Origin: a phage
Direction: 5' to 3' (one strand)
Assembly (NCBI GenBank): GCA_012490745.1
Contig: GCA_012490745.1_3925.1
DNA: 64,000 bases
Part shown: in pieces, positions 1 through 64,000 of the stretch
How positions within the stretch are numbered: the stretch's first letter is position 1
Layout of the letters: each line of letters begins with the position of its first letter
The notes under the pieces: generated by a model
The model's input: the letters and a program-made list of their open reading frames with translations, nothing else
What the model was told of the DNA's origin: nothing
Database searches by the model: none
Translations under genes and position numbers: made by a program

Positions 1-84
1 GTACTTTACAAGGGGCTTATAGTTCGATAAAGTAAGCCCCAGATAAAGAGCTTTACCACTAAATCCTAAACTGGAGATTCAAAA
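1..84 (+). promoter_or_regulatory. Intergenic cassette family A: hairpin ggggcttat...taagcccc, then conserved leader agataaagagctttaccactaaatcctaaactGGAGattcaaaaATG
   Basis: Near-identical copies at 1675-1760, 2472-2557, 2807-2891 and a variant at 598-689; SD GGAG 8-9 nt before ATG; TTTACA-17nt-TAAAGT promoter-like spacing overlaps the hairpin. Confidence 0.6.
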
Positions 85-597
85 ATGAAAACTGTAGACG
101 CTACCTTTGAAGTTGTAAAAGAAAAATTTTCCATCATTTACGAAGCAGTTAATTGCTTTGAAGCAAGCCATAATCTTGATAATTGGGAATTTACAGATGA
201 CCATCAAGGCGGTGTGACGATTAAAAATCCTAGCTGTCAGCGTAATGAATTTAAATATGCAATCCCTTTACATTACAGCCTTAAACAGCTTTCAAGTGAC
301 TATGCAAAACAAGGCCGGGAAAACCCATCAAAAGAGGCTTACATCAGCTTACAGAAAGAACTAGAAAGAGATTTAGAGGCTTCAGAATATAACATCGCCG
401 CGAAAGTTGTAGATGCAAACGGTAGCACGGTTTTAGAGAGTTTTTATATTGGTTATGCTTTCGATTGGTGCTATCATGACGGCGATGATTTAGAGGATAG
501 ACTAAAAGAAGAGGTGAACAACGCAGACGCAGAATCTGAAGTATTAGAACGTTTGGAATCGTTGAAAGACTCAGTGATGAATATCTTTAAGAACTAA
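85..597 (+). CDS. hypothetical early protein (170 aa)
   Basis: ORF directly behind cassette with SD GGAG; acidic protein. Confidence 0.6.
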   Translation: MKTVDATFEVVKEKFSIIYEAVNCFEASHNLDNWEFTDDHQGGVTIKNPSCQRNEFKYAIPLHYSLKQLSSDYAKQGRENPSKEAYISLQKELERDLEASEYNIAAKVVDANGSTVLESFYIGYAFDWCYHDGDDLEDRLKEEVNNADAESEVLERLESLKDSVMNIFKN

Positions 598-689
598 ATA
601 GATTTCTTTACACGGGGTTATCAGACTGATAAGATAGCCCCAGATAAAGAGCTTTATTCAAATCAACCCTTAAACTAGGAGATTCTAAA
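598..689 (+). promoter_or_regulatory. Cassette family A variant (hairpin ggggttatcagactgataagatagcccc plus conserved leader)
   Basis: Shares agataaagagcttta...ctaaactaGGAGattctaaaATG with the other cassettes. Confidence 0.55.
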
Positions 690-986
690 ATGAAATTATC
701 AAATCAAGTGCGTGAGAATCTGAGCAAATTACTCAACAAAATTGATTTCATTGAAACATCAAGGAATAGTCATGATGTTATGGAATGGTTACACGGCAAA
801 ATAAAAGGCCGTCGTGTAGTGATTTGCTTATGGAACAGTTGCAGGGAGTATAAAAAACCTGTATTGCAAGTCAATATCTATGATGATACTTTTAAAAGCC
901 CTGTAAAGTCTAAAAACGACTTATTAGAATCCTATGAGATAACTGTAAGTGGCAAAGTATCACGTAAAGAGGAAACACCATGTTAA
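690..986 (+). CDS. hypothetical early protein (98 aa)
   Basis: ORF behind cassette, SD GGAG. Confidence 0.55.
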   Translation: MKLSNQVRENLSKLLNKIDFIETSRNSHDVMEWLHGKIKGRRVVICLWNSCREYKKPVLQVNIYDDTFKSPVKSKNDLLESYEITVSGKVSRKEETPC

Positions 987-1312
987 TGACTGGTATCACT
1001 GCAATCATTGCCATTTTCGCGCTATATAAGGCATATAAAGCCTATAATCTAGCAAATAAGGCAATCACACAGCAGGTTAGAAATAACCTTGTAGAGAGCT
1101 TTCTAGGGCGTCTCAGTGATGAGCAAATAAAGCGGCTAGAGATGAGCTTCAGATACAAAGCGAAAACCTATCAGATAAGTGACATCTTCAAAGATAATTT
1201 TCAGTTAGTTGATGATTATAATTCTCTGATAAATGCTTTAAATGTCAGTGACTTAAAAGACTACTACGCTGTAATTGTTCAAGAGTTGAGCAAACGAAAA
1301 CAAAACTGTTGA
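980..1312 (+). CDS. hypothetical early protein (110 aa), N-terminal hydrophobic segment
   Basis: ATG overlaps upstream stop (translational coupling), SD agaGGAaa; start could be ATG at 986. Confidence 0.5.
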   Translation: MLMTGITAIIAIFALYKAYKAYNLANKAITQQVRNNLVESFLGRLSDEQIKRLEMSFRYKAKTYQISDIFKDNFQLVDDYNSLINALNVSDLKDYYAVIVQELSKRKQNC

Positions 1313-1401
1313 CACTGGTTTTTAGATAGATTAAATTACACATCAACGGGGAGGGAATGACCTTCCCCACTAAATAAAGTCCTAAACTGGAGATTCTGAA
1401 A
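1309..1401 (+). promoter_or_regulatory. Cassette family B: TTGACA-17nt-TAAATT promoter, 5'UTR hairpin ggggagggaatgaccttcccc, conserved leader and SD
   Basis: Sigma70-like -35/-10 spacing; copies at 2170-2267 and 3745-3825 (latter has ttgtca). Confidence 0.6.
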
Positions 1402-1674
1402 ATGTATACTACTAACAACGGTCGCACCTTAAATGTCACCTTGCGTCACTATGTAGACGGTGTGATGTGCTTTGAAGATTTACGGGCTGAGCAACACATC
1501 TTAAATTGGCAAGTTGCAGGACTCCAAAAAACTGCTACAGGATACGGGAAAAAGATTCCAACCAGTTGGAAAGTACACTACGAAGGACGTTTGCGCAGAA
1601 TTTATCAGGATGTGCAAAGCAATAGCGCATCGAGTTACATTATAGTAAAAGGCAAAAAACTGCATTTAATGTAA
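1402..1674 (+). CDS. hypothetical early protein (90 aa)
   Basis: ORF behind cassette B. Confidence 0.55.
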   Translation: MYTTNNGRTLNVTLRHYVDGVMCFEDLRAEQHILNWQVAGLQKTATGYGKKIPTSWKVHYEGRLRRIYQDVQSNSASSYIIVKGKKLHLM

Positions 1675-1760
1675 AGTACTTTACAAGGGGCTTATAGTTC
1701 GATAAAGTAAGCCCCAGATAAAGAGCTTTACCACTAAATCCTAAATTGGAGAACTTAAAA
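1675..1760 (+). promoter_or_regulatory. Cassette family A copy
   Basis: Near-identical to 1-84. Confidence 0.6.
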
Positions 1761-2165
1761 ATGGCTATTAATAACCGTGAATTATCAATTTTAAAAGCAC
1801 GTTTGACCGTTAACCGGATTAATGTTATCACGTCATCAGCACCAGATGAAACACTGCAAAACATTATTGGGAAGATTCAAAGTGTTATCTTAGACGTTGA
1901 AAGCGTAAAAAATTCATTGGCTGACGTTGCAGCAGGTATCACACTAGACGGTGCGCAATATGAAATGTCCGACATGTTAGGCAAATCTAAGGTAATGAAT
2001 AAAGAGTTAGATTTGAAAATGTTCCGATTTGCTGTTAAAGTGTGGCTATCTGTCGAGTATGATGCTAACTTTGCAATCGCTGACTTTTTCGCCACTTGGT
2101 TGCAGCGTAATTTGACTAATCATGACTTCCGCGATATCTGTGATGCAATTTATGCAGAACTCTAA
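1761..2165 (+). CDS. hypothetical early protein (134 aa)
   Basis: ATG at 1761 sits at the conserved cassette position; the ORF-track start 1746 is a TTG inside the cassette. Confidence 0.55.
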   Translation: MAINNRELSILKARLTVNRINVITSSAPDETLQNIIGKIQSVILDVESVKNSLADVAAGITLDGAQYEMSDMLGKSKVMNKELDLKMFRFAVKVWLSVEYDANFAIADFFATWLQRNLTNHDFRDICDAIYAEL

Positions 2166-2169
2166 AAAA

Positions 2170-2267
2170 ATTTTGTTGACACTGGTTTTTAGATAGATTA
2201 AATTACACATCAACGGGGAGGGAATGACCTTCCCCACTAAATAAAGTCCTAAACTGGAGATTCAAAA
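2170..2267 (+). promoter_or_regulatory. Cassette family B copy
   Basis: TTGACA at 2175 plus 5'UTR hairpin, near-identical to 1309-1401. Confidence 0.6.
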
Positions 2268-2471
2268 ATGGCTATTATTAATGGTTTAACCATTGAAACT
2301 ACACACATCAAAGATATCAAAGTTGGCGATATAGTCCTTTCCCACGGCGTAGAAAAAACTGTCACTGCAAAGGATATCAAAGAGGATTCTTTCATGGGTA
2401 GGACTCTCTTCGGTGATTCTTATTGCTTAGGCTATCTTGCAGTTTTAAAAGTTGTCAAAAATAACAAATAA
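2268..2471 (+). CDS. hypothetical early protein (67 aa)
   Basis: ORF behind cassette B. Confidence 0.5.
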   Translation: MAIINGLTIETTHIKDIKVGDIVLSHGVEKTVTAKDIKEDSFMGRTLFGDSYCLGYLAVLKVVKNNK

Positions 2472-2557
2472 AGTACTTTACAAGGGGCTTAAAAGTTGAT
2501 AACTTAAGCCCCAGATAAAGAGCTTTACCACTAAATCCTAAACTGGAGATTCTAAAA
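2472..2557 (+). promoter_or_regulatory. Cassette family A copy (hairpin loop variant)
   Basis: Stem ggggctta/taagcccc conserved, loop differs. Confidence 0.55.
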
Positions 2558-2806
2558 ATGATGAACTACTTTAACATTCCCGATACCTGTAGATTATTGA
2601 CACAAGAAGAAAATTTGGGTAAACCTTTCATTTACCACATGCCAGATAACACGGCAAAAACTTATAGTTACAATGTTAACCGTTTCACCGCATACGCTGC
2701 AAAGAACGGCTATAGGTTGGTTACTCAAAAAGTAATGCTGGTTACAACTGCTGGCGAGATTCCTACAGTTGCAGTCAAACTAGTTTTCTCAAAGAAAGTT
2801 AAATAA
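2558..2806 (+). CDS. hypothetical early protein (82 aa)
   Basis: ORF behind cassette A. Confidence 0.5.
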   Translation: MMNYFNIPDTCRLLTQEENLGKPFIYHMPDNTAKTYSYNVNRFTAYAAKNGYRLVTQKVMLVTTAGEIPTVAVKLVFSKKVK

Positions 2807-2891
2807 AGTACTTTACAAGGGGCTTATAGTTCGATAAAGTAAGCCCCAGATAAAGAGCTTTACTACTCAATCCTAAACTGGAGATTCAAAA
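2807..2891 (+). promoter_or_regulatory. Cassette family A copy
   Basis: Near-identical to 1-84. Confidence 0.6.
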
Positions 2892-3434
2892 ATGAAATGT
2901 TATCACGGAACTACTCAAGAAAATTTCCTCAACCTGATTAATAACGGTGATAAACCATCAGGCGCATGGAATTGTTCGGATATGGACGGCAATTTTTACG
3001 TGTATCCAGAAAATAAAATCTATGGCGACGATGATGAAGAGATAACATCGGAGGGCATTCAGCAAGCTCTAGGGAACGCCACTATTACGGCGGCCTTCCA
3101 GATGAAAACCCAAAATATTGTTATCTTAGAACTCGATATTCCAGATGATGAGCTAAATGATGATTATTCTTGTGATAATATGTCGAGTGTAGCAAGTTTT
3201 ACAGAGTACTTTGATGTAAACTGGATTAAAAAGGTCTATACAACAGAGTTTAACGCTATGTATTCGCCTTTTTGTCTTCCTTCACTGGATAACCCAAATA
3301 TGAACTATCTTGATGAGACATTAGAACTACTTGCTAAAAGTGTTCAACAGTCGGACAGTATTCAGGTTTTTTGTGACATCATGGATACACTGACAGGAAA
3401 CATCGCAGAAGAGGATTTAAAGAGCTTTTTCTAA
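2892..3434 (+). CDS. hypothetical early protein (180 aa)
   Basis: ORF behind cassette A. Confidence 0.55.
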   Translation: MKCYHGTTQENFLNLINNGDKPSGAWNCSDMDGNFYVYPENKIYGDDDEEITSEGIQQALGNATITAAFQMKTQNIVILELDIPDDELNDDYSCDNMSSVASFTEYFDVNWIKKVYTTEFNAMYSPFCLPSLDNPNMNYLDETLELLAKSVQQSDSIQVFCDIMDTLTGNIAEEDLKSFF

Positions 3435-3466
3435 AAACCTATGCAATCACCTTATAAACACTATTT

Positions 3467-3486
3467 AGCCCCTTACAGGGGCTTTT
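3467..3486 (+). terminator. Rho-independent terminator-like hairpin agcccctt-aca-ggggct followed by T run
   Basis: GC stem plus tttt downstream of the 2892-3434 stop. Confidence 0.5.
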
Positions 3487-3500
3487 GGGAGGCTTAAATC

Positions 3501-3734
3501 ATGCTTACAACCGTTTACCTCATCCTTTCTATTTGTAACGGTCATTCATGCGATTTTAAAGGGCTTGAAGAGTTTACAGGAAGTAAAGAAAATGCTATTC
3601 AAGTTTGCCAGATAGCAAGACAAGACTATCCCGCTAGTGATGATATACAATGTTACTTTAAGACAGAAGATGAAGACGGTATCTATTTTGACAGCGTAGA
3701 TGGTCAGTATGAAATTATCATTGAAAAAGACTAG
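3501..3734 (+). CDS. hypothetical early protein (77 aa)
   Basis: ORF with SD gGGAGG; Cys-containing small protein. Confidence 0.5.
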   Translation: MLTTVYLILSICNGHSCDFKGLEEFTGSKENAIQVCQIARQDYPASDDIQCYFKTEDEDGIYFDSVDGQYEIIIEKD

Positions 3735-3744
3735 ACAAGCCTGA

Positions 3745-3825
3745 TAAAAATCTGTAAATTGTCAATCAACGGGGAGGGAATGACCTTCCCCACTAAGTAC
3801 AATCCTTAAACTAGGAGATTCAAAA
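3745..3825 (+). promoter_or_regulatory. Cassette family B copy (ttgtca variant)
   Basis: 5'UTR hairpin ggggagggaatgaccttcccc plus conserved leader. Confidence 0.5.
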
Positions 3826-4167
3826 ATGGCTTATGTAACCGTAATTACCGATAAAGAAAATTCATCTTGGTCAACTCAAGTAAGTGATAAGATGTCACCT
3901 ATGCAGTGCCTAAAATACTTTGAGCAGTGGAACAAAGGCGAGGATGTCAGCCCCTTTCAAGTGATGCAAATCATCCATACAGATAACGAAGGGAATAAAA
4001 CGGTTTTAAATAGTGAGTACTACGCAAGCCGTTTTGAAACTAGAAGTAAAACAATGAAGCTTTTACGTGAATCCGGTTATGCCCATATCGCCGCGCTAAT
4101 CTGGGATGACCTGCTAAAAAGACAGCGTATCAGCTATGTAAAACCTGAAAAAATATTCATCAGTTAA
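3826..4167 (+). CDS. hypothetical early protein (113 aa)
   Basis: ORF behind cassette. Confidence 0.55.
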   Translation: MAYVTVITDKENSSWSTQVSDKMSPMQCLKYFEQWNKGEDVSPFQVMQIIHTDNEGNKTVLNSEYYASRFETRSKTMKLLRESGYAHIAALIWDDLLKRQRISYVKPEKIFIS

Positions 4168-4189
4168 TCAATAACTTACAAAAAACTTT

Positions 4190-4386
4190 TAAAAAAGTGT
4201 TGACAATACCCATTGACATTGGTAACTTTGTTCGAGGGGGTTATCTAAAAGGGATTCACTTAAAAGATTCTTTATAGATAAGCTTAAAAAATTGCTTGCA
4301 ATCAGCTATCAAAACAAGTAAATTACTAATCAACGGGAGGGATGACCTCCCCACTAAATAAAAATCCTTAAACTAGGAGAGTCAAA
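4190..4386 (+). promoter_or_regulatory. Composite region: tandem TTGACA boxes (gttgacaatacccattgacattgg), hairpin gggagggatgacctcccc, conserved leader
   Basis: Two -35-like hexamers 14 nt apart, then family C cassette (taaattactaatcaacgggagg...). Confidence 0.5.
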
Positions 4387-4917
4387 ATGAACAAGTTTAA
4401 AGCTATCAACTTCATTCGTTCAAATGCTGTAATGTCTAAGCCTGTAAAAGATACATATGAATTCCGTTGTAATGGGGTACATTTCGCAACAATCACCAAA
4501 TCAGAAAACGGGGCTTATTACGTTCATCGTCGTAATGTCTCAACCGTTGTAGTCTCTCACTTTATGCAAGCTGTAGCGGAATTATTACCGTTATTCTTAG
4601 AGATTTATCTAGATGAGTGTAAAAACGTTCACAACCACGTTAAAAACCTTTTAAACGGTTATAAAATGGCTTATGAACGTTCTATCAAGTCACTAAACAA
4701 GTTTTACAATGCACCTGCAAATACTGTTTCAATGGCTTATGATGTAAACGGTGAGTTAGTTAGTCTCTTTAAAGTGGAAGAAATTAAACTGTATAATTTA
4801 CGTCCTAGTGGTTACTCTAAGACTCTTGGTGAAGGTTTAACGTTCAATATCAAGAACTTAGAAAAAACTTTAAAAGATATTGAAAAAGATATTGACGAGA
4901 CAATCAAAAGTCTGTAA
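4387..4917 (+). CDS. hypothetical early protein (176 aa)
   Basis: ORF behind cassette, SD aGGAGa. Confidence 0.55.
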   Translation: MNKFKAINFIRSNAVMSKPVKDTYEFRCNGVHFATITKSENGAYYVHRRNVSTVVVSHFMQAVAELLPLFLEIYLDECKNVHNHVKNLLNGYKMAYERSIKSLNKFYNAPANTVSMAYDVNGELVSLFKVEEIKLYNLRPSGYSKTLGEGLTFNIKNLEKTLKDIEKDIDETIKSL

Positions 4918-4982
4918 ATTACTAATCAACGGGAGGCGATAACCTCCCCACTAAATAAAACCCTTAAACTAGGAGATTCAAG
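4918..4982 (+). promoter_or_regulatory. Cassette family C (taaattactaatcaacgggaggNgatNacctcccc...ctaGGAGattcaaNATG)
   Basis: Copies at 4310-4386 and 5247-5311. Confidence 0.55.
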
Positions 4983-5246
4983 ATGGAAAACGTAGAATTA
5001 ACCACACTTTTACAAATTGCAACCGACAAAGAAGATGTAGCATTATTTCACCGTATTGAAAGTGATTTGTTCAATGGTGAAATCATCAAAGAATCTTACG
5101 AAGTTGTCGGATTCAAAGATGGTAAAGCGTTTGGCTTTTTTGACCTCGATAAAGGCAACGCTGTTACAAAATATGATGTTTTATCTTGTGAGATTCTTAC
5201 AAAATACAACGAAAAAAGGCTTGCAACATACGCCAATATGCAGTAA
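4983..5246 (+). CDS. hypothetical early protein (87 aa)
   Basis: ORF behind cassette C. Confidence 0.5.
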   Translation: MENVELTTLLQIATDKEDVALFHRIESDLFNGEIIKESYEVVGFKDGKAFGFFDLDKGNAVTKYDVLSCEILTKYNEKRLATYANMQ

Positions 5247-5311
5247 ATTACTAATCAACGGGAGGGATGACCTCCCCACTAAATAAAACCCTTAAACTAG
5301 GAGATTCAAAA
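5247..5311 (+). promoter_or_regulatory. Cassette family C copy
   Basis: Near-identical to 4918-4982. Confidence 0.55.
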
Positions 5312-5560
5312 ATGGCAACTATCCGCGCTACTGTTAACGAGTTCGGTTTTTCCTCTCTGGATGTTAAATTTGACATTGCAGGCACTGATAACGCCTTTGA
5401 AATGGTGAAATGTCTTATCAGTCAGACCATCAAAGACTATAATCCTTCGGATGAGTTCTGGGAGGAAACAAAACAAGAAGTTCTCAAGGATGGTTATACT
5501 TATCACTATTGGGGAGAAAAAATCGTCTCCCTGTACTACAACAAACAAGATTATAACTAA
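5312..5560 (+). CDS. hypothetical early protein (82 aa)
   Basis: ATG at the conserved cassette position; the ORF-track start 5267 reads through the cassette. Confidence 0.55.
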   Translation: MATIRATVNEFGFSSLDVKFDIAGTDNAFEMVKCLISQTIKDYNPSDEFWEETKQEVLKDGYTYHYWGEKIVSLYYNKQDYN

Positions 5561-5598
5561 TCGACGCAGCGGGGCTATTTAGCCCCAGATACCCTAAC

Positions 5599-5623
5599 AG
5601 CCCCTATTTAAAGGGGCTTTTTT
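5599..5623 (+). terminator. Rho-independent terminator (agcccct-attta-aaggggct + ttttt); a second hairpin at 5571-5586
   Basis: GC stem-loop followed by T run after the last early gene. Confidence 0.6.
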
Positions 5624-5625
5624 AC

Positions 5626-7236
5626 GTCTATCGAATCCTTATACAATCCCTTTCCCTCACCTTTCCAGAATCTTATCAGACCTTAAAAGCAATAACTCTA
5701 TAGTCTACTCTATAACCTCTTATCAAATCAACTTAAATATAAGCCCATAACCCGAAAGGGAAGGGCAACCCCTTAAACGCTCTATAACGCCCTATAACAG
5801 CCTTATCAACCTAACTTAAGGGGTTGCATTAACTCACCCTAAAAAGCCCTTCCTAGAGCTTCCTAGAACCTTAAAAGAATCTTATAAGGGTGTAAGCTTT
5901 ATTATCTCGTTAGCTATCTTGTGAACTACTAAACAAGCCCCTTGATAGTAACTGAAAAGTATGTTATAGGGGCTATAAAGTTACTTCAAAGTTGCTTAAA
6001 AGTTACGTAAATGCTAGCCCCCTTAACATTTTCTTAACAATTTCTTAACAAACCCTACATAGTTATGCTTTTAAGGCACTTGTTAGCAACTTGTTAGCCC
6101 CTTGTTAAATCTCTGTCAAGACCACGTAAAAGCCTTGTAAGAACCTTTGACATAGTCTTTAAAGCCCCTGTAAAGCCCTATAAAGAGGTATCTGTACAGT
6201 TGGGGTGTAATTACTAGGAAGAGGCTTAAAAGAGCTTACAAGGGGCTATAGAGAGCTTTTAAGAGGGCTATTTAGAGAATCACTAAGAAAGAGAGGGAAC
6301 GATAAGAAAAGAGATAGTGACCATGTTAATAGCTTGTTAAAAAGATTAAACACTTGTTAGAAACTTGTTAATTATCTTAACAAAATAACTCTTAAAAATT
6401 AACTTGTTAGCTCTTGTTAGTCATCTGTTAAGACTCTGTAAAGACCATGTATCGTCTGTTAAGAAACTGTTAAGCCCTTGTTAGTTATGTTAAGAATCTG
6501 TTAAGACCTCTGAAGAGATGTTAAGAGATTGAGAGAGTTGTTAAGAGATTGTTAAGGATATTTTAAAATTCTGCAAAGTACTTGTAAGGGAGCTGTTAAG
6601 GGCTACCAAGCAGATATACATCTTCTACAGATATTTTTCAGTTCCTTCAAAGACCCTAAAAAATGACTTGATAGTCCTATTTTATAAAAATTTTAAAAAT
6701 CTGAATAATTACCTATACAGTCTTTCTAAAATACAGGTAATAACAGGCTTATAAGATACCTTGTTAGTACCGTGTTAGACCTTGTGAGATAAGGTCTGTA
6801 AAGATATTCCTGTTAAGTTTGTTAAAACAGTCTATATAGAGGCTTAGTAGCACCTAGTGAACACCTATAGAGAGTATCATAGCTGACATAATGGGTTACT
6901 GTTAAGTAACACAGATAACCTAGAGATTAAGAGGTGTATAGGAGCTTCTAAGAGAGTGTAGAGAGATGGTTAAGGTGATTGTATAGGTTGTTAAGAAGGC
7001 TTGTTAGAAGAGTGTTTAGAGGGCTATTTAGAAGGGCTATACAGAGGGCTATTAAGACCACTAGATAGTTACTAAGATACTATATAGTACTATATAACTA
7101 TATAGAGAGTAAGATTAAGAAGGTTGTTAAGAAGGGTAGATATTTTATTCACATATGATGGTGACCCAGAGGTTGGGACAACCGATAAAATTTTACTCAA
7201 TAAAAAGCCCCCGATTAAGGAGGCTCTTAAGATATT
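5626..7236. repeat. ORF-free region dense in short direct repeats (CTTGTTAG / CTGTTAAG / TGTTAAGA and GGGCTAT(T/A)(T/A)AGA families)
   Basis: No ORF of 60 aa or more on either strand in the track; dozens of 7-9 nt repeat copies, clustered at 6000-6600. Confidence 0.7.
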
Positions 7237-7860
7237 TTAAATCAGTGTTTCCAGAACTGTTTTTAGGGATGACTTGGTTGTCTGATAAAAATGAGTGAAT
7301 CCGTTGTTGTTATCGAATATCTGCATCATGATATCATCTCCCTTGATTGGGTACACTCGGATATCATAGTGAAAACCATTAAAGACACAAGAACCACTAC
7401 AGAATGCACTAAAGTCAGCCACTGAGATATACTCTTCATGTCCTGTGATTTTTATACAAACACCTTTACTCGGTCTCTTAGGGTTGATATCTTCCATCAC
7501 AGACATACTCTGTCCACCAAGAGATACCATAGTGACCACTTTACGGTTCTTCTGTTTAAAGTACATCTTAACTTTCTGCAAAGTGTCTTCATAGAATGGA
7601 TAAGACCTTTCTACAAAGATTCCTTCAAGTGGCTCTTTACCATTTTCAACTTCTCGGTTATGCCGTACTGCAAAGATAATTTGTTCGAACCAGTCAAGAT
7701 TTTCTTCGGAGAGTGCTTCCCGAACATCCTTCCAGTCAAGTACTAAGTAGTTACCTTCAACTTCTTTTAAGTTATCTTTTTCCATATCTATCACACCATT
7801 ATCGTAAAACTTGATATTCTGGTACTGCGAATTTATTACTATTGTTCTTGATGAGGTCAT
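7237..7860 (-). CDS. hypothetical protein (up to 207 aa; true start probably an internal Met near 7785)
   Basis: Long ORF; its 5' end overlaps the upstream gene by 62 nt. Confidence 0.5.
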   Translation of the reverse strand: MTSSRTIVINSQYQNIKFYDNGVIDMEKDNLKEVEGNYLVLDWKDVREALSEENLDWFEQIIFAVRHNREVENGKEPLEGIFVERSYPFYEDTLQKVKMYFKQKNRKVVTMVSLGGQSMSVMEDINPKRPSKGVCIKITGHEEYISVADFSAFCSGSCVFNGFHYDIRVYPIKGDDIMMQIFDNNNGFTHFYQTTKSSLKTVLETLI

Positions 7861-8263
7861 CCTCTGAAACTAAAAATGTAATACCACATAAGTGTCTGTA
7901 ACGACTATCATACTCGAATATCTTAAACAGATATTTACCATCATGATAAACCTGTTGCACTTCACCTTCTGCAACAATCTCGCCTGTAATAAAATTTTTT
8001 AGTTTATATACATTACCAACTTTAGGTACTGTTTTCATCTCAGGCTCTTTTAGTGCTACACCTATTTTTGCATCACCGAGTAAATGAGAACTCTCAAAAG
8101 CTACGTGTTTCATATAAGCTTCTGAGCATTCCCAAATAAAACAGTGTACAAGAACCTTAGCAGCATGTCTTGAGCAGTTCAACTTATCACAAATTTCTGT
8201 GTACATCTCATCTTTAGTAGAATTGTCAAGCATTGCTCTTTGCACTACTTCTTTAATTTTCAT
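7799..8263 (-). CDS. hypothetical protein (154 aa)
   Basis: ORF in a co-directional minus-strand block. Confidence 0.5.
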   Translation of the reverse strand: MKIKEVVQRAMLDNSTKDEMYTEICDKLNCSRHAAKVLVHCFIWECSEAYMKHVAFESSHLLGDAKIGVALKEPEMKTVPKVGNVYKLKNFITGEIVAEGEVQQVYHDGKYLFKIFEYDSRYRHLCGITFLVSEDDLIKNNSNKFAVPEYQVLR

Positions 8264-8675
8264 AAGCTCTCCGAATAACCCTATTAAGCATCTCTAAAGT
8301 CAGCTTTCCAGATTCTAAATGCGGCATAACAAGCTTTAAAGCTTTTTCAACATCATGCACAATATCAATTATACCTTCTTCATAGGCTTCTACGAGGATA
8401 TCTTTTACACCGATATAGCCTTCATTGATAAGGATTTGCATATCAAAATCTTCTGATTGCTTGTTTAACTTACCTCTCCAATACCCATCAGCATTAAAAG
8501 ATATCACTTCACATTCTTTAAAATCCATATCATCTGCGTTGAATGGAGTAATTATTGTGCATTGGATTGGATACTCTACACCAGTGTCGTCAACATCAAA
8601 GACCTTCACAGAAGTAAGTGGTTTCTTTGTTTTAGAGCAGTAAACTGTCAATCTTTTACCAATAAGCTCTTTCAT
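8253..8675 (-). CDS. hypothetical protein (140 aa)
   Basis: ORF, tight packing with neighbours. Confidence 0.5.
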   Translation of the reverse strand: MKELIGKRLTVYCSKTKKPLTSVKVFDVDDTGVEYPIQCTIITPFNADDMDFKECEVISFNADGYWRGKLNKQSEDFDMQILINEGYIGVKDILVEAYEEGIIDIVHDVEKALKLVMPHLESGKLTLEMLNRVIRRAYEN

Positions 8676-8728
8676 TTCGCTACCTTCTAAGTTCCTACAA
8701 AGGGGCTATCAAGTAACCCCTCAAGCTA

Positions 8729-8953
8729 TTACTCAGACTTTTCAGTCTTCTTATCGGATTTCTTGCTAGTCTTCTTCTCAGCTTTCTGTTCAGGCTCCTT
8801 CTCAGAAGTTGCCTTAATAACCATATCAAGAAGCTCTGATAAGTCACTCTTCAGCAAAGTAACAGGTTGCTCGTTGTAGAAGTTTTTGTCAAGATAAACT
8901 TTGAACTCTTCAATAGATGGAAATCCAAAAATTGGTACAGGTGTCTTAATCAT
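8729..8953 (-). CDS. hypothetical protein (74 aa), Lys/Glu-rich C-terminus
   Basis: ORF. Confidence 0.4.
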   Translation of the reverse strand: MIKTPVPIFGFPSIEEFKVYLDKNFYNEQPVTLLKSDLSELLDMVIKATSEKEPEQKAEKKTSKKSDKKTEKSE

Positions 8954-9029
8954 TACTTAGTTTCTCCATAGGCATCTTTTAAGATTGCCTTGTTAATCAT
9001 TTCAGCGATTGCAAAACGAACACATACAG

Positions 9030-9563
9030 CTATAATTGTAGGTTGCATTCTTTACTTACCTCTTCAAGTTTAACTTCAGAGTCCTTAAGTCGTTTCTTAT
9101 GAACTATGAATCTTAGTAGTGAGATTATGATACCAGCTAAAGGAACAGCATACAAGTACCAAACATCATATACCTTTGCAGTAATCTGTGTAATAGTCAA
9201 GTCTTGAGCTATGTAGCTGATTGCTGATACGGCTAGTAATGTTGCTAAGAAGAAAACCAGTATCATAGCAATATTCAGACAACCTCTGGCATGGTATTCA
9301 TGCTTAATGCACTTATTCTTCTCTTCAACAACACTGTTGTAGTCATTTGTAAAGTCTCTGTAGAAAGCTTTTAAGTATTCTTGAGTGTAGCCTTCAAAGC
9401 AACCTGTACCGTACCAATAATCACCACCAAAATGTGCTATGATACCAGTATCCCCATTTGGTTTGGTTACTCTTAGTGAAGTATGATGACCAGTCTTCTG
9501 ATAATCTATCTTGTATCTTTCTTCGTAAATCATTTCCCAACCCCTCTCAATCGTTTGTTCCAC
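9030..9563 (-). CDS. hypothetical membrane protein (177 aa)
   Basis: Two hydrophobic helices (LNIAMILVFFLATLLAVSAISYI, AVPLAGIIISLLRFIV). Confidence 0.5.
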   Translation of the reverse strand: MEQTIERGWEMIYEERYKIDYQKTGHHTSLRVTKPNGDTGIIAHFGGDYWYGTGCFEGYTQEYLKAFYRDFTNDYNSVVEEKNKCIKHEYHARGCLNIAMILVFFLATLLAVSAISYIAQDLTITQITAKVYDVWYLYAVPLAGIIISLLRFIVHKKRLKDSEVKLEEVSKECNLQL

Positions 9564-9748
9564 TCAAGGTCAACAAGTCTTTGCAGGACTTTCCCTCTAG
9601 GTGTTACACCTTTTAAATCTGCATCGTAGCAACGGTAAAAGTCACCTTCAGCGTGTTTACCGTAGCATTTTCTGATATTCTGGCTCCTACGATACTGCTC
9701 TAACAGGGACAGTTTGTAGTAGTCTTCAACTGTAGTTAGTTTTTTCAT
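9530..9748 (-). CDS. hypothetical protein (72 aa)
   Basis: ORF. Confidence 0.4.
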   Translation of the reverse strand: MKKLTTVEDYYKLSLLEQYRRSQNIRKCYGKHAEGDFYRCYDADLKGVTPRGKVLQRLVDLEWNKRLRGVGK

Positions 9749-10290
9749 TCTTTCACCATAGCGTTTCTGAACTGGCGTTGTGTTTCTCTTGTAATTTCGT
9801 TTGGAGTAAAACCAGCTTTTAGCATATCTCTGAAAAGAACTTCTAAATGGTTCCTCTCAATGATGTAAATAGCATTCTGAATAGCTGTTTTGCGCTCCTT
9901 CAGGTCACTACTAATCTCTTCGCACTTACTGGTAAGTTCTGTATCAACTTTCTTATAGACTGGCATAACATGTGCGTAGCAACCTTTATTAGTCTCCATG
10001 AAAAATTTAAAAGATTCTTCAGAGTCCTTTAGAGCAATCCCTATAAAGTTTTTGTAAGCACCTGTGAAAGATAAGGAATCAATCTCAGCAGTTGAGTATA
10101 CAGTCCCTGCACACAGTCTTGCAGAAGTACTGAATGTGTGGTTTGGTGTTGTGTCAAAGTCTAAGTTCTTCAGTGGTCGGAAATAAACTGTACCATTGTG
10201 TGAGATGTGTGTTACAACAGCCTCAACACTCTTTGAAGGGTTCTGTTTAACATACAAAATAATTTTATCGTGCTCTTTCACTTTAGCCAT
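9745..10290 (-). CDS. hypothetical protein (181 aa)
   Basis: ORF, 4-nt overlap with the downstream gene. Confidence 0.5.
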   Translation of the reverse strand: MAKVKEHDKIILYVKQNPSKSVEAVVTHISHNGTVYFRPLKNLDFDTTPNHTFSTSARLCAGTVYSTAEIDSLSFTGAYKNFIGIALKDSEESFKFFMETNKGCYAHVMPVYKKVDTELTSKCEEISSDLKERKTAIQNAIYIIERNHLEVLFRDMLKAGFTPNEITRETQRQFRNAMVKE

Positions 10291-10362
10291 AACTATTCTC
10301 CAGAAACTAAAAAGGGAACTACCTCTCGATAGCTCCCATCATAGTCAATATTGTATACTCGG

Positions 10363-10944
10363 TCAAGAGTATTTTTTAGGCAGTAATGCACTGCGCTTGT
10401 TACTCTCTTCACTCAATAGTGCAATGAAATCATCACTTTTACCTTTCCACGGGCTGAATGAAGGGATATGCTCACGAATGGCTTCAATCACCGTTTTCAG
10501 TGCTGTATTTTTCATCCACCAATCAGAATCTGCTGATGCTACCACGTAGTATCCACCGTCATCAGTTAAAATTGGCTCTGAAATACATGGTGAAATCAAA
10601 GTGGTGATGATTGAACCGTTGTTCATGTAGTATGTGCGCTTCATAACCTTTTCAAGAAGCTTGTGAAGGTCACCAAACAGTGTTACAAGCTCTTTGTGGT
10701 CAATGTCTTTTTCGAGATTTGCACGATACTTCAACAAAGCTGCATCAACTTCTCTGTCATTGAACTTGAAGTACTGAACTTCATCAACAAGGCAAACACT
10801 GATATTGTTGACATTCATAGTCAACTTACAAACTTTTGCGGGAGAGTTAATACTTGGCTGAAAAAGTGCAATACACCCTTCAATGTTTCCAAAATGTTGT
10901 ACTAATGTCACTTGTGGAGTGATACTTTGTTGCTCTTCGGACAT
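10363..10944 (-). CDS. hypothetical protein (193 aa)
   Basis: ORF. Confidence 0.5.
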   Translation of the reverse strand: MSEEQQSITPQVTLVQHFGNIEGCIALFQPSINSPAKVCKLTMNVNNISVCLVDEVQYFKFNDREVDAALLKYRANLEKDIDHKELVTLFGDLHKLLEKVMKRTYYMNNGSIITTLISPCISEPILTDDGGYYVVASADSDWWMKNTALKTVIEAIREHIPSFSPWKGKSDDFIALLSEESNKRSALLPKKYS

Positions 10945-11288
10945 TACAGTTTCCTCATTAAATACTTTTTAAGTTGTGTGTTAGGTTTCTCAAAAACTTC
11001 TACAGAAGATATCTTGACAGCTTCACCACGCATACCTGTATGTTTGAATATATAGTACTCTAACATCCCTATATACTTTGCTGGTAAGTCATGTTTGACA
11101 TACACTGTTATAGAATCTTCAAATTCAACAACCTTTGTACCATCTTTGTAGTTGAACTCTTTAGGATGGTTGTAGTTGTCAATATCGTACATTAAAAATA
11201 GTCTTTTCCGTTGAATGTCAAGCTTGTTGGTTAGAGACTCTTTGATATCTGAGAAGTTTTTGTAGACTACGACATGGAGCTTACTCAT
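10944..11288 (-). CDS. hypothetical protein (114 aa)
   Basis: ORF, start/stop overlap with neighbours. Confidence 0.5.
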   Translation of the reverse strand: MSKLHVVVYKNFSDIKESLTNKLDIQRKRLFLMYDIDNYNHPKEFNYKDGTKVVEFEDSITVYVKHDLPAKYIGMLEYYIFKHTGMRGEAVKISSVEVFEKPNTQLKKYLMRKL

Positions 11289-11574
11289 CGTTAAACTCTC
11301 TGACGAAGAAATAGTTGACTTTGTTGTTACCTACCATAAGGTCAAAGCAGGTATTCTCAAAAGGTTTGTTGTAGGCATCATATGAAGTGTATGTATCAGC
11401 TACTTGCTTAGTAGTGAGCTTTTTACTTGATGGATTTAAGAGGCCACCATACAGTTTCTTGATAGCCTCTTCTACAACAGACCAGATAATTTCGTCAGTA
11501 ATTTCTTCGTACAGGTCAAGTTCACGCTCTAGTGAGAAGTCACAAATAGGGAAAATAACCTGTACTTTACTCAT
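11281..11574 (-). CDS. hypothetical protein (97 aa)
   Basis: ORF. Confidence 0.45.
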   Translation of the reverse strand: MSKVQVIFPICDFSLERELDLYEEITDEIIWSVVEEAIKKLYGGLLNPSSKKLTTKQVADTYTSYDAYNKPFENTCFDLMVGNNKVNYFFVREFNDE

Positions 11575-11963
11575 TAACGAATCACCTGTGAGACTTGAAT
11601 TGCTTCAGTTACTGACAAGTCACCTACTTTCTCTTCTTTGATAAATGTGAAGGTAAGTTCAACAGGCTCTTGCTCTTCTTGCTCAACTGGAATGCCATTA
11701 AGCTCATCTCGGATTGATTGAGTTGTCCAGTCTTCTCCACCATCTGGATAATGGATGGCGTAAAGAGGAAACTCCATATCATACCAGCCAAATACAGGGC
11801 AACCATCTGCATCATCTCGCATTCTGCGAAGGGTGCTACCTGAGCCTGTAAAGCGAAGACTAATATTTCCATTACACTCAAAAATCACTGCGTCAGCAAG
11901 TCCAGCATCTTCTCGACCATCATGGCCAAAAGTGTCAACTTTTACTTGAATCTCTTTATTCAT
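11574..11963 (-). CDS. hypothetical protein (129 aa)
   Basis: ORF. Confidence 0.5.
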   Translation of the reverse strand: MNKEIQVKVDTFGHDGREDAGLADAVIFECNGNISLRFTGSGSTLRRMRDDADGCPVFGWYDMEFPLYAIHYPDGGEDWTTQSIRDELNGIPVEQEEQEPVELTFTFIKEEKVGDLSVTEAIQVSQVIR

Positions 11964-12354
11964 AAAAACCTCTCTCTGCTTGTTCGATTTTTGCTCTTAA
12001 AACTTCACAGCGTTCTATGTGATATCTGGCCTCATGCTCATGTGTTGCCAAAGTCCTTTCAAGAACTGTTTTATAGTAACTCGCAAGCTGCTCTCTTGTC
12101 AAGGGGTGTTCTGAAATAATATCAAGGCCGCTTTCACCCAGAGTATTAAACTGCCCGTGCTCATTTACATGGTAAGTTTCAAACTTGAACAGACCGTTGT
12201 TAGCAGATTCAATAGGTGAGAGTTCAGCCAACTCAACAGTGAACATTGTGTGTACCCTATCACCAACTGTAACAATGTTACTACCAATGATTCTCACCAT
12301 AGAGCCATTACGAGTGTACTTAAAAGTCCCAAAGTCACTAGCCCAAAGTTTCAT
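11956..12354 (-). CDS. hypothetical protein (132 aa)
   Basis: ORF. Confidence 0.5.
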   Translation of the reverse strand: MKLWASDFGTFKYTRNGSMVRIIGSNIVTVGDRVHTMFTVELAELSPIESANNGLFKFETYHVNEHGQFNTLGESGLDIISEHPLTREQLASYYKTVLERTLATHEHEARYHIERCEVLRAKIEQAERGFYE

Positions 12355-12369
12355 AGTTTTCTCCTTAGA

Positions 12370-12396
12370 AAATAAAAAAGGCTCCCGAAGGAGCCT
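12370..12396 (-). terminator. Rho-independent terminator (ggctcc-cgaa-ggagcc with flanking A/T runs)
   Basis: Perfect 6-bp GC stem with tetraloop and T run on the minus strand after the lysozyme stop. Confidence 0.6.
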
Positions 12397-12405
12397 ATGA
12401 AGATA

Positions 12406-12870
12406 TTACTTTGGGTATACACTGTCAAGATAAATGTCAGCTTCCATTCTACGTCTGTTTTTCAGGCCGTTTGAAGTGACCTTCTGACCTTTGACTGTAA
12501 CCTTGTTCCACCACTGCATAGCTTCTGCACAACCTACCTTATTACCAGCGTTGTGGCGCTTGATAAATGTGGAATCCTGCATAGCTGTGATACCGATGTT
12601 GTATGTTTCACTTACAAGTGCATCAAACTCGTTCTGAGAAGTTGGAACCTTGATGGCTTTATTCACTGCTGCAACGAATTTTTCAACATCTGCAAGAAGA
12701 TACTGTTCAGCTTGTTCAGCAGTAATTTTCATACCCATCTTAACAGGCTTTCCGTCAATACGGATTGTCCCATACCCGATTGTTGGGATTCCGGCAGAGT
12801 CTTCGTAAGCCTCTAACTTCAGACCTTCGAAGAACTTAATAGCATCTAAACCTTTTCTTGAGAGTTGCAT
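12406..12870 (-). CDS. endolysin, T4-lysozyme-like GH24 muramidase (154 aa)
   Basis: Catalytic motif EGLKLEAYEDSAGIPTIGYG matches the E...D...T triad region of T4 lysozyme. Confidence 0.85.
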   Translation of the reverse strand: MQLSRKGLDAIKFFEGLKLEAYEDSAGIPTIGYGTIRIDGKPVKMGMKITAEQAEQYLLADVEKFVAAVNKAIKVPTSQNEFDALVSETYNIGITAMQDSTFIKRHNAGNKVGCAEAMQWWNKVTVKGQKVTSNGLKNRRRMEADIYLDSVYPK

Positions 12871-14003
12871 TACGCCTCCCCTGCTGGGTTAACTGTAACT
12901 GTTGCCGCATTAGATGTTACAGAGCCACCTGCACCAGTAACTACACAGGTGTAGCTTCCTGAATCAGCAGCGGTTGCACCTTCTTTGGTGTAAGTTGCAG
13001 TAGTTGCATCGAGGATGTCTTCCTCACCTTTCTTCCACTGGTAACCTGTTGCACCTGTTGCTACAACGTTAAGTGTTAATGTCTCACCTTCAGTGATTTC
13101 CTGATTGGTTGGCTGTTGAGTGATTACCGGAAGTGCTTTAACAGTAACTGTTGCAGGGCTAGAAGTAACAGAACCACCTGCACCTGTTACAACGCAAGTG
13201 TATGAACCTGCATCTGCTGGCAGAGCACCAGACTTGCTATAGGTAGCATTTGTCGCTGAAGGAATGTCAGAGCCATCTTTCTTCCATTGGTAACCAGTTG
13301 CACCAGTTGCAGTAACTGCTAAGTTGATGTTTCCACCTTCATTAATAGTCTGGTTAGAAGGTTGCTTGGTAATCACAGGTAGTGCGTTCACAGTCACTGT
13401 TGCTGCATCTGAGGTAACACTTGTTCCACCCTCTCCAGATACAACACAAGTGTATGAACCAGCGTCAGAAGGTGCTACTGACTGTTTTGTGTAAGTTGCA
13501 GAATTGGCACTAGGGATATTCTCACCATCCTTCTTCCACTGATATCCAGTGGCATTAGTTGCTAGAATGCTTAGAGTAAGTGTGCCACCATCATTGACTG
13601 TTTGACCTGTTGGTTGCTGAGTAATTGCTGGTGGCTTAATAGCATCCTTCAACTTAGCATTCAACATTGAGAACGGCTTAACTCTTGCCAACCATTCACA
13701 GTAAATTGTGTCAACATCTTTACCATTGATGATTGCATACTGCAAATCCATGAAGAAATCAGCAGTTCTCATCTGTGCACCAACACTGTAAAGCAATTCA
13801 TCACTAAATGGAACTTTGTAGTCTGGTTTGTAGTCAAACTTCTCAACTTCTGCAATATCAGCTTCAGGCCAATACGAGCTATAGGTAAGTGGTAAAATAG
13901 CCTCTTGATATGTTCTAAAATCATATCTCTTACCAGCCTTTACGTTTGCAATGAAGCCCTTCACAAACTCTTTGAAGTCTGGGTAAGTCTTTGCTTTAAT
14001 CAT
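12870..14003 (-). CDS. protein with N-terminal domain paralogous to the upstream gene plus three tandem Ig-like repeats (377 aa)
   Basis: Three ~90-aa repeats (QPTxQT(V/I)NxGG...ATGATGYQWKKDG...YT...AGSYTCVV(T/S)GxGGSVTS...ATVTV); ATGA overlap with 14000-14371. Confidence 0.65.
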   Translation of the reverse strand: MIKAKTYPDFKEFVKGFIANVKAGKRYDFRTYQEAILPLTYSSYWPEADIAEVEKFDYKPDYKVPFSDELLYSVGAQMRTADFFMDLQYAIINGKDVDTIYCEWLARVKPFSMLNAKLKDAIKPPAITQQPTGQTVNDGGTLTLSILATNATGYQWKKDGENIPSANSATYTKQSVAPSDAGSYTCVVSGEGGTSVTSDAATVTVNALPVITKQPSNQTINEGGNINLAVTATGATGYQWKKDGSDIPSATNATYSKSGALPADAGSYTCVVTGAGGSVTSSPATVTVKALPVITQQPTNQEITEGETLTLNVVATGATGYQWKKGEEDILDATTATYTKEGATAADSGSYTCVVTGAGGSVTSNAATVTVNPAGEA

Positions 14004-14371
14004 TTCTTTTCAGCCTCTAAATGTGCGTTTAGTCTAAAATAACCTTTGTGATTCGGAGATACATCACCAACGACAATACCTTTAACCTTATAACCTTTAC
14101 CAATTACATACTGGATATCCATAAGGAATCTTCCAAGACCAACAATATGGAACATTGGGTATAATAGATTCTCAGAGTCTGGAATATTGATTTCAGGTTT
14201 GTAGGTACGCTGTTCGCTTGTTGGTGTAATATCTTCTTCAGGCCATTTACTGAGTCTCCATGTCAAAGGTGTTGGGATAACATCATTAAGGTTGTACCTT
14301 TCACCATTTTGCACGGAATTGATATAGGATTGTAGGAAGCAATAAAAGTCTTTTGCACTCTTAGCTTTCAT
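14000..14371 (-). CDS. hypothetical protein (123 aa), paralog of the N-terminal domain of 12870-14003
   Basis: Shared motifs MKAK...Y.F...GERY...WPEEDI...YKP...LLY...FLMDLQY.IGKG. Confidence 0.55.
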   Translation of the reverse strand: MKAKSAKDFYCFLQSYINSVQNGERYNLNDVIPTPLTWRLSKWPEEDITPTSEQRTYKPEINIPDSENLLYPMFHIVGLGRFLMDIQYVIGKGYKVKGIVVGDVSPNHKGYFRLNAHLEAEKK

Positions 14372-14418
14372 TAAATATCCTTATAAATAGTTAAAGGGGC
14401 ATAAGCCCCTATTCACAC

Positions 14419-15009
14419 TTAAGCTTTGGTCTTAAGTAGGTTCTTAAGTTTTTTAAGATTCATACTCTCATCAAACTTAAAACCAAATCCATTGACATAA
14501 TCAATGAAATCGGATTTCTTACTGAGTGACAATGCGTAACTCATATCAAAGTTCTTACTTGTTTCTGCGTCTGGACTAGAGTTCACATCAAATGAAATTT
14601 CCGTAGGCTCTTGCTTACTTTTTCTCATATTATCAACCAACAAACATGTATAGTTTGCTGGATAGAAATTTACACTACCATCAACGTAGCTGTACTTATT
14701 ATTATGGATAAGGTTGGAAAAGACCTTAAGGAATGTTTCTGAGTCGTGGCAAACAAGTTTGAATTGACTGCTCTCTCCAAGCGCAACTAATGAATACGGA
14801 CTTTCACTATCAAAGTCATAATTTGGATTAGATGCCGTCACTGTTACACGCATCAAGTTATTAGCAATAGTCTTCTGTTTAAAAGAATTTTGAACATAGT
14901 GAAGACCTCTATCACACTGATTGACTAGCTCTTTAAGAAGGTCATTTGCATATGGTGAATTAATTGATACAGAGCCATCACTATTGTAATTAAAACTTAC
15001 TGTTAACAT
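14419..15009 (-). CDS. hypothetical protein (196 aa)
   Basis: ORF. Confidence 0.5.
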   Translation of the reverse strand: MLTVSFNYNSDGSVSINSPYANDLLKELVNQCDRGLHYVQNSFKQKTIANNLMRVTVTASNPNYDFDSESPYSLVALGESSQFKLVCHDSETFLKVFSNLIHNNKYSYVDGSVNFYPANYTCLLVDNMRKSKQEPTEISFDVNSSPDAETSKNFDMSYALSLSKKSDFIDYVNGFGFKFDESMNLKKLKNLLKTKA

Positions 15010-15236
15010 TTTTCAGTTCTCCTGCGATTTATAATTTTGCTGCAATAGAGAAACGAAGTAAACTCACTGGAAGAAACCATTAAGTGTTGTTCACTAGATT
15101 GAGCCATTGCCCTGAAATACATTCCAGTCAAAGCATCATAGTGACTATTCTTTCCAATTGAGGTTATATAGCCATGACTCTTTGCAGTTTGATATAAATC
15201 TATAATATCTGCGATTTCTAATTGGGAACTACACAT
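15003..15236 (-). CDS. hypothetical protein (77 aa)
   Basis: ORF. Confidence 0.4.
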   Translation of the reverse strand: MCSSQLEIADIIDLYQTAKSHGYITSIGKNSHYDALTGMYFRAMAQSSEQHLMVSSSEFTSFLYCSKIINRRRTEKC

Positions 15237-15400
15237 AGATAATCCTCTTGTCTTCTGTAATTTTGAAAGAACAGGTACAGACCAATTTCAGAGGATGAAT
15301 AGTAGATTAACTCTACCCTTTTTGATTCCTTACAGTGATTGGTATTCTTACCTTTCTTCGGTTTATTTGATTTTCTCATTAAGTCTCCTTTGTAGAACAA
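15218..15400 (-). CDS. hypothetical small basic protein (60 aa)
   Basis: ORF, first gene after the divergent promoter region. Confidence 0.35.
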   Translation of the reverse strand: MFYKGDLMRKSNKPKKGKNTNHCKESKRVELIYYSSSEIGLYLFFQNYRRQEDYLCVVPN

Positions 15401-15474
15401 GGCAGACCTACAGCTTTAACTAAGATGGTACAGTAATCCATACAACAAGTCAAGAACTATTGCAAGTTAAAAAA

Positions 15475-15516
15475 GTTGTTGACAAAGTACTTGACAAGGT
15501 GTAGGCTTATAAATAC
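15475..15516. promoter_or_regulatory. Divergent promoter region with tandem TTGACA boxes (gttgttgacaaagtacttgacaaggtg)
   Basis: A-tract plus two -35-like hexamers 13 nt apart; near-identical motif at 58173-58207. Confidence 0.5.
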
Positions 15517-15628
15517 TTAGAAGATAACTTAAAAGGTTCCTCTAAAAAGGCTATTTAAACAGATATCTTTCTGGATATCTATCTTTTATCTTAAAAGCCT
15601 TTTAAGAGGTCTTATAAGAGGCATACCA

Positions 15629-16000
15629 ATGAAAAACAGAACAAACAAAGGCCAGTTTAAAAAAGGCCAATCTGGAAACCCATCTGGAAGACCAAAAGGC
15701 TCTCGCAACAAAAGCTCACTTGTAAAAGCTCAACTGACCATTGACAATTCTGCTGAGTTTGCTGCAAAGTTATTTGAAGCGATTGTTACAAGGGATGCTG
15801 CTAAGCTTGCAGAGTTCGGGTTAAACACAGACGATGTAACCATCAAGAGTATGATTGAGGTCGGTAAAACTATCATGACTCACTCAGCAGGTGAGATGAA
15901 AGCAATTGCAGCAGACACTAAGAAGACTCCTGATAACAGTGGTCAGTCTCAGACAGACAACAAACCAACGTTCTCTGCTGTTGCAACCCTTAAAAAATAA
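15629..16000 (+). CDS. hypothetical protein with N-terminal KGQSGNPSGRPKG motif (123 aa)
   Basis: Basic Gly/Pro-rich N-terminus; the motif recalls uncharacterised phage protein families. Confidence 0.55.
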   Translation: MKNRTNKGQFKKGQSGNPSGRPKGSRNKSSLVKAQLTIDNSAEFAAKLFEAIVTRDAAKLAEFGLNTDDVTIKSMIEVGKTIMTHSAGEMKAIAADTKKTPDNSGQSQTDNKPTFSAVATLKK

Positions 16001-16081
16001 TTTTAAAAGATGTTGACAGACTCTATAAAGTTACTCTAAAGTCTGTCACATCAAACAACAAATGAGAGAAGAGAGTAAAAT

Positions 16082-17497
16082 ATGAGCGAGTTATTTAAAC
16101 ATGCGCACCTTCATGCAGGTCGAACTGAAAATGGTGCTGTAAACCATACTTCATCAATGTCTGCTCTTGTAGATTTTTACAAAGCTGCTGGTTCAAGCCG
16201 TAGCAATGTAGAAATCTTACCAGACTTGTTCTACAAAGCTTTGCGTGAGGATGTTGATGTTGCAGTTCGTATTTTACTGCATATGCGAGATGTACGAGAA
16301 GGTATGGGTGAGCGTAAAGCCTTCAGAACTGTTTTGCTTCAAGCGATTGAAGATAAAGTTTTAGAACCTACACAGGTTCTTCGCATTATGGATAAGATTG
16401 CAGAACTTGGTCGTTTTGATGACTTCAAAATCTTCGTAGGTACTCGTTTCGAGACAGATGCCTTCAAACATTTAGAAGCAGCATTACTAGACCATGCAAC
16501 AGCAGGTTTAGCAGCTAAGTGGTTGCCACGAGTAAAACCACGCCACAAACAGTTTGTAAAACGTTTCTGCAAGTTTGCCAACTTGAGTGAGAAAGAGTAC
16601 CGCACACTGTTGTCTGCACTATCTGATACAGTTGAGCAAAAAATCTCTGCTAATGAGTTTGGTAAGATTGATTACAGCAAGATTCCTTCACTTGCTGCTG
16701 CACGTTACCAAAAACTCTTTAACCGTAAAGATGGAGAGCGCTACAAAGCTTACATCGAGTCCTTATCAAAGGGTGAGACTAAGATTAATGCTGGTGCTGT
16801 TTACCCATACGATGTGATTAAATCTGTTAAGTATGGTAATGCAGATGTTGCTAATGAGCAGTGGAAAGCACTACCAAACTGGATGGCAGAGGGTGAAAAC
16901 ATTCTATGTATGTCTGATGTTTCAAGTTCAATGTCTTGGGTGAATTTTGGTTCAATTACTGCTCTTGATATTGGTGTTTCACTTGCATTGTATGTAGCAG
17001 AACGTAATACAGGTTGCTTTAAGAATGAGTTGATGGTTTATTCAACAAACCCTCACTTCATTGAACTGAGTGGTGATTTACGAAACCGTCATCGTCAGGT
17101 AATGCGTCATGTTGAATACGGTTCAACTAACTTACAAGCAGCTTTTGACCGCATTCTTGAGACAGGTAAGAGAAACAACTTGACTCAGAAAGATATGCCA
17201 AGTAAGCTTATCATCTTCTCTGATATGGAGTTCAATCAGGTTGACGGTGCAAATGGTCGTACAAACTTTGAAGCAATTCGTAGTAAGTACAAAAAAGCTG
17301 GATACGAAATGCCACAACTGGTATTCTGGTACTTAGCAAACCGTAGTGGTACTTGCGAAGTGTCTGTTAAGGATAACGGTGTAGCAATGGTATCAGGGTT
17401 CTCTCCAGCCACTTTAAAAGCTCTGCTTGGTGGTGAGAAGTTTGACCCAACCAGCGTAATGCTCAAAGCAGTAATGATTGACCGTTACATCTGGTAA
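16082..17497 (+). CDS. putative vWA/MIDAS-like domain protein (471 aa)
   Basis: Possible MIDAS-like D-x-S-x-S (MSDVSSSMS) followed by hydrophobic beta-strand-like segments and IIFSDMEF. Confidence 0.45.
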   Translation: MSELFKHAHLHAGRTENGAVNHTSSMSALVDFYKAAGSSRSNVEILPDLFYKALREDVDVAVRILLHMRDVREGMGERKAFRTVLLQAIEDKVLEPTQVLRIMDKIAELGRFDDFKIFVGTRFETDAFKHLEAALLDHATAGLAAKWLPRVKPRHKQFVKRFCKFANLSEKEYRTLLSALSDTVEQKISANEFGKIDYSKIPSLAAARYQKLFNRKDGERYKAYIESLSKGETKINAGAVYPYDVIKSVKYGNADVANEQWKALPNWMAEGENILCMSDVSSSMSWVNFGSITALDIGVSLALYVAERNTGCFKNELMVYSTNPHFIELSGDLRNRHRQVMRHVEYGSTNLQAAFDRILETGKRNNLTQKDMPSKLIIFSDMEFNQVDGANGRTNFEAIRSKYKKAGYEMPQLVFWYLANRSGTCEVSVKDNGVAMVSGFSPATLKALLGGEKFDPTSVMLKAVMIDRYIW

Positions 17498-17499
17498 AA

Positions 17500-17545
17500 A
17501 GTTTTAAAAAGGGTATTGACAATGTGTTTAATACCCTTTAATATG
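17500..17545 (+). promoter_or_regulatory. Sigma70-like promoter TTGACA-17nt-TAATAT upstream of the tRNA array
   Basis: gggtaTTGACAatgtgtttaataccctTTAATATg; second candidate TTGACA at 17609. Confidence 0.55.
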
Positions 17546-17662
17546 TTCTACATAGAAACGAAATGAGAGCTTTTCTAAGATACTGAAAAATATTTTAAAA
17601 AAGTTCTTGACAACCACTAAAAAATAATGTTAAAGTGGTTACATAGAGTTTGAAAAGTTTAT

Positions 17663-17739
17663 CTCTGTTTAGCTCAGCTTGGTAGAGCGTTCCGTTTGGG
17701 GCGGTAAGGCCGGAGGTTCAAGTCCTCCAACAGAGACCA
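17663..17739 (+). tRNA. tRNA-Pro (anticodon TGG)
   Basis: Acceptor ctctgtt/aacagag, T-arm ggagg-ttcaagt-cctcc, anticodon loop tttgggg, CCA encoded. Confidence 0.6.
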
Positions 17740-17746
17740 AATTAAT

Positions 17747-17824
17747 GTTCCAGTAGACAAAATGGTAAAGTCACCACTCTTTCAAAGTGGATATCTGAGG
17801 GTTCAAATCCCTTCTGGAACGCCA
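17747..17824 (+). tRNA. tRNA-Glu (TTC)
   Basis: Acceptor gttccag/ctggaac, anticodon arm ccact-ctttcaa-agtgg, T-loop ttcaaat, discriminator G. Confidence 0.7.
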
Positions 17825-17915
17825 GTTTTGACAGAAGACCAATTACAGCAAACTTAATCTTATTCATCTGAAGGTAAATCGGACAAAGAAGAGATTTGGT
17901 CTGGTCATTAAGAAT

Positions 17916-17992
17916 TGCGGGTATAGAGAAAGGGCGTCTCACATGTCTCATTAGCATGGTATCGGCAGGTTCGACTCCTGCACCCGCCTCCA
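17916..17992 (+). tRNA. tRNA-Met (CAT); possibly initiator
   Basis: Anticodon arm catgt-ctcatta-gcatg, T-arm gcagg-ttcgact-cctgc, 1:72 mismatch. Confidence 0.55.
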
Positions 17993-18069
17993 ATTTTGCA
18001 GAAGACCGTATTCAGCAACAAAATACTTTTTGCGGATAAAAGAAAAAACACGGTCTGGCAATGTATTAA

Positions 18070-18146
18070 GGTTAGGAAGCACATAAGGTATGTGCGGTCG
18101 CCTGTTAAGCGAATGGCACAGGGTTCGAATCCCTGACTAACCGCCA
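18070..18146 (+). tRNA. tRNA-Asn (GTT)
   Basis: Anticodon loop ctgttaa, T-arm caggg-ttcgaat-ccctg, CCA encoded. Confidence 0.65.
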
Positions 18147-18155
18147 AATTTAAAT

Positions 18156-18243
18156 GTGTCGTTATCCCGTAGATGGTAGCGGTGGGGACTGTAAATCCCT
18201 TGTCATTGAGACTCGGTAGGTTCGACTCCTACACGGCACACCA
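18156..18243 (+). tRNA. tRNA-Tyr (GTA), class II
   Basis: Anticodon arm gggga-ctgtaaa-tccct, long variable arm ttgtcattgagactcg, T-arm gtagg-ttcgact-cctac. Confidence 0.7.
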
Positions 18244-18249
18244 AATAAA

Positions 18250-18327
18250 GGTTATGTAGTTTAATCTGGTTAAAATACTCCCCTGTCACGGGAGATGATG
18301 AGGGTTCAAATCCCTTCGTAACCGCCA
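18250..18327 (+). tRNA. tRNA-Asp (GTC)
   Basis: Anticodon arm ctccc-ctgtcac-gggag, T-loop ttcaaat, discriminator G. Confidence 0.7.
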
Positions 18328-18643
18328 AATTATAATAAGTATTTCAAAATGATGTTTGAGAGGGCTATTTTAGCCCCTCCCTTAAAGAGTTCTTACGAGT
18401 ATTCTTTAAAGGAGCAGAAGACCAAATTCAGCAAGTACGTATGATATTTTCAAGCCAATTTAATTTTGAAAAAATTTATAAAACTTGGTCTGGCTCAACA
18501 ATTTTACAGAAGACCGTTTACAGCAAAACTTAAACAATCTATTTCTCCGGTAAAGAAAAGGCGAAGGTTCGATTCCTTCACTCGGCAGATGTCGAGTTGG
18601 TGTAATGGTAGCACTTAAGATGATAAACAACGGTCTGGTAATT

Positions 18644-18779
18644 ATCTTTGTAGATAAGTTATTAAGCTTACCTGTGAGTATGCGACCACAAAGGGTGAAA
18701 GGGTAAATTCTAGATTTAAACCCAAAAAGGCACATCGCTACAGACCTTAAGCAAGTCTGGGTAGCTTATCTACAAAGAT
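18644..18779 (+). ncRNA. Candidate structured small RNA: 15-bp perfect inverted repeat (atctttgtagataag / cttatctacaaagat) enclosing 106 nt with internal hairpins
   Basis: Perfect long-range stem plus internal hairpins cagac-cttaagcaa-gtctg and gggt...accc; lies between tRNA genes. Confidence 0.4.
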
Positions 18780-18787
18780 AATTTAAT

Positions 18788-18863
18788 GGAAGTGTAGCAG
18801 AATGGTGATGCGGCAGACTTTTAATCTGACAGGCGATGGGTTCGAATCCCTCCACTTCTACCA
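18788..18863 (+). tRNA. tRNA-Lys (TTT)
   Basis: Acceptor ggaagtg/cacttct, anticodon loop cttttaa, T-loop ttcgaat; paralog of 20023-20098. Confidence 0.6.
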
Positions 18864-18867
18864 AAAT

Positions 18868-18944
18868 GGTTCAGTCGCAGATAAGGTAATGCAAGGGTCT
18901 CATAAGCCCTATGAATGTGGGTTCGATTCCCATCTGAACCTCCA
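18868..18944 (+). tRNA. tRNA with CAT anticodon (elongator Met, or Ile2 if lysidine-modified)
   Basis: Acceptor ggttcag/ctgaacc, anticodon arm agggt-ctcataa-gccct, T-loop ttcgatt. Confidence 0.6.
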
Positions 18945-18945
18945 A

Positions 18946-19021
18946 GCTGGTATAGTTAAGAAGGTTATAACACTCCCCTGATAAGGGAACATCGGTGGTT
19001 CGATTCCACCTACCAGTACCA
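18946..19021 (+). tRNA. tRNA-Ile (GAT)
   Basis: D-arm gtta...taac, anticodon loop ctgataa, T-arm ggtgg-ttcgatt-ccacc. Confidence 0.65.
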
Positions 19022-19029
19022 ATTTCAAT

Positions 19030-19075
19030 AAAGTTGTTGACACTGAGATGTGACTACTTTATAGTAACCTTAGTT
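19030..19075 (+). promoter_or_regulatory. Internal promoter TTGACA-17nt-TATAGT within the tRNA array
   Basis: aaagttgTTGACActgagatgtgactacttTATAGTaacc. Confidence 0.55.
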
Positions 19076-19269
19076 TTCGTTGCGTAGCGTCTATTTTGCA
19101 AATTTAAAATAAATGCAAACGACAATGTTTTTCTGGCAGTAGCTTGATAGGCTAAACACCAGTGAGGTCTTCCAATCCCTCATCAAAGAATTTGGCGTAC
19201 TAGCCCACGGTATGATTAATAAGGTGGGCATCTTTAAGGGCTTTCTAAGAGAGTCTTTAAAGATAATTA

Positions 19270-19351
19270 CGGGGCGTATCTCAGCGGTCTTCTAAACCGC
19301 CGTTAACCGAGTAAGTGGAGTATGCGGGTTCGAGTCCTGCCGCCTCGACCA
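19270..19351 (+). tRNA. atypical tRNA-like gene (candidate Arg-TCT); cloverleaf not resolved
   Basis: Good acceptor cggggcg/cgcctcg and T-arm gcggg-ttcgagt-cctgc; perfect hairpin gcggt-cttctaa-accgc sits where the D-arm should be. Confidence 0.4.
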
Positions 19352-19494
19352 ATTTAGTTAGCAGATTACTTAGACGACCTAAGCGGGTCTTCCTGTAGGG
19401 AGGTGGTCTGTATCTCATGTTTTCCAGAACATGTAAATAATCTGAGAAGGGGCTTTACAGTGTTGAGATAATACGGTAAGCTTCGAATTATAGT

Positions 19495-19577
19495 ATGGGA
19501 CGATGTTAAGACTCTAAGGCATGAGCAACGGCCTCCAAAACCGTTTCAAAGGGGTTCAACTCCTCCGTCCCATGCCA
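19495..19577 (+). tRNA. tRNA-like gene, candidate Trp (CCA), with 7-8 extra nt in the 5' region
   Basis: Perfect acceptor atgggac/gtcccat, anticodon loop ctccaaa, T-loop ttcaact. Confidence 0.45.
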
Positions 19578-19590
19578 AAGTCTTATTAGG

Positions 19591-19680
19591 GGTAGGTAGC
19601 GGCTAATGGCAGCCAAACAGTCTTGAAAACTGTTGCCACTGTAGAGATACGGTGAGGGTTCGACTCCTTTACTTACCGCC
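19591..19680 (+). tRNA. tRNA-Ser (TGA), class II
   Basis: Anticodon arm acagt-cttgaaa-actgt, long variable arm, T-arm gaggg-ttcgact-ccttt, discriminator G. Confidence 0.65.
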
Positions 19681-19937
19681 TAATAAGATTTTTAAAGCCA
19701 AGCTTCATTCGGATGTTGCTTTGGTATACCGCGTGTATTGTCGTACACACAGATAAAGCACCTAGTAGGTGTCACGGAGAAGAGATAATATCAAGCTCTC
19801 CAAAGGTTCTAGTCACCGGATTAAACAAGACTATGCAAAGGCCTTTTTAGGTCTTTTTAGAGGGCTTCTAAGGTTATTACAGCTTGTTGTGGAACCTTGT
19901 TGCTTAGGTTCTTAGAAGTTCTCTAAAAAGATTTAAT

Positions 19938-20015
19938 GGGAGATTGACGGTAATTGGTAAACCTACCATCCTTAGAAGTTGGTGTTTGAGGGTTCGAATC
20001 CCTTGTCTCCTACCA
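19938..20015 (+). tRNA. tRNA with TAG anticodon (Leu) but class I length
   Basis: Anticodon arm ccatc-cttagaa-gttgg, Leu-like D-loop aattggtaaac, discriminator A, T-arm gaggg-ttcgaat-ccctt. Confidence 0.5.
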
Positions 20016-20022
20016 AATTAAT

Positions 20023-20098
20023 GCAGGTGTAGCAAAATGGTTATGCGGCTGACTCTTAATCAGTAAGACGATGGGTTCAATTCCCTCCACCTGTACCA
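20023..20098 (+). tRNA. tRNA-Lys (CTT)
   Basis: Anticodon arm gctga-ctcttaa-tcagt, T-loop ttcaatt, acceptor gcaggtg/cacctgt. Confidence 0.6.
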
Positions 20099-20104
20099 AA
20101 CAAT

Positions 20105-20180
20105 GGGGATGTAGTTTACATGGTTAAAACATAAGTTTTGCAAACTTAAGTACAGGGTTCAATTCCCTGCTTCTCCACCA
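20105..20180 (+). tRNA. tRNA-Ala (TGC)
   Basis: D-arm gttt...aaac, anticodon arm taagt-tttgcaa-actta, T-arm caggg-ttcaatt-ccctg. Confidence 0.65.
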
Positions 20181-20186
20181 ATTAGT

Positions 20187-20261
20187 GCATCCATAGTTTA
20201 AACGGGAAAATTACAGTCTTCCAAACTGAGGTTGAGGGTTCGATTCCCTCTGGATGCTCCA
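20187..20261 (+). tRNA. tRNA-Gly (TCC)
   Basis: Perfect acceptor gcatcca/tggatgc, anticodon loop cttccaa, T-arm gaggg-ttcgatt-ccctc. Confidence 0.65.
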
Positions 20262-20266
20262 AACAA

Positions 20267-20344
20267 TGCTGCTTTCGTATAATTGGCTATTACACATCCC
20301 TTGTAAGGATGGAAATGCAGGTTCGAGTCCTGTGAGCAGCACCA
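20267..20344 (+). tRNA. tRNA-Thr (TGT)
   Basis: Anticodon arm catcc-cttgtaa-ggatg, T-loop ttcgagt. Confidence 0.65.
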
Positions 20345-20440
20345 ATTCAGAGGTCAAGTGAAAGACCGCTTTGAGTCAACTGAAGACCGTAACAAATTCC
20401 ACGGAGTTGAGTTAGCGGCACAACTCCAGACCTCTTTCAT

Positions 20441-20515
20441 ACTCGCTTAGTTTATATGGTAAAACATCACCCTTACAAGATGAAGAAAAAGGTTCAAGTC
20501 CTTTAGTGAGTACCA
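20441..20515 (+). tRNA. tRNA-Val (TAC)
   Basis: D-arm gttt-atatggta-aaac, anticodon loop cttacaa, T-arm aaagg-ttcaagt-ccttt. Confidence 0.6.
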
Positions 20516-20516
20516 T

Positions 20517-20594
20517 GTTCCAGTATCCCAATTGGCAGAGGATGCAAGCTCAAACCTTGTACTAGTGACGGTTCGAATCCGTCTTGGAACACCA
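20517..20594 (+). tRNA. tRNA with CAA anticodon (Leu) but short variable arm
   Basis: Anticodon arm (t)gcaag-ctcaaac-cttgt(a), Leu-like D-loop aattggcagag, discriminator A, T-arm gacgg-ttcgaat-ccgtc. Confidence 0.5.
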
Positions 20595-20599
20595 ATTTT

Positions 20600-20675
20600 G
20601 CAGGATTAGTTCAAATGGATAGAGCAACAGTCTACGAAGCTGTTAATAGGGGTTCGAATCCCTTATCCTGCGCCA
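20600..20675 (+). tRNA. tRNA-Arg (ACG)
   Basis: Perfect acceptor gcaggat/atcctgc, anticodon arm acagt-ctacgaa-gctgt, T-loop ttcgaat. Confidence 0.65.
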
Positions 20676-20694
20676 ATTTAAAGAGGCTATTTAG

Positions 20695-21252
20695 ATGAGA
20701 TATTTGAAGTATGCTTCATGGATTTTCTTAGCTTTGTTAGAGCCATTTGCAGCAATCTTAGCAGTTATCTTAGCACCTTTTGTAGTTCCATTCTACAGTG
20801 AGAAGAAAGGACACTTACCTTTCGGGTTCAGATGGATGGAGACATATGACAACCCAATTGATGGTGATGAAGGTCACGTTAAAAGATGGGCTAATATTAG
20901 ATGGATTGGTAAACTAGGTGTCTACATGCAAAGAGTCGGATGGCTCTGGAGAAACAAAGCTTATAACTTCTCTTACCATGTATTAGGAAGAGATGTAAGA
21001 GATGTTACTAAGTGGAAAGGTAATATCAACGTAAGTTCTGACCCCGAAGATAATCAGACAGGTTATCTCCTAATGTGGAACAGTAATGCTTGGGGATTAT
21101 TCGCTTTTATCCCATCAATTAAAATCTTTGGTAAACAGTTTTACTGGAGAATTTATATTGGATGGAAACTTAAAAGTGTTGTCCCAGAAGAAAGAGCATT
21201 CTCAAGGGAAAGAGTTATGTTGGCATTCTTTATTCATCCACTGAGAAAGTAA
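20695..21252 (+). CDS. hypothetical Trp-rich membrane protein (185 aa) embedded in the tRNA array
   Basis: ORF with SD aaGAGG; N-terminal TM helix (WIFLALLEPFAAILAVILAPFVVPF). Confidence 0.55.
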   Translation: MRYLKYASWIFLALLEPFAAILAVILAPFVVPFYSEKKGHLPFGFRWMETYDNPIDGDEGHVKRWANIRWIGKLGVYMQRVGWLWRNKAYNFSYHVLGRDVRDVTKWKGNINVSSDPEDNQTGYLLMWNSNAWGLFAFIPSIKIFGKQFYWRIYIGWKLKSVVPEERAFSRERVMLAFFIHPLRK

Positions 21253-21260
21253 AGATTTAA

Positions 21261-21336
21261 AGGGGATTAGTTTACAAGGTTAAAACCTCGGTCTTTGAAA
21301 TCGAAGAAGTTGGTTCAATTCCAACATCCCCCGCCA
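21261..21336 (+). tRNA. tRNA-Gln (TTG)
   Basis: Anticodon arm tcggt-ctttgaa-atcga, T-arm gttgg-ttcaatt-ccaac, A1:C72 mismatch. Confidence 0.55.
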
Positions 21337-21338
21337 AT

Positions 21339-21416
21339 GCTCCATTACTCCAATTGGCAGAGAGGCCAGACTTAAAATCTGTGTTATGTATCGGTTCGAA
21401 TCCGATATGGAGTACC
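21339..21416 (+). tRNA. tRNA with TAA anticodon (Leu) but short variable arm
   Basis: Paralog of 20517-20594 (D-loop aattggcagag), anticodon loop cttaaaa, discriminator A. Confidence 0.5.
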
Positions 21417-21422
21417 AAATTT

Positions 21423-21497
21423 AGCGGTATAGCATAACTGGCAATGCAACAGTCTCTGAAGCTGTCCTATTAAGGTTCAAATCCTTATGCCGCTGCC
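21423..21497 (+). tRNA. tRNA-Gln (CTG)
   Basis: D-arm gcat...atgc, anticodon arm acagt-ctctgaa-gctgt, T-arm taagg-ttcaaat-cctta. Confidence 0.55.
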
Positions 21498-21529
21498 ACT
21501 TCTAAGGATTCTTACGAGAGTCCTTAAAT

Positions 21530-21605
21530 GTGGCCTTATCATAAAAGGTAATGACCCATGCTGTGAACATGGTCTATACGGGTTCAAATCCCGTAGGTCA
21601 CCCCA
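21530..21605 (+). tRNA. tRNA-His (GTG)
   Basis: Anticodon arm ccatg-ctgtgaa-catgg, discriminator C73, T-arm acggg-ttcaaat-cccgt. Confidence 0.65.
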
Positions 21606-21610
21606 ATTTA

Positions 21611-21688
21611 TAGTCCAAGTAGCTTATATGGTTAAAGCGCGTGTCTGAAAAACATGAGAAGAGGGTTCAAATCCCACTGGACTACCAA
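21611..21688 (+). tRNA. tRNA-Phe (GAA)
   Basis: Perfect acceptor tagtcca/tggacta, anticodon loop ctgaaaa, T-loop ttcaaat. Confidence 0.65.
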
Positions 21689-21703
21689 TTTCAAAGGTGC
21701 TTA

Positions 21704-22438
21704 ATGAAAGAGATGACAGAACAAGGTAAGGAGATTTTTAATCTCTTAAAAACTGGTAAAGGGTTTTCTAACCCCCTTATTACTGGTGCAGCAGTTCTCG
21801 GTGGAACCGTAGCTGCCTCTACATCACTTGTAAGCTCTATTAGCTCTGTATCAGACCCTACAGTAAAGGATAAGCTTGTTGCTGCTGGACTTACAACAGT
21901 TCTGCTTAACAGCTTTACCACGAGTCTGACAAGCACTACATCAACTACCAAAACACTAACAGATTACGGTCAAAAGTCCATTGATGAGTTTTCATCACGT
22001 ATGCAGGTAGCAAAAGGTTATTCTAATGTTATGGGTGCAGCAGGTGAACAAGTTGGCTGTACACCATTTAGTGGTATTATGGGTGTTGCTACAGAGTATG
22101 GTCAAAAAGCTATTGATACGATTAACAGTACACTAGATAGTGTTAATGGTGTGTTAAGTGACTTACAAGATGCTATTGATAAGGGTCTTGATACTGTTTC
22201 TGATTTAGCTAATCAGGCTGTTAGCAAGATTAATGAAGGTATCTCAAAGATTACAGCTTATGCAGATGAAGTTGTGCAGATGATTGAAGAAGAAGCTGCC
22301 CTTATTGCAGAGTACCTTAAAACGAATATCAATGGGTTCTTAGCAGGTATCTTACCAGACTGGTTTGATGATGCTTGTAAAACTGGTGTGATTGACACTA
22401 TTGCAACACCAGAAATGAAGAACGCATTACAGAAATAA
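21704..22438 (+). CDS. hypothetical Ser/Thr-rich protein (244 aa)
   Basis: The ORF-track start 21641 lies inside tRNA-Phe; ATG 21704 has SD aaaGGtg 5 nt upstream. Confidence 0.5.
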   Translation: MKEMTEQGKEIFNLLKTGKGFSNPLITGAAVLGGTVAASTSLVSSISSVSDPTVKDKLVAAGLTTVLLNSFTTSLTSTTSTTKTLTDYGQKSIDEFSSRMQVAKGYSNVMGAAGEQVGCTPFSGIMGVATEYGQKAIDTINSTLDSVNGVLSDLQDAIDKGLDTVSDLANQAVSKINEGISKITAYADEVVQMIEEEAALIAEYLKTNINGFLAGILPDWFDDACKTGVIDTIATPEMKNALQK

Positions 22439-22439
22439 T

Positions 22440-22532
22440 GGAAGATTAACCCTAAAAGGTAAGGGAGCAGTTTGCTAAACTGCCAGTAGCTGAGAAATCG
22501 GTGTACCAGTTCAAGTCTGGTATCTTCCTCCA
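22440..22532 (+). tRNA. tRNA-Ser (GCT), class II
   Basis: Perfect acceptor ggaagat/atcttcc, anticodon arm gcagt-ttgctaa-actgc, long variable arm, T-arm accag-ttcaagt-ctggt. Confidence 0.7.
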
Positions 22533-22536
22533 ATTT

Positions 22537-22612
22537 GAATCCGTGACAGAAATGGCTATGTGCCTGTCTGCAAAACAGGTTTATAAGGGTTCGAGTCCCT
22601 TCGGATTCTCCA
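22537..22612 (+). tRNA. tRNA-Cys (GCA)
   Basis: Perfect acceptor gaatccg/cggattc, anticodon arm cctgt-ctgcaaa-acagg, discriminator U73. Confidence 0.7.
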
Positions 22613-22834
22613 AGTTATTTTACTCTCTCTCAATTAAAATAATAATAATGCCCTGCTATAAGTATTCTTCCTTTCGCTACCGAAGAGTATTTTTAGACAG
22701 GGCTTTTTTACAGAGCTATACTTTATAAGAAGACTTATACAGTATGTCTCTGACGTACATTGTGGTTTCTCCTTGACGGTCTCTGTGCCGTCTTTTTTAA
22801 GGGGAAACATGGTTAATTATTTGGAGAAAACATA

Positions 22835-23035
22835 ATGAGCGAGACCGTTTATAAAGAACTTTATGAAGCTAACAAGAAGCTAGAATTTATGCAGAATACT
22901 ATCATGGCAATTGCAGACAGATTATCTGTAGCAACAGGCATTGATATTAAAGAAGCATCTATGGATGCACTTCTTGATGCTGTTGATGCAAAGTTCGAAG
23001 TTAAGAAAGAAGAGACTGCTACAGACTCTGAATAA
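22835..23035 (+). CDS. hypothetical protein (66 aa)
   Basis: ORF with SD GGAG just upstream of the terminase gene. Confidence 0.45.
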   Translation: MSETVYKELYEANKKLEFMQNTIMAIADRLSVATGIDIKEASMDALLDAVDAKFEVKKEETATDSE

Positions 23036-23056
23036 TTCTATTTGCGGAGGTGCTTA

Positions 23057-24658
23057 ATGGACTTAAATGCTGTTAAGCAGAAGCGAGTGGAAGATGTTAG
23101 GAAAGTCCTAGCTGGAGAGTTGGGGCTTTCTGATGAAGTAAAAGAAATTATCAAATCATTCGGTAAAGACCCCTCTAAATTCCTTCCAACTCAAATTCTG
23201 ACTTTATTAAGATACACACCAGACCAAGTTAGACTTATCTTCAAATTGATGACTGATAAGAACTATGTAGCCCCTCAGCCGGGTTCTCAAGAGGTCTTTT
23301 TAAATACTAATGCTGACTTGGTTCTCTATGGTGGTGCTGCGGGTGCTGGTAAGACTGCTGCATTGTTAATGGACTCTTTAAGGTTTATTGAAGACCCTAA
23401 CTATAATGCTGTATATTTCCGTCGAAATACAACACAGTTACAAGGTGGTTTATGGCCTGCTGCAAAGAAACTATTTGGTAAGTTTGGTGGGGTTCCTCAC
23501 GAGCAGAAGATGACTATCACATTCCCTTCTGGGGCAACTATCAAGTTTACCTATCTAGAACTTGAAAAGCACGCTGAAGGTCATCAGGGTATTGAATACT
23601 CAGCTATTTACTTTGACGAAGGTACACACTTCTCTGCTTCACAGATTTCATACCTACAGACTCGTCTACGTTCTGGGGCTGAAGGTGATTCATACATGAA
23701 GATTTCTATGAACCCAGACAGAGACCACTTTATTTACGATTGGGTAGAACCATTCTTAGATGAAGAAGGTTATCCAGACCCTGAAAAGTGTGGTCGTATT
23801 CGTTGGTATGTAATGAATGACGGTGTGATGGTTTCTGATTGGGAGAGAGACAAGATTCTTGAAATGTTCCCTCTTGAGATTCCTCAAACATACACCTTTA
23901 TCTCTGGTACGATTGATGATAACCCAATCCTTGACTTCTTAGAGCCTAAGTACCGTGGTAAGTTGGAAAACAACACCCCTGTAAACGTTGCAAGACTTCG
24001 TTTCGGTAACTGGAAGGCTCGTGCAGAAGGTTCAAACTATTGGCAAAGACAATGGTGTGAGATTGTTGATTCACTCCCAGAAGATGTATTCGATGTTAGA
24101 GCATGGGACTTAGCAGCAACTTTACCATCTGAGGTTAACCCTAATCCAGACTGGACAGCAGGTGTTAAGATGGGTAAATCTAAAAAAGACGGTTGCTATT
24201 ATATCATTGATGTAGTAAGATTTAGAGATAGACCCTCTGGAGTCGAAACACAAATTAATTTGACTGCTGAAAGTGACGGTAAGCGAACTGGTATTTTTAT
24301 CCCTCAAGACCCAGGCGCTGCTGGTAAATCCTACGCAACATCCCTCATCAGGAAACTTGCCGAGAAAGGCTATCGTGCAAGAGCTAAACCAACAAATAAA
24401 GATAAAGTTACCCGCTTTGCGGGATTTTCTGCTGCTTCTGAAGCTGGACTTGTAAAAGTCTTGAGAGGTAGTTGGAATGAAGCTTACTTTCAAGAGCTTG
24501 AAGGCTTTTGTGGTGATGGCAAAACTAAAGATGACCAAGTGGATGCTACCAGTGATGCTTTCAACAGTCTTAACGAAGTTAAATTATTCAAGCCACCATC
24601 AATGGGTGCTCACACAGACTTAGTGAGGGGAAACCCATATGAGGGGCTTAGACGTTGA
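23057..24658 (+). CDS. terminase large subunit (533 aa)
   Basis: Walker A-like LYGGAAGAGKTAA, Walker B-like IYFDEGTHF, C-terminal nuclease-like acidic motifs; SD GGAGG before ATG 23057. Confidence 0.85.
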   Translation: MDLNAVKQKRVEDVRKVLAGELGLSDEVKEIIKSFGKDPSKFLPTQILTLLRYTPDQVRLIFKLMTDKNYVAPQPGSQEVFLNTNADLVLYGGAAGAGKTAALLMDSLRFIEDPNYNAVYFRRNTTQLQGGLWPAAKKLFGKFGGVPHEQKMTITFPSGATIKFTYLELEKHAEGHQGIEYSAIYFDEGTHFSASQISYLQTRLRSGAEGDSYMKISMNPDRDHFIYDWVEPFLDEEGYPDPEKCGRIRWYVMNDGVMVSDWERDKILEMFPLEIPQTYTFISGTIDDNPILDFLEPKYRGKLENNTPVNVARLRFGNWKARAEGSNYWQRQWCEIVDSLPEDVFDVRAWDLAATLPSEVNPNPDWTAGVKMGKSKKDGCYYIIDVVRFRDRPSGVETQINLTAESDGKRTGIFIPQDPGAAGKSYATSLIRKLAEKGYRARAKPTNKDKVTRFAGFSAASEAGLVKVLRGSWNEAYFQELEGFCGDGKTKDDQVDATSDAFNSLNEVKLFKPPSMGAHTDLVRGNPYEGLRR

Positions 24659-24674
24659 TAGCTAGGTGAGAAGA

Positions 24675-26141
24675 ATGGCAGATATTACAGAAACACAAGA
24701 AAGCTTACCACCATTTAGAATGGGTGAAGTAGGTTCTTTGGGTCTGAAGGTTAAGAATGGAAGAATCTATGAAGAACCTCGTCAGGCACTAAGGTTCCCT
24801 GAAAGTATTAAAACTTTCCAATTAATGATGCGTGACCCTGCTGTAGCAGCATCTGTAAATATTATTAAGATGTTTGTCAGAAAAGTCAACTGGAGATTCG
24901 TACCTCCAAAGGGAAAAGAGCAAGACCCTAAAATGCTTGAAAGAGCAGACTTCTTTAATTCTTTAATGGATGACATGGAGCATGATTGGGCAGATTTTAT
25001 TAATTCTGTAATGTCATTCTGCACTTATGGGTTCTGTGTTAACGAGAAAGTTTATAAGAAGCGACAGGGTAAAAAAGGAAAGTACCAGTCAAAATTTGAT
25101 GATGGTCTAATTGGATGGGCTAAATTACCAATCAGAAACCAATCAACACTTGATAAGTGGTATTTTGACGAAGACTTTAGAAAAGTTACTGGTGTCAGAC
25201 AGAATCTGAGAAATGTTTCACATATTGCTGGAGCAATTAATCTTGGAGAGAGACCATTAACAAGAAAACTTCCACGAGCTAAATTCATGCTGTTTAAGTA
25301 TGACGATGAATATGGAAACCCAGAAGGTCGTTCACCATTACTCAATGCCTATGTACCGTGGAAGTATAAAGTTCAGATTGAAGAGTACGAAGCTGTTGGT
25401 GTTTCAAGAGACTTGGTAGGTATGCCAAAAATTGGTTTACCACCAGATTATCTGGATGAAAATGCAGAACCTGAAAAGAAAGCTTTCGTACAATACTGCA
25501 AAACTGTTGTTAACGATATGATTGCTAACGATAGAGCAGGTTTAATCTGGCCTAGATATATCGACCCAGATACTAAAGAGGATATTTTCGAGTTCTCATT
25601 AGTTTCTAGACAGGGTGCTAAAGCATACGATACAGGTTCTATTATTGACAGATATTCCAAGCAGATTATGATGGCATTTATGTCAGATGTTCTTGCTATG
25701 GGTCAGTCAAAATATGGTTCATTCTCTCTTGCAGATTCTAAGACGAGTTTACTAGCAATGTCAGTAGATATTCTGCTGAAGCAAATTAAGAACGTAATTA
25801 ACCGTGATTTAGTTGCACAGACTTATGCTCTTAATATGTGGGATGATGAAGAACATGTACAAATCACATATGATGATATCGAAACTCCAGACCTTGAAGC
25901 AATTGGTTCTTATATTCAGAAGACTGTTGCAGTAGGTGCTTTGGAAGTTGACAAAGAGCTATCTAACAAACTTAGAGAGCATATTGGTCTCCCTCCTGCT
26001 GATGAGTCTCAGCCAGTATCTGAAAAGCTTTCTCCAAATAGCCAAAGCCGCTCAGGAGATGGTTATAAGACCGCTGGAGAAGGTACTGCAAAGACACCTT
26101 CAGCGAAAGACCCAAGCACAGCAAATAAGGCAAATAAATAA
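24675..26141 (+). CDS. putative portal protein (488 aa)
   Basis: Size and position directly after the terminase; SD aGGTGa before ATG 24675. Confidence 0.6.
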   Translation: MADITETQESLPPFRMGEVGSLGLKVKNGRIYEEPRQALRFPESIKTFQLMMRDPAVAASVNIIKMFVRKVNWRFVPPKGKEQDPKMLERADFFNSLMDDMEHDWADFINSVMSFCTYGFCVNEKVYKKRQGKKGKYQSKFDDGLIGWAKLPIRNQSTLDKWYFDEDFRKVTGVRQNLRNVSHIAGAINLGERPLTRKLPRAKFMLFKYDDEYGNPEGRSPLLNAYVPWKYKVQIEEYEAVGVSRDLVGMPKIGLPPDYLDENAEPEKKAFVQYCKTVVNDMIANDRAGLIWPRYIDPDTKEDIFEFSLVSRQGAKAYDTGSIIDRYSKQIMMAFMSDVLAMGQSKYGSFSLADSKTSLLAMSVDILLKQIKNVINRDLVAQTYALNMWDDEEHVQITYDDIETPDLEAIGSYIQKTVAVGALEVDKELSNKLREHIGLPPADESQPVSEKLSPNSQSRSGDGYKTAGEGTAKTPSAKDPSTANKANK

Positions 26142-26641
26142 TGGCTGAAGTTATCTCTATTTCAAATGCTACACGAGTGCATTCGTATAGGGGTGTCCTT
26201 ATCATTACTGACAAGTTATCTGTAGAGGCTGGCTCAAGGGTCAGTCTTTCAGGTTATGTAAGTGATGGTGGAACCTCTGACGTTTTCACTATTTGCAGGT
26301 TACTTGATGCACCAATGAGTGGAAAACCGTTTATTTTAGGAAATTGTAGTGAAATTGTTAAAATTCCATTTGACAGTTCATGCCTTTTGGGTGTAAAGTT
26401 ATATAACTGCGAGAATAAACGTATCAATGTTAATAGCATTGAAGCCGCTTTCATTACCCTCGACACTGCATTTCAATCTCCAATGACAGTTAATAAAGAA
26501 ACAAACAGACTTGAATACATTTTTTCACAAAATGATTACAAAGTACTTGTCAAAGGTAAAGTATATGCTATGATTGTAAATGTGGTAGATGAATCTGGTA
26601 ACCATTCAACAGTCCTTAAACAAAAAGTAAGGTTTAATTAA
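26141..26641 (+). CDS. hypothetical head-module protein (166 aa)
   Basis: ORF, start overlaps portal stop. Confidence 0.45.
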   Translation: MAEVISISNATRVHSYRGVLIITDKLSVEAGSRVSLSGYVSDGGTSDVFTICRLLDAPMSGKPFILGNCSEIVKIPFDSSCLLGVKLYNCENKRINVNSIEAAFITLDTAFQSPMTVNKETNRLEYIFSQNDYKVLVKGKVYAMIVNVVDESGNHSTVLKQKVRFN

Positions 26642-26973
26642 TGGGAACATTAACTATTGATGGTAAGAATAAAATCCTCGCCACGCTAAACCCAACGACT
26701 ATTATTTTACACAATGTAGACCCAACGGCAGACCCTACAGCAAATAAGGTTACTCAGCCAGTGGCTATTTATTTTTCTGAACCGGATAATGGCTTAATTG
26801 CCTCAGAAGACACAGTTAATATTACTGTTCCAGCTTCTGCAACGGTCTCACACTATAGCTTGTGGGATGCTAACGATAAATGCGTGGCAACTGGTGCTCT
26901 TAGCAAACCTCAATTCTTTGCTGAAGAAGGTATCTATGTTATCTCTTCAGTCTCTGTAGATTTAAACAAATAG
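26641..26973 (+). CDS. hypothetical head-module protein (110 aa)
   Basis: ORF, translationally coupled. Confidence 0.45.
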   Translation: MGTLTIDGKNKILATLNPTTIILHNVDPTADPTANKVTQPVAIYFSEPDNGLIASEDTVNITVPASATVSHYSLWDANDKCVATGALSKPQFFAEEGIYVISSVSVDLNK

Positions 26974-26984
26974 GGTGAGTAAAA

Positions 26985-28331
26985 ATGAGTTCGAATATCT
27001 TCAGACTTGCTGATAGATTATTCAACCAACCTTTACTAGCCACTGAATCATTAGCTCACTCAGCAGCAACTTATGTGAATAACAGATTGCTGGGTGATGT
27101 CCAAGCAGCAGTAAACTTTGATAAACCCAAAGGTGATGCAAGAAGTCTTTTAAAAGTAAAAGATGACATTGCTATTATCCCTATTATGGGTGGTTTAACC
27201 CATCGTATGACATTCATTGATGCAATGTGTACAGGTGGTCTAAGCTCTTATGAAGGTTTACGTAGAGGCTTTGATGAAGCTTTAGCAGATGAGTCAATTA
27301 AGACTATTGTTCTGCATATTGATTCTGGTGGTGGTGAAGCTTCAGGTTGCTTTGAATTAGCACGTCACATCATGGCTTCAAGAGGCCAAAAGAAAATTAT
27401 TGCTTATGTAGATGAGTTCGCTTGTTCCGCTGCATATGCTCTTGCATCTTCTGCTGAAGAAATTATTGCATCACCAGATGCAGATGTTGGTTCTATCGGT
27501 GTAATCATGGTTCATCAGGAATTAACTAAGGCATTTGAAAAGAATGGCGTAACAATTAACGTCATCAAAGCTGGTGAGTTTAAAGGTATGGGTTCACCAT
27601 TCCAAGCACTTTCAGAAGAAAGCAAAGAAAGACTTCAAAAGAGAATTAATGATACCTACTCAACCTTTACAGGCTTTGTAGCTGAATCGCGTAATCTCTC
27701 TGAAGAAGCTGTAAAGAATACTGAGGCGAATGTTTATTCTGCTCAGGAAGCTCTTGAACTTGGTTTAATTAACTCAATCATGTCTCAAGATGATTTCTTA
27801 AATTACTTACAAGGTTCTGAAGAGGCTCCTGTAAGTTTAAACGTTAACAATTCAGGTGAAGAAATGACTGAACAAGAAAAGCAAGAACTAGAAGCTTTGC
27901 GTCTTCAGGTTGCTCAAATGAAAGCTAAAGAACAGGAAGCTGCTTTGTCAGATTTGACTAATAAGATTTCTGCTTCTGCTGAAGCTTTTGGGTTTGATGC
28001 AAAAGAAGCTGCAACGACTATTTTAGGTGCTGGTCTTGATAACCCTCTGAGCGTTCTGTTTATGAATGCTATGGAAGGTGCTAACCAGAAACTTAATGAA
28101 ACTATCGCGTCCCATGCTTCTGCAATGGAAGAAAAAGAATCAGAAATTACCAAGCTGAAAGAAACTGCTGGTGCTGTTCTTGAACATTCTAATGCTATGG
28201 AAGAAATGGGTAATGACGGCGAAGCTGATTTGGTTGAAGAAGAAAAAGAACCAGCTAAGAATGCTTCCGAAGACACCGCTGAACAACGCAAACTGGCTCT
28301 CCAGAATGCTCTAAAATCTCTTATCAAATAA
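26985..28331 (+). CDS. prohead protease, S49 (ClpP-like) family, fused to a C-terminal coiled-coil scaffold-like domain (448 aa)
   Basis: S49-like core (IVLHIDSGGGEASG ... AYVDEFACSAAYALASSA ... GSIGVIMVHQ); Glu/Ala/Lys-rich helical C-terminal half. Confidence 0.75.
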   Translation: MSSNIFRLADRLFNQPLLATESLAHSAATYVNNRLLGDVQAAVNFDKPKGDARSLLKVKDDIAIIPIMGGLTHRMTFIDAMCTGGLSSYEGLRRGFDEALADESIKTIVLHIDSGGGEASGCFELARHIMASRGQKKIIAYVDEFACSAAYALASSAEEIIASPDADVGSIGVIMVHQELTKAFEKNGVTINVIKAGEFKGMGSPFQALSEESKERLQKRINDTYSTFTGFVAESRNLSEEAVKNTEANVYSAQEALELGLINSIMSQDDFLNYLQGSEEAPVSLNVNNSGEEMTEQEKQELEALRLQVAQMKAKEQEAALSDLTNKISASAEAFGFDAKEAATTILGAGLDNPLSVLFMNAMEGANQKLNETIASHASAMEEKESEITKLKETAGAVLEHSNAMEEMGNDGEADLVEEEKEPAKNASEDTAEQRKLALQNALKSLIK

Positions 28332-28342
28332 GGAACACAATA

Positions 28343-28720
28343 ATGGCATATGAAGGTTTTACTCACTTAGGTAAAAGAGAACCTCTGAATGATATCATTC
28401 TTTGGGAACAGGTTACCCCAACAGGTCACTCTCGCAAAGAGTACACTCCAGTTGCTTCAACAGAATACCGTGTAGGTGAAGTCCTGAAAGCAGATGGTAC
28501 TAAAGTTGCAGCAGGGGAAGAAGCTCAGGCTGATTCTGTATGTATCGTTAACTTTTATGCAGACCTGCAACTGTCTTACCACGGTCAGTTGAAAGTCGTT
28601 GGTATTTACCGCGACGCAGAACTGAAAGACATGCTTACTCTTGAGTCTGGTGTTAATGCTGAGAACGTCAAGAAAGCTCTGGCTGCTAAAGGTATTGATT
28701 TCGTACCAACTGGCCTGTAA
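28343..28720 (+). CDS. putative head decoration protein (125 aa)
   Basis: Small protein between protease and major capsid gene; strong SD. Confidence 0.45.
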   Translation: MAYEGFTHLGKREPLNDIILWEQVTPTGHSRKEYTPVASTEYRVGEVLKADGTKVAAGEEAQADSVCIVNFYADLQLSYHGQLKVVGIYRDAELKDMLTLESGVNAENVKKALAAKGIDFVPTGL

Positions 28721-28753
28721 TAACAATAATAAGACATTCTGGAGAATTTTACA

Positions 28754-29860
28754 ATGTTGACTAATTCTGAAAAAAGCAGATTTTTCCTTGCTGACCTGAC
28801 TGGTGAAGTCCAGTCTATCCCAAATACTTATGGGTATATTTCCAACTTAGGTCTGTTCCGTTCAGCACCAATCACCCAAACTACTTTCCTTATGGACTTG
28901 ACTGATTGGGATGTTAGCTTGCTTGATGCGGTAGACCGTGATAGCCGTAAAGCAGAGACTAGCGCACCTGAGCGTGTTCGTCAAATCAGCTTCCCAATGA
29001 TGTACTTCAAAGAAGTTGAAAGCATCACTCCTGATGAAATTCAGGGTGTACGTCAGCCAGGCACTGCAAACGAACTGACTACTGAAGCTGTAGTACGTGC
29101 TAAGAAGCTGATGAAGATTCGTACCAAGTTCGATATTACTCGTGAGTTCCTGTTTATGCAAGCTCTGAAGGGTAAAGTTGTTGATGCTCGTGGTACTCTG
29201 TACGCTGACCTGTACAAGCAGTTCGACGTTGAGAAGAAGACTGTTTACTTCGACCTTGACAACCCTAATGCTGACATCGACGCTTCTATTGAAGAACTGC
29301 GTATGCACATGGAAGACGAAGCTAAGACTGGCACTGTAATCAACGGTGAAGAAATTCACGTAGTTGTTGACCGTGTGTTCTTCAGCAAACTGGTTAAGCA
29401 TCCTAAGATTCGTGACGCTTATCTTGCACAGCAGACTCCACTGGCTTGGCAGCAGATTACTGGTTCTCTGAGAACTGGTGGTACTGACGGCGTTCAGGCC
29501 CACATGAACACTTTCTACTACGGTGGTGTTAAGTTTGTCCAGTACAACGGTAAGTTCAAAGACAAGCGTGGTAAGGTTCACACTCTGGTGAGCATTGATG
29601 GTGCAGCAGCAACTGTTGGTGTTGGTCATGCTTTCCCTAACGTTTCTATGCTGGGTGAAGCAAACAACATCTTCGAAGTTGCATATGGTCCATGTCCTAA
29701 GATGGGTTATGCAAATACACTTGGTCAGGAACTGTACGTATTCGAATACGAAAAAGACCGTGACGAAGGTATCGACTTTGAAGCTCACTCTTACATGCTG
29801 CCATACTGTACTCGTCCTCAGTTGCTGGTAGACGTTCGTTCTGACGCTAAACCAGACTAA
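28754..29860 (+). CDS. major capsid protein (368 aa)
   Basis: Position after protease/decoration, size, SD GGAG, strongly biased codon use typical of highly expressed genes. Confidence 0.75.
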   Translation: MLTNSEKSRFFLADLTGEVQSIPNTYGYISNLGLFRSAPITQTTFLMDLTDWDVSLLDAVDRDSRKAETSAPERVRQISFPMMYFKEVESITPDEIQGVRQPGTANELTTEAVVRAKKLMKIRTKFDITREFLFMQALKGKVVDARGTLYADLYKQFDVEKKTVYFDLDNPNADIDASIEELRMHMEDEAKTGTVINGEEIHVVVDRVFFSKLVKHPKIRDAYLAQQTPLAWQQITGSLRTGGTDGVQAHMNTFYYGGVKFVQYNGKFKDKRGKVHTLVSIDGAAATVGVGHAFPNVSMLGEANNIFEVAYGPCPKMGYANTLGQELYVFEYEKDRDEGIDFEAHSYMLPYCTRPQLLVDVRSDAKPD

Positions 29861-29881
29861 TATTCTTAAGGAGGGTTATAA

Positions 29882-30331
29882 ATGTGCTATACAGGCGACC
29901 CAGCCAATAACCCTCTTGATAGAGTAAGAATCCTCTGCACAGACACCAATAATGATGAAATTCTTATTGAACAGTCTGTGCTAGAGTGGTTCTATCTAGA
30001 ATCTGGAAAGGATGAAAAGAAAGCAGCCATCAAAGCTCTTAAATATTTACTCTTTCAAGTAGCCAAGATGGGAGATGAGAAAGTTGGTGGTGTCTATTTA
30101 CGTAACTCTTCCAGATTCAAATCTCTGAAAGCTGTTTATGACGACCTTGTTAAAAGCTCTGTTTCAGGACTACCCTATGCAGGTGGTATTAATCAGTGTG
30201 ATATTGACATGCGTCGTCAGAATCCTTGCTCTGTCAAGAAATACACAGAATATGGTGATGCTGCCAGATACGAAGGCAGAGATTACTGCAACCGTGTTAA
30301 TGGCGTATTTATTATCGAGCGAGATGAATAA
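29882..30331 (+). CDS. hypothetical neck/head-completion protein (149 aa)
   Basis: ORF with SD aGGAGGg in the head-tail joining region. Confidence 0.45.
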   Translation: MCYTGDPANNPLDRVRILCTDTNNDEILIEQSVLEWFYLESGKDEKKAAIKALKYLLFQVAKMGDEKVGGVYLRNSSRFKSLKAVYDDLVKSSVSGLPYAGGINQCDIDMRRQNPCSVKKYTEYGDAARYEGRDYCNRVNGVFIIERDE

Positions 30332-30813
30332 TGGTTAAAAGGGTTATTCACCCCGCTAGAGCAAAATTAGTCGGGGCTATGAAGAACTTGCAAACGGCTA
30401 ATGCTCAAGTTGGGTATTTTCAAGAACAAGGTCAACATAGCTCTGGTTTTTCTTATCCTGCTTTAATGTATTTACAAGAAGTTATTGGGGTTCCTTCAGC
30501 TTCTGGTAAAGTATATCGTAGGTTGTTTGAAATCACTATGATGCTAAACAAACAGACCTTGTTAGAGCAGACTAAGAAGAATCTATATAAGCAACTTAGC
30601 AGTCTCAACACAGACCCTTCAAATACCTTAGAAGCATTTGCAAAGAATGCTCAAAAGGCAATTAAAAGGGGTTTTGGTAATTCTGCTATCCTCCCTCCTA
30701 ACGCACCTTCCACAGTCAAGAAAAAAGGCTTTAATGCACCTCTTGTTGAGACAGGTGACTTAAGGGATAACCTTGCTTATAAAATTTCTACTAAGAAGGG
30801 TATTAAGAAATGA
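30331..30813 (+). CDS. hypothetical neck protein (160 aa)
   Basis: ORF, ATGA overlap. Confidence 0.45.
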   Translation: MVKRVIHPARAKLVGAMKNLQTANAQVGYFQEQGQHSSGFSYPALMYLQEVIGVPSASGKVYRRLFEITMMLNKQTLLEQTKKNLYKQLSSLNTDPSNTLEAFAKNAQKAIKRGFGNSAILPPNAPSTVKKKGFNAPLVETGDLRDNLAYKISTKKGIKK

Positions 30814-31211
30814 GACTCTTAAACAGACACAGCTTTGTAGTAAAGCGTAAAGTCTCTGAAGACGGTTATTATAATGATGATGGTGATTGGGTAGCTTCGC
30901 AAGATATTGTAGAGGTCAACTGTAAAGGTAATATCCAGCCATATATCAAAGGTTCTGTAAAGAATGGTACACAGATTGCTTTACCGGAAGGTATTAGGCT
31001 TACTGATACAAGAATCCTGTATACCACATATAAGCTTAGAACTTCAGATGATGTAGAGTGGAATGAGTCTGACATTGTTATGATTGATGGTCATGAGTAT
31101 GAAGTATTTATGACTATGGATTGGTCACAGCAATTAGCCCATACGTCCCATTATGAATATATCATTATTAGAAGGGATAAAATGAATGCAGTTAGAAACA
31201 GCAGAACTTGA
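30810..31211 (+). CDS. hypothetical neck/tail-completion protein (133 aa)
   Basis: ORF, overlap-coupled. Confidence 0.45.
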   Translation: MRLLNRHSFVVKRKVSEDGYYNDDGDWVASQDIVEVNCKGNIQPYIKGSVKNGTQIALPEGIRLTDTRILYTTYKLRTSDDVEWNESDIVMIDGHEYEVFMTMDWSQQLAHTSHYEYIIIRRDKMNAVRNSRT

Positions 31212-31785
31212 AAAAGGTCTAGTTAGAACCTTAGTGGATGTTATTGGTCACAGACTAGCTCGTGATAAGAATAATAGACCAAATGTAATTAGAGCTTACC
31301 CTTCTGATAACTCAAATGACAAAGGTTTAAAACCTGACCAGCCATTTATCACCGTATACTGTCAAGATGCTGCAACACCTTATGGTTGGGTTCTTGATAA
31401 GTTTGTTGAGGATGATGTAGTTTGCTACAGAATTGCTTTTCAGATTCCAGTGTTAATTACGGTGAATGGTAAAGGTGCTCACAGTATTATGCTTGAGCTT
31501 AAACAACGATTAGAGATGAGTTCAGTCAGAGATTTAATCCTTGAAGAAACAGGAGCTACAGTACTGGACACTGGAGCAATCCCAAATGATTACACTTATC
31601 TCAATACAGATTTCGAAAATTCTGCACCTCTTGTTGTAACTCTTGTAAAAAACTCAGTCCTGAAAGATGAACGTGGAAGTATTATTGAGCGTGTCATTGT
31701 TGATGGTGAGTTAGTTTATGAAGAAGGACAAGAGCCACCAGAATATACTATCCATCTAGATGTAGACTCCAAAGGGGTAAAATAA
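31186..31785 (+). CDS. hypothetical tail-completion protein (199 aa)
   Basis: ORF. Confidence 0.45.
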   Translation: MQLETAELEKGLVRTLVDVIGHRLARDKNNRPNVIRAYPSDNSNDKGLKPDQPFITVYCQDAATPYGWVLDKFVEDDVVCYRIAFQIPVLITVNGKGAHSIMLELKQRLEMSSVRDLILEETGATVLDTGAIPNDYTYLNTDFENSAPLVVTLVKNSVLKDERGSIIERVIVDGELVYEEGQEPPEYTIHLDVDSKGVK

Positions 31786-33138
31786 ATGTGGAATCCAATT
31801 GTTAATGTAGATATTACATTGAACACCGCAGGAACTACAAGAGAAGGTTTTGGTTTGCCACTATTCTTAGCTTCAACAGATAACTTTGAAGAAAGAGTCC
31901 GTGGTTACACTTCCTTAACTGAAGTTGCTGAAGATTTCGATGAAAACTCTGCTGCATATAAGGCTGCTAAACAACTTTGGAGTCAGACTCCTAAAGTAAC
32001 TCAGCTTTATATTGGTAGACGTGCTATGCAGTACACTGTATCAATTCCTGATGCCGTTACCAAAAGTACAGACTACTCAATTACTGTAGCTGCTGGCGGT
32101 GGAATTTCTCAACCATACCAGTACACAGCACAAGACTCAGACACTGCTGAGGTAGTGTTGCAACAGTTTAAAACACAGATTGAAGCTGACCCAACAATCA
32201 AAGATAAGGTTTCTGTGAATGTAACTGGTAGCAATGGCTCTGCCACAATGATTATTACCAAAGCTGGTGATAATGACTTTGTGAAAGTAACAACCACAGC
32301 ACAGACTGTATACATTGCAAGTACAACTGCCGATACAGCATCAACTGCTCTGGCAGCTATCGAAGCTTATTCTACTGACTGGTATTTCATTGCAGCAGAA
32401 GACAGAACTCAACAGTTTGTCTTAGCAATGGCTTCTGAGATTCAGGCTCGCAAGAAAATCTTCTTTACGGCTAACTCAGATGTAGCAGCACTGCAAGGCA
32501 CAGAATTAGCCAGTGCAAATGATGTTCCAGCACAGCTTGCTAAGAATATGTACACTCGTACAGTTTGCTTGTGGCATCACACAGCAGCAGAAGATTATCC
32601 AGAGATGGCATACATTGCTTATGGTGCTCCATATGACGCAGGTTCGATTGCTTGGGGTAATGCTCAGCTAACTGGTGTAGCAGCTTCTCTACAACCATCT
32701 AATCAGAGGCCTCTGACAAGTATTCAGAAGTCTGCTTTAGATGCACGTCACTGTAACTTTATTGACCTTGATGGTGGTGTTCCAGTGGTTCGTAGAGGGA
32801 TTACTTCTGGTGGGGAATGGATTGATATCATCCGTGGTGTTGACTGGTTAGAATCAGACCTGAAAACTTCTCTGAGAGACTTGCTAATTAACCAGAAGGG
32901 TGGTAAGATTACTTATGATGATACTGGTATTACTCGTATTCGTCAAGTCATTGAAACCTCTCTGCAAAGAGCAGTCAACAGAAACTTCCTGTCATCTTAC
33001 ACAGTTAATGTTCCTAAAGCCTCTCAAGTTGCTTTAGCAGACAAGAAAGCACGTATCCTGAAAGACGTTACCTTCGCAGGTATCTTAGCAGGGGCTATCT
33101 TGGATGTTGACTTGAAAGGTACAGTGGCTTACGAATAA
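31786..33138 (+). CDS. putative tail sheath protein (450 aa)
   Basis: Synteny: ~450-aa gene followed by ~150-aa gene, chaperones and tape measure; contractile-tail inference. Confidence 0.45.
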   Translation: MWNPIVNVDITLNTAGTTREGFGLPLFLASTDNFEERVRGYTSLTEVAEDFDENSAAYKAAKQLWSQTPKVTQLYIGRRAMQYTVSIPDAVTKSTDYSITVAAGGGISQPYQYTAQDSDTAEVVLQQFKTQIEADPTIKDKVSVNVTGSNGSATMIITKAGDNDFVKVTTTAQTVYIASTTADTASTALAAIEAYSTDWYFIAAEDRTQQFVLAMASEIQARKKIFFTANSDVAALQGTELASANDVPAQLAKNMYTRTVCLWHHTAAEDYPEMAYIAYGAPYDAGSIAWGNAQLTGVAASLQPSNQRPLTSIQKSALDARHCNFIDLDGGVPVVRRGITSGGEWIDIIRGVDWLESDLKTSLRDLLINQKGGKITYDDTGITRIRQVIETSLQRAVNRNFLSSYTVNVPKASQVALADKKARILKDVTFAGILAGAILDVDLKGTVAYE

Positions 33139-33153
33139 TAGAGGTAAATTGGA

Positions 33154-33600
33154 ATGGCTATGTATCAGCAATATTCCCCTAAAGACGTTGTATGTAGCTG
33201 GAATGGTATTGCCATTGAAGGCTTTGCCCCAGATTCATTCTTGCGTCTACAGAGAACATCACCACTTGTGACACCAGTTGTTGGTGCAGGTGGTCAAGTT
33301 GCTCTGACAAGAAATGCAGACAAGACAGGTACTATTGAGATTGAGTTAATGCAGACTTCTCTCTCTAACCAGATGCTTTCTGCAATTCAAGCTAAACAAG
33401 ACAATATGGAACTTGAAGAAGATATCTCTTCTAACTTCGTAATCTACGACCCATCAGGCTCTGTTCTGGCAACTGGTATTAATGCTTGGTTGCAGGAATT
33501 ACCGCAGATTGAACTTGGTCGTGACCAGAACTCTAAAACTTGGATTTTTGGTTGTGAGAAGCTAGACTACACTTCTACAATTCCAGCGTCAAGTGTTTAA
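33154..33600 (+). CDS. putative tail tube protein (148 aa)
   Basis: Size and position; followed by a strong terminator. Confidence 0.45.
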   Translation: MAMYQQYSPKDVVCSWNGIAIEGFAPDSFLRLQRTSPLVTPVVGAGGQVALTRNADKTGTIEIELMQTSLSNQMLSAIQAKQDNMELEEDISSNFVIYDPSGSVLATGINAWLQELPQIELGRDQNSKTWIFGCEKLDYTSTIPASSV

Positions 33601-33612
33601 TAAATCCTATAA

Positions 33613-33645
33613 GGGGGAGACTTTAAAAGGTCTTCCCCTTTTTTG
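33613..33645 (+). terminator. Rho-independent terminator (gggggagac-tttaaaag-gtcttcccc + tttttt)
   Basis: 9-bp GC-rich stem plus T run after the tube gene. Confidence 0.65.
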
Positions 33646-33673
33646 TTTCTTTTAAAAGTATTAAGGAATCACA

Positions 33674-34072
33674 ATGAAAACAGAATCTAGAGTAATTAAT
33701 GGTAAGAAAGTAAATATCGTTCTGCTTGGGGCAAGAGATGGTATTAAGATGTCTATGAAGTTGGGTAAAATTGTTGTTCCAACCTTTGCACAGATGCTAT
33801 CAAGTCTGACTGACAAGGGTAAGAAGGAAGCTCCAATGGTTCCATTTAAAGAGCTTGTTGAAGCTTGTTTTGACAGAATTGAAGAAATTAACCTTGAAGA
33901 GATGGCTACCTTATTATTTCAAGGGGCAACTGTTGATGACTTCCCACTTAATATTGATACATACTTCCAAGCAAACTATGGTGAATTTATTGATTACTTA
34001 GCATTTGCGCTGGAGGCAAACTTCGGAAGTTTTTTCGAAGCAAGCATTTTCAAAAGCCTAACTTCTCAGTAA
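33674..34072 (+). CDS. tail assembly chaperone (132 aa), upstream frame of a putative -1 frameshift pair
   Basis: Immediately upstream of the tape measure gene; slippery heptamer T_TTT_TTC at 34030-34036. Confidence 0.6.
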   Translation: MKTESRVINGKKVNIVLLGARDGIKMSMKLGKIVVPTFAQMLSSLTDKGKKEAPMVPFKELVEACFDRIEEINLEEMATLLFQGATVDDFPLNIDTYFQANYGEFIDYLAFALEANFGSFFEASIFKSLTSQ

Positions 34073-34313
34073 ACATGGGTAACACTCTACAGACACCACT
34101 AACTGATGCTGCTGTAGAGGCAACCTATGAAGAAGCAGACGAGATGAAATTTGTGCTTGCTATTTATGGTATGGAAGGGTGTAAAGAAACACTTGACCAA
34201 CTCTTTGCTATGACATTCTCTGATTTATTATCATTGAGACAATTTCTTGAAATTCAGAGGTCGTATAAAGAGGAAATTGCTTACAACGAACTTAGAAGAG
34301 CAGGAAAAATGTA

Positions 34314-34314
<1 letters not shown>
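34030..34314 (+). CDS. frameshift extension of the tail assembly chaperone (-1 frame; the ORF track shows it as 34075-34314)
   Basis: The -1 frame is open from 34003 through 34314 and overlaps the 3' end of 33674-34072; stop overlaps the tape measure ATG. Confidence 0.5.
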
Positions 34315-42336
<8,022 letters not shown>

Positions 42337-42338
42337 TA

Positions 42339-43526
42339 ATGGCAGTAGGTGAAATTCAAATTAGTGCCTTGCCTCAAGCAGCCTTACCAATTGACCTTAG
42401 TGATATCTTCCATCTTAAACAAGGTATTGAGGATAAGAGATGCACTCTTGAGCAATTACTTGCTCCACACTCAAGCCTAAGAAATAACCCTCATGGTGTT
42501 ACTAAAACACAAATTGGTTTAGATAACGTTATCAATGCTCTTCAGTTAGTTGCTGCAAATAACTTATCAGACGTTACTAATGTAGCTCAGGCAAGAGCAA
42601 ATCTACAGATTATGTCTTCAGAAGAGGTTAATAATCTTGTTCAACAGCATATTCAGGACAAGAGCAACCCACATAATACAACTAAGGCACAGGTAGGATT
42701 GAGTAATGTTCAGAACTGGACAACATCTAACCTTTATAACGAAGATGCAGATAAGTATGCTACAGCAAGAGCAGTAAATAACTTGTACAAGGCTGTTCAG
42801 GCTTCTTATCCAGTAGGTACTATCCATCTTTCCATGAACTCTGCAAACCCTTCTACGTATTTAATTTGTGGAGGAACTTGGGAGTTAGTTTCAAAAGGTA
42901 GAGCATTGGTTGGTTATGACTCTGACACAAGACCAGCAGGTTCTGTATTTGGTGCTTCAACTGTCACTTTGTCAGTTAATAACATGCCTCAACACTCTCA
43001 CTCTGTGTCTCTTAGTGGTGGTGGTCATACTCATAATGCAACGGTGTCAATTTCAGCTTTTGACTATGGGACTAAGACTACCAACTCTTTTGACTATGGA
43101 ACTAAGACCACTAACACAACTGGTAACCACAACCATGTTGGTAGTGGGTCAACAAGTTCTGCTGGTGCTCATAACCACAGATTGACCTATGAATCAGGTG
43201 GTGGTTTATCGGAAAGACCTGCAATGGTTTGGTCTTCAAGGAATGACCAATCATGGTACTCAGCAGATGCTGTCTGTGAAGTAGCTGGTGCACACACTCA
43301 CTCTTTCAGTGTTACCACTAACACAACTGGTAACCACAACCATACGGTTGGTATTGGTGCTCATAGCCACACAGTTGGTATTGGTTCGCATACACATAAT
43401 GGTACTGTAACAGTTTCTTCTTCTGAACATACGCATAGCGGGAACACTAATAGTGTTGGTGGTGGACAAGCTTTCAATATTGAGCAGCCATCCTTCGTAC
43501 TGTATGTATGGCAGAGAACGGCTTAA
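42339..43526 (+). CDS. tail fiber protein with C-terminal His-x-His repeat tip domain (395 aa)
   Basis: Repeated HSHS/HTHN/HNHV/HTHS/HSHT motifs, duplicated FDYGTKTTN; C-terminal module shared with 43573-45951. Confidence 0.7.
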   Translation: MAVGEIQISALPQAALPIDLSDIFHLKQGIEDKRCTLEQLLAPHSSLRNNPHGVTKTQIGLDNVINALQLVAANNLSDVTNVAQARANLQIMSSEEVNNLVQQHIQDKSNPHNTTKAQVGLSNVQNWTTSNLYNEDADKYATARAVNNLYKAVQASYPVGTIHLSMNSANPSTYLICGGTWELVSKGRALVGYDSDTRPAGSVFGASTVTLSVNNMPQHSHSVSLSGGGHTHNATVSISAFDYGTKTTNSFDYGTKTTNTTGNHNHVGSGSTSSAGAHNHRLTYESGGGLSERPAMVWSSRNDQSWYSADAVCEVAGAHTHSFSVTTNTTGNHNHTVGIGAHSHTVGIGSHTHNGTVTVSSSEHTHSGNTNSVGGGQAFNIEQPSFVLYVWQRTA

Positions 43527-43572
43527 TTTCTTTACAGGGGCTTTATAGCCCCTTTTAAGAGGAAAATTTATA

Positions 43573-45951
43573 ATGGCAGATTACAAGTTGAGTGAATTAA
43601 ACTCAATCGATACAATCCGTTCAGATGACCTTCTTCATGTCAGAGTTAAAAAGAGACCTGAAATGCTGGGTGATGAAGACCGTCGAATGACCTATCAAGA
43701 CTTCTTAGCATCTTTTAAACTCGAAAGATTTGTTCAGATTGCTGGTAGCACTATGACGGGTGACTTAGGTATTGTCAAACTTCTTTATGGTGGTAAGGCA
43801 GTATTTGACCCAACAGGCTCTTCTGAGATTAATATTGGGGACGTTTTAAAGACTTTTAAAATTAACTCAAACGGTCTTAAGCTAACTATTGCAGACGCTT
43901 CAAGGTCGGCAACTGTTTATCACACTCTGAATAAGCCAAGTCCTAATGAGCTTGGGATGAGAACTAATGAAGAGAATGATGCAAGATACTCAAGATTAGC
44001 TGCAAATAACATCTTTACCTTCCAACAGGTTATTCAAGCAAATGGCGAAGCTATTAGACTAAAAAATTCTTCTGAGAACTCACCGTTGTATATTAGAGGT
44101 CAGGACAGCACTGGTGCTAATAGGTGGTATGTAGGTAATGGTTCAGGGAATGATGATGTTATTATCCACAACTACAAGACAGGTTGTGAAGTGAATCTGT
44201 CTAGTGTTGCTGCTATTAGCAAGACACTTAGAATCACTGGTCAAGTCCAACCTTCTGACTTCTCTAACTTAGATGCTAGATACTTCACACAGACAGTTGC
44301 TAATCAGAGATTTGCACAGTTAAATGCTAGTAATGTTCTTTATGGTGCTAATACATTTAAAAAAGATGTTGTATTTAACTCAGATATCCCTGTCATTCTT
44401 AAGAGTCTAACAGCTAACAAACCATTATATATTCTAGGTAGAGATGACCAAAACTCCAACTTGTGGTTTGTTGGTAAAGGTGGTTCGGGAACAGAGATTA
44501 AATTCTATAACTATGTGAGTGATACGGTTTTAGAGTTGTCTGAGACGGCAAGATTTAATAAAACTTTGAAGATTACTGGTCAAGTTCAACCATCTGATTG
44601 GACTAACATTGACTCTAGATATATTCCAGCAGCAACTTTGAGTAATCTTGCTAAGATTAATGTGGCTAACACTTTTACAAATGTGCAGACTATTGTATCT
44701 AACAATGAAGGTCTAGTATTGAGGAACTTAACACAGGGTCAGCCACAATATATCCGTGGTGTTGATACTGCGAATGTATCTAGGTGGTGGGTAGGTGTAG
44801 GTGGTACAAATTCTACTGATGTAGCCTTAAACAACAGCTCATCTGGGACTCAAATTACCCTTATGACTTCAGCGATTAAGGCTAATAAGAATCTAACCAT
44901 TACTGGTCAAGTTCAACCTTCTGATTGGTCTAACTTAGATGCTAGATATTTTGTTAAAACTCAGTTATTAAACCAATCCTTAATGACTGTCTCTGTAGAT
45001 AACCTTGAAAACCCTTCAGGTTTTAATCTTGGATATTCAGGTTTTGTCAGAAACAATGCGGTTACTAGTGGACTGAAAGAATTGGCAATCCATGTTGCGC
45101 ACTCTAATAAGACTGCTGCACATGCAAGAGGAATCTCTTTTGTGTATGGCTCAAATGGACTGGCAACATTTACCTATGCCTATGACAAAAATGGTGACTA
45201 TGCCGGAGAAGCACAGATTTATACAACTGATTTTAAACCAACCCCTTCAGATATTGGTGCATACACTAAAGCTGAAACTGACCAGAAGATTGCACAAGCT
45301 GTAAGCGACTCCACAGACCTTAACAAAATCTATCCAGTGGGTATTGTAACGTGGTTTAACAGTAATGTTAACCCTAATACAGCACTTCCTGGGTTAACTT
45401 GGACGTACCTTAACAATGGTGTTGGTAGAACTATCAGGATTGCAGCAGCAAACGGTTCAGATGTTGCTACAACTGGCGGTTCAGATTCTGTGACGTTAGC
45501 TGTTGGTAACTTACCATCACACACTCACAGCTTCTCTGCTACCACTTCATCTTTTGATTATGGTACGAAGAGCACTAATAGTACTGGTGGTCACACCCAC
45601 ACTGTAAGTGGTACAACAAGTGCTGCGGGTAACCATGCTCACCACTTAGGTCTGCTATTGGTTAATGGTGGTGATGCTCAGTATGGTTACACAACTGTTA
45701 GCAACAGCAAGACAAGAACTCTTGACTGGCTTGATAGAAAAGATAACAAATTCCCTAACACTAACACAACTGGTAACCATACACACACATGGTCTGGTAC
45801 TACAAGTAACACTGGTGCTCACACCCACTCTGTAGGTATCGGTGCTCACACTCATACAGTTAGTGGTAACACTGGTGGTACAGGTTCTGGTTCAGCATTC
45901 AGTGTTACTAACCAGTTCTACAAGTTAATGGCTTGGGTAAGAACTGCTTAA
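43573..45951 (+). CDS. long tail fiber protein with three internal ~110-aa repeats and HxH-rich C-terminal tip (792 aa)
   Basis: Repeated L(R/K)ITGQVQPSD(F/W)(S/T)N(L/I)D(A/S)RY motif roughly every 330 nt; C-terminal HTHS...HTHT...W(V)RTA like the preceding fibre. Confidence 0.75.
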   Translation: MADYKLSELNSIDTIRSDDLLHVRVKKRPEMLGDEDRRMTYQDFLASFKLERFVQIAGSTMTGDLGIVKLLYGGKAVFDPTGSSEINIGDVLKTFKINSNGLKLTIADASRSATVYHTLNKPSPNELGMRTNEENDARYSRLAANNIFTFQQVIQANGEAIRLKNSSENSPLYIRGQDSTGANRWYVGNGSGNDDVIIHNYKTGCEVNLSSVAAISKTLRITGQVQPSDFSNLDARYFTQTVANQRFAQLNASNVLYGANTFKKDVVFNSDIPVILKSLTANKPLYILGRDDQNSNLWFVGKGGSGTEIKFYNYVSDTVLELSETARFNKTLKITGQVQPSDWTNIDSRYIPAATLSNLAKINVANTFTNVQTIVSNNEGLVLRNLTQGQPQYIRGVDTANVSRWWVGVGGTNSTDVALNNSSSGTQITLMTSAIKANKNLTITGQVQPSDWSNLDARYFVKTQLLNQSLMTVSVDNLENPSGFNLGYSGFVRNNAVTSGLKELAIHVAHSNKTAAHARGISFVYGSNGLATFTYAYDKNGDYAGEAQIYTTDFKPTPSDIGAYTKAETDQKIAQAVSDSTDLNKIYPVGIVTWFNSNVNPNTALPGLTWTYLNNGVGRTIRIAAANGSDVATTGGSDSVTLAVGNLPSHTHSFSATTSSFDYGTKSTNSTGGHTHTVSGTTSAAGNHAHHLGLLLVNGGDAQYGYTTVSNSKTRTLDWLDRKDNKFPNTNTTGNHTHTWSGTTSNTGAHTHSVGIGAHTHTVSGNTGGTGSGSAFSVTNQFYKLMAWVRTA

Positions 45952-46030
45952 TCCCTTGTTGACTGATTGTTAAGATGGTGTTAATATTCTTTATGGGTAT
46001 TCTCACCATCTTGGCTGATGAGGTGATTAA

Positions 46031-46225
46031 ATGCCTACAATCCTAGCAATTCTTCTAAAAAATCTAGGTAGCTTCTTCTGGAAACTCATTTTATCCCTTC
46101 TAAGTGAATACATGATTGAGAAAGTGTTCTTTAATCTTGCAAGATACCTTGCGAGTAAAACAGACACACCTATTGATGATGAGTTCGTAGATAACTTAGA
46201 AAAAGCTTTTAAGGGGGAGAAATAA
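46031..46225 (+). CDS. small hydrophobic protein, possible holin-like (64 aa)
   Basis: N-terminal hydrophobic segment ILAILLKNLGSFFWKLILSLL; downstream of the fibre genes. Confidence 0.35.
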   Translation: MPTILAILLKNLGSFFWKLILSLLSEYMIEKVFFNLARYLASKTDTPIDDEFVDNLEKAFKGEK

Positions 46226-46597
46226 ATGAAGTGGCTAGAGGAAGCTTTTAAAAATAATATTGGTGCAATTGTAGTTGGTATTTTTAGTGTTATTGGGATG
46301 TATACCACGATGCAGGTTTCAAGTGGTAAACAAGAAGTGTCTGTCACAACAAAGTTACAGCAGCTAGATAATTATTCCAAAAGTAACTATTCAGCTATTC
46401 GTGATTTACAGTCTGACATGAGACTGATTCAGCTAGGGATGGAGAACCAGAAAGTTCAGTTAGAGAATGTTAAGGGTGAAAACGCAAAACTTACCAAAAC
46501 TCTTGATAAATTCTCTGACAGTGTGAACAATCTGGCTCAATCAGTATCAGCCCTCCAAGCTATTACTGAAAAGAACACAAAGAATACTGAAAAATAA
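46226..46597 (+). CDS. membrane-anchored coiled-coil protein, possible i-spanin-like (123 aa)
   Basis: N-terminal TM helix GAIVVGIFSVIGMYTT followed by a heptad-rich periplasmic-type domain. Confidence 0.4.
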   Translation: MKWLEEAFKNNIGAIVVGIFSVIGMYTTMQVSSGKQEVSVTTKLQQLDNYSKSNYSAIRDLQSDMRLIQLGMENQKVQLENVKGENAKLTKTLDKFSDSVNNLAQSVSALQAITEKNTKNTEK

Positions 46598-46601
46598 AGT
46601 T

Positions 46602-46630
46602 TAAGGCTCCTTTTTACGGGAGCCTTTTTT
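46602..46630. terminator. Bidirectional rho-independent terminator (ggctcc-tttttac-gggagcc flanked by T/A runs)
   Basis: Sits between convergent gene blocks. Confidence 0.65.
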
Positions 46631-46633
46631 GTT

Positions 46634-47533
46634 TTATTTACCTACTGACAAAGGTGCTTCAATCTTTCCTGCATGTTGATAGTTGCTAATACCACCGATA
46701 AAGTCACTTGCAGTAAGATGTTTTAAGTCACTTAAAGTGTTAAGCTGTACACCAATCTCAAAAGTAGGTGCATGGAACTCTTCATTGTTTATCAGTTCAT
46801 AAACCTGCTTCATATGGTTCTGATAAATCTGAGTATCTCCAAAGACACCTATCAAGTACCGTGGAGTGTATCCAGTCATCTTGCAAAGAACTTCTAAGAT
46901 GAAGCCATAAGACGCAATGTTGAATGGAAGTCCTAAAAAGGTGTCTACAGAACGCTGATACCATTGCAAATCCACTTCACCTTCATTAGTGATATAAATC
47001 TGAAACAGAACATGACAAGGTGCTAAAGCCATTGAGTTTGCTGCAATATCTGCTGCATTCCAAGCATTAACAAGCATGTAACGGTCTGTGATATCACCCT
47101 TCATCTTCGTTACTAAGGCCTCTAACTGGTCTACAACACAACCATTATGACCTTCGAAGTTTCTCCACTGAACCCCGTAGATTCTCCCACCTGCATCTTC
47201 TAACCAGTCTTGCTCAGAAGAATAGTTAGAGCTTAACCAACGTTTAAAATCATCTGACCAGATAGTCCAACGTTCTCCATCATTTTCACCCCAAGTGCGA
47301 TAACGGAGTTCACTAAGTTTATTCTCACCATTCAGGAACCATAAAGCTTCCCCAATGACTTGCCGTGTAAACACCTGTTTAGATGTTAAGAGCGGGAAAC
47401 CAGTTCGCATATCAAAACGAAACTGAGGTGGAGCAAATGCAGAGATAACATCTCCAGTTCGTGTAGTACGCAGTTCACCAACGGATAAAACATGGTTCAG
47501 GATATTTTTGTAACTTGAATCTGCTTGTGACAT
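46634..47533 (-). CDS. thyA: thymidylate synthase (299 aa)
   Basis: Active-site region LAPCHVLFQ and folate-binding QRSVDTFLGLPFNIASY. Confidence 0.9.
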   Translation of the reverse strand: MSQADSSYKNILNHVLSVGELRTTRTGDVISAFAPPQFRFDMRTGFPLLTSKQVFTRQVIGEALWFLNGENKLSELRYRTWGENDGERWTIWSDDFKRWLSSNYSSEQDWLEDAGGRIYGVQWRNFEGHNGCVVDQLEALVTKMKGDITDRYMLVNAWNAADIAANSMALAPCHVLFQIYITNEGEVDLQWYQRSVDTFLGLPFNIASYGFILEVLCKMTGYTPRYLIGVFGDTQIYQNHMKQVYELINNEEFHAPTFEIGVQLNTLSDLKHLTASDFIGGISNYQHAGKIEAPLSVGK

Positions 47534-47534
47534 A

Positions 47535-48080
47535 TCAAAAGTGTCCTTTTACTTGTGGAACATAAATTTCAAAAGTTGCTTTACCATCCTCTGATGGTTT
47601 TGACTGTACCTTTGTAAATACACGGTTATCATACAGCTTCTCAAAGAAGTTTTCAAAAGGTAAATGCACAGTAGCCTCTTCAGTAACTTTATGGAAGACT
47701 GTATGGAACACCACACCAGCATACGGTAAAGCATTGACAAGGACACCTGCACCACCAATTACAAAGACATCTTCATCAATAGAGCTATCAAGATACTTCA
47801 AAAATGCTCCAAAGGATTCTTTGCTGGCCTTAGCATACATTACACCATCTTTGCCAAAATCTATACCTAAGTATGGTACAGAATTTGTTAAGATTAGGTT
47901 TGCACGTTCTGGTAGAGGTTTACTACCCAGAGTCTTAAAAGTCTCATTACCCATGACTACTAAGTTATTTTTAGTGAGTCTCTTAAACTCTTGCATGTCC
48001 TGTTTATGTCGAGGCCACGGCATACCAGTTGGAGTACCAAACTCCCCATTTTCACCACTTGCAAAGATTAATTTAATCAT
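47535..48080 (-). CDS. folA: dihydrofolate reductase (181 aa)
   Basis: N-terminal GMPW motif, VVMGNETFKTLG, VIGGAGV; sits next to thyA. Confidence 0.85.
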   Translation of the reverse strand: MIKLIFASGENGEFGTPTGMPWPRHKQDMQEFKRLTKNNLVVMGNETFKTLGSKPLPERANLILTNSVPYLGIDFGKDGVMYAKASKESFGAFLKYLDSSIDEDVFVIGGAGVLVNALPYAGVVFHTVFHKVTEEATVHLPFENFFEKLYDNRVFTKVQSKPSEDGKATFEIYVPQVKGHF

Positions 48081-48337
48081 TTTGTAAATCCTTTCTTAAT
48101 GAACCAGTTGATAACATTCTTCACGGCTTTATTGCTATGGTATATTAGGTGTGGTGTAGGTTGGTATGAACCATAAGCCCAGAATGATAGATGCTCACCA
48201 CAACCAACACATGTAGTACTTTCTTCAGCTATATGACCATTAACAATCACATGAACTTCACCTTGTAAGTCTGTACACCCACAATGTGGACATCGGATAG
48301 GTGTCCCATCAGACTCATAGCAGTGTTCAATTTTCAT
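48077..48337 (-). CDS. small zinc-ribbon protein (86 aa)
   Basis: CPHCGC ... CVGCGEH Cys pairs. Confidence 0.5.
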   Translation of the reverse strand: MKIEHCYESDGTPIRCPHCGCTDLQGEVHVIVNGHIAEESTTCVGCGEHLSFWAYGSYQPTPHLIYHSNKAVKNVINWFIKKGFTK

Positions 48338-48853
48338 CTATTTAACCTCAAAAACTGGTTCAAGAACCAATATAAAGTCTACACAGTCATCTTCTTCATC
48401 CAGAATACCATCAAAGTTCTTAGGTACAAAGTCGAAGAGGCTCATAGAATATCGGTCAGAAGTAACCCTGATAGTGTTCCCTATATTCTCTACAGTTAAT
48501 ATTGTACGGCTTTCTGTTACCTCACTTAGAAGATTACTCACAAAGTCATCTAAGAAGTGTTTCATCAGTGACTTGAAGCCTTTAGGGTAATCTGTACCAG
48601 AGTATGTTTCAATCTGAGGAACAAGCTTAACATTTATACTAGTCTTTGTTAAGAACGTTTTAGAGAACATGCTATCAGGTAGCTTACAAACAGTCTTTCC
48701 AGTACCTTCATGTTCAATCTCAACAAAACCAGCTTCGTCGCCACATGTAACTATTTTAAAAGATGCTTCATTCTCATACTGTGAAGCCATAAACTTTTTA
48801 AGCATTTCTTTAAGGAAATCTGCATGAGCATCTTGTAAGTAGATATCAATCAT
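48338..48853 (-). CDS. hypothetical protein (171 aa)
   Basis: ORF. Confidence 0.5.
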   Translation of the reverse strand: MIDIYLQDAHADFLKEMLKKFMASQYENEASFKIVTCGDEAGFVEIEHEGTGKTVCKLPDSMFSKTFLTKTSINVKLVPQIETYSGTDYPKGFKSLMKHFLDDFVSNLLSEVTESRTILTVENIGNTIRVTSDRYSMSLFDFVPKNFDGILDEEDDCVDFILVLEPVFEVK

Positions 48854-48866
48854 AGTTAATCACCTA

Positions 48867-49226
48867 TTATGGGAACAAGCACTTAATGTCATCATTTTTG
48901 AAAACAAAACTTGTGTAGTTATGACCATCAACATCCAGCCAAACAGCCTGAACATCTACACCATCAAGGTTGTGGTAAAGCTCTTTGATGAAGTGGTCTT
49001 TTACAATCTGGCTGCTAGTTGTTTCCAGCTTAATGTTTGAGATTGCTGAACCTACAGCCATATAGCCCATGACACGTTTCTTCTCAGTATGCTTAATCTT
49101 ACCATCTTTGTAAGCCATAATGAGATTGGAGAGAATCTTCACACCATAATACTTTTCAAGGTGAGTAGGTACACCATAAAAGCCTAATGCAAAGTTTTCA
49201 GAGTGGATAATGTTTTCACGTTTCAT
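48867..49226 (-). CDS. hypothetical protein (119 aa)
   Basis: ORF. Confidence 0.5.
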   Translation of the reverse strand: MKRENIIHSENFALGFYGVPTHLEKYYGVKILSNLIMAYKDGKIKHTEKKRVMGYMAVGSAISNIKLETTSSQIVKDHFIKELYHNLDGVDVQAVWLDVDGHNYTSFVFKNDDIKCLFP

Positions 49227-49227
49227 A

Positions 49228-49557
49228 TTAATCTGCCAACCTTAAATTAAAATTAACACCAAATTTTTCACATACTTCCAACATATACTCAAGAGAGACA
49301 TTCCCAGTGAGGTGGATTATGTTGGATACACGAGCTTGAGAGATGCCACAAATTTTAGCGACTTGCTCTTGAGAAAGACCTCTAGATTTAATCTCTCTCT
49401 TAAAACGATGTGCAACGAAGTCTCTCATTTCGTCTACATCCATTGGACAAATATAACTCTCCATTTCAGCCTCTCTATCAGCCTCCCAATCATCTTGTGG
49501 AGCATAAGGGTCAAAAACCTCATTCATCTTTCTTCTTCCGTTTACGTGAAGTATCAA
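49228..49557 (-). CDS. helix-turn-helix DNA-binding protein, XRE-like (109 aa)
   Basis: C-terminal HTH-like segment GLSQEQVAKICGISQARVSNI. Confidence 0.6.
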   Translation of the reverse strand: MILHVNGRRKMNEVFDPYAPQDDWEADREAEMESYICPMDVDEMRDFVAHRFKREIKSRGLSQEQVAKICGISQARVSNIIHLTGNVSLEYMLEVCEKFGVNFNLRLAD

Positions 49558-49732
49558 TCAATGAGTCTATGTTTGTAGCTCTGACCTTTTCACGTTCATC
49601 ATTAAGATAATCGTCAAGAGCCTTTTCAATCTGTGAATCATCCTGACAGATGACTGTAAAGACTGTAAAGCCGTCTGTATCGTCAATTATCTTACCATAA
49701 CCGCTTCTGGGATGTAACTTTTTAAGAGCCAT
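49520..49732 (-). CDS. hypothetical protein (70 aa)
   Basis: ORF. Confidence 0.4.
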   Translation of the reverse strand: MALKKLHPRSGYGKIIDDTDGFTVFTVICQDDSQIEKALDDYLNDEREKVRATNIDSLIDTSRKRKKKDE

Positions 49733-49733
49733 A

Positions 49734-50117
49734 TCAAATACCTGTGCAGCTTCTGTTTTCTAAGAAATACTCAACACCATACATAGCTTTTTGCATCAAA
49801 TCTTCTTTAAACTGGATACGATGATTGAGCATAGCCTGTACATCAATATCATCAGGGTGCTTCTCTTTAATATTTGCAGATTGCAGGAAATACTCTGCAA
49901 GAACACGATACTGATAGTCAGTTACCTTATCAGTCATCTCTGTTAAAGACTCTTCAGAGATTGGTTTAAGTAGTTCACCTTTAGATAGGGCAACACCTTT
50001 AACAATCTGGCAAGTGTCTTCTGGAACACCTGATAAGTCCACATTTGGAAGTTCTGTTGCATTGACTGGTAAATTCATTGCCATAACCATTGCAGCAGCT
50101 AATAAAATCTTTTTCAT
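49734..50117 (-). CDS. secreted/periplasmic protein with signal peptide (127 aa)
   Basis: N-terminal MKKILLAAAMVMAMNLPVNA signal-peptide-like sequence. Confidence 0.5.
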   Translation of the reverse strand: MKKILLAAAMVMAMNLPVNATELPNVDLSGVPEDTCQIVKGVALSKGELLKPISEESLTEMTDKVTDYQYRVLAEYFLQSANIKEKHPDDIDVQAMLNHRIQFKEDLMQKAMYGVEYFLENRSCTGI

Positions 50118-50179
50118 AATGACCTCAAAGTTATATTAAATTTTGTATTACATTGAGTATAAAAATAAGCTATAACACC

Positions 50180-50481
50180 TGACTTGTCAACAGATTTTAT
50201 AGCTTATTTGGCAGATTTTTTATAAGGCTACTGCCATCCTTCCAAACTATACCAAACCTAACCCCACCTAACCCTACCACACCAGACCTAACCTAACCTT
50301 GTTAAAAGACCCTCTTAAAGACCTTTTAAAAAGGTAAGTCTCATTTTAATGTAGCTGAGACTAACTACCCATACCAGACCCTACCTTACCAAACCAGACC
50401 TCACCCTACCCCACCATACCGTATACTACCTCATTAAAAGACCCTCTTAAAGACCTTTTAAAAAGGAGCCTCCGAAGAGGC
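50180..50481. repeat. Left flanking repeat block: hairpins, C/A-rich degenerate repeats (ccaaacc / accttacc / ccagacc) and 69-nt core 50302-50370 identical to 51713-51781
   Basis: 69-nt core ttaaaagaccctcttaaagaccttttaaaaaggtaagtctcattttaatgtagctgagactaactaccc occurs twice; terminator-like hairpin gcctc-cgaa-gaggc at 50466-50481. Confidence 0.7.
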
Positions 50482-50493
50482 TACCTAGTCAAC

Positions 50494-50934
50494 TTAGAAA
50501 GGTTTTCTACGTTGCTTGTTAATGTTAGCTTTCATAGCAGCTAAATGGTTTTGCTGTTCAATTAGTCGTGAACGTTCTTGATGGCTAAGTGCCATAGTGT
50601 TCACATTCTCAATCGCTTGAGTGGCTTGCTTTAAAGCACGACCAATCTTACCAGACATTTTACGTTTTGCAATAGTTGCTTGATGCTTAGGTTCAACCAC
50701 ACGATAACCAACACCCATTGAAGCAACCAGATAAATCTTCTCTTCTTTAAGAAGCTTCTCAATAAACTTCTCAAGTCGGTTTAGACGTGTAAGCGCATAA
50801 GCCTTCATTTCATCTTCGTACTTAACAATGTCACCTTGATAAGTTGGTTTCACAATACCTAAGAAGGTATCCATCTCAGAATGTGATACAGTGTCACCGT
50901 AACTAAACTTTGCTGCTAATGCTTTTGTATTCAT
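50494..50934 (-). CDS. hypothetical protein (146 aa) in repeat-flanked cassette
   Basis: ORF; basic C-terminus. Confidence 0.5.
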   Translation of the reverse strand: MNTKALAAKFSYGDTVSHSEMDTFLGIVKPTYQGDIVKYEDEMKAYALTRLNRLEKFIEKLLKEEKIYLVASMGVGYRVVEPKHQATIAKRKMSGKIGRALKQATQAIENVNTMALSHQERSRLIEQQNHLAAMKANINKQRRKPF

Positions 50935-50936
50935 AA

Positions 50937-51542
<606 letters not shown>

Positions 51543-51569
51543 TTAGTTGATTGTTAAGTTGTTTGTAAA

Positions 51570-51960
51570 GAACCCTCAACAGAAGACTCTTTAGAAACTT
51601 GGTAGATTTTTAACGTGGCTACTACCATCCACCCATACCATACCGAACCTTACCTTACCAAACCAGACCGCGCCTTACCAAACCAGACCAAACATTACTT
51701 TACCCTACCTTATTAAAAGACCCTCTTAAAGACCTTTTAAAAAGGTAAGTCTCATTTTAATGTAGCTGAGACTAACTACCCGCACTTTACCGCACCGGAC
51801 CTTACCGGACCGCACATCACCGCACTAAACCAGACATCACATTACCTGACCACACCAAACCAAACATCACATTACTTAAAAACCCTCTTAGAAGACTCTT
51901 AAGTGATGTTGGTGAGTACCCGTTGGTTTATGCTGCTCAGTATACTCACCAAATTTTCTA
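51570..51960. repeat. Right flanking repeat block, homologous to 50180-50481
   Basis: Hairpin ggtag...ctacc covaries with ggcag...ctgcc in the left copy; same C/A-rich repeats; identical 69-nt core. Confidence 0.7.
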
Positions 51961-51973
51961 TGTCAACAACTTT

Positions 51974-53074
51974 TTATTCGTAATCTCGAATAACTAACCC
52001 AACAGGGAACTGTAAAGAACCCTTACGAGTCATCTTCTGGAACTGAACAGTTAAAGGTTTCCCGATAAACTCTTCAGGATGTTCAGCAAGATACTGTTTC
52101 TTCTCATGAGTAGTCTTCCATGAGACATCTACAAAGACGTTAGGAAGAGTCTCTACGACGAACTTACCATGACCACGTTTATCAGTCTTTACACCAGTTA
52201 CTTTAAACTCTTCAGTGTGCATCTTCTTGTGCTTAATCAAGAAGTATGAACGGTGACAACACTCATAGAATGAGTCTTCAGAGATTGAACGGTACATTGC
52301 ACCTTCAAACTTAGCCTCAACCCACTTATCATGAGCTTCATCAAATTCTTCCCAAGAGTTCACACGGATAGTCTGTACAGGAACCACTCTACAGGTATCA
52401 CCAAGCTCAACAATGGGTGAATTATCAATAACTTCACGACGCTCAGGCCAAGATTTTGAATTGTCACAGATATCATACCAGTAGAATTTAAGAAGGTGGC
52501 GGTCTGGATTGTCAGCATTCTTAATCATAGAGACAATATCTTCTAAGTCCCAACCATGAGCATAAATCTCACCATCAAAGTCTTCAACTTGTGGATGTAA
52601 TTTAAGCAACAAAAGCAAATCTGGAATTAGTTCTGCTGGAACGTTGTAAACAGTATTCTCACGAGAATAAGCCGTGAAGTTAACTAAATCAGCATCTCTT
52701 GAAATTCTACAACGGACACCATCAAGTTTTGGTTGAGCATCAGCAGGGAACTTCAGATACTTTGCATGACTAACCTTTGCAGCATCATGAGCAAGCTGTA
52801 CACCTACCTTCTCAGTATTCTGTGCAGATTCTTTTGTGTAAGCATAACCTTTACGGTCAACTTGCTTTTTATACTTAGCAGCAACTTCAAAGAGAGCTTG
52901 CTGTTCAGCATTACGCTCATTCTTTTTACCGATGTTTTTAGGTTCTGCTGTATACTCTTCAAACATCATCTTGCCATTTTCTTTACCATAGGTTGTAATA
53001 ACTTTGTCACCTACAGCGACACATGACCAGACGTTAAAAGAGCCATCTTTATTTTGTTTGTATAGAATTGTCAT
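51974..53074 (-). CDS. ATP-dependent DNA ligase (366 aa)
   Basis: Adenylation motif I KLDGVR (Lys-x-Asp-Gly), motif IV-like FEGAMYR, motif V-like FLIKHKK. Confidence 0.8.
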   Translation of the reverse strand: MTILYKQNKDGSFNVWSCVAVGDKVITTYGKENGKMMFEEYTAEPKNIGKKNERNAEQQALFEVAAKYKKQVDRKGYAYTKESAQNTEKVGVQLAHDAAKVSHAKYLKFPADAQPKLDGVRCRISRDADLVNFTAYSRENTVYNVPAELIPDLLLLLKLHPQVEDFDGEIYAHGWDLEDIVSMIKNADNPDRHLLKFYWYDICDNSKSWPERREVIDNSPIVELGDTCRVVPVQTIRVNSWEEFDEAHDKWVEAKFEGAMYRSISEDSFYECCHRSYFLIKHKKMHTEEFKVTGVKTDKRGHGKFVVETLPNVFVDVSWKTTHEKKQYLAEHPEEFIGKPLTVQFQKMTRKGSLQFPVGLVIRDYE

Positions 53075-53079
53075 TCAAA

Positions 53080-53637
53080 TTACCTTAGCATGTGTGATTT
53101 TACTGGAATAAAGATACCAAATTGTGAGACTGCTAAATCAGATAGTGACATACACTGTTCAGGTAAGTACACAAAAACCCCTGTGTAGAAGTCTATAAAA
53201 GAACCATCATCTTGTTTGCAGGCTAGTTTTCCATAACCATAGTTGTACAACTTTAATGAACCATCATCATACTTTAAGTAGTTCTTGAACTGAACATTAA
53301 AAGCATATTCAGAGAACCTTGTGTACAGGTCATAAAGCAATCCAATACTGTCGTCGACTATTGCTACACCAAACTTTTTACAAACATCTACATAGTTTTT
53401 GTATAATTTATTATGATTTTCAGGTGTTGCAAAGTTTGTATACCAATGTTCTAAGATAGATAACTTAATTGGCTGATTTTTAGAATATTCTAATACCTTC
53501 ATGTCATACCAAGATTTCCTAAGTCTGACATCATCTAGCCTTAAATTTTGAGACACTTCGCGGAAGTTTTTGATGATTATATTTCTGCGCCTATTGTCAA
53601 TCATAATCAATCCTCTGAGTGATACCAAGTATTGCAA
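53080..53637 (-). CDS. hypothetical protein (185 aa)
   Basis: ORF. Confidence 0.5.
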   Translation of the reverse strand: MQYLVSLRGLIMIDNRRRNIIIKNFREVSQNLRLDDVRLRKSWYDMKVLEYSKNQPIKLSILEHWYTNFATPENHNKLYKNYVDVCKKFGVAIVDDSIGLLYDLYTRFSEYAFNVQFKNYLKYDDGSLKLYNYGYGKLACKQDDGSFIDFYTGVFVYLPEQCMSLSDLAVSQFGIFIPVKSHMLR

Positions 53638-53798
53638 GCATTACATGCGTAAAGCTCTAAGTCATTTTTATCTGGTTTATGAAAACAGTTTGCTCCGCAG
53701 TGGCAACGAAACGGCTTTCCACCAACTGTCAGGATGAAGGATTGAACCTTTCCATCAGGAGTCCGTACAGCATTTTTATGCTTATCTTCTTTGTTCAT
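53607..53798 (-). CDS. small Cys-rich zinc-binding-like protein (63 aa)
   Basis: CHCGANC ... CNACNTWYH motif. Confidence 0.45.
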   Translation of the reverse strand: MNKEDKHKNAVRTPDGKVQSFILTVGGKPFRCHCGANCFHKPDKNDLELYACNACNTWYHSED

Positions 53799-54001
53799 TT
53801 TCTCTTACCACCAATCTCTACGTCAATAACTTGAACATCACCAGCAACATCAAACTTATGAATGATGTTTTCCACAGTGTAAGTCCAACCCTCAATGCGA
53901 ACCAATTCACCTTCTCGCGGTACGATTGGGTTACGTTGGGCCACGGTTGCAGTGGAATAAACAACATCGTAGCAGTAGATATAGTGTACTAAAACTTGCA
54001 T
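53795..54001 (-). CDS. hypothetical protein (about 68 aa; start trimmed to an internal Met)
   Basis: The ORF-track version 53795-54100 would overlap the upstream lipoprotein gene by 92 nt. Confidence 0.4.
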   Translation of the reverse strand: MQVLVHYIYCYDVVYSTATVAQRNPIVPREGELVRIEGWTYTVENIIHKFDVAGDVQVIDVEIGGKRK

Positions 54002-54008
54002 ATTAGTC

Positions 54009-54269
54009 TCATCCATCAATAACAGTAGTGTGTGATTGACCATTTTTGCCATATCTATAAGATGTTGTTGTTTGAGAGTTTGGGCATCTGACAACAACAA
54101 TATCCCTGCTTATAGCATCCCCATTGAGTTTGTAGATTTTGCAGTCTTGCATCTCTGGAGGGAGGCTGTAAGAGGCATCTTTGTTTTCATAAGATGGGTT
54201 ACAGCCAGCCAGAAAAATTACTACAAGTGCAACCATTGCTTTCACACAACTCTTAACCTTATTGTTCAC
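54009..54269 (-). CDS. putative lipoprotein (86 aa)
   Basis: Signal peptide with lipobox VIFLAGC (L-A-G-C). Confidence 0.6.
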   Translation of the reverse strand: MNNKVKSCVKAMVALVVIFLAGCNPSYENKDASYSLPPEMQDCKIYKLNGDAISRDIVVVRCPNSQTTTSYRYGKNGQSHTTVIDG

Positions 54270-54401
54270 GATAATCTACCTCTCTGTATGTTTTTAAATA
54301 GTGAGTGATGAGTTCTGGTAATTCACTACGTTTAACGTTTGAACGAAGAAGTGTCCAGTCAAAACCTTTACCAACCCTCCCCCAGAGACTGTACATTTTC
54401 T

Positions 54402-54635
54402 TCATAGCAACTCCAGAATATCAATACGTTCACCTTTGAGTGCTCCAGTACGGTCTTTTGCAATCTTCCCTTCAACAATAAGAATGTGTGCAGACCTTAA
54501 AGTGTCACTGTTAAAGGCTTTTACGAACTTGCTAGGCATCACTACAATACACATCTCCTGAATCAACTCTGGAGTATAGCAGTTGTCGTGAAGTTGCTGA
54601 ATAACGTCTGCAAGTGTCATTTTTGATGTCTCCAA
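54402..54635 (-). CDS. hypothetical protein (77 aa)
   Basis: ORF. Confidence 0.45.
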   Translation of the reverse strand: METSKMTLADVIQQLHDNCYTPELIQEMCIVVMPSKFVKAFNSDTLRSAHILIVEGKIAKDRTGALKGERIDILELL

Positions 54636-54826
54636 TATTCAATATCTACAAGTTCTTGTGCAATGCTTTTCAGATTACCTTTCAAGAAAACCTTCTCAGA
54701 ACCTGAAAGAGATGAATTGTCAATTAACCTGTTCATCCTCTCAAATAACTTCTGCTTACGGTTCTTAATAGTTTCCTTTGAAGCACCTTTCATCATCGCT
54801 GCATGGGTTCTTCCACGGTGGCTCAT
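54617..54826 (-). CDS. hypothetical basic protein (69 aa)
   Basis: ORF. Confidence 0.4.
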   Translation of the reverse strand: MSHRGRTHAAMMKGASKETIKNRKQKLFERMNRLIDNSSLSGSEKVFLKGNLKSIAQELVDIEYWRHQK

Positions 54827-54877
54827 AAGCCCTCCTATACAAGATGTAGTATAAGGTACTCTTCCATGAGCACCTTG

Positions 54878-55405
54878 TCAACTTAGTTTTGCAAACTCTC
54901 CGTGGAGTTTCATAGCAGCTTCACAGTAAGCTTTATGGGCTTCTTCAGGTGTATCATAGTAGCCTAAGTACATCTTTTTACCTTTATAACTTATTTGTGC
55001 AACCCACCTACCAGACTTCTTCTTCAGGCTTACACCTTTATAACCTGATTTATTGGTGGATAGCTTGCTTTTATTCCAAGCGCTTTGGCAGTCATCTGCT
55101 TCTCTTAGGTTTACAACCCTGTTATCAAGGGAGTCTCCATTAACATGGTCAATGATACCTCTCGGCAACCTACCATACACGTACAGCCATGCGAGTCTGT
55201 GCGCTTTATGTGCTTTCTTATCAAAGTAGATGGTAACCTGCTTATGACCAGTTGAGTCAATCTGGATACTCCCCGCTATCTGTCCTGCGTACTGACTATT
55301 AAAGACCTTAACAGCCTTTGAGTCGCCCTCTCTACGAAGCCAAGTAAAGACCCCTGTTTCGGGGTCATAGTGTAGTAGTTCCTTTAAACGTTCTTGTGTA
55401 ATCAT
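54878..55405 (-). CDS. HNH homing endonuclease with C-terminal AP2-type DNA-binding domain (about 175 aa)
   Basis: HNH region HRLAWLYVYG...IDHVNGD..DNR..NLR; AP2-like YKGVS...GRWVAQISYKGKKMYLGYYDTPEEAHKAY; internal Met start avoids overlap with the polymerase stop. Confidence 0.75.
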   Translation of the reverse strand: MITQERLKELLHYDPETGVFTWLRREGDSKAVKVFNSQYAGQIAGSIQIDSTGHKQVTIYFDKKAHKAHRLAWLYVYGRLPRGIIDHVNGDSLDNRVVNLREADDCQSAWNKSKLSTNKSGYKGVSLKKKSGRWVAQISYKGKKMYLGYYDTPEEAHKAYCEAAMKLHGEFAKLS

Positions 55406-55415
55406 TTTGTCACCA

Positions 55416-58145
55416 TTAATGCACTTCCAACCACGATTTACCAACCTTACCAGTACCAGTTACCAGTGTTTCACTCTTTAGTCCTAAGTTCTTAGAGGCT
55501 TGCCCGTAATACCAATCAGTGACAGCCTTCACCTCTGCCGTCATACTTTCTGGACATTCCCAACTCGTCTCATCGTGATAGGAGCACAATAAACGAGCAC
55601 CTATAGCTGGTTTGCGACCGTTCAACTTCATCAAACCTTCGTCAATCATACGACGGCAAGCAAGGTTAATTGCCTCGTTCTGAATCTGACTTTCCGAACC
55701 CATGAGCAAATAATTCAATAACTTATGTGGAGATTTACACCACAACCAAGCTCCAGCAACCTTTACAAAACCCCCTTTAGAGATTGCAGCGGTCTTACCA
55801 AACACCTCTTCAAGTGCCTTTTTAGTCGCTTTGTAGTCAGCTTCCAAGTCATCTAACAGCTTCTTAATTTTAGGCAAACGTATAAAGTAAGTCTGTTTAG
55901 TCAGCGCACCTTCCTGAGTAGTCGCAGCTTTAATCGTCTTAGCAAACTTCTCATCACCTGCACCAAACAGCAGTGCATAGATACCATTCTTAGCTTTCTT
56001 ACGACCTTTGCTAATCTCATGAAGAAGATTCTCATCCTGAGTAGCTCGACAAGTCAAGATGTCCTGCTCATCATTCAAGCTAAAGTAAATACTGTTCAGT
56101 GTATGTGCATCAGTCCCTGAATAGACAACGTACAGGTCATTCTCAGAGTCATAGCGAAGGTACTTATCAATCTCTGGGTTGAGGTACTCATCAAAGTGTT
56201 TGCAGTAATAGCGTCCATCTTCTTGACGAATGAACTCAATTTCTTCTTTACCTTGCGTCACCGCTTTGGTGAAGTCTTTGTCACCCATAAAGTTACAAAG
56301 AAGAACTAGCTGGGCTGAGTTCATGTCTACAGAGACGACGTTAGTACCTTCTTCACAAATCCACACTGCCCTCATTGGTTCCCCATAGACAGCAGCACCA
56401 GACGGTACGTTTACAATACCATATTGTGTCATACGTCCAGTTGAAGTACCAAACACCATTGCACCAGCACTAAGGCGACCATCAGGACGAATCTGGTTCA
56501 ACCAACCTTTTTCATCATCCTTTGAGTTCTCAATAGTTCTACGTCGGTGCATCAAAGTATAGTATTTAGCAATCTTCTGTCCAAGCTCGCCTTCAATCGT
56601 ATCATAAGATGATTCAGTAAGTTTTGGTGAAGTACGGATTAAGCAAGGCTCAAGCAAATCTGTGTACTTCTTCACAGACCAGTTATGCTCAATGTACTGG
56701 ACACCTTCATGTTCAACATAACTCAAGCCACACCGTTCAACCATCTCCTGCCACTTAGGATGCTTTGTAATCATCTTTTTGTTGTCTTTGAAACGACAAA
56801 CTTTGACAGGGCGACCATCTGAGTCTTTCTTGTAGTTCCAGTCATCTGGAATCCAACCAACTGATTTCAAGTAGTCTTTAACAACTGCTACCTGAGTCAT
56901 ACGAGAAACTTCGAACTCAATTGGTGTATATGGTGCATCAATCAATCCTGTGTAGCGACTTGACTCAAGTTCAAAGTGGTTAACAACATGGCTGTTATAG
57001 TACTTCACAGTTTTAACAGTTTTTACTGGCTTCCAGTCTTTGCATTTCTTACCAATCTTTGCATTCAACTCGTTGCAAATTGCACGGGCATCCTTCATTG
57101 CTACAAAGCCTTCCTTGTACTCTTCACCAGTTACAGAGTTGGTTGGTGTATAGCAATTTCTCTTTTCAATGTTAAAAATCTTTGTAGTTGGCTTACCAAA
57201 TGGCTTGATTTCGTATGTCTGCATCTCACCGTTACGTACCTGCTGACGATACTTTGTTTTAGGGTACTTGGTAATTCTCTTCAGTCCATCTGCATGACCG
57301 AATGTTTCAACATACTCATTCCAAGCTTTTGCAAACTCTTCTCCAGTGACTTTACCTTTGGTCTTAATAGTTGGAGGTAGATGTGGTTCAACCTCTGAAG
57401 CAAGCTCATTAGTCAACTTGTCAAGTTCCTTTACATGGAACTCCATAAGCTCTTTATCAGCTTTCCAGCCATTGATAGCTTGTTGACTCATCCAGAAAGA
57501 TGTTTCTTTAGCTCGCATGTAGGTTTCATAAGTGTCTATGCCACACTTCTTAAGCTTGAGATATTCATTATCAAGTGCCCGTTTAGTTTTGGCGTTAATA
57601 CGGATATCTTCTACAACACGAGTGAAGATTTCTGCATTCCACACACCCCAATGTTCAATCTCTGGTTTACGAACACCGACACGAGCGCCCCATGCAGCCA
57701 AACCATGAGCACCTTTATAACCCTTTGGAGTTGGTCTATCCATCCACTGAACACGAGACTGGATAAGAGAATCCTGAAAGAAATTACTCCACGGTTTACA
57801 CTTTGGATTATCAAAGTTCCACAAATCAGGTGCAATGTGATTGAAAACCCACCAGTCATAACCGAGACCATTATGGATGCAAAGGCGTTTTGCCTTTAAC
57901 GCAAACTCAATACCTTCACGTAAGCCACCCTTAATGTACTTGGTATACTTGTGACCGAGGATAGGCTCATCTGTAAAGACCCATACAGGTGGCTCTTCAT
58001 CGTCAGATTTATAGTCTGCGAAAGCCATTACGTGCACTTTAGTGAACTCAAGGAGTAAACCATCAGTTTCTGTATCACCAACTAAATGTAAGTTTTTAAA
58101 ATCTATGTTTTCCATTTTTACTCCCTCTAAAATCATTAACCTCAT
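55416..58145 (-). CDS. DNA polymerase, family A, with 3'-5' exonuclease domain (909 aa)
   Basis: Exo I VGDTETDGL; Pol A motif A-like SVDMNSAQL, motif B K..KNGIYALLFG, motif C YHDE. Confidence 0.9.
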   Translation of the reverse strand: MRLMILEGVKMENIDFKNLHLVGDTETDGLLLEFTKVHVMAFADYKSDDEEPPVWVFTDEPILGHKYTKYIKGGLREGIEFALKAKRLCIHNGLGYDWWVFNHIAPDLWNFDNPKCKPWSNFFQDSLIQSRVQWMDRPTPKGYKGAHGLAAWGARVGVRKPEIEHWGVWNAEIFTRVVEDIRINAKTKRALDNEYLKLKKCGIDTYETYMRAKETSFWMSQQAINGWKADKELMEFHVKELDKLTNELASEVEPHLPPTIKTKGKVTGEEFAKAWNEYVETFGHADGLKRITKYPKTKYRQQVRNGEMQTYEIKPFGKPTTKIFNIEKRNCYTPTNSVTGEEYKEGFVAMKDARAICNELNAKIGKKCKDWKPVKTVKTVKYYNSHVVNHFELESSRYTGLIDAPYTPIEFEVSRMTQVAVVKDYLKSVGWIPDDWNYKKDSDGRPVKVCRFKDNKKMITKHPKWQEMVERCGLSYVEHEGVQYIEHNWSVKKYTDLLEPCLIRTSPKLTESSYDTIEGELGQKIAKYYTLMHRRRTIENSKDDEKGWLNQIRPDGRLSAGAMVFGTSTGRMTQYGIVNVPSGAAVYGEPMRAVWICEEGTNVVSVDMNSAQLVLLCNFMGDKDFTKAVTQGKEEIEFIRQEDGRYYCKHFDEYLNPEIDKYLRYDSENDLYVVYSGTDAHTLNSIYFSLNDEQDILTCRATQDENLLHEISKGRKKAKNGIYALLFGAGDEKFAKTIKAATTQEGALTKQTYFIRLPKIKKLLDDLEADYKATKKALEEVFGKTAAISKGGFVKVAGAWLWCKSPHKLLNYLLMGSESQIQNEAINLACRRMIDEGLMKLNGRKPAIGARLLCSYHDETSWECPESMTAEVKAVTDWYYGQASKNLGLKSETLVTGTGKVGKSWLEVH

Positions 58146-58172
58146 ACATTACTGCAAAAAATTATAAAAAGC

Positions 58173-58207
58173 AAGTTGACAATGTACTTGACAAGGTGTT
58201 AATCTTT
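58173..58207. promoter_or_regulatory. Divergent promoter region with tandem TTGACA boxes (aagttgacaatgtacttgacaaggtg)
   Basis: 25-nt motif almost identical to 15475-15500; lies between divergent gene blocks. Confidence 0.5.
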
Positions 58208-58372
58208 GCGAAGTGGGTTTTTACTTAAAAGGTTACTTAACAGTTTAACTATACAGATACTTTAAAACTCTTAAAAGATTATTTAATAGCTTTTAAAAAG
58301 CTTTAAAGTATAACGTATAGAATACGTTAAGATAAAAGATTAAAACTTAATAGCTACTTAAAAGAGGCTTAC

Positions 58373-58795
58373 ATGCAGAAAATGTTTGTTCACCCAGACA
58401 TAGCTGACTTTGTTAGAGCTTTGCAGAAGTTGGAAGAACTTGACATTGCTGCTCAACGGGAATATGCTCACCATCACAGGAGAATGGTTGATATACAACA
58501 TGAAATAGAGTTGTCTGAAGACTATGAAGATGACTTAAAATGCTCTGTATTTGAGCATATGAAAGATGTTGCTACAGCGAGACGTAAAGCTAAAGACACA
58601 GTTGCTTTACTAGATTCTCTTAAAAAGAGGTTGCAAAGTGGTACAGACCTGTGTAATCTAGCATCACTGATTAACGATGTTGAAACTTCTTGGGATAGGC
58701 ACTATTATCCACGTTCTGAAAAGACACTTGACTTTTCTTCATCCGAAAACTTAAAATGTTCTAGAAAGAAACTTAACCAACTGAGAGAGAAATAA
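58373..58795 (+). CDS. hypothetical protein (140 aa)
   Basis: ORF. Confidence 0.5.
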   Translation: MQKMFVHPDIADFVRALQKLEELDIAAQREYAHHHRRMVDIQHEIELSEDYEDDLKCSVFEHMKDVATARRKAKDTVALLDSLKKRLQSGTDLCNLASLINDVETSWDRHYYPRSEKTLDFSSSENLKCSRKKLNQLREK

Positions 58796-58796
58796 T

Positions 58797-59597
58797 ATGA
58801 ATATCGATGCAGAAAAGATGCTTGAAGAGAAAGGTGTTGATGAAGCATTCTTAATCAATGCCGTAGAAAGCATGGCTATGATTCTTCGTGGTAATAACTA
58901 CACAGAACAGTTTATGCCTGCAAGCTATAACTTGCCTAAAGACAAGTCTGATAACGTTGCTTTTGCAGAACAGGTTAATATGATGTTGACAGACACTACA
59001 CTTGCTCTGGCATCTATTGCGGTTGGTGTTGATGCACTTGCTGAGTTCATTTTTTATGAAATGCAAAAGAATGACTATATCAGGATGTCAGACGAAGATA
59101 AGGAACTGTTGCTGACTAAGGACACTGATTTCATTATTGATACGCTTATCTCATCAACGAGTGCTGTTATGGCTGTTCTTGAGAAGCGTATGGAAGAGAA
59201 ACTTTCACGATATGAAAAACTTGATTGGGGCGTAGAAGAATTAAACCCACGAATCAAAGAGATTATCCAGCAAACTAAAGAGTCTTTGGAAGAAGCTGTT
59301 GAAAATGACTCTGTAGCTGACATTGAACCACTTCAGGTGAAAGTTGCACTGATGATTCCAGCTATCTCTACGATGATGAATATCGTTGCACTAATCCAAC
59401 TGTCACAGATGATGGGTGTGAGTATTGAGTTCATTGAGGAAATGACTGGTGGTGTTAGTATGCAAGCAATCAATGATGTTTTGGTGAGTATTGGTGCTTC
59501 AATCATTGAAGAGAAGCTACGCATTAACTTTGGTGATGATTTTGTGAAGCAAATCTCAGCTATGGCTGAAAAAGAGTCTGCTGAGCAACTGCACTAA
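58797..59597 (+). CDS. hypothetical protein (266 aa)
   Basis: ORF, coupled to the upstream gene. Confidence 0.5.
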   Translation: MNIDAEKMLEEKGVDEAFLINAVESMAMILRGNNYTEQFMPASYNLPKDKSDNVAFAEQVNMMLTDTTLALASIAVGVDALAEFIFYEMQKNDYIRMSDEDKELLLTKDTDFIIDTLISSTSAVMAVLEKRMEEKLSRYEKLDWGVEELNPRIKEIIQQTKESLEEAVENDSVADIEPLQVKVALMIPAISTMMNIVALIQLSQMMGVSIEFIEEMTGGVSMQAINDVLVSIGASIIEEKLRINFGDDFVKQISAMAEKESAEQLH

Positions 59598-59658
59598 GTC
59601 TTTATAAATCTTACAAGCCTCCTTAGTTGGGGGCTTTTTAGTAATTAAGGGAGATAAA

Positions 59659-60402
59659 ATGAGTAATATTATCGCATTTACTGGAAAGGCACGCTCTGGA
59701 AAAGACACCTCATGTTCTATTGTGAAGAACATCTTAGAGGATGAGTACGGCTACAATGTTGCTGTAATGGCCTTTGCAGACAACCTTAAAATGTCTGCAT
59801 CAAAGATATTTGACCTGACTTGGAATGACCTGTATGGTGAAACTAAAGAGACTCCACAGGTATTTGACTTATCATATCCTGAACTGATGTTTAAAGTTAC
59901 GGAAGCTATGGAGTTCACCTTCAGAGATGAACGTTACCATATGGACTTCAAGCTTATGTCAGAGTTAACCGGACGATTAATCATGGAGCTTAAGAAGGTT
60001 GCTAAACCTACCATACTAACACGTCTGGGATTTAGTAAAAAGTATAAATTCTCATCAAGACAAATTCAACAAATTTGGGGTACTGAAGTTGTCCGTAAGG
60101 TAATGGGCGACAAGTTCTGGTCTAAAGACCTTGAAAAAAGAATGGTTAGATTCCATGAAATGTGCTCACTTAGAAATCAATATGGTTTTGTCTTAATCAG
60201 TGATTTAAGATTTGACTCTGAAGCTGAATGGCTGAGTAGATTTGCACACCAAACTATTGAAGTAAAAAGAGACAATGTGGACAAAGTTTCATCACATGTT
60301 TCAGAAAATGGGATTTCTACAAAATATGAGCGTGACATTATTCATAATAATGGTACTCTTGCAGACCTTGAGAACAAGCTAAGAGCCATCATTAAAGTTT
60401 AA
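59659..60402 (+). CDS. deoxynucleoside monophosphate kinase-like P-loop protein (247 aa)
   Basis: N-terminal P-loop FTGKARSGKDT resembles the T4 gene 1 dNMP kinase GxxRSGKDT. Confidence 0.65.
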   Translation: MSNIIAFTGKARSGKDTSCSIVKNILEDEYGYNVAVMAFADNLKMSASKIFDLTWNDLYGETKETPQVFDLSYPELMFKVTEAMEFTFRDERYHMDFKLMSELTGRLIMELKKVAKPTILTRLGFSKKYKFSSRQIQQIWGTEVVRKVMGDKFWSKDLEKRMVRFHEMCSLRNQYGFVLISDLRFDSEAEWLSRFAHQTIEVKRDNVDKVSSHVSENGISTKYERDIIHNNGTLADLENKLRAIIKV

Positions 60403-60410
60403 AAGAGAGA

Positions 60411-60611
60411 ATGAAGATGAGAGTAAAAGACAATTTTAAAGTTATTGACCACCGTTTAGTGGAACTCTCATCTCTTTCCAATGAGGTAATGATTGAACGT
60501 CTTAAGAGAGTTGAATCACGAAGGAAAGAGATTGCAGATGAAATTCATGAACTGGACAAGATTGAAAATGGATTGAAGGCAGAACTACAACGAAGAGGTG
60601 CTAATGTCTAA
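60411..60611 (+). CDS. hypothetical protein (66 aa)
   Basis: ORF. Confidence 0.4.
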   Translation: MKMRVKDNFKVIDHRLVELSSLSNEVMIERLKRVESRRKEIADEIHELDKIENGLKAELQRRGANV

Positions 60612-62589
60612 AGGTCGTAAATTGAAAGAGGCTGGTCAGTTTATTGGTCATTGTGCATGTCCACGTTGTGGTTCATCAGATGCTGGTTCAATCTATCATC
60701 ATGACGATGATTCTTATTCGATGACTTGCTTTAGTTGTAACAAAGGTTTCCCAGAGTGGGATTTTGATAAAGGACAAATCGTGAGTACTTATTCTACTGG
60801 TTCAGACAATAAAAACCGTACTTTCCGTGGAATGGATTTAGACGATGTAAAAGAAAACCTTGAAGCAATGGACTTGAAAGACAGGAAGATTCCTGCAAAA
60901 GTTCTTGAGCGTTTGGGTATTAAGGTTGACATTGACAGTGATGGTGAAATTGACGCGCATTTCTACCCAACTTACAAACGCAATGAAGATGGCAAGCTAG
61001 AGCATGTTGGCTACCGTGTTCGTCACCGTTACCCAGAAGACCATCCAAAAGAGCACCTACGAGGTAAGTTAAAAGACTTTTCTGGTGGTGTTGGAGACAT
61101 TAAAGGTGAACTGGCAATGTTCGGTTCATGGATTGCTCCAGAAGGTGGTAACCGTCTATTCATCTGGGAAGGTGAGATGGAATGTGCGACAGCAATCTAT
61201 ATGACTTCTCTTGCGATTAAGGACAAATCTCGTCGTAAGAATTACTGTCATGTATCTGTTCCGTCAGGTGCAAACATCAAGTCTATCAAAGATAACTATC
61301 AGTACATCACATCATTTGATGAAATTTACTTGTGCTTTGATAACGATGAAGCAGGTGCTAAAGCTACCAAAGAGGCTGCTGGTATCTTACCTATTGAGAA
61401 GGTTCGTTTATTCCAGTATCCAGAGGGTGTAAAAGACCTTAACGAATGGTGGACAAAGTTCTATAAAGAGAAAGACACAGTTCTGGAAGGATTTAAGCAG
61501 CGTATCTACAACGCACCTCGTTACTGCCCTGCTGGTATCAAGAACTTCGCAGATGGTTTTGAGGCAATGAAGAATCGTGGTCAGATTCCATTGATTCCTT
61601 TCCCAGAATCTTTCGGAGATTTGAACAGACTGACTTATGGTGGTTACGGTTTAGGTGAGATTACAACTCTGGCAGCACCATCTTCAGTGGGTAAATCTGC
61701 ATACACTCGTGAAATGATTTATACTGCTTGGAAAGATACCGATTACAATATTGGTGTAATTCCTGTAGAAGATACCTATGAAGAGTTGATGGAGATGCTC
61801 TGTGCAATCCACCTGAGCAAGCAGATTTCTGAGATTCCTTATGACGAACGTGATTGGGATGAATTGAAGAAGGCACACGCAGAACTGTCTAAAGGTCGTC
61901 GTATCCACATCGTTGACCATCAAGGGGCAATTGACCAAGATAACTTGCTGGAGTTTGTTGACTATCTTGTTAACAGCTTAGACTGTAAGATTATTATTCT
62001 TGACCCTATTACGTTGGCTCTGTCACGTTCAGATACGGATGAAGAGGAAGTTTTATCTGAGCTATTGCGTCGTTGCAAACGCTACCAGTATGCACAGGTG
62101 AACGTCTGTCACGTTCGTAAGAGTGCAGGTGGTCAGAAGGCTAACTCCGAAGGTGGAGATATCTCTGAAGAGGATATCAAAGGTTCTGGTGCGTATTTCC
62201 AGATTTCTATGAACAACATTCTGTTAATGCGTAACAAGGTTGACCCAGACCCTGTTAAGAAAAACTTGACAAAAATCAAGTTAACTAAATGCCGTCGTCA
62301 CGGTAAGTCAACAGGTATTGCTGGTCATACTTGGTACAATCCAGATACAGGACGTCTCATTAAAGCCTCTGGTTGTGGAGTTGACATTGATGGTGCAGCA
62401 GAAAATATTCGCCAACAGTTTGGTATTGGTGAAGCTGAAGACCATTACGATGACTCTTTGCCACATTATGAGGATGAAGTGTTTGACCGTGAAACTGGTG
62501 AAGTTTATACTGAAGAACAACGTCAAAGTTCAACAATTCCACCTGTATTAAGTGAGGATGCAGATGACTGCCCGTTCGAAACTGAGTGA
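60598..62589 (+). CDS. DNA primase-helicase, T7 gp4-like (663 aa)
   Basis: N-terminal Zn ribbon CACPRCG...CFSCNKG, TOPRIM-like YLCFDNDEAG, helicase Walker A PSSVGKSAYT. Confidence 0.8.
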   Translation: MLMSKGRKLKEAGQFIGHCACPRCGSSDAGSIYHHDDDSYSMTCFSCNKGFPEWDFDKGQIVSTYSTGSDNKNRTFRGMDLDDVKENLEAMDLKDRKIPAKVLERLGIKVDIDSDGEIDAHFYPTYKRNEDGKLEHVGYRVRHRYPEDHPKEHLRGKLKDFSGGVGDIKGELAMFGSWIAPEGGNRLFIWEGEMECATAIYMTSLAIKDKSRRKNYCHVSVPSGANIKSIKDNYQYITSFDEIYLCFDNDEAGAKATKEAAGILPIEKVRLFQYPEGVKDLNEWWTKFYKEKDTVLEGFKQRIYNAPRYCPAGIKNFADGFEAMKNRGQIPLIPFPESFGDLNRLTYGGYGLGEITTLAAPSSVGKSAYTREMIYTAWKDTDYNIGVIPVEDTYEELMEMLCAIHLSKQISEIPYDERDWDELKKAHAELSKGRRIHIVDHQGAIDQDNLLEFVDYLVNSLDCKIIILDPITLALSRSDTDEEEVLSELLRRCKRYQYAQVNVCHVRKSAGGQKANSEGGDISEEDIKGSGAYFQISMNNILLMRNKVDPDPVKKNLTKIKLTKCRRHGKSTGIAGHTWYNPDTGRLIKASGCGVDIDGAAENIRQQFGIGEAEDHYDDSLPHYEDEVFDRETGEVYTEEQRQSSTIPPVLSEDADDCPFETE

Positions 62590-62845
62590 TAGCTATAAAA
62601 GAGAGGGGTTCACACCCTTCTTTGAAGAAAAAAGTTTAAATAAATTTCATGAAGAGTGTTTGACAAAGATTGATAGGTTCTATAGAATGCTCCACATGAA
62701 ATGCGATGGGGAAGTTGAGATAAAACAAGATTTCCACCAGAGCATGATTACGGTCATCATTGCGCTGCCTCAGCATAATATTAGTTGGCTGTTTATAATG
62801 AAAGAAAATGTGTTTGAATATCAAGTATATCGGAGAATATCATGA
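62558..62845 (+). CDS. hypothetical protein (about 95 aa)
   Basis: ORF overlapping the 3' end of the helicase gene; start uncertain (ATG 62558 or 62564). Confidence 0.35.
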   Translation: MQMTARSKLSDSYKREGFTPFFEEKSLNKFHEECLTKIDRFYRMLHMKCDGEVEIKQDFHQSMITVIIALPQHNISWLFIMKENVFEYQVYRRIS

Positions 62846-62991
62846 AACACTCTAAAGCATTTGAAAAAGTTTTTGGGGATTCCTTAAAAGCCACTGCTGG
62901 TAAACCAGCAAAATACTATGAAGAGAAGCGTGTAAGAACTGGAAAAACTGCACGTAAAGCAGCTTCTAAAGATAAGCACAACTTCCAGTAA
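62842..62991 (+). CDS. small basic protein (49 aa), absent from the ORF track because under 60 aa
   Basis: ATG at 62842 with SD GGAG 6 nt upstream; Lys-rich; ATGA overlap with the upstream ORF. Confidence 0.35.
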   Translation: MKHSKAFEKVFGDSLKATAGKPAKYYEEKRVRTGKTARKAASKDKHNFQ

Positions 62992-63063
62992 TTAATGTTT
63001 GACAATAGAGTATCAACAAATTAGAATTGGTACTCTTCATAAATTGAGATAGAGGTTTAAATA

Positions 63064-63921
63064 ATGTCTAAAGTTGTTAAAATGAAAGCTCCGGTAGAGA
63101 AGTACAACGGTACTGAACGTCAAACTCTGCGTTACCTTCTGAAAGATGTCTGGTTTTATTACCTGAACACTTCACCACGTCCGGGAAAAGGCAAGTCCAT
63201 TGATAAGAAATTCCCAGGCAAAGACTGTAACTACAGCGTTTCAATTCTGGCAGAAGATGGTAACAAGCTGTTTAAAGAGTTTACTAAGTCTAAGAAAAAC
63301 CCAGAAGGTTGGGATAAAGTTACCACTGAAGCAGTTGATGCAGATGACTTCGAAGAGAAGTTTGGTTGCAAACCACCATTTGAAGCAGACACTTACTACA
63401 TCTTGAAAGTAAGTCGTGCAGCAGCTTATAAAGATGGTGCTGTGTGGACAGCTAAACAGTCATTCCCTGTAATGCTGATTGAAGAAGTAAATGGTAAACG
63501 TGTAGCTGTTAAACAGCCGATGAAGAAAATCAAAGCTCAAGCATCCGATAAACATGAAGATGACAAGAACTATGATGTAATTCATCCAGATATTGCAGTT
63601 GGTAACGGTTCTTTTGGTAGTGTGATTCTTTCTACTCACTTCTACACTTTTGAGAACAATGTTCTGACAAAACCTATTCAGGAACAGTTTATCATTGACA
63701 CCCTTGTACCTTACACTGGTGGTAACGGTGCTAACGGTGAACCTGAACTGGATGAAGACGAACTGGCTATGCTTGGTCTTGATGGTGTTGAAGATAATGG
63801 TGAAATCACTGAAGAAGACGCAAAAGACCATAAATCTTCGAATGATTCTGATGATGGTGACGATGAAGACTTGCCAGACCCAGATGACGAAGAAGATGAA
63901 GACTTCGATACAGAAGACTAA
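63064..63921 (+). CDS. putative single-stranded DNA-binding protein with acidic C-terminal tail (285 aa)
   Basis: Strongly acidic C-terminus ...DEDLPDPDDEEDEDFDTED as in phage SSBs; adjacent to primase-helicase. Confidence 0.5.
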   Translation: MSKVVKMKAPVEKYNGTERQTLRYLLKDVWFYYLNTSPRPGKGKSIDKKFPGKDCNYSVSILAEDGNKLFKEFTKSKKNPEGWDKVTTEAVDADDFEEKFGCKPPFEADTYYILKVSRAAAYKDGAVWTAKQSFPVMLIEEVNGKRVAVKQPMKKIKAQASDKHEDDKNYDVIHPDIAVGNGSFGSVILSTHFYTFENNVLTKPIQEQFIIDTLVPYTGGNGANGEPELDEDELAMLGLDGVEDNGEITEEDAKDHKSSNDSDDGDDEDLPDPDDEEDEDFDTED

Positions 63922-63939
63922 TATCTAAAAGTTACTTTA

Positions 63940-63969
63940 AAGCCCTGTACTTAGTATGGGGCTTTTTCA
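63940..63969 (+). terminator. Rho-independent terminator (aagccc-loop-gggctt + ttt)
   Basis: GC stem and T run after the SSB-like gene. Confidence 0.55.
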
Positions 63970-64000
63970 TATGGAGAGTCACAATGGAGAAGTACACATT

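What the first reader, a model, noticed from the sequence alone, without database searches (positions are those of the whole stretch)
18644..18779. Perfect 15-bp inverted repeat enclosing a 106-nt structured element between tRNAs
atctttgtagataag (18644-18658) pairs perfectly with cttatctacaaagat (18765-18779). The enclosed sequence contains further hairpins (cagac-cttaagcaa-gtctg; gggt...accc). A closed, multi-hairpin element between tRNA genes resembles the small stable RNAs known from the T4 tRNA cluster.
Basis: partly seen in the sequence, partly recalled or inferred. Interest (0 to 1): 0.6.

Follow-up and report, generated by a model that had tools for sequence, protein, structure and literature searches.

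The report
Conserved structured RNA beside phage tRNA-Lys
The inverted repeat is the closing stem of a real, evolutionarily conserved, roughly 145-nt non-coding RNA of a family not in Rfam, which always sits just upstream of tRNA-Lys(UUU) in Felix O1-like phages, inside an unannotated array of Y-RNA-like modules next to a Ro60-like anti-defence gene.

Summary
The repeat is 19 bp perfect (18640-18658 / 18765-18783) and 24 bp with G·U pairs. It is the only perfect repeat of at least 15 bp with a short loop in the window (0.03 expected by chance).

It closes a branched RNA (P1, H1, H2, H4) on the + strand. The element occurs in five diverged lineages of Ounavirinae-like phages. 10 of 29 P1/H4 pairs show compensatory changes, there are + strand-only G·U pairs, and there is no conserved ORF, no Rfam match and no copy in E. 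coli genomes. In every lineage it lies directly 5' of tRNA-Lys(UUU).

Best reading: a stable non-coding RNA cut out of the tRNA/Y-RNA transcript and probably working with the phage's Ro60-like particle or with tRNA-Lys. Its function is unproven. The T4 stable-RNA comparison is an analogy, not homology.

The parts
18640..18783 (+). The finding: a structured non-coding RNA domain of about 145 nt ('element c'), with a closing stem P1 and a branched head
   Evidence: Fold dG -48.3, z -5.3. Model R1 scores 129 bits on + and 33 bits on -. Present in five lineages. No conserved ORF. No Rfam match.
18640..18663 (+). P1, 5' arm of the closing stem (pairs with 18760-18783)
   Evidence: 8 of 24 P1 pairs show compensatory changes; one base pair is absent on both sides in type B; conserved G·U pairs.
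18760..18783 (+). P1, 3' arm; it ends 4 nt before tRNA-Lys(UUU)
18668..18698 (+). H1, a variable hairpin carrying a semi-conserved GAGUAUGC-type motif
   Evidence: Predicted. The motif is visible by eye in the sequences of the lineages. The helix itself is not well supported.
18701..18723 (+). H2, a hairpin whose loop holds the invariant AUUCUAGAUU (palindrome UCUAGA at 18709-18714)
   Evidence: The stem co-varies (GGGU/ACCC against AGC/GCU, and the lower stem within type B). In L093 the palindrome becomes ACUAGU, keeping the CUAG core.
18741..18759 (+). H4, a hairpin abutting the 3' arm of P1; its 9-nt loop CUUAAGCAA (18746-18754) is the most conserved feature of the element
   Evidence: The stem differs in all five lineages while the loop stays C(C/U)U(U/A)AGCAA. 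2 of 5 pairs are compensatory in A7.
18504..18641 (+). Y4: a YrlA-like module, i.e. a circularly permuted tRNA (anticodon-like arm, T arm, 7-bp acceptor hairpin, D arm) on a bulged basal stem; its 3' strand overlaps the first 2 nt of P1
   Evidence: Un-permuted constructs from 5 lineages are called tRNA by ARAGORN, the native order is not. Four different acceptor-like stems are all 7/7 paired.
18412..18496 (+). Y3: a Y-RNA-like module with the same basal helix
17996..18061 (+). Y2: a Y-RNA-like module
17829..17907 (+). Y1: a Y-RNA-like module
16082..17497 (+). Ro60-like protein gene (DUF2828 + DUF7788; TROVE-type ring plus vWA domain with a DxSxS motif)
18788..18863 (+). tRNA-Lys(UUU), the invariant 3' neighbour of the element
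   Evidence: The adjacency is kept in L093, L094 and L095 despite rearranged neighbours. Both are deleted together in SP116.
17607..17636 (+). Sigma-70-like promoter candidate for the unit Pro-Glu-Y1-Met-Y2-Asn-Tyr-Asp-Y3-Y4-c-Lys-Met-Ile
   Evidence: Consensus scan only. No + strand terminator-like site is listed between here and the next strong promoter-like site at 19037.

Best explanation
The inverted repeat is the closing helix (P1, 24 bp) of an independently folding non-coding RNA domain of about 145 nt, transcribed on the + strand as part of the polycistronic tRNA/Y-RNA array that follows the phage's Ro60-like gene. Shown: the structure is conserved and co-varies in five diverged lineages; it is not coding; it is single-copy; it matches no known RNA family; it always lies directly 5' of tRNA-Lys(UUU); and it lies in the same array as four Y-RNA-like modules, one of them a permuted tRNA (YrlA-like). 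Inferred: RNase P cleavage at the 5' end of tRNA-Lys creates its 3' end. Its 5' side is freed by processing of the abutting Y4 module and/or by RNase III cutting within the near-perfect 22-24-bp P1. The product accumulates as a small stable RNA. Its P1-H4 coaxial helix, capped by the conserved loop C-UU(U/A)AGCAA-G, presents the same kind of helix-plus-UUNxAGCAA signature as the Y modules, so it most likely works as an accessory RNA of the Ro60-like ribonucleoprotein, which in Bas63 counters the ppl defence. Compared with the Y modules, its variable domain sits in the 5' bulge position instead of the apical position.
For: The repeat is real and non-random. Covariation: on 14 sequences, 98.8% of cells are paired against 24-50% in slid controls, with 6 compensatory pairs. 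On lineages A, B and C, 10 of 29 pairs are compensatory, 0 of 500 shuffles reach this, and slid controls give 0-2. Strand: conserved G·U pairs, and 129 bits on + against 33 on -. Five lineages fold independently to the same plan. Homologs lie immediately 5' of tRNA-Lys(UUU) in L093, L094 and L095. Context: Ro60 fold of the upstream protein; four modules with the signature CAGAAGACC..CAGCAA..GGTCTGG, 0.04 expected, present in all Ounavirinae loci, with 220/220 cells paired and 6 of 11 compensatory pairs; Y4 is a permuted tRNA; distant phages with this protein also have permuted-tRNA modules carrying the UU(U)NC(A/C)GCA(A/U) motif. Ro60 loci typically encode two or more Y RNAs processed from one precursor (PMC4201824; PMC12135203).
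Against: No transcript, end-mapping or binding data were available. The element lacks the features that define the neighbouring Y modules: there is no bulged basal helix, no CAGAAG/CGAA-type motif and no tRNA-like arms. A Y-like register for H4 costs 6-8 kcal/mol relative to the minimum-energy fold. The H4 stem similarity to the Y base (CAGACC/GGUCUG) is specific to the Felix lineage and lost in other lineages. The loop resemblance covers only about 7 nt. The element is not tied to Y4: L093 lacks Y4, and in L094 a tRNA-Ala lies between them. Its tightest linkage is to tRNA-Lys(UUU). It is absent from the 75 more distant loci that encode the Ro60-like protein. SP116 lacks it naturally, so it is dispensable, at least for that phage under isolation conditions.
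Confidence: 0.5

Rival explanations
1. It is a tRNA-Lys(UUU)-linked element. The structured domain is a functional 5' partner of tRNA-Lys(UUU), made in 1:1 amounts with it. It either controls or insulates that tRNA's folding and RNase P processing, or acts as a decoy or shield against the lysine-tRNA anticodon nucleases of host defence (PrrC, RloC and PARIS-type; named from general knowledge).
For: The adjacency to tRNA-Lys(UUU), with 0-7 nt between them, is the most conserved feature of its context across five lineages, even where Y4 is absent or separated and other tRNAs are rearranged. It is co-deleted with tRNA-Lys in SP116. The H4 loop begins CUU and ends AA, like the CUUUUAA anticodon loop. 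Two other tRNAs of the array also carry long adjacent helices: Leu(UAG) and Ser(UGA).
Against: The H4 stem does not track the anticodon stem of the cognate tRNA-Lys in any lineage. The 9-nt loop contains no UUU anticodon. Conserved adjacency may be simple inherited synteny. No data on processing or nucleases exist.
Confidence: 0.25
2. It is only a processing and stability spacer. P1 is an RNase III-type processing stem that separates the Y-RNA part of the transcript from the downstream tRNAs and blocks 3'-5' exonucleases. The interior has no function of its own.
For: P1 is a near-perfect duplex of 22-26 bp in all lineages, long enough for RNase III (general knowledge). A simpler hairpin with the same 11-mer core (UCUUUGUAGAU in L093) precedes tRNA-Leu, and a 14-bp stem encloses tRNA-Ser.
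Against: The loop sequences inside are more conserved than the stems (H4 loop and H2 CUAG palindrome). H2 and H4 co-vary. A mere spacer would not need this.
Confidence: 0.13
3. It is a homolog of the T4 small stable RNAs (rnaC / rnaD).
For: The genomic setting is the same: a structured non-tRNA RNA inside a phage tRNA cluster.
Against: Model R1 gives no hit on rnaC or rnaD with filters off. rnaC has a T arm and an acceptor-like stem, while rnaD is barely structured, z = -0.8. The element gives no match to the tRNA model.
Confidence: 0.03
4. It is a DNA-level element: a miniature inverted-repeat mobile element, a recombination or protein-binding palindrome, or a chance repeat.
For: A perfect 19-bp inverted repeat. 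Two sequence types (A and B) alternate among closely related Felixounaviruses, which looks like cassette exchange.
Against: It is single-copy in the window. It is absent from 5,426 E. coli genomes. Its position is fixed in all genomes. G·U pairs and compensatory changes make sense only for + strand RNA. Chance expectation is 0.03.
Confidence: 0.03

Closest known systems
Bacterial and phage Y RNAs (YrlA / YrlB; Yrl1 / Yrl2 of Thermus phage phiLo)
   Same: It is encoded within about 1.1 kb of a Ro60-fold protein gene, on the same strand. It is one of several tandem structured RNAs that look processed from one precursor. Its 5' and 3' ends form a long stem. In each characterised species, the second Y RNA (YrlB type) is not tRNA-like and is a long hairpin (PMC4201824; PMC12135203).
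   Different: The finding has no bulged Ro-binding helix, no CGAA or GNCGAAN0-1G motif and no T or D arm. It has a four-way branched head, which a long hairpin does not. The neighbouring modules Y1-Y4 fit the Y-RNA definition much better, although with CAGAAG in place of CGAAG. Binding to the protein is untested.
T4 small stable RNAs rnaC (species 1) and rnaD (species 2)
   Same: They are non-tRNA structured RNAs embedded in a phage tRNA cluster, presumably released by the tRNA-processing machinery, with function still unknown.
   Different: No sequence or structure homology. rnaC is tRNA-like at its 3' end. No Ro60-like gene lies among the annotated features of the 6-kb T4 stretch examined.
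RNase III processing stems (rRNA operon stems, T7 early-region hairpins)
   Same: A near-perfect duplex of 22-26 bp formed by sequences that flank an RNA domain inside a polycistronic transcript.
   Different: Cleavage is untested, and the enclosed domain has its own conserved loops.
Bas63 gp130 (PhageMaP preprint 10.1101/2024.10.10.617714)
   Same: Same phage genus and the same gene upstream of the tRNA array. The authors noted the Ro60-like fold and the anti-ppl activity, and guessed that some 'tRNA genes' might be Y RNAs.
   Different: No RNA was identified there. Here the candidate RNAs are located in the gaps between tRNA genes, not among the tRNA genes themselves, and the finding is an additional RNA that is not tRNA-like.

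Membership tests
Y RNA / YrlA-YrlB class (Ro60-associated non-coding RNAs) | Encoded near a Ro60 ortholog (within about 4 kb) on the same strand | tested here: met
   The element starts 1,143 nt after the stop codon of ORF 16082-17497, on the same strand. The ORF has a Ro60 fold and full-length similarity to mycobacteriophage Ro-like proteins.
Y RNA / YrlA-YrlB class (Ro60-associated non-coding RNAs) | 5' and 3' ends pair to form a long stem | tested here: met
   P1 is 24 bp and co-varies. The true RNA ends are unknown.
Y RNA / YrlA-YrlB class (Ro60-associated non-coding RNAs) | Bulged helix with a conserved Ro-binding motif (GNCGAAN0-1G, CGAA, or GGUCCGA) near the 5' end | tested here: not met
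   P1 is an uninterrupted duplex with no such motif. By contrast, Y1-Y4 have the invariant C-ARA-AGAC / GUCU-G-G bulged helix. A Y-like register around H4 costs 6-8 kcal/mol.
Y RNA / YrlA-YrlB class (Ro60-associated non-coding RNAs) | tRNA-like domain (T arm, D arm, acceptor-like stem), required for YrlA but not for YrlB | tested here: not met
   No tRNA-model or ARAGORN signal in 18640-18783. The feature is met by the neighbouring Y4.
Y RNA / YrlA-YrlB class (Ro60-associated non-coding RNAs) | Physical association with the Ro60 protein, and dependence on it for stability | not testable with these tools
   This needs RIP/CLIP or EMSA with the gp130 ortholog.
T4 rnaC / rnaD stable RNAs | Sequence and structure homology to rnaC or rnaD | tested here: not met
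   R1 with filters off gives no hit within L092 2409-2672. The folds differ.
T4 rnaC / rnaD stable RNAs | Located in, and co-transcribed with, a phage tRNA cluster | tested here: inconclusive
   The position is met. Co-transcription is inferred only from strand, promoter-like sites and the absence of terminator-like sites.
Mobile inverted-repeat element (MITE-like) | Multiple copies, variable insertion sites, DNA-level symmetric repeats | tested here: not met
   Single copy. Fixed position. No E. coli genome hit. G·U pairs and strand-asymmetric score.
Intrinsic terminator | G+C-rich hairpin followed by a U tract | tested here: not met
   The scan does not list it. P1 is A+U-rich and is followed by UAAUGG and then a tRNA.
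RNase III processing stem | About 20 bp or more of nearly perfect double-stranded RNA flanking an RNA domain | tested here: met
   22-26 bp in five lineages. Cleavage itself cannot be tested here.
Any Rfam family | Covariance-model match | tested here: not met
   No hit at gathering threshold or at E up to 10 in a sensitive 386-nt scan.

The most novel reading that the evidence does not exclude
The whole 17.8-18.8 kb stretch is one phage anti-defence ribonucleoprotein locus: a Ro60-like protein, four Y RNAs (one a permuted tRNA that in some lineages encodes its own CCA inside the acceptor loop), and this fifth RNA. In the fifth RNA the Y-type helix-plus-AGCAA signature is presented on a rearranged scaffold that is physically coupled to tRNA-Lys(UUU). 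Under this reading the element links the Ro60 particle to protection or replacement of lysine tRNA during attack by host nucleases, a role not known for any Ro60/Y RNA system.
Probability: 0.2. Interest if true: 0.85.

Novelty: new variant of a known kind. Interest (0 to 1): 0.62.

Why it matters
Ro60/Y-RNA particles are well studied in animals and in a few bacteria, but their role in phages is barely known. A 2024 screen showed that the Felixounavirus Ro60-like protein (Bas63 gp130) counters a bacterial defence system, and its authors could only guess that Y RNAs hide among the tRNA genes. This analysis places concrete RNA candidates on the map: four Y-type modules, a permuted tRNA, and the reported element, a co-varying RNA absent from Rfam that is tied to tRNA-Lys(UUU). 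That makes the hypothesis directly testable in a tractable E. coli and Salmonella phage by deletions, pull-downs and northern blots. It also shows that the 'empty' gaps in the tRNA arrays of more than 250 sequenced phage genomes are dense with conserved non-coding RNAs, and that permuted-tRNA Y RNAs accompany DUF2828-type Ro60 proteins in at least some distant phages (6 of 75 loci examined).

Tried and rejected
- Rfam at gathering and at permissive thresholds found no family for the element.
- A single-sequence AlphaFold model of the upstream protein was unusable (pLDDT 42.8). It was replaced by a model built from an alignment.
- A profile-versus-PDB sequence search gave only marginal Ro60 hits (E 0.6-0.95). 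Fold comparison was needed.
- Anticodon-arm mimic of tRNA-Lys: the window's H4 stem (CAGAC/GUCUG) looks like the tRNA-Lys anticodon stem, but the two do not co-vary across lineages. Rejected, apart from the shared CUU...AA loop ends.
- H4 as a literal copy of the Y-module base: the alternative register costs 6-8 kcal/mol, and the stem similarity is lineage-specific. Only the loop motif is kept as a lead.
- Y4 and the element as one obligatory composite RNA: rejected, because L093 lacks Y4 and L094 has a tRNA-Ala between them.
- T4 rnaC/rnaD homology: rejected.
- Coding potential: rejected.
- Host origin or a multi-copy element: rejected.
- Model R1 in 75 distant loci encoding the Ro60-like protein gave no homologs.
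- A MAFFT alignment of all five lineages misaligned the 5' arm. P778 and L094 were therefore judged from their independent folds only.
- The pattern search was uninformative, because my gap range of 20-50 nt was too short for the roughly 100-nt interior.
- The Chen 2014 supplementary tables and the 2020 Ro60 review were not available. I therefore cannot exclude that Felix O1-like phages are listed there, although that study only searched genomes annotated with a TROVE domain.

Full report
**1. The observation**

The repeat is longer than reported: 19 bp perfect (18640-18658 / 18765-18783), 22 nt at 95% in the repeat finder, and 24 bp when G·U pairs are counted (18640-18663 / 18760-18783).

It is the only perfect inverted repeat of at least 15 bp with a loop of 200 nt or less in the whole 64-kb window. 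200 dinucleotide-preserving shuffles average 0.03 such repeats, and only 6 contain any.

The 152-nt stretch folds at -48.3 kcal/mol (z = -5.3; 0 of 200 shuffles fold as well) into:
- a closing stem, P1;
- H1 (18668-18698);
- a weak H3;

**2. Where it is**

The window is a Felix O1-like phage (Felixounavirus; 100% identical over this gap to phages KhF3 and XTG1). A 25-gene tRNA array runs from 17663 to 22612 on the + strand.

The element lies in a 460-nt gap that most deposited genomes leave unannotated. tRNA-Lys(UUU) begins 4 nt after P1 (18788). The upstream neighbour is not a tRNA gene.

**3. It is a conserved + strand RNA structure**

The element is present at the same position in Felixounavirus, Suspvirus and Mooglevirus, in two sequence types, A and B.

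On 14 distinct sequences, the P1 + H2 + H4 pairs gave:

| Measure | Result |
|---|---|
| Cells paired | 98.8% |
| Cells paired when partners are slid | 24-50% |
| Pairs with compensatory double changes | 6 |
| Shuffles reaching the covariation score | 0 of 500 |

One base pair is missing on both sides in type B. Several conserved pairs are G·U, which would be C·A mismatches on the other strand. Type B folds on its own into the same plan, with three further compensatory pairs in H2.

A covariance model (R1) scores 129 bits on the + strand and 33 bits on the - strand.

R1 then found diverged copies in contigs whose Ro60-like protein is only 54-64% identical to the window's:

| Locus | Score |
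|---|---|
| L093 | 55 bits, E = 6e-12 |
| L095 (Yersinia phage P778) | 27 bits |
| L094 | 21 bits |

Each folds independently into a long P1, a branched head, and a last hairpin abutting the 3' strand of P1.

With lineage C added, 10 of 29 P1/H4 pairs are compensatory. None of 500 shuffles reach this, and slid controls give 0-2.

The H4 stem is different in every lineage (CAGAC/GUCUG, CAAACC/GGUUUG, CAGUC/GACUG, AAGUC/GACUU, CUGUUC/GAACGG), while its 9-nt loop stays C(C/U)U(U/A)AGCAA. The H2 loop keeps a CUAG-centred palindrome (UCUAGA, or ACUAGU in L093).

Other explanations for the sequence conservation were checked:
- No reading frame is conserved.
- There is no Rfam match, even in a sensitive scan.
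- There is no copy in 5,426 complete E. coli genomes.
- There is no second copy in the window.

**4. The neighbourhood changes the interpretation**

*The upstream protein has a Ro60 fold.* The ORF directly upstream of the array (16082-17497) matches DUF2828 + DUF7788. An alignment-based AlphaFold model (pLDDT 89.3, pTM 0.88) gave these results:
- The ten best Foldseek hits in the PDB are all Ro60 (E 3e-8 to 1.5e-6; TM up to 0.65).
- By sequence, it is 31-34% identical over its full length to mycobacteriophage proteins annotated 'Ro-like RNA binding protein' (E down to 1e-77).

A 2024 preprint already noted that the Bas63 ortholog, gp130, resembles Ro60 and counters the ppl defence. It speculated that some of the tRNA genes may be Y RNAs, but identified none (10.1101/2024.10.10.617714).

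*Four Y-RNA-like modules lie between the gene and the finding.* The signature CAGAAGACC-NNNTN-CAGCAA occurs four times on the + strand (17832, 17999, 18415, 18507), where 0.04 matches are expected. Each copy has a GGTCTGG partner 60-130 nt downstream. The same four modules occur in all ten Ounavirinae loci first examined.

They fold with a common base:
- a 4-bp helix I;
- an internal loop (A-R-A opposite a single G);
- helix II (AGACCNN / NNGGUCU).

On 20 distinct bases, 220 of 220 cells are paired and 6 of 11 pairs are compensatory. A conserved bulged helix formed by the 5' and 3' ends is the hallmark of Y RNAs (PMC4201824; PMC12135203).

*Y4 is a circularly permuted tRNA.* The fourth module (Y4, 18504-18641) contains, in order, an anticodon-like arm, a T arm (GAAGG-UUCGAUU-CCUUC), a 7-bp acceptor hairpin and a D arm. 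When the halves are re-joined in tRNA order, ARAGORN calls a 74-nt tRNA in all five lineages tested; the native order gives none. The acceptor-like stem has four entirely different sequences, each 7/7 paired.

This T arm, acceptor hairpin, D arm order is the YrlA arrangement (PMC4201824). In Moogle and L094 the acceptor loop encodes a discriminator base plus CCA.

*The same class occurs in distant phages.* Strict permuted-tRNA modules were found on the gene's strand in 6 of 75 distant loci encoding the Ro60-like protein. None were found on the other strand or in reversed-sequence controls. They share the basal stem followed by UU(U)N-C(A/C)GCA(A/U), and a C(U/A)G(R)UAA tail. L025 has the canonical CGAAG.

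**5. How the finding relates to this system**

Points in favour of a link:
- It lies in the same probable transcription unit. Promoter-like sites are at 17516 and 17607, the next strong one is at 19037, and no + strand terminator-like site lies between.
- It abuts Y4, and the two share 2 nt.
- Its P1-H4 stack capped by CUUAAGCAA resembles the helix-plus-UUUACAGCAA signature of the Y modules.

Points against:
- It lacks the bulged helix, the CAGAAG/CGAA-type motif and any tRNA-like arm.
- A Y-like register costs 6-8 kcal/mol.
- The stem similarity is lineage-specific.
- It is independent of Y4 in L093 and L094.
- It is absent from the 75 distant loci.

Its most conserved linkage is to tRNA-Lys(UUU): 0-7 nt upstream in all five lineages, and deleted together with it in phage SP116. 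An anticodon-arm mimic was tested and not supported.

**6. Comparison with the known**

T4 rnaC has a T arm and an acceptor-like stem, rnaD is barely structured, and R1 gives no hit on either.

The closest known class is the second, non-tRNA-like Y RNA that accompanies YrlA in characterised Ro60 loci. Membership is not established, because one defining feature (the bulged Ro-binding motif) was tested and not met, and another (binding) cannot be tested here.

P1 meets the length requirement of an RNase III substrate. A simpler hairpin precedes tRNA-Leu(UAG), and in L093 it shares the same 11-mer core. A 14-bp stem encloses tRNA-Ser.

**7. Verdict**

The feature is real, non-random and under selection as an RNA structure. 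It represents an RNA family that is not in Rfam, and I found no description of it in the searchable literature.

My best explanation (confidence 0.5) is that it is a stable non-coding RNA excised from the tRNA/Y-RNA transcript that works with the phage's Ro60-like particle. The main rival (0.25) is a function tied to tRNA-Lys(UUU). A plain processing spacer (0.13), T4 homology (0.03) and a DNA-level element or chance repeat (0.03) are less likely.

No transcript or binding data could be examined, so function remains inference.

Noticed in passing
window 17829-17907, 17996-18061, 18412-18496, 18504-18641: Four unannotated Y-RNA-like modules share a co-varying bulged basal helix (C-ARA-AGACC...GGUCU-G-G). 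The fourth is a circularly permuted tRNA (YrlA-like) that ARAGORN calls a tRNA once it is un-permuted. In Moogle and L094 its acceptor loop encodes a discriminator base plus CCA.
   Followed up: yes
L017:359-413, L018:2304-2354, L025:3372-3424, L031:141-202, L036:7911-7962, L062:4945-4995 and 5063-5118: Distant phages that encode a DUF2828-type Ro60-like protein carry permuted-tRNA modules on the same strand, with a shared UU(U)NC(A/C)GCA(A/U) motif after the basal stem and a C(U/A)G(R)UAA tail. This suggests a widespread Y-RNA class that I did not find described in the searchable literature. Only 6 of 75 loci passed the strict descriptor.
   Followed up: partly
window 19847-19936: A second long hairpin (stem of about 27 bp, dG -39.9, z -5.8) lies immediately 5' of tRNA-Leu(UAG). 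In L093 its stem shares the 11-mer UCUUUGUAGAU with P1 of the finding. Its apical loop UUGUUGCUU is conserved in Felixounavirus and Mooglevirus, with a co-varying mini-stem. The loop is complementary to AAGCAA in the finding's H4 loop and to AGCAACAA in Y2, so loop-loop pairing is possible but untested.
   Followed up: partly
window 19577-19590 / 19679-19692: tRNA-Ser(UGA) is enclosed by a 14-bp stem formed by its 5' leader and 3' trailer, which extends the acceptor stem. R1 hits at the tRNA-Ser positions in L093 and L095 suggest similar flanking stems there.
   Followed up: partly
window 18963-19348 and 19497-19571: There are sub-threshold Rfam hits to permuted tmRNA (18963-19147, 28.8 bits) and tmRNA (19079-19268, 15.4 bits). 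An odd tRNA-like element (19270-19348, 31.7 bits) has almost no D arm and a long variable insertion, and ARAGORN does not call it. There is also a weak tRNA-Sec-like hit (19497-19571). A strong promoter-like site lies at 19037-19065 (TTGACA-17-TATAGT). In phage bumzen this gap holds an HNH endonuclease gene.
   Followed up: no
window 18358-18412: Two further stable hairpins (GAGAGGGCUAUUUUAGCCCCUC and CCUUAAAGAGUUCUUACGAGUAUUCUUUAAAGG) lie between tRNA-Asp and module Y3. Their role is unknown.
   Followed up: no
L090 (Salmonella phage SP116), locus 1359-1594: This is a natural deletion variant. The 3' part of Y4, the finding and tRNA-Lys(UUU) are all missing while the Ro60-like gene is kept, so these parts are dispensable for that isolate.
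   Followed up: partly
window 20695-21252 and 21641-22438: Two protein genes of unknown function (DUF7338, DUF7217) are embedded within the tRNA array. DUF7217 is also present in the syntenic locus L093.
   Followed up: no
L092 (phage T4) 2409-2547, minus strand: T4 rnaC folds with a canonical T arm (CCGGG-UUCGAAU-CCCGG) and an acceptor-like terminal stem, so it is itself tRNA-derived. rnaD shows no significant structure (z = -0.8).
   Followed up: partly

Follow-up and report, generated by a model that had tools for sequence, protein, structure and literature searches.

The phage studied here carries three genes for tRNAs with leucine anticodons, tRNA-Leu(UAG), tRNA-Leu(CAA) and tRNA-Leu(UAA), that lack a long variable arm, and this short leucine build is conserved across the Ounavirinae. 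Judging from their sequences and those of their relatives, we consider it likely that all three are functional type I tRNALeu that are leucylated by the host LeuRS, an enzyme that does not need the arm. The window analysed, a stretch of 64,000 nt of phage DNA, comes from a Felixounavirus, that is, a Felix O1-like E. coli phage. The three genes lie in an array of 25 tRNA genes (17663-22612, all on the plus strand; ARAGORN and Rfam), which is interrupted by small ORFs, such as one for a DUF7338 protein at 20695-21252, and is 96-98% identical to Felixounavirus genomes.

Structure of the three leucine tRNA genes

ARAGORN drew full cloverleaves for all three genes, with an acceptor stem of 7 bp and a T stem of 5 bp, each type I and on the plus strand: tRNA-Leu(UAG) at 19938-20015 (78 nt, a 75-nt core followed by CCA), tRNA-Leu(CAA) at 20517-20594 (78 nt) and tRNA-Leu(UAA) at 21339-21417 (79 nt). 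Rfam RF00005 matched them with 40.0 bits over 73 nt, 43.6 bits over 75 nt and 47.5 bits over 76 nt, respectively, all above the gathering score of 29 bits and lower than the scores of most other tRNAs of the array. The covariance-model and ARAGORN folds gave the same anticodons and no misplaced long arm, in agreement with an earlier sequence-only reading that had reported three Leu-anticodon tRNAs (TAG, CAA, TAA) without the arm. The coordinates and the length of 78 nt given in that reading stand for the first two genes; the third is one nucleotide longer and ends at 21417 rather than 21416, its discriminator A (21414) being followed by CCA (21415-21417).

When a 5-bp anticodon stem is assumed, the variable regions are UGUUU (5 nt, UAG), ACUAGU (6 nt, CAA) and GUUAUGU (7 nt, UAA), within the 5-7 nt originally proposed; the last of these is alternatively 6 nt with a bulge, if a C27-G pair forms. 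None of the three genes has a class II variable arm, which would include a stem and measure 10 nt or more, and there is no room for a hidden one because the Rfam matches span only 73-76 nt. The anticodon loops are 7 nt long (CUUAGAA for UAG, CUCAAAC for CAA and CUUAAAA for UAA), each with a leucine anticodon and U33, the T loop is UUCGAAU in all three tRNAs, and all three genes encode A73 and CCA. Leu(CAA) and Leu(UAA) share the D loop CAAUUGGCAGA, and their D arms read U/C-CC, then this loop, then GGA/GAG, giving a 3-bp D stem and an 11-nt D loop; both contain the D-arm pattern of class II leucine tRNAs (A14, A15, G18G19, A20a, G21, A22). The D loop of Leu(UAG) is (G)UAAUUGGUAAA, and its D arm is irregular: it contains an additional base, and its stem either has a C.C mismatch (canonical register: A10-U25, C11.C24, G12-C23) or is slid (GGU/ACC). 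The Leu-type D loops and A73 noticed in the sequence-only reading recur in these ARAGORN folds. The cloverleaves of the leucine tRNAs did not emerge from single-sequence MFE folding (z-scores -0.3 to -1.6), which is usual for A+U-rich unmodified tRNAs and was given no weight.

Other members of the array, also on the plus strand, serve as an internal comparison. The tRNA-Tyr(GUA) gene (18156-18243; ARAGORN) and the tRNA-Ser(UGA) and tRNA-Ser(GCU) genes (19591-19680 and 22440-22532; ARAGORN and Rfam) are class II, with variable arms of 15, 20 and 21 nt, respectively, as had been expected of the Ser and Tyr tRNAs, and the Rfam matches of the two Ser tRNAs are 88 and 90 nt long. The same array contains an aberrant tRNA-like element at 19270-19348, which ARAGORN did not call, even at relaxed thresholds.

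Identity elements and core bases

The E. coli LeuRS identity set is present in all three leucine tRNAs, namely A73, U8:A14, A15-U48, G18G19 with U55C56, and U54:A58. U8, A14, A15 and U48 can be read directly in Leu(CAA) and Leu(UAA), and in Leu(UAG) after allowing a one-base D-arm insertion; G18G19 are the GG of the AAUUGG D loop, and their pairing with U55C56 is predicted from the sequence. The suggestion that this is an unusual Leu identity set did not hold, in that the elements are the standard ones and only the scaffold is unusual. We rejected A15-U48 plus A73 as a Leu-specific marker: in the bacterial reference it was found in 29 of 41 Leu tRNAs and 29 of 571 other tRNAs, and it fails in this A+T-rich array, where tRNA-Thr also has A15, U48 and A73. 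The lack of specificity of A15-U48 here counts against the reading of the three genes as leucine acceptors.

We compared 101 type I with 142 type II Leu tRNAs. Each of the bases U8, A14, A15, A22, U48 and A73 is present in 91% or more of the tRNAs of either set (U48 in 96 of the 101 sampled type I tRNAs, mostly from viral contigs). The two sets differ at positions 9 and 13, with A9 in 68/101 type I and 5/142 type II tRNAs and C13 in 73/101 and 3/142 (p = 1.6e-34), while 123 of the 142 type II tRNAs have G9 and R13. Leu(CAA) and Leu(UAA) of this phage have A9/C13, and Leu(UAG) has G9/G13. The published core triples are A9-U12-A23 and C13-G22-G46 for class I tRNAs and G9-G12-C23 and R13-G21-A22 for type II tRNALeu (PMC12360207). 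By this comparison of bases, the A9/C13 of most type I Leu tRNAs matches the class I core, and the G9/R13 of the type II core is absent from Leu(CAA) and Leu(UAA).

Conservation, covariation and ancestry

The cloverleaf of the short leucine tRNAs is under constraint. In an alignment of 60 distinct short Leu tRNAs, homologues and analogues that include these three, 97.1% of the stem cells are paired, compared with 57.9% after shuffling and 38-47% for slid controls; changes occur on both sides in 19 of the 20 pairs, and 456 cells are compensatory. The broken stems, lost conserved bases and lack of constraint expected of pseudogenes are not seen in the three genes as a set. Leu(CAA) is 95-100% identical across 248 phage records, and Leu(UAA) is identical in Felix O1. 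Between this phage and Felix O1, Leu(UAG) differs by four anticodon-stem pair changes, three of them compensatory; the fourth is a U.U mismatch in this phage and C-G in Felix O1. Leu(UAG) is also 83.8% identical to the Leu(UAG) of T5-like phages, with no indel of the size of the arm.

A covariance model built solely from 30 bacterial type II Leu tRNAs (R2) supports a leucine ancestry for the short tRNAs. Within the array, it ranked Leu(UAA) 1st of 26 (51.6 bits) and Leu(CAA) 2nd, gave low scores to the Tyr and Ser tRNAs, and aligned the short tRNAs with a deletion placed exactly on the arm helix. Leu(UAG) was only 6th of 26, which, together with its irregular D stem, counts against the leucine reading for this gene. 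Two other approaches were set aside. A model built from the short Leu tRNAs themselves (R1) did not discriminate between isotypes, giving every tRNA 45-65 bits, and isotype assignment by whole-sequence nearest neighbours among bacterial tRNAs, which failed even for control tRNAs of the array, was dropped because stem sequences swamp the signal. A BLAST search with Leu(CAA) yielded no match in 5,426 complete E. coli genomes, so this gene is not host-derived at that sensitivity.

Distribution of short leucine tRNAs

As the sequence-only reading had proposed, we compared related phages, and the same three short leucine genes are present in Felix O1, Erwinia phage Hena2 and T5-like Epseptimavirus; in the GenBank records of the relatives they are annotated as tRNA-Leu, with lengths of 77-79 nt. 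Classic phages of E. coli and Salmonella, of the Felix O1-like and T5-like types, thus have a conserved set of two or three Leu tRNAs without the arm, and one short Leu tRNA gene was found in a mycobacteriophage. Among 229 tRNA-array loci in uncultured viral contigs (two samples, with seeds that require two adjacent T arms 60-90 nt apart and may mildly favour short tRNAs), 85 of the 198 Leu tRNAs (43%) are short, as are 1 of the 191 Ser and 1 of the 86 Tyr tRNAs. The arm-less Leu tRNAs are not a product of chance. In a matched control of 116 ordinary bacterial loci, 26 contain Leu tRNAs, 41 in total, and every one of these is long-armed, in line with the premise that bacterial tRNA-Leu is normally class II. 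Every short-Leu locus in the bacterial sample is a large tRNA array marked by the short-Leu signature, that is, a Leu anticodon, a 5-nt variable loop and A9/C13.

The commonest variable loop of phage type I Leu tRNAs is ACAGU, and the A9/C13 family occurs in contigs of 33-69% G+C. The nearest neighbour of a short Leu tRNA is another short Leu tRNA in 49 of 63 cases (40% under the null). Type I and type II Leu tRNAs are mixed in 25 viral arrays, of which 2 have an anticodon shared between the two types, and none of the 34 viral loci with type I only has a duplicate Leu anticodon.

Decoding and proposed charging

Leucine codon use in 40 ORFs of the window is 28.7% UUA, 26.0% CUU, 14.6% UUG, 13.9% CUG and 11.2% CUA, and the G+C content of the phage is 39%. 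Leu(UAA) and Leu(CAA) would decode UUA and UUG, and Leu(UAG) would decode CUA and probably other CUN codons; the codons served in this way are rare in E. coli and common in this phage.

The three tRNAs would be leucylated by the host LeuRS during infection, since no aaRS was seen among the nine phage ORFs scanned, including the eight largest in the window. An E. coli-type LeuRS reads A73 and the D/T-loop core (U8:A14, A15-U48, G18G19, A20a) and has no need of the arm. Loss of the arm would then be tolerated in Leu tRNAs, as LeuRS makes no use of it, whereas tRNAs for Ser and Tyr retain theirs since the cognate enzymes, SerRS and bacterial TyrRS, bind to it. E. coli LeuRS does not use the long arm as an identity element, and variants that lack it remain active (review PMC9976931). 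As summarised there, engineered arm-less or minimal E. coli tRNALeu are charged by LeuRS if A73 and the D/T contacts are intact (Larkin et al. 2002; Asahara et al. 1993/1998); those substrates are laboratory constructs, and the phage genes would be natural counterparts with the same retained features. Against charging by the host enzyme, Fan et al. (2019, PMC6614811) report that E. coli LeuRS was unable to leucylate the type I tRNALeu(CAA) of S. coelicolor and that a large variable loop is what the leucine-specific domain of this LeuRS prefers in a tRNA.

Alternative explanations

That the short arm is a prediction artefact, through a misplaced fold, a wrong anticodon or a hidden intron or arm, is scarcely credible: it had in its favour only the initial uncertainty of a reading made without tools, and it is contradicted by two independent methods that gave the same boundaries and anticodons, by 75-76-nt cores that are too small for an arm of at least 11 nt, and by the GenBank entries of the relatives. 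It is very unlikely that the genes are decaying or non-functional remnants, or that they serve outside translation as processing signals or regulatory RNAs. Their modest Rfam scores (40-47.5 bits), the mismatched D stem of Leu(UAG) and the aberrant element at 19270-19348 would fit such a view, but apart from that one D stem the stems are intact and CCA is encoded, the genes have been maintained, with compensatory changes, in hundreds of genomes from different genera, the identity elements are retained, anticodons within arrays do not overlap, and the codons read by the three tRNAs are enriched in the phage. Just as improbable is charging with an amino acid other than leucine, which would recode UUR or CUA codons. 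The class I shape and the failure of E. coli LeuRS on one natural type I tRNALeu speak for it; against it, the 3:70 pairs (G-C, U-A and U-A) do not supply the Ala determinant, SerRS would find no long arm to bind, anticodon-dependent synthetases read UAG, CAA and UAA only as Leu (rules in PMC9976931), and conservation extends to the Leu-type D arm, to A73 and to A15-U48.

A further alternative concerns why the arm was lost and not what the genes are. Its loss may have been adaptive, as an escape from host toxins or defence enzymes that read the class II arm, or from mis-serylation by SerRS, so that leucine codons could still be read after the class II tRNAs of the host had been put out of action; we think this rather unlikely. 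In its favour, the toxin MenT3 selects tRNASer via the long variable loop, and tRNAAla becomes a substrate when this loop is grafted onto it (PMC11162799). The high share of type I among Leu tRNAs of viral arrays and its absence from ordinary bacterial loci, the persistence of a distinct A9/C13 family over a wide range of G+C, and the clustering of short Leu tRNAs as mutual nearest neighbours are also in line with it. On the other hand, no toxin is known to target tRNALeu through the arm in enterobacteria, no defence or counter-defence gene is linked to the tRNAs in the window, the arm is present in 57% of viral Leu tRNAs and both types occur together in 25 arrays, and the same pattern is expected from a tolerated deletion under compact-genome pressure. 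What the sequences show is the fold with its conservation and covariation, the identity elements, the distribution and the match to codon use; the charging by host LeuRS and the reason for arm loss we infer from them, and functional type I tRNALeu remain our preferred reading of the three genes.

Comparison with known tRNALeu systems

Type I tRNALeu is already known from mitochondria and from S. coelicolor. Like the phage tRNAs, S. coelicolor tRNALeu(CAA) belongs to a bacterial system, has a 5-nt variable loop and lacks the class II arm; the same organism also has type II tRNALeu and only one LeuRS, and leucylation of the type I tRNA by that LeuRS has been demonstrated experimentally (Fan et al. 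2019, NAR, PMC6614811). Its loop, A44-C45-A46-G47-C48, is one base from the commonest phage loop. Unlike the phage genes, it is chromosomal, in an actinomycete, and has C48 where the phage tRNAs have U48, and the S. coelicolor LeuRS does not use A73 (PMC6614811). Animal mitochondrial tRNALeu(UUR/CUN) are likewise type I without a long arm, with A73 and A14 as identity elements (PMC9976931), but they are served by a dedicated mitochondrial LeuRS, and their D/T interactions are often weak or non-canonical. In the phage tRNAs, by contrast, G18G19 is canonical and the T loop is UUCGAAU, and they would need a bacterial cytoplasmic LeuRS.

Bacterial class II tRNALeu, such as the E. coli isoacceptors, have a D stem of 3 bp and a D loop of 11 nt (N-AAUUGG-YAGA) in common with Leu(CAA) and Leu(UAA), and A14, A15-U48, A73 and the anticodons in common with all three phage tRNAs. 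They differ in having a helical variable arm of 11-18 nt; they are mostly G9/R13, whereas Leu(CAA) and Leu(UAA) here are A9/C13. The tRNALeu(UAG) of phage T5 has the same anticodon and the same hosts and likewise adjoins tRNA-Ala in a tRNA cluster, but it is type II, 85 nt long, and keeps the long arm. According to the GenBank notes on T5, tRNAs of that phage have been converted to amber suppressors. In TrudiRoth (Epseptimavirus), which is related to T5, the site in question is occupied by a type I Leu(UAG) of 77 nt, and it is this gene, not that of T5, that is the close relative of the Leu(UAG) described here.

Implications

Almost all bacterial leucine tRNAs have a long variable arm. Textbooks and the reviews consulted treat the arm as a hallmark of bacterial tRNALeu and discuss no exceptions other than mitochondria and one Streptomyces tRNA, and according to one paper type II tRNALeu are the only ones that E. 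coli LeuRS charges. Type I tRNALeu in phages appears to be undescribed: we found no description in the open-access literature, the reviews PMC9976931 and PMC7609411 are silent on it, and an earlier account may exist. With arm-less Leu tRNAs conserved in phages and accounting for about 40% of the Leu tRNAs of the sampled viral arrays, bacterial LeuRS would have to accept such substrates routinely.

For annotation, the short Leu genes are to be treated as real tRNA-Leu and not as mispredictions, and their signature (Leu anticodon, 5-nt loop, A9/C13) is simple enough to be used on sequence. More tentatively, and with considerable doubt on our part, the arm-less type I tRNALeu with the remodelled A9/C13 core may form a widespread phage-associated class that persists as a leucine decoder invisible to abortive-infection or toxin nucleotidyltransferases of the MenT/AbiE type, to other class II-directed nucleases or to SerRS. 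If this holds, ordinary bacterial LeuRS, that of E. coli included, charges natural type I tRNALeu in vivo, which would contradict the statement that the E. coli enzyme is limited to type II, and the lone type I tRNALeu of Streptomyces might be a member or a descendant of the phage family. The phage type I Leu tRNAs are natural test substrates for LeuRS recognition, and they offer a testable idea, namely that phage tRNAs may evade host enzymes that recognise the class II tRNA shape.

The leucine tRNA genes of the array

ARAGORN predicted 25 tRNA genes in the window, all on the plus strand, between 17663 and 22612. Three of these are leucine tRNA genes with a short variable region: Leu(UAG) at 19938-20015 (78 nt; variable region UGUUU, 5 nt), Leu(CAA) at 20517-20594 (78 nt; ACUAGU, 6 nt), and Leu(UAA) at 21339-21417 (79 nt; GUUAUGU, 7 nt). 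Each ARAGORN cloverleaf has a 7 bp acceptor stem, A73, an encoded CCA, a canonical anticodon loop of 7 nt, and the T loop UUCGAAU. The Rfam tRNA model matched 73-76 nt of these genes at 40-47.5 bits, and 88-90 nt of the window's two Ser tRNAs. A sequence-only reading had held that three tRNAs with Leu anticodons lack the class II arm and that the Ser and Tyr tRNAs of the array keep it, and both claims were confirmed, with ARAGORN giving arms of 15 nt for Tyr and of 20 and 21 nt for Ser. Its coordinates were also right for the first two genes, while its end for the third, 21416, fell one base short because the CCA ends at 21417.

Variable loops of 4 nt occur in several of the array's class I tRNAs (Ile, Ala, Gly, Val, Arg, Gln-UUG, and Phe), and the first tRNA-Met (17916-17992) has no encoded CCA in ARAGORN's register. 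Position 73 of bacterial tRNA-Ser is usually G; tRNA-Ser(GCU) at 22440-22532 has U73, as does its homologue in the T5-like phage TrudiRoth (L244 312-405). A tRNA-like element at 19270-19348 (plus strand; anticodon UCU, Arg, AGA) scored 31.7 bits with Rfam and was not called by ARAGORN, relaxed thresholds included. Its acceptor, anticodon, and T arms are good, its D arm is only about 4 nt, and its variable region carries an insertion of about 20 nt; records of relatives list it as "tRNA-OTHER" or "putative tRNA pseudogene". An ORF of 471 aa with DUF2828 and DUF7788 (16082-17497, plus strand) lies immediately upstream of the array, and a DUF7338 protein of 185 aa (20695-21252, plus strand) is encoded within it, between tRNA-Arg and tRNA-Gln.

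Short leucine tRNAs in related phages

Felixounavirus comprises Felix O1-like myoviruses infecting E. coli, Salmonella, and Shigella. With genomes of this genus the array shares 96-98% identity, and 351 phage records match it. Comparison with related phages, as the sequence-only reading had proposed, found short Leu genes also in Felix O1, Hena2, and TrudiRoth. Felix O1 has the same three: Leu(UAA) is identical, Leu(CAA) has a single base changed in its variable loop, and in Leu(UAG) four pairs of the anticodon stem are changed, three of them in a compensatory way and one from the window's U.U mismatch to C-G. Erwinia phage Hena2, a member of a different Ounavirinae genus, carries three Leu tRNAs that are short (77-78 nt; CAA, AAG, and UAA), and mycobacteriophage PascalRango has a Leu(UAA) of 75 nt. 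A BLAST search with Leu(CAA) against 5,426 complete E. coli genomes returned zero matches. The window's Leu(UAG) gene has a 100% identical copy at 60278-60355 of GU169904.1 (Staphylococcus phage SA1); a genuine Staphylococcus phage would not be expected to carry this gene, so the record probably includes Felix O1-like sequence.

Aligned along its full length, the window's Leu(UAG) has 83.8% identity to Leu(UAG) of many T5-like phages, and appears to belong to a lineage different from that of the other two short Leu genes. TrudiRoth (Epseptimavirus) has two Leu tRNAs of 77 nt each, of which Leu(UAG) adjoins tRNA-Ala, whereas the Leu(UAG) of T5 at the corresponding site is long-armed (85 nt). 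Since these two Demerecviridae genes (L244 6997-7073 and L003 11625-11709, respectively) are not close in sequence, gene replacement is suggested rather than a simple in-place deletion.

Census of tRNA arrays

IMG/VR was scanned for two adjacent T arms, separately with GGTTCGAATCC and GGTTCAAATCC, so that sampling was blind to Leu; 233 viral loci were retrieved, and ARAGORN was run on the 229 bearing tRNAs. Variable regions were classed as short (5-7 nt) or long (at least 11 nt; at least 10 nt for Tyr). Short variable regions were found in 85 Leu tRNAs (43%) and long ones in 113, although the seeds need T arms 60-90 nt apart and may mildly favour short tRNAs; against such a bias, loci hold about 10 tRNAs each and Ser and Tyr are unaffected. 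The arm is lost in Leu and not in Ser (1 short, 190 long) or Tyr (1 short, 85 long). Variable regions of 8-10 nt are absent from the Leu tRNAs of the 229 loci. The G+C content of loci with short Leu is 33-69%. By Leu type, 34 viral loci have short only, 66 long only, and 25 both, and short and long Leu share an anticodon in just 2 of these 25.

In the bacterial control (same seed, one genome per species), 41 of 50 Leu tRNAs were long, and the 9 short ones were confined to four loci. Three of these (L149, L201, and L133) are dense arrays from Acidobacteriota MAGs, with 11-31 tRNAs per 8 kb (30-31 in L149 and L201, 11 in L133), in which all Leu tRNAs are arm-less; they look like phage-type arrays within, or binned with, bacterial genomes. 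The fourth, L243, has just 3 tRNAs.

The reverse oddity was also observed: 14 tRNAs of 88-96 nt with the Ile anticodon UAU have long variable arms (21-26 nt), with A73 in 13 of the 14 and a recurrent arm-loop motif, CCAGATTAGCG or CAGATAA. Eleven are in viral loci (L012, L036, L051, L065, L074, L090, L102, L111, L305, L325, and L346) and three in bacterial arrays (L168, as well as L149 and L201); none is in the window.

Fold, leucine identity, and core bases

We aligned 60 distinct short Leu tRNAs, the window's three included, to a cloverleaf in which the D stem has 3 bp and the variable loop is short. Selection acts on this structure: 97.1% of cells were paired, versus 57.9% in shuffled and 38-47% in slid controls, and 19 of 20 pairs had changes on both sides, with 456 compensatory cells. 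This pairing and compensation exclude pseudogenes or fold artefacts as readings of these genes.

A covariance model built from just 30 bacterial long-armed Leu tRNAs was run on the array's 26 tRNA-like elements. Leu(UAA) ranked first (51.6 bits) and Leu(CAA) second (46.5 bits), with Tyr and Ser at 21-28 bits; the alignment placed a deletion precisely over the arm helix and kept the flanking bases. The irregular D arm of Leu(UAG) put it in sixth place (39.5 bits). In the canonical register this arm has a C.C mismatch in the window and U.C in Felix O1 (position 11 varies), and sliding it two bases gives a GGU/ACC stem that fits both alleles. The arm also has one base more than in the T5-like homologue. 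The window's Leu(UAG) has A37; in E. coli tRNALeu(UAG), this position is G37, the m1G site.

The determinants of E. coli LeuRS are U8, A14, A15, A22, U48, and A73, with G18G19, U55C56, and U54:A58 (PMC9976931; Fan et al. 2019, PMC6614811). Among distinct Leu tRNAs, 101 short and 142 long, the first six are each retained at a frequency of at least 91% in both classes. Rival identity sets were not found in the three genes, which have neither G3:U70 nor a long arm for SerRS. Leucine codon use in the window (UUA 28.7%, CUU 26.0%, UUG 14.6%, CUG 13.9%, and CUA 11.2%) is the reverse of the E. coli pattern and fits the anticodons UAG, CAA, and UAA.

Short and long Leu tRNAs differ sharply at two core positions: A9 is present in 68/101 short and 5/142 long (Fisher p 1.1e-28), and C13 in 73/101 and 3/142 (Fisher p 1.6e-34). 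The 2025 crystal structure of free tRNALeu gives the type II core triples as G9-G12-C23 and R13-G21-A22, and those of class I tRNAPhe as A9-U12-A23 and C13-G22-m7G46 (PMC12360207). Judged by these triples, most arm-less Leu tRNAs thus join a D loop of Leu type with bases of class I type at the two positions contacting the variable region. The window's Leu(CAA) and Leu(UAA) have A9/C13; its Leu(UAG) has G9/G13 and long-armed Leu(UAG) tRNAs as nearest neighbours, which argues for at least two lineages. The nearest neighbour of a short Leu tRNA is another short one in 49/63 cases (null 40 ± 7%), a clustering compatible with either shared descent or convergence.

Predicted charging and loss of the arm

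The three genes probably encode functional, leucine-accepting type I tRNAs. None of the nine window ORFs scanned, the eight largest included, is a synthetase; they are structural proteins, replication proteins, or domains of unknown function. Host LeuRS would recognise A73 and the D/T core of the short tRNAs and charge them, and the charged tRNAs would add to the decoding of UUR and CUN codons. Bacterial TyrRS and SerRS bind the long arm, as is described for SerRS (PMC7609411). For E. coli LeuRS the arm is dispensable, and arm-less variants stay active (PMC9976931; PMC6614811); the arm could go from Leu tRNAs because bacterial LeuRS would not depend on it. The main counter-evidence to host charging is that E. 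coli LeuRS, whose leucine-specific domain prefers large variable loops, failed on the type I tRNALeu(CAA) of S. coelicolor (Fan et al. 2019, PMC6614811). That tRNA, with the loop ACAGC (one base off the commonest phage loop, ACAGU), has C48 and so lacks the A15-U48 pair needed by the E. coli enzyme, whereas the phage short Leu tRNAs have U48. Arm loss may be tolerated or, less probably, advantageous. Toxins that recognise class II tRNAs by their long arm exist (MenT3, PMC11162799, and probably AbiEii), but nothing in the present data ties them to these phages.

Type I tRNALeu is known from animal mitochondria (PMC9976931) and as S. coelicolor tRNALeu(CAA) (PMC6614811). In the open-access literature searched, the phrase "type I tRNALeu" was found in Fan et al. 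2019 only, a paper in which phages are absent. That literature, with the reviews on tRNA identity and non-canonical tRNAs PMC9976931 and PMC7609411 included, yielded no discussion of the missing arm of phage tRNA-Leu. GenBank does annotate the phage genes as tRNA-Leu; that short Leu is common in phage tRNA arrays and that it has its own core signature are apparently unreported points. The feature is real and its predicted function ordinary. Short phage Leu tRNAs contradict a common generalisation and are directly testable, and are thus of moderate interest.

What the first reader, a model, noticed from the sequence alone, without database searches (positions are those of the whole stretch)
34003..34314. 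Putative -1 programmed ribosomal frameshift in the tail assembly chaperone pair
The heptamer T_TTT_TTC at 34030-34036 lies in frame 0 of gene 33674-34072 (codons TTT TTC). The -1 frame is open from 34003 through the downstream 79-codon ORF to 34314, where its stop overlaps the tape measure ATG. A -1 slip would give a fusion product in the conserved position of the G/GT-type chaperones found upstream of tape measure genes in many tailed phages.
Basis: partly seen in the sequence, partly recalled or inferred. Interest (0 to 1): 0.65.

Follow-up and report, generated by a model that had tools for sequence, protein, structure and literature searches.

The report
Tail chaperone frameshift, already annotated
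This Felix O1-like phage almost certainly makes a long and a short tail-assembly chaperone from one gene region by a programmed backward ribosome slip on TTTTTTC, a textbook phage trick already annotated at this exact site in close relatives.

Summary
T_TTT_TTC lies at 34030-34036 in the zero-frame phase of gene 33674-34072. The -1 frame is open from 33994 (not 34003) to 34314, where its stop overlaps the tape measure ATG. One heptamer in a 26-codon overlap is not significant alone (about 10% by chance).

Comparison settles it. The window is a Felixounavirus. The heptamer is kept at synonymous sites in all 18 divergent lineages of the PF21822 chaperone family examined, including Vequintavirinae. 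The downstream "T" ORF has no start codon in most lineages, and one close relative has ATG changed to ATA. A Buttiauxella prophage encodes the fusion as one uninterrupted ORF and codes the same Ser-Phe-Phe with non-slippery TCA TTC TTC.

A -1 slip gives a 213-aa G-T fusion beside the 132-aa G. Reconstructed fusions with this junction match, residue for residue, the RefSeq/GenBank proteins of phages Mushroom, Michonne, Mordin and Maleficent. Genome papers for Moogle and Mijalis mention the frameshift. I found no experimental proof.

No 3' stimulatory structure is conserved. A GGAGG 13 nt upstream (34012-34016) is a possible dnaX-like stimulator; support is only suggestive.

Verdict: real, ordinary, already known; low interest.

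The parts
31786..33138 (+). Tail sheath gene (context)
   Evidence: phrog_205 tail sheath, E 1.4e-123; PF11863
33154..33600 (+). Tail tube / virion structural protein gene (context)
   Evidence: PF11681 and phrog_280. It lies directly upstream of the chaperone pair, as in the relatives.
33611..33650 (+). Intrinsic-terminator-like hairpin plus T run between the tube gene and the chaperone gene
   Evidence: 13-bp stem with 6 G-C pairs followed by TTTTGTTTCT. Relatives XTG1 and KhF2 annotate a terminator in this stretch.
33674..34072 (+). G: zero-frame tail assembly chaperone, 132 aa
   Evidence: PF21822 Phage_TAC_15, E 1.7e-19; phrog_1613, E 2.9e-48
34012..34016 (+). GGAGG, a Shine-Dalgarno-like pentamer 13 nt upstream of the heptamer; candidate 5' frameshift stimulator (inferred)
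   Evidence: GGAGG, AGGAG or GGGAG at an 11-13 nt spacing in 16 of 23 loci tabulated (several near-duplicates), despite different amino acids (LEA, LEV, LKE, LRE). Synonymous-recoding test: window p = 0.06, 18 lineages combined p = 0.004. GGAGG occurs only 5 times in 48 kb of genes. A 9-14 nt spacing is the range known to stimulate -1 frameshifting (PMC5009743).
34030..34036 (+). Slippery heptamer T_TTT_TTC (P-site UUU, A-site UUC, both read by tRNA-Phe)
   Evidence: Correct phase. Conserved in all 34 close loci, in 14 of 15 distant viral contigs, in rV5-like phages and Pectobacterium Wc4-1 and in L056 and L058. Product of codon-usage probabilities over 18 lineages: 6e-12.
34036..34314 (+). 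-1 frame segment read after the slip (92 codons plus stop). C34036 is read twice, giving the fusion G(1-121)+RSKHFQKPNFSVN+T, 213 aa
   Evidence: Translation. The same junction in Mushroom and Mooglevirus equals deposited proteins. The fusion aligns across the junction with a single-ORF homologue.
34075..34314 (+). T ORF as usually annotated on its own (79 aa)
   Evidence: phrog_4963, E 2.8e-55. No Shine-Dalgarno motif in the 16 nt before its ATG. The ATG is absent or mutated in relatives.
34028..34068 (+). Nucleotide-invariant island around and 3' of the heptamer, where the zero frame (SFFEASIFK) and the -1 frame (FFRSKHFQKP.F) are both conserved
   Evidence: 10 of 11 aa-invariant degenerate codons are nucleotide-invariant here against 7 of 48 elsewhere, Fisher p = 3e-6. 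The span corresponds to fusion residues 119-131 tested.
34314..36542 (+). Tape measure protein gene (context; the client of the chaperones)
   Evidence: PF20155 TMP_3; phrog_4036, 1530 bits

Best explanation

Most ribosomes read 33674-34072 and release the 132-aa chaperone G. A minority pause with tRNA-Phe on UUU (P site) and UUC (A site) of U_UUU_UUC (34030-34036). They slip one base back, re-pair with UUU UUU, and continue in the -1 frame from CGA (34036) to TAA (34312-34314). The result is a 213-aa G-T fusion.

By analogy with lambda gpG/gpGT, the G part coats the tape measure protein encoded immediately downstream, and the T part recruits the tube protein. Neither ends up in the virion.

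Shown here:
- the anatomy of the site;
- deep synonymous-site conservation of the heptamer;
- protein-level conservation of the -1 frame before any start codon;
- the existence of an unfused-gene equivalent of the fusion.

Inferred:
- that slippage is ribosomal;
- its efficiency;
- the division of labour between G and T.
For: - **Synteny and family.** The order is sheath, tube, G, T, tape measure, and G matches PF21822 and TAC PHROGs.
- **Heptamer phase and frames.** The heptamer is in the canonical phase, the -1 frame is open 33994-34314, and the +1 frame is closed.
- **Heptamer conservation.** It is conserved in all 34 Felixounavirus, Suspvirus, Mooglevirus and Kolesnikvirus loci, down to 39% G identity. 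It is also kept in 14 of 15 distant viral contigs at 29-50% identity, in Vequintavirinae and Pectobacterium phage Wc4-1, and in two further lineages. Given the amino acids, the codon-usage expectation is 0.13-0.43 per lineage, with a product of 6e-12 over 18 lineages.
- **No independent start for T.** T has no in-frame start near the G stop in L032-L034 and most distant loci. L007 has ATG changed to ATA. The records for Erwinia M7 and Pectobacterium Wc4-1 leave the T stretch unannotated. The window's ATG has no SD.
- **The -1 frame codes before the ATG.** The -1 peptide upstream of that ATG (RSKHFQKP.F) is conserved as protein.
- **Natural control.** In Buttiauxella prophage L055, G and a 201-aa G-like+T protein are separate genes, and Ser-Phe-Phe is coded TCA TTC TTC, which is not slippery. 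The window's fusion aligns with that single ORF across the junction (E 5e-13).
- **Match to deposited proteins.** Fusions reconstructed with this junction are identical to AJF40599.1/YP_009600435.1 (Mushroom) and to AKU44019.1/YP_009177317.1 (Michonne, Mordin, Maleficent). The 212-aa Moogle fusion YP_009145710.1 lies in the same 90% cluster.
- **Motif plausibility.** In E. coli, U_UU.C is the second most shift-prone tetramer, and UUN and all-pyrimidine heptamers are shift-prone (PMC4066793).
Against: - I found no experimental demonstration (protein, mass spectrometry or reporter) for any Felix O1-like phage.
- No stimulatory hairpin or pseudoknot lies 5-9 nt downstream. The 70 nt after the heptamer fold at only -3.6 kcal/mol, RNAalifold finds no conserved pair, and Rfam has no hit. 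Efficiency may therefore be low.
- In this window T has an ATG 2 nt after the G stop, so some free T could also be made by termination-reinitiation.
- The lineages in the conservation statistics are related to one another, so the stated probabilities are overstated.
- The distant loci were found with the peptide pattern NF[GS]SFFE. That fixes the amino acids but not the codons.
Confidence: 0.88

Rival explanations
1. There is no frameshift. T (34075-34314) is an independent 79-aa protein translated from its own ATG by coupling to termination of G (TAA-AC-ATG), and the heptamer is a by-product of a conserved Ser-Phe-Phe motif.
For: The ATG lies 2 nt after the G stop in 23 of 24 close relatives. 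Most GenBank records, including Felix O1 itself, annotate a separate 79-aa protein.
Against: There is no SD before the ATG. The ATG is ATA in L007 and absent in Kolesnikvirus, L032, Wc4-1 and most distant relatives, while the T sequence stays conserved. The -1 frame is conserved as protein upstream of the ATG. Synonymous sites of the heptamer are fixed in 18 of 18 lineages and released only where the fusion is a separate gene.
Confidence: 0.05
2. The same G-T fusion is made by transcriptional slippage. RNA polymerase adds one extra U on the T6 run, perhaps helped by the small hairpin just upstream (34010-34026), and ribosomes then read the edited mRNA normally.
For: It is a homopolymeric T run. 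The terminator scan flags a 6-bp hairpin followed by AAGTTTTTTC. The protein product would be identical, so the comparative protein evidence cannot tell the two mechanisms apart.
Against: The run is only 6 T. Productive bacterial slippage is described for runs of about 9 A or T (PMC5009743). Position 7 is C in 16 of 18 lineages although TTT is a common Phe codon, so selection does not lengthen the run. The hairpin is weak (-7.2 kcal/mol), is not conserved in shape, and such terminator-like hits are expected by chance (0.9 per shuffle).
Confidence: 0.05
3. It is coincidence: a chance heptamer in a chance overlap of two independent genes.
For: An in-phase X_XXY_YYZ heptamer in a 26-codon overlap is expected about 10% of the time in this AT-rich genome.
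Against: The conservation across subfamilies at synonymous sites, the missing start codons and the fused homologue all argue against chance.
Confidence: 0.02

Closest known systems
Tape measure chaperone frameshift annotated in Salmonella phage Mushroom (AJF40599.1 / YP_009600435.1) and in Citrobacter phages Moogle, Michonne, Mordin, Maleficent and Mijalis (Ounavirinae)
   Same: Same genes, same heptamer and same junction (...NFGSFF|R[SG]KHFQKPNF...). The Mushroom locus covers the same span at 97.3% nucleotide identity. The reconstructed Mushroom and Mooglevirus fusions equal the deposited proteins. The frameshift is mentioned in PMC4319497 and PMC5543628.
   Different: The window's own 213-aa fusion differs from Mushroom's at two residues and is not itself in the protein collection. 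Most sister genomes annotate two separate ORFs.
Phage lambda gpG/gpGT and the conserved tail-assembly frameshift of dsDNA phages (Xu, Hendrix & Duda 2004, cited in PMC5543628; summary in PMC5009743)
   Same: Two overlapping ORFs between the tube or major tail gene and the tape measure gene. A -1 slip on an X_XXY_YYZ heptamer near the end of G gives a minor G-T fusion. Per PMC5009743, G binds the tape measure and T binds the tail tube protein.
   Different: The heptamer differs (lambda uses G_GGA_AAG, from my own knowledge). There is no detectable sequence similarity to lambda G (the family here is PF21822). The tail is contractile (myovirus) rather than a siphovirus tail. Nothing has been tested experimentally here.
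E. coli dnaX -1 frameshift signal
   Same: A slippery heptamer preceded by a Shine-Dalgarno-like sequence within the 9-14 nt range that stimulates -1 shifts (PMC5009743). Here GGAGG lies 13 nt upstream.
   Different: dnaX also has a strong 3' stem-loop and uses A_AAA_AAG; no 3' structure is found here. The role of the SD-like motif here is an inference with modest statistical support.

Membership tests
G/GT-type tail assembly chaperone pair with programmed frameshift (Xu et al. 2004 type) | Two consecutive ORFs lying between the tail tube / major tail gene and the tape measure gene | tested here: met
   Tube 33154-33600, G 33674-34072, T 34075-34314, tape measure 34314-36542. The order is the same in the relatives.
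G/GT-type tail assembly chaperone pair with programmed frameshift (Xu et al. 2004 type) | The second ORF overlaps the end of the first in the -1 frame and does not depend on its own start codon | tested here: met
   The -1 frame is open from 33994, a 79-nt overlap. No SD precedes ATG 34075. A start codon is absent in L032-L034, L035-L048, M7 and Wc4-1, and is ATA in L007.
G/GT-type tail assembly chaperone pair with programmed frameshift (Xu et al. 2004 type) | An X_XXY_YYZ slippery heptamer in zero-frame phase inside the overlap, conserved among relatives | tested here: met
   T_TTT_TTC at 34030-34036. It is kept in 18 of 18 divergent lineages, and lost only where G and GT are separate genes.
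G/GT-type tail assembly chaperone pair with programmed frameshift (Xu et al. 2004 type) | Both G and the G-T fusion are produced, the fusion in the minority, and both are needed for tail assembly | not testable with these tools
   This needs protein detection and genetics. No such data were found in the literature searches.
Pfam PF21822 Phage_TAC_15 | Whole-protein score above the curated gathering threshold | tested here: met
   71 bits against a cutoff of 22, E 1.7e-19, covering profile positions 1-124 of 127.
PHROG 4963 (T part, tail assembly chaperone) | Full-length profile match | tested here: met
   E 2.8e-55, positions 1-79 of 79.
dnaX-type -1 frameshift cassette | Shine-Dalgarno-like sequence 9-14 nt 5' of the heptamer | tested here: inconclusive
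   GGAGG is present with a 13-nt spacer. Recoding test: window p = 0.06, combined p = 0.004 over 18 related lineages. The motif is absent in L032, L033, L056, L044, L045 and L048.
dnaX-type -1 frameshift cassette | Stable stem-loop or pseudoknot 5-9 nt 3' of the heptamer | tested here: not met
   The window folds at -3.6 kcal/mol over 70 nt. No consensus pairs are found in 9 Ounavirinae sequences. The only notable hairpin starts about 38 nt downstream. Rfam has no family match.
Transcriptional slippage site | Homopolymeric A or T run long enough for productive slippage (about 9) | tested here: not met
   The run is 6 T, and position 7 is C in 16 of 18 lineages. The length criterion comes from PMC5009743.
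Structurally characterised tail assembly chaperones in the PDB | Fold similarity of G to a solved chaperone | tested here: inconclusive
   [not shown]

The most novel reading that the evidence does not exclude
The frameshift signal of this chaperone family is a conserved 5' cassette rather than the usual heptamer plus 3' structure. In this reading, an anti-Shine-Dalgarno-pairing motif 11-13 nt upstream is maintained through different amino-acid contexts (LEA, LEV, LKE, LRE) across Ounavirinae, Vequintavirinae and uncultured phages. Lineages that lack it appear to carry 3' hairpins instead. This would be a documented case of interchangeable stimulators in a phage tail chaperone frameshift.
Probability: 0.3. 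Interest if true: 0.3.

Novelty: already known. Interest (0 to 1): 0.14.

Why it matters
The practical value is for annotation. Most Felix O1-like genomes, including Felix O1 itself, list two separate small proteins or leave a gap where a G-T fusion should be annotated. Felixounaviruses are widely used in Salmonella and E. coli typing and biocontrol. Anyone engineering their tail genes must keep the heptamer and both frames of the 34028-34068 stretch intact. Scientifically it adds another well-supported example to a long-established rule, not a new principle. The possible upstream Shine-Dalgarno stimulator and the prophage that replaced the frameshift by gene duplication are modest additions.

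Tried and rejected
- **Downstream stimulator.** I tried single-sequence folds of 34030-34130 and 33990-34090, ViennaRNA folds of 19 lineages, RNAalifold on 9 Ounavirinae sequences and Rfam at permissive E. Nothing lies at a functional distance in the window. The hairpin at about 34074-34129 (z -2.8) is too far away and is not conserved.\n- **Hairpin enclosing the heptamer.** The hairpin CUUCGGAA/UUUCGAAG would be melted by the ribosome and is not conserved in L032-L034, so I rejected it as a stimulator.\n- **The nucleotide-invariant island as an RNA element.** I considered this but do not favour it. In a -1 overlap, every third position of one frame is a first position of the other, so conservation of both peptides explains the island. 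The -1 linker motif KP.F persists in the non-frameshifted Buttiauxella fusion.\n- **+1 frameshift.** Rejected, because the +1 frame closes after 6-14 codons.\n- **Structural confirmation of the chaperone fold.** Inconclusive.\n- **Experimental proof in the literature.** I found only annotation-level statements. Xu et al. 2004 is not in the held library.\n- **Wasted calls.** Two paper-tool calls failed on syntax, and two term searches in PMC4066793 found nothing because of how the paper writes motifs. The start-codon census at the end had an indexing slip, so I used the printed sequences instead.

Full report
**What the window is.** The stretch 33100-36600 matches 297 phage records, the best at 99.1% identity (phages XTG1 and ECML-1). 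Most are Felixounavirus phages of Escherichia, Salmonella and Shigella. The local genes are:
- tail sheath, 31786-33138;
- tube or structural protein, 33154-33600;
- a 132-aa protein, 33674-34072, matching Pfam PF21822 "Phage tail assembly chaperone" (71 bits, cutoff 22) and PHROG 1613;
- a 79-aa ORF, 34075-34314, matching PHROG 4963 "tail assembly chaperone";
- the 742-aa tape measure protein, 34314-36542.

**Checking the observation.** TTTTTTC is at 34030-34036. Base 34030 is the third base of AGT, so the zero frame reads AG[T TTT TTC] = Ser-Phe-Phe, the canonical X_XXY_YYZ phase. The last base of that stop is the A of the tape measure ATG. A -1 slip reads C34036 twice and gives a 213-aa protein: G residues 1-121, then RSKHFQKPNFSVN, then the 79 residues of T. 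The +1 frame is closed within a few codons.

On sequence alone this is weak. In-phase slippery heptamers occur at 0.41% of codon positions in this AT-rich genome, so one in a 26-codon overlap has about a 10% chance.

**Comparative evidence.** I collected 59 related loci. They came from IMG/VR, from GenBank phage records and from assemblies.

- *Heptamer conservation.* All 34 loci of Felixounavirus, Suspvirus-like, Mooglevirus and Kolesnikvirus type carry TTTTTTC at the homologous Ser-Phe-Phe, followed by a -1 ORF of 94-110 codons. Wherever the locus extends far enough, that ORF ends at or just before the tape measure start. G identity in this set goes down to 39%.
- *More distant relatives.* The same holds for 14 of 15 distant viral contigs at 29-50% identity; two of them have TTTTTTT. 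It also holds for rV5-like Vequintavirinae, where the preceding codon is Cys TGT rather than Ser AGT but still ends in T, and for Pectobacterium phage Wc4-1. Two further lineages at 51-54% identity keep it as well.
- *Ascertainment.* The contigs were found with a peptide pattern. That fixes amino acids, not codons. The tblastn-derived loci have no such bias.
- *Probability.* Given the amino acids and each locus's codon usage, the chance of T_TTT_TTY is 0.13-0.43 per lineage. The product over 18 lineages is 6e-12. This is overstated because the lineages are related, but synonymous sites are otherwise saturated at these distances. Elsewhere in the gene only 7 of 48 amino-acid-invariant degenerate codons are nucleotide-invariant.

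**The downstream ORF does not stand alone.**
- In the window an ATG sits 2 nt after the G stop, but there is no Shine-Dalgarno motif in front of it.
- One close relative (L007) has ATA there.
- L032, the Erwinia Kolesnikvirus loci and most distant loci have no in-frame ATG, GTG or TTG until 68-122 nt past the G stop, which is well inside conserved T sequence.
- The RefSeq record of Erwinia phage M7 and the GenBank record of Wc4-1 simply leave about 235 nt unannotated there.
- The -1-frame peptide upstream of the window's ATG (RSKHFQKP.F) is conserved as protein.

**A natural control.** A prophage in Buttiauxella noackiae (L055) has a 126-aa G followed by a separate 201-aa gene with its own ATG. 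That gene encodes a second G-like domain fused in frame to a T-like domain. There the first G codes Ser-Phe-Phe as TCA TTC TTC, which is not slippery. The window's hypothetical fusion aligns colinearly with that single ORF across the junction (residues 81-208, E 5e-13), including the -1 linker: FRSKHFQKPNF against FVVKPFVKPDF. So the fusion is the selected product, and the slippery codons are kept only where a slip is needed to make it.

**Mechanism.** The simplest reading is tandem -1 slippage of two tRNA-Phe on U_UUU_UUC. In E. coli, U_UU.C is the second most shift-prone tetramer, and UUN and all-pyrimidine heptamers are shift-prone (PMC4066793).

I found no 3' stimulator:
- the 70 nt after the heptamer fold at -3.6 kcal/mol;
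- RNAalifold finds no conserved pair in nine Ounavirinae sequences;
- the only notable hairpin begins about 38 nt downstream;
- Rfam has no match.

There is a GGAGG at 34012-34016, 13 nt before the heptamer. This is within the 9-14 nt range at which internal Shine-Dalgarno sequences stimulate -1 shifts (PMC5009743). GGAGG, AGGAG or GGGAG at an 11-13 nt spacing is present in 16 of the 23 loci tabulated (several are near-duplicates), under different amino acids: cTG GAG Gca, AAG GAG, AGG GAG. GGAGG occurs only five times in 48 kb of this window's genes. A synonymous-recoding test gives p = 0.06 for the window and a combined p = 0.004. This is suggestive, not proven. Several lineages lack the motif, and some of those have stronger 3' hairpins.

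The nucleotide-invariant stretch around and after the heptamer (10 of 11 codons against 7 of 48 elsewhere, p = 3e-6) is most simply explained by double coding. In a -1 overlap, every silent position of one frame is a first codon position of the other.

**Rivals.**
- *Independent translation of T.* This may add some free T in this phage but cannot be the conserved mode, for the reasons given above.
- *Transcriptional slippage.* It would give the same protein and cannot be excluded by sequence. However, the run is only six T, productive slippage is described for runs of about nine (PMC5009743), and position 7 is C in 16 of 18 lineages instead of extending the run. The terminator-like hairpin flagged at 34010-34026 is weak and within chance expectation.

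**Comparison with what is known.** This is the G/GT arrangement of lambda and many other tailed phages (PMC5009743).

More to the point, it is already annotated at this very site. Salmonella phage Mushroom and Citrobacter phage Maleficent carry joined "tape measure chaperone" CDSs over the same span. The fusions I reconstructed from their DNA using the T_TTT_TTC junction are identical to AJF40599.1/YP_009600435.1 (Mushroom) and to AKU44019.1/YP_009177317.1 (Michonne, Mordin, Maleficent). The 212-aa Moogle fusion YP_009145710.1 lies in the same 90% cluster. The Moogle and Mijalis genome papers state the frameshift (PMC4319497, PMC5543628). Most other records, including Felix O1, list 132-aa and 79-aa proteins separately.

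I found no experimental verification. A structural check of G against solved chaperones was inconclusive.

**Verdict.** The novelty class is "already known". Interest is low. The only mildly new points are the family-wide reach of the U_UUU_UUC site (Ounavirinae to Vequintavirinae), the candidate upstream Shine-Dalgarno stimulator, and the prophage that replaced the frameshift with two genes.

Noticed in passing
window 34012-34016: GGAGG lies 13 nt upstream of the slippery heptamer. Equivalent SD-like motifs (GGAGG, AAGGAG, AGGGAG) recur at an 11-13 nt spacing in many relatives despite different amino acids, so this is a possible dnaX-like 5' stimulator.
   Followed up: partly
window 34028-34068: A block that is nucleotide-identical in phages whose G proteins are only about 40% identical (Felixounavirus against Erwinia Kolesnikvirus). 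It is probably due to double coding of two conserved peptides, but an RNA-level role is not excluded.
   Followed up: partly
L055:3001-3986 (Buttiauxella noackiae JPRU01000001.1): A prophage in which G (126 aa) and a G-like+T protein (201 aa, own ATG) are separate genes, and the Ser-Phe-Phe codons are non-slippery TCA TTC TTC. The frameshift has apparently been replaced by gene duplication.
   Followed up: partly
L007:2897-2910 (IMGVR_UViG_3300045988_004167): In a close relative the ATG of the T ORF is ATA, while the rest of T is unchanged.
   Followed up: yes
L051:1527-1892 and L052:1548-1910 (rV5-like Vequintavirinae): The same TTTTTTC (tgT TTT TTC) and a -1 ORF running to just before the tape measure gene. 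The records annotate T as a separate small protein, so the frameshift seems unannotated there.
   Followed up: partly
L054:1612-1847 (Erwinia phage M7, NC_041978) and L053:1624-1858 (Pectobacterium phage Wc4-1): About 235 nt between the chaperone and the tape measure gene are left unannotated, because T has no start codon. These are annotation gaps that the frameshift explains.
   Followed up: yes
window 33611-33650: A strong intrinsic-terminator-like hairpin (13 bp) plus a T run lies between the tube gene and the chaperone gene. It would lower expression of the chaperones and tape measure relative to sheath and tube.
   Followed up: no
window 17663-22612: A cluster of 25 tRNA genes, including tRNA-Phe(GAA) at 21612-21687, the tRNA species that would occupy both sites during the slip.
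   Followed up: no
L037, L039, L046, L047, L048 (distant relatives), 4-15 nt after the heptamer: Stable predicted hairpins (-14 to -22 kcal/mol) follow the heptamer, in contrast with the window (-3.6). L048 lacks the upstream SD-like motif, while L037, L039, L046 and L047 have one. Different lineages may therefore use different stimulators.
   Followed up: no
window 34074-34129: A local hairpin (CAUGGGU...ACCUAUG with CUCUACAG/CUGUAGAG; fold z-score -2.8) starts about 38 nt after the heptamer and covers the T ATG. It is not conserved in the more distant Ounavirinae.
   Followed up: partly
[not shown]
   Followed up: no
protein cluster (P0100): An identical-length Felix O1-type chaperone is deposited under Staphylococcus hyicus, and several under E. 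coli and Shigella assemblies. These are most likely phage DNA carried in bacterial assemblies rather than host genes.
   Followed up: no

Follow-up and report, generated by a model that had tools for sequence, protein, structure and literature searches.

The tail fibres of Felix O1-like phages have been described by cryo-EM in Bas63 (Escherichia phage JohannRWettstein; 2025, PMC12609058), the fibre tips of which consist of a T4 gp37-like collar, needle and head and are accompanied by repeated shaft domains, and in Sf14 (PMC11821841), for which a matching architecture was described; homology of the tips of the short and long fibres to T4 gp37 had been reported for VpaE1 (2015). The fibre pairs Bas63 gp26/gp27, Sf14 gp52/gp53, VpaE1 gp74/gp75 and Felix O1 ORF76/77 share the same layout, namely a baseplate-binding domain, shaft, collar, needle with HxH motifs and head. 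In Bas63, the long fibre shaft is built from five repeat domains, invariant in number, with helix-turn linkers between them, and, according to the same paper (PMC12609058), Fe is coordinated along the T4 gp37 needle by HxH motifs. In the adhesins of T-even phages, as summarized in the passage of PMC3157838 that cites Tetart et al. (1996, 1998), short conserved motifs flank variable specificity segments and exchanges occur there.

The locus considered here lies in a stretch of phage DNA of 64,000 nucleotides (the window), which is 96% identical in DNA to LF82P5 (Felixounavirus) and matches 240 phage records, mainly of Escherichia and Salmonella phages and many of them bearing the name Felixounavirus. 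By its sequence, the source phage is assigned to Felixounavirus, as a Felix O1-like myophage of E. coli. The gene order is that of Bas63 and Felix O1, with a baseplate wedge protein (489 aa), a 285-aa protein and a 100-aa protein preceding the short and the long fibre, and, 3' of the latter, two small ORFs and then, encoded on the other strand, thymidylate synthase and DHFR. The short fibre is 75% identical to Bas63 gp26, being nearly identical over aa 1-200, and the long fibre is 61% identical to Bas63 gp27, with near identity over aa 1-140. It is on the basis of this sequence similarity and of the synteny with Bas63 and Felix O1 that the pair is assigned to the Bas63 gp26/gp27 type, and that its members are identified as orthologues of Bas63 gp26/gp27 and Felix O1 ORF76/ORF77. 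Both open reading frames were confirmed at the exact coordinates given below, where the parts of the short fibre come first.

42339..43526, + strand: short tail fibre gene, 395 aa; ORF, orthologue of Bas63 gp26 / Felix O1 ORF76; match to PHROG 2097 'tail fiber protein', E 9e-137
42339..42743, + strand: N-terminal baseplate-binding region and shaft, aa 1-135, with EDKRCT at aa 31-36; family conservation, role from the Bas63 and Sf14 cryo-EM
42744..42983, + strand: collar of Gp10_C / tail-collar type, aa 136-215; Pfam PF21939 E 1.4e-18, PDB matches to the T4 gp10 C-terminal domain, Foldseek match to 2FKK with prob 0.96
42984..43178, + strand: ascending needle strand, aa 216-280, HxH at 219, 230, 264, 278; alignment to 2XGF and motif positions
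43179..43292, + strand: head, aa 281-318, predicted to bind the receptor; entropy in the family alignment peaks here, alignment with the T4 gp37 head segment
43293..43526, + strand: descending needle strand and C-terminus, aa 319-395, HxH at 319, 333, 342, 351, 364, last residues VWQRTA; motifs and 2XGF alignment

43573..45951, + strand: long tail fibre gene, 792 aa; ORF, orthologue of Bas63 gp27 / Felix O1 ORF77; full-length match to PHROG 4277
43573..43992, + strand: N-terminal baseplate-binding region (EDRRMT, aa 35-40) and first shaft domain, aa 1-140; family conservation
43993..44295, + strand: shaft module 1, aa 141-241, ending in ITGQVQPSDFSNLDARY; module HMM aa 141-241 E 2e-41, PF20744, profile homology to T7 gp17
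44296..44634, + strand: shaft module 2, aa 242-354, ending in ITGQVQPSDWTNIDSRY; module HMM aa 255-354 E 8e-34
44635..44961, + strand: shaft module 3, aa 355-463, ending in ITGQVQPSDWSNLDARY; module HMM aa 361-463 E 3e-41
44962..45237, + strand: fourth, variable shaft domain, aa 464-555; no sequence kinship to modules 1-3 (hhalign probability 0.2%)
45238..45507, + strand: linker KPTPSDIGAYT and collar, aa 556-645; weak Gp10_C Pfam match, family conservation, BLASTP to the short fibre collar
45508..45642, + strand: ascending needle strand, aa 646-690, HxH at 650, 674, 688 (HAHH); motifs and 2XGF alignment
45643..45777, + strand: head, aa 691-735, predicted to bind the receptor; entropy in the family alignment peaks here
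45778..45951, + strand: descending needle strand and C-terminus, aa 736-792, HxH at 736, 750, 759, last residues AWVRTA; 2XGF alignment, Pfam Phage_fiber repeat at aa 755-767
45541..45860, + strand: 320-nt tract shared with gp37 of the T4-like phage BYEP01, spanning the FDYGTK box, distal needle and head (aa 657-763); 85% DNA identity, ungapped

The two genes very probably encode two trimeric side fibres of a Felixounavirus, each anchored on the baseplate by its conserved N-terminal domain and carrying at its far end a receptor-binding tip of the T4 gp37 type. Each tip would comprise a collar like that of gp10/gp12, a six-stranded beta-barrel as the needle, formed because the chain travels outwards and then returns, and, at the far end, a small variable head expected to contact the receptor. 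In the short fibre, aa 1-135 are strongly conserved, 89-99% of the unique sequences from 28 loci carrying the window's residue. The N-terminal and collar regions of both fibres are nearly identical to those of Bas63, whereas the head sequences differ. An architecture of this kind is already published for the genus and the initial annotation, correct in substance, largely restated what is known of Felix O1-like phages and added little to it.

The short fibre collar scores 68.6 bits against Gp10_C (PF21939), above the gathering threshold of 27 bits, and that of the long fibre 20.9 bits, under the same threshold, but still aligns with the short fibre collar. The former resembles the C-terminal domain of T4 gp10/gp12 (PF21939, tail collar PF07484; structures 2FKK and 5HX2), with the difference that in the window's fibres the protein does not end there, a long needle and the head following the collar. 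The HxH that comes first, within (N)xP(Q/S)HxHS, is the counterpart of the zinc-binding His pair of gp12.

The tip structure of T4 gp37 (2XGF) is matched by aa 146-367 of the short fibre (E 2.3e-26) and by aa 648-771 of the long one (E 5.2e-19), with collar, needle and head in the same order, and with the FDYGTK boxes, GxHxH repeats and individual HxH motifs aligning one-to-one. The nine HxH of the short fibre and the six of the long fibre belong to GxHxH repeats set on the outgoing and returning strands around the variable head (4+5 and 3+3, respectively). The seven motifs of T4 gp37 correspond to 230, 264, 278 / 319, 333, 342, 351 of the short fibre, which has two extra HxH near the collar, and the first six to 650, 674, 688 / 736, 750, 759 of the long fibre, which has one fewer. 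Seven HxH are found in the Bas63 short fibre, where extra FDYG-type repeats replace two ascending units; in the window's short fibre, the decapeptide FDYGTKTTN(S/T) occurs in tandem within the ascending strand (30-nt repeat detected by TRF at 43057-43115). Unlike T4 gp37, these tips are carried on a much shorter, single-protein fibre. A T4-like head (YIEAWNGTG...SNTNAAGN) is found in some relatives, namely VpaE1 and a further locus (L009). By sequence homology, then, both tips are related to the receptor-binding tip of T4 gp37. As to the ends of the two proteins, each of the tetrapeptides HSHS, HTHN, HNHT, HTHS and HSHT that had been listed as clustered there is found, while the C-termini, described as near-identical, share the final W(Q/V)RTA but belong to tips just 36% identical over ~230 aligned columns. 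This ending is retained in all 28 related loci, with minor variants such as WKRTA, WKRVA and WVKTA.

Metal binding by the HxH motifs of both fibres is inferred by homology to T4. Most likely, the motifs are stacked on the three-fold axis, three HxH per metal ion as with Fe in T4, so that the metal ions would stiffen the needle at up to nine predicted sites in the short fibre and six in the long one. In a tip of the T4 gp37 type, each ion would be octahedrally coordinated by six His contributed by the three intertwined chains of the trimer. That the His-x-His clusters are instead a compositional feature of a Gly/Ser/Thr/His-rich fibre, with no metal bound, appears highly improbable, in that the motifs align singly with those that bind Fe in T4 gp37 (PMC12609058), that HxH motifs account for every one of the 18 His in the short tip and for 12 of 13 in the long tip, and that no columns in an alignment of 56 diverse homologues are better conserved than these histidines, which are invariant or nearly so. 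The observed counts were reached by none of 20000 shuffles of either whole protein, and in 2 of 20000 when the long tip was shuffled alone. In favour of a compositional origin, AlphaFold2 gave a weak model of the short tip as a monomer (pLDDT 67, pTM 0.33), and the Foldseek matches of this model did not include 2XGF, the collar alone matching gp10.

The chaperones gp38 and gp57A are required by T4 gp37. Adjoining the window's fibre genes no gp38-type chaperone is recognizable, the downstream ORFs at 46031-46225 and 46226-46597 belonging to PHROGs of unknown function and the 123-aa one giving nothing above threshold in a Pfam scan, and therefore the folding of these fibres may differ from that in T4. 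An adjacent assembly protein is present in BYEP01, the bearer of the same head.

What distinguishes the long fibre from the short one is a shaft insertion made up of variable domains. Three of these are modules of ~102 aa with the conserved linker ITGQVQPSDxxNxDxRY between them. The annotated motif ITGQVQPSD(F/W)(S/T)N(L/I)D(A/S)RY is indeed present in each, at aa 221, 334 and 443, spaced by 113 and 109 aa, and PF20744 (gp37_trimer) recognizes three stretches (E 2.6e-71, 236.1 bits against a gathering threshold of 21.7 bits). The module profile also matches residues 368-441 of T7 gp17 (E 9e-8) and 356-441 of Mu gpS (E 6e-3). The resemblance to the T7 gp17 pyramid domain was likewise reported for Sf14 (PMC11821841), with the difference that in T7 a single domain sits beneath the tip, and here three copies joined by linkers follow in tandem in the shaft. 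Set against the five shaft domains of Bas63, whose modules 1-4 are of other sequence types, three domains are clear in the window's sequence, as modules; in the flanking segments (aa 50-139 and 464-575) profile comparison detected no homology to the modules, and just the P-[ST]-[PD] linker motif is shared.

The three ~330-nt repeats proposed by the initial annotation hold at the protein level, but not in the DNA, which is 52-54% identical between modules when codon-aligned, with a longest exact match of 20 nt, and Tandem Repeats Finder reports no 330-nt period. These figures bear on a literal reading of the mechanism in the initial annotation, by which tips and internal repeats alike arose by recent duplication and recombine inside the genome, altering repeat number or swapping tips at appreciable frequency. 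The shared 17-aa motif, the 78-89% DNA identity around it and the out-of-register cassette and shared short/long heads of some relatives, described below, would fit such an origin. Nevertheless, that identity is confined to 50-70 nt, the two fibre genes have no exact match longer than 21 nt, the window's heads are unrelated in sequence, and the comparison of repeat number across related phages, suggested as a check, found no variation, three modules being counted by the module HMM in 27/27 long fibres, in keeping with the invariant number in Bas63 (PMC12609058). We consider recent duplication unlikely. Since exact identity reaches at most 20-21 nt, the internal repeats and the two tips are judged, from the sequence, poor substrates for intragenomic homologous recombination.

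The further claim that repeats and tips are substrates for recombination stands in another form, in that exchange of modules and heads is supported by comparison across phages. In the family conservation profile, the linkers are conserved, and modules and heads are variable. Module types assort independently among relatives, and the fourth shaft position is occupied by three unrelated cassette types. One module cassette is found at position 1 or position 3 depending on the phage (94% DNA identity over 290 nt), a shift seen in >20 isolate genomes. With respect to its nearest relative (L012), the window differs by a clean replacement of module 2, nt ~44319-44558 being 43-60% identical with flanks >90%, and identity breaking at the linkers within about 60 nt and then recovering. 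Cassette boundaries coincide with the FDYGTK / GxHxH boxes and the ITGQVQPSD linkers. The tract shared with gp37 of BYEP01, a Tequatrovirus from another family, is near-identical in protein to the long fibre, while the collars are little alike. The short and the long fibre of one and the same phage can also have a head in common, with 91% identity across 200 nt in UAB_Phi87 and 81% across 270 nt in Felix O1.

In the Bas63 study, the poorly conserved shaft domains are explained by ‘substantial sequence variation between species’ and recombination is not invoked (PMC12609058), and module and head diversity might accordingly be ascribed to point mutation under diversifying selection. The abrupt fall in identity at the linkers and its recovery, the independent assortment of module types, the cassette at another position and the tract common to a phage of another family make such an origin scarcely credible. 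Cassette exchange is preferred. The comparison shows whole modules and heads passing from one co-infecting phage to another, from one fibre gene to the other, and to or from T4-like phages, the conserved linkers and boxes being the putative crossover sites.

We tentatively propose, as a possibility well short of established, that the linker ITGQVQPSDxxNxDxRY and the FDYGTK / GxHxH boxes are built-in crossover sites which make the modules movable, that heads can be copied between fibres (as in Felix O1 and other Salmonella phages, where both fibres would be focused on one receptor) and can be traded with T4-like phages as well, and that the shaft modules, as variable as the heads, are a second, so far unrecognized determinant of specificity or of anti-defence. 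The general principle of exchange at conserved motifs is old, and variable segments bounded by conserved motifs are common to the window and to the T-even adhesins, as far as the latter are covered by the summary cited above. The Felixounavirus pattern differs in being drawn from comparative genomics in a different phage subfamily, and in adding exchange between paralogous fibre genes and out-of-register placement of modules; no paper reporting such exchanges for the genus was found in the searchable library. The boxes and linkers mark natural, tolerated junctions, which may help phage engineering, as heads or shaft modules of Felixounavirus and T4-like phages could be swapped there to retarget host range.

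The two heads of the window being unrelated to each other in sequence, each fibre probably recognizes a different surface structure on O-antigen-bearing E. coli. Alternatively, the short fibre could act like T4 gp12, i.e. be deployed after the long fibres have bound, for irreversible attachment, rather than as an independent second receptor-binding fibre. Its gp10/gp12-type collar, the location of the Bas63 short and long fibres on different wedge subunits (PMC12609058) and the closely similar heads on both fibres of Felix O1-type Salmonella phages, which fit sequential binding to one receptor, speak for this role. The short fibre of Bas63, however, measures 430 Å and, as the long fibre does, lies folded upwards against the sheath instead of being tucked beneath the baseplate (PMC12609058), and the window's short fibre has a gp37-type tip with a variable head unlike that of the long fibre, which leaves a gp12-like role rather doubtful and favours two receptor-binding fibres.

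Head types track the host genus, as a correlation of database labels. The short fibre head type of the window occurs in 32 phage records, nearly all of E. coli or Shigella phages, and the long fibre head type in 36, including the Tequatrovirus BYEP01; both are almost confined to E. coli, Shigella and Felixounavirus records with unnamed host. The Felix O1 head type occurs in 78 records, mostly of Salmonella phages (70/78), and at two places per record in most rows among the matches listed. As a separate observation, the members infecting Salmonella carry closely similar heads on both fibres, whereas the window's E. coli phage carries two different ones.

The two fibre genes lie exactly where the initial annotation had placed them, as ORFs at 42339-43526 (+ strand, 395 aa; the short fibre) and 43573-45951 (+ strand, 792 aa; the long fibre), and their products have in common an N-terminal motif, EDKRCT in the short fibre (42429-42446) and EDRRMT in the long one (43675-43692). 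The region is 96% identical to that of Felixounavirus LF82P5, and 240 phage records match it, the majority of them from phages of Escherichia and Salmonella and many under the name Felixounavirus. The gene order is that of Bas63 (JohannRWettstein, MZ501086), namely baseplate genes, the short and long fibre genes gp26 and gp27, two small ORFs and then td and frd on the opposite strand; the fibre region of Felix O1 is arranged in the same way. Identity of the window proteins to their Bas63 counterparts is 75% (gp26) and 61% (gp27), the N-termini and collars being near-identical. A promoter and terminator scan around the fibre genes returned nothing above chance except for a bidirectional terminator. 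The features found 3' of the long fibre gene are:

46031-46225, small conserved ORF of 64 aa, function unassigned, with a hydrophobic N-terminal stretch (judged by eye)
46226-46597, small conserved ORF of 123 aa, function unassigned, also with a hydrophobic N-terminal stretch (judged by eye)
46603-46626, bidirectional terminator, at which the two small ORFs end and which divides the late operon from the oppositely oriented td and frd

Both fibres terminate in W(Q/V)RTA and, as first noticed from the sequence, carry clusters of HxH motifs, nine in the short fibre (aa 219-366) and six in the long fibre (aa 650-761); such motifs account for all 18 histidines in the short tip and for 12 of the 13 in the long tip. 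The observed count was reached in 0/20000 whole-protein shuffles for either fibre, and in 2/20000 when the long tip alone was shuffled. The C-terminal regions of the two fibres are 36% identical over ~230 aligned columns (E 4e-23), and each directly matches the T4 gp37 tip structure 2XGF, which comprises collar, HxH needle and head (short fibre aa 146-367, E 2.3e-26; long fibre aa 648-771, E 5.2e-19); a further match of the short fibre is to the gp10 C-terminal domain. Upon alignment to 2XGF, the HxH motifs (aa positions) are placed as follows:

Short fibre, outgoing strand 230, 264 and 278, returning strand 319, 333, 342 and 351: counterparts of the seven T4 motifs
Short fibre, outgoing strand 219, returning strand 364: no T4 counterpart; nearest the collar
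Long fibre, outgoing strand 650, 674 and 688, returning strand 736, 750 and 759: counterparts of the first six T4 motifs

With direct matches to 2XGF and HxH motifs that align motif for motif, the structural interpretation originally put forward, which likened the tips to the needle domain of the T4 long tail fibre, is right by strong homology. The HxH motifs of T4 gp37 bind Fe, according to the Bas63 paper (PMC12609058), and, by homology to T4, both window fibres would be expected to bind metal as well. When 56 diverse homologues are aligned, the HxH histidines make up most of the invariant or near-invariant columns, along with a few Gly, Trp and FDYG-box positions. The FDYGTKTTN decapeptide of the short fibre is duplicated, as it is in T4 (TDLGTKTTS and SFDYGTKGTNS); a tandem 30-nt duplication at 43057-43115 of the window encodes FDYGTKTTN(S/T) twice, the same pair being present in T4 gp37, and one to four units of this type are found among relatives. 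In the Bas63-type short fibre, extra FDYG-type units replace two HxH motifs, so that the composition of the needle varies (nine vs seven HxH). For the short tip, an AlphaFold2 monomer model built from the 56-sequence alignment reached only pLDDT 67 and pTM 0.33; when the PDB was searched with it by Foldseek, no structure matched at E <= 1e-3, the sole resemblance being that of its collar to gp10 (prob 0.96). The model says nothing on the geometry of the histidines; an intertwined trimer lies beyond what a monomer can represent.

Fibres of this kind have already been described, in the papers on Bas63, VpaE1 and Sf14, so that the two-fibre finding as initially written was already known and its structural reading is published for the genus. 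As early as 2015, the C-termini of both VpaE1 fibres were found by BLASTP to be homologous to the T4 gp37 adhesin, and a similar picture of the fibres was given for Sf14, in a sister genus. In the 2025 cryo-EM study of Bas63 (PMC12609058), the short fibre gp26 measures 430 Å and the long fibre gp27 630 Å, with seven HxH motifs in the former and six plus an extra His in the latter; our motif count on the Bas63 sequence reproduces the published numbers, including HHNH at 692-695. The same study describes five repeat domains in the long fibre, with helix-turn motifs between them, and reports that across the genus the tips and repeat domains vary and the repeat number is constant.

The shaft of the window long fibre contains, as originally annotated, three copies of ITGQVQPSD(F/W)(S/T)N(L/I)D(A/S)RY; these lie at aa 221, 334 and 443. 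It also has three Pfam PF20744 (gp37_trimer) domains (E 2.6e-71). These modules 1-3 had been presented as ~330-nt repeats, a description that holds for protein domains, which are 40-48% identical to one another, but not for DNA. Indeed, the codon-aligned modules are only 52-54% identical, with a longest exact match of 20 nt, and Tandem Repeats Finder detected no ~330-nt period; the modules are thus old protein-domain repeats rather than DNA repeats. The only stretch of the modules at 78-89% DNA identity is that of 50-70 nt around the linker motif. A profile of 27 module sequences matches residues 368-441 of T7 gp17 (E 9e-8) and Mu gpS (E 6e-3); according to the Sf14 paper, the C-terminus of T7 gp17 contains a beta-sheet pyramid domain, which the Sf14 long fibre resembles. 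A series of five homologous modules was rejected as sequence repeats, since comparison by hhalign of the module profile with the shaft segments that precede and follow modules 1-3 gave probabilities of 1.1% and 0.2%, i.e. no homology was detected by profile comparison; these segments have in common with the modules only the P-[ST]-[PD] linker motif.

For comparison, 28 related loci were taken from IMG/VR. Among related loci, short fibres are of 375-402 aa with seven or nine HxH motifs, and long fibres of 777-849 aa with four, six or seven. The variability of the short fibre is confined to aa ~261-320 and peaks in the head (281-318). Conservation in the long fibre covers aa 1-140, the three linkers, the collar and the C-terminal 50 aa, and variability is high in modules 1-4 and in the head (681-740). 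The number of repeats, which the initial annotation had proposed to compare across relatives, does not vary: the module HMM finds exactly three copies in 27/27 intact long fibres, which rules out a variable module number among them. The fourth shaft position (window 44962-45237; L001-L027 among the related loci) is occupied by three unrelated domain types, and the long fibres of 840-849 aa owe their length to a different, larger cassette (~65 aa longer) at this position. In two relatives, L022 and Si3 (L028), the long fibre gene is split in two ORFs (541+259 aa and 453+311 aa), through a frameshift or a sequencing error; the Si3 long fibre was flagged as incomplete in the Bas63 paper (PMC12609058). 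In phage KhF2, a 10-nt 'cos site' annotated by the depositor at 4365-4374 of locus L034 falls within the long fibre gene and seems implausible.

Among phages, module types and head types are combined independently. The window is at least 83% identical to its nearest relative, L012, in each 60-nt block, and mostly >90%, except at nt ~44319-44558 (module 2), where identity falls to 43-60% with the transitions at the linkers; identity to the related locus L001 is 90-100% in the short fibre and both tips and 42-82% in modules 1-4. Furthermore, module 1 of L003 (8789-9078) and module 3 of L005 (long fibre nt 1101-1390), two other related loci, are 94% identical in DNA over 290 nt. Among GenBank genomes, Alf5, Tribble, LinBro, pinkbiff, GE_vB_7A, SeKF_63 and DE7 have this cassette at position 1, and at least 17 Salmonella phage records have it at position 3. 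The ~290-nt cassette is therefore placed out of register, which points to exchange between the repeated linkers.

Heads are shared among phages as well. The two heads of the window (38 and 45 aa) are unrelated in sequence to each other; each occurs once per genome, in 32 (short) and 36 (long) records, almost all from E. coli, Shigella and unnamed-host Felixounavirus phages, whose named hosts are often smooth pathogenic strains (O145, O121, O1). The two fibres have different heads in E. coli members such as the window phage and Bas63; in Felix O1, UAB_Phi87 and most other Salmonella Felixounaviruses, the short and the long fibre have closely similar heads of one type. This type was found in 78 records, of which 70 are from Salmonella phages, at two places per record in most of the rows listed. 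In UAB_Phi87, a 200-nt tract (7910-8109 of locus L004) is 91% identical between the two fibre genes and the head peptide is identical; in Felix O1 (genes at 3054-4220 and 4271-6619 of locus L036), a 270-nt tract is 81% identical. Sharing also crosses families: a 320-nt stretch of the window (45541-45860), which runs from the FDYGTK box to the last HxH and takes in the head, has 85% identity to gp37 of the Tequatrovirus BYEP01, and the protein encoded by it is near-identical; the collar shows little similarity. BYEP01 (OR757453) is a T4-like phage of 169 kb, the gp37 gene of which (642-3851 of locus L035) is followed by one for a tail fibre assembly protein, no counterpart of which is recognisable beside the window fibre genes.

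The suggestion that these repeats and tips are substrates for recombination is therefore sound in spirit across phages, given the shared heads and module cassettes, but wrong as a reading of the repeats within the window genome as active substrates of homologous recombination. For T-even phages, the accepted view is that adhesins undergo exchange at conserved motifs (Tetart et al. 1996, 1998, cited in PMC3157838). Recombination is not mentioned in the Bas63 paper (PMC12609058) and no reports of these particular Felixounavirus fibre exchanges were found in the searchable literature; the exchange of cassettes, as supported by comparison, adds modestly to what is known and may be unreported.

A candidate laboratory-evolved head-swap phage, 'VpaE1_ev78', was dropped, the sole relevant paper naming it being a survey of infant-faecal coliphages. 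The long fibre heads of VpaE1 itself and of the related locus L009 (YIEAWNGTG...SNTNAAGN) are nearly identical to that of T4 gp37. Both VpaE1 and T4 use the LPS of E. coli B.
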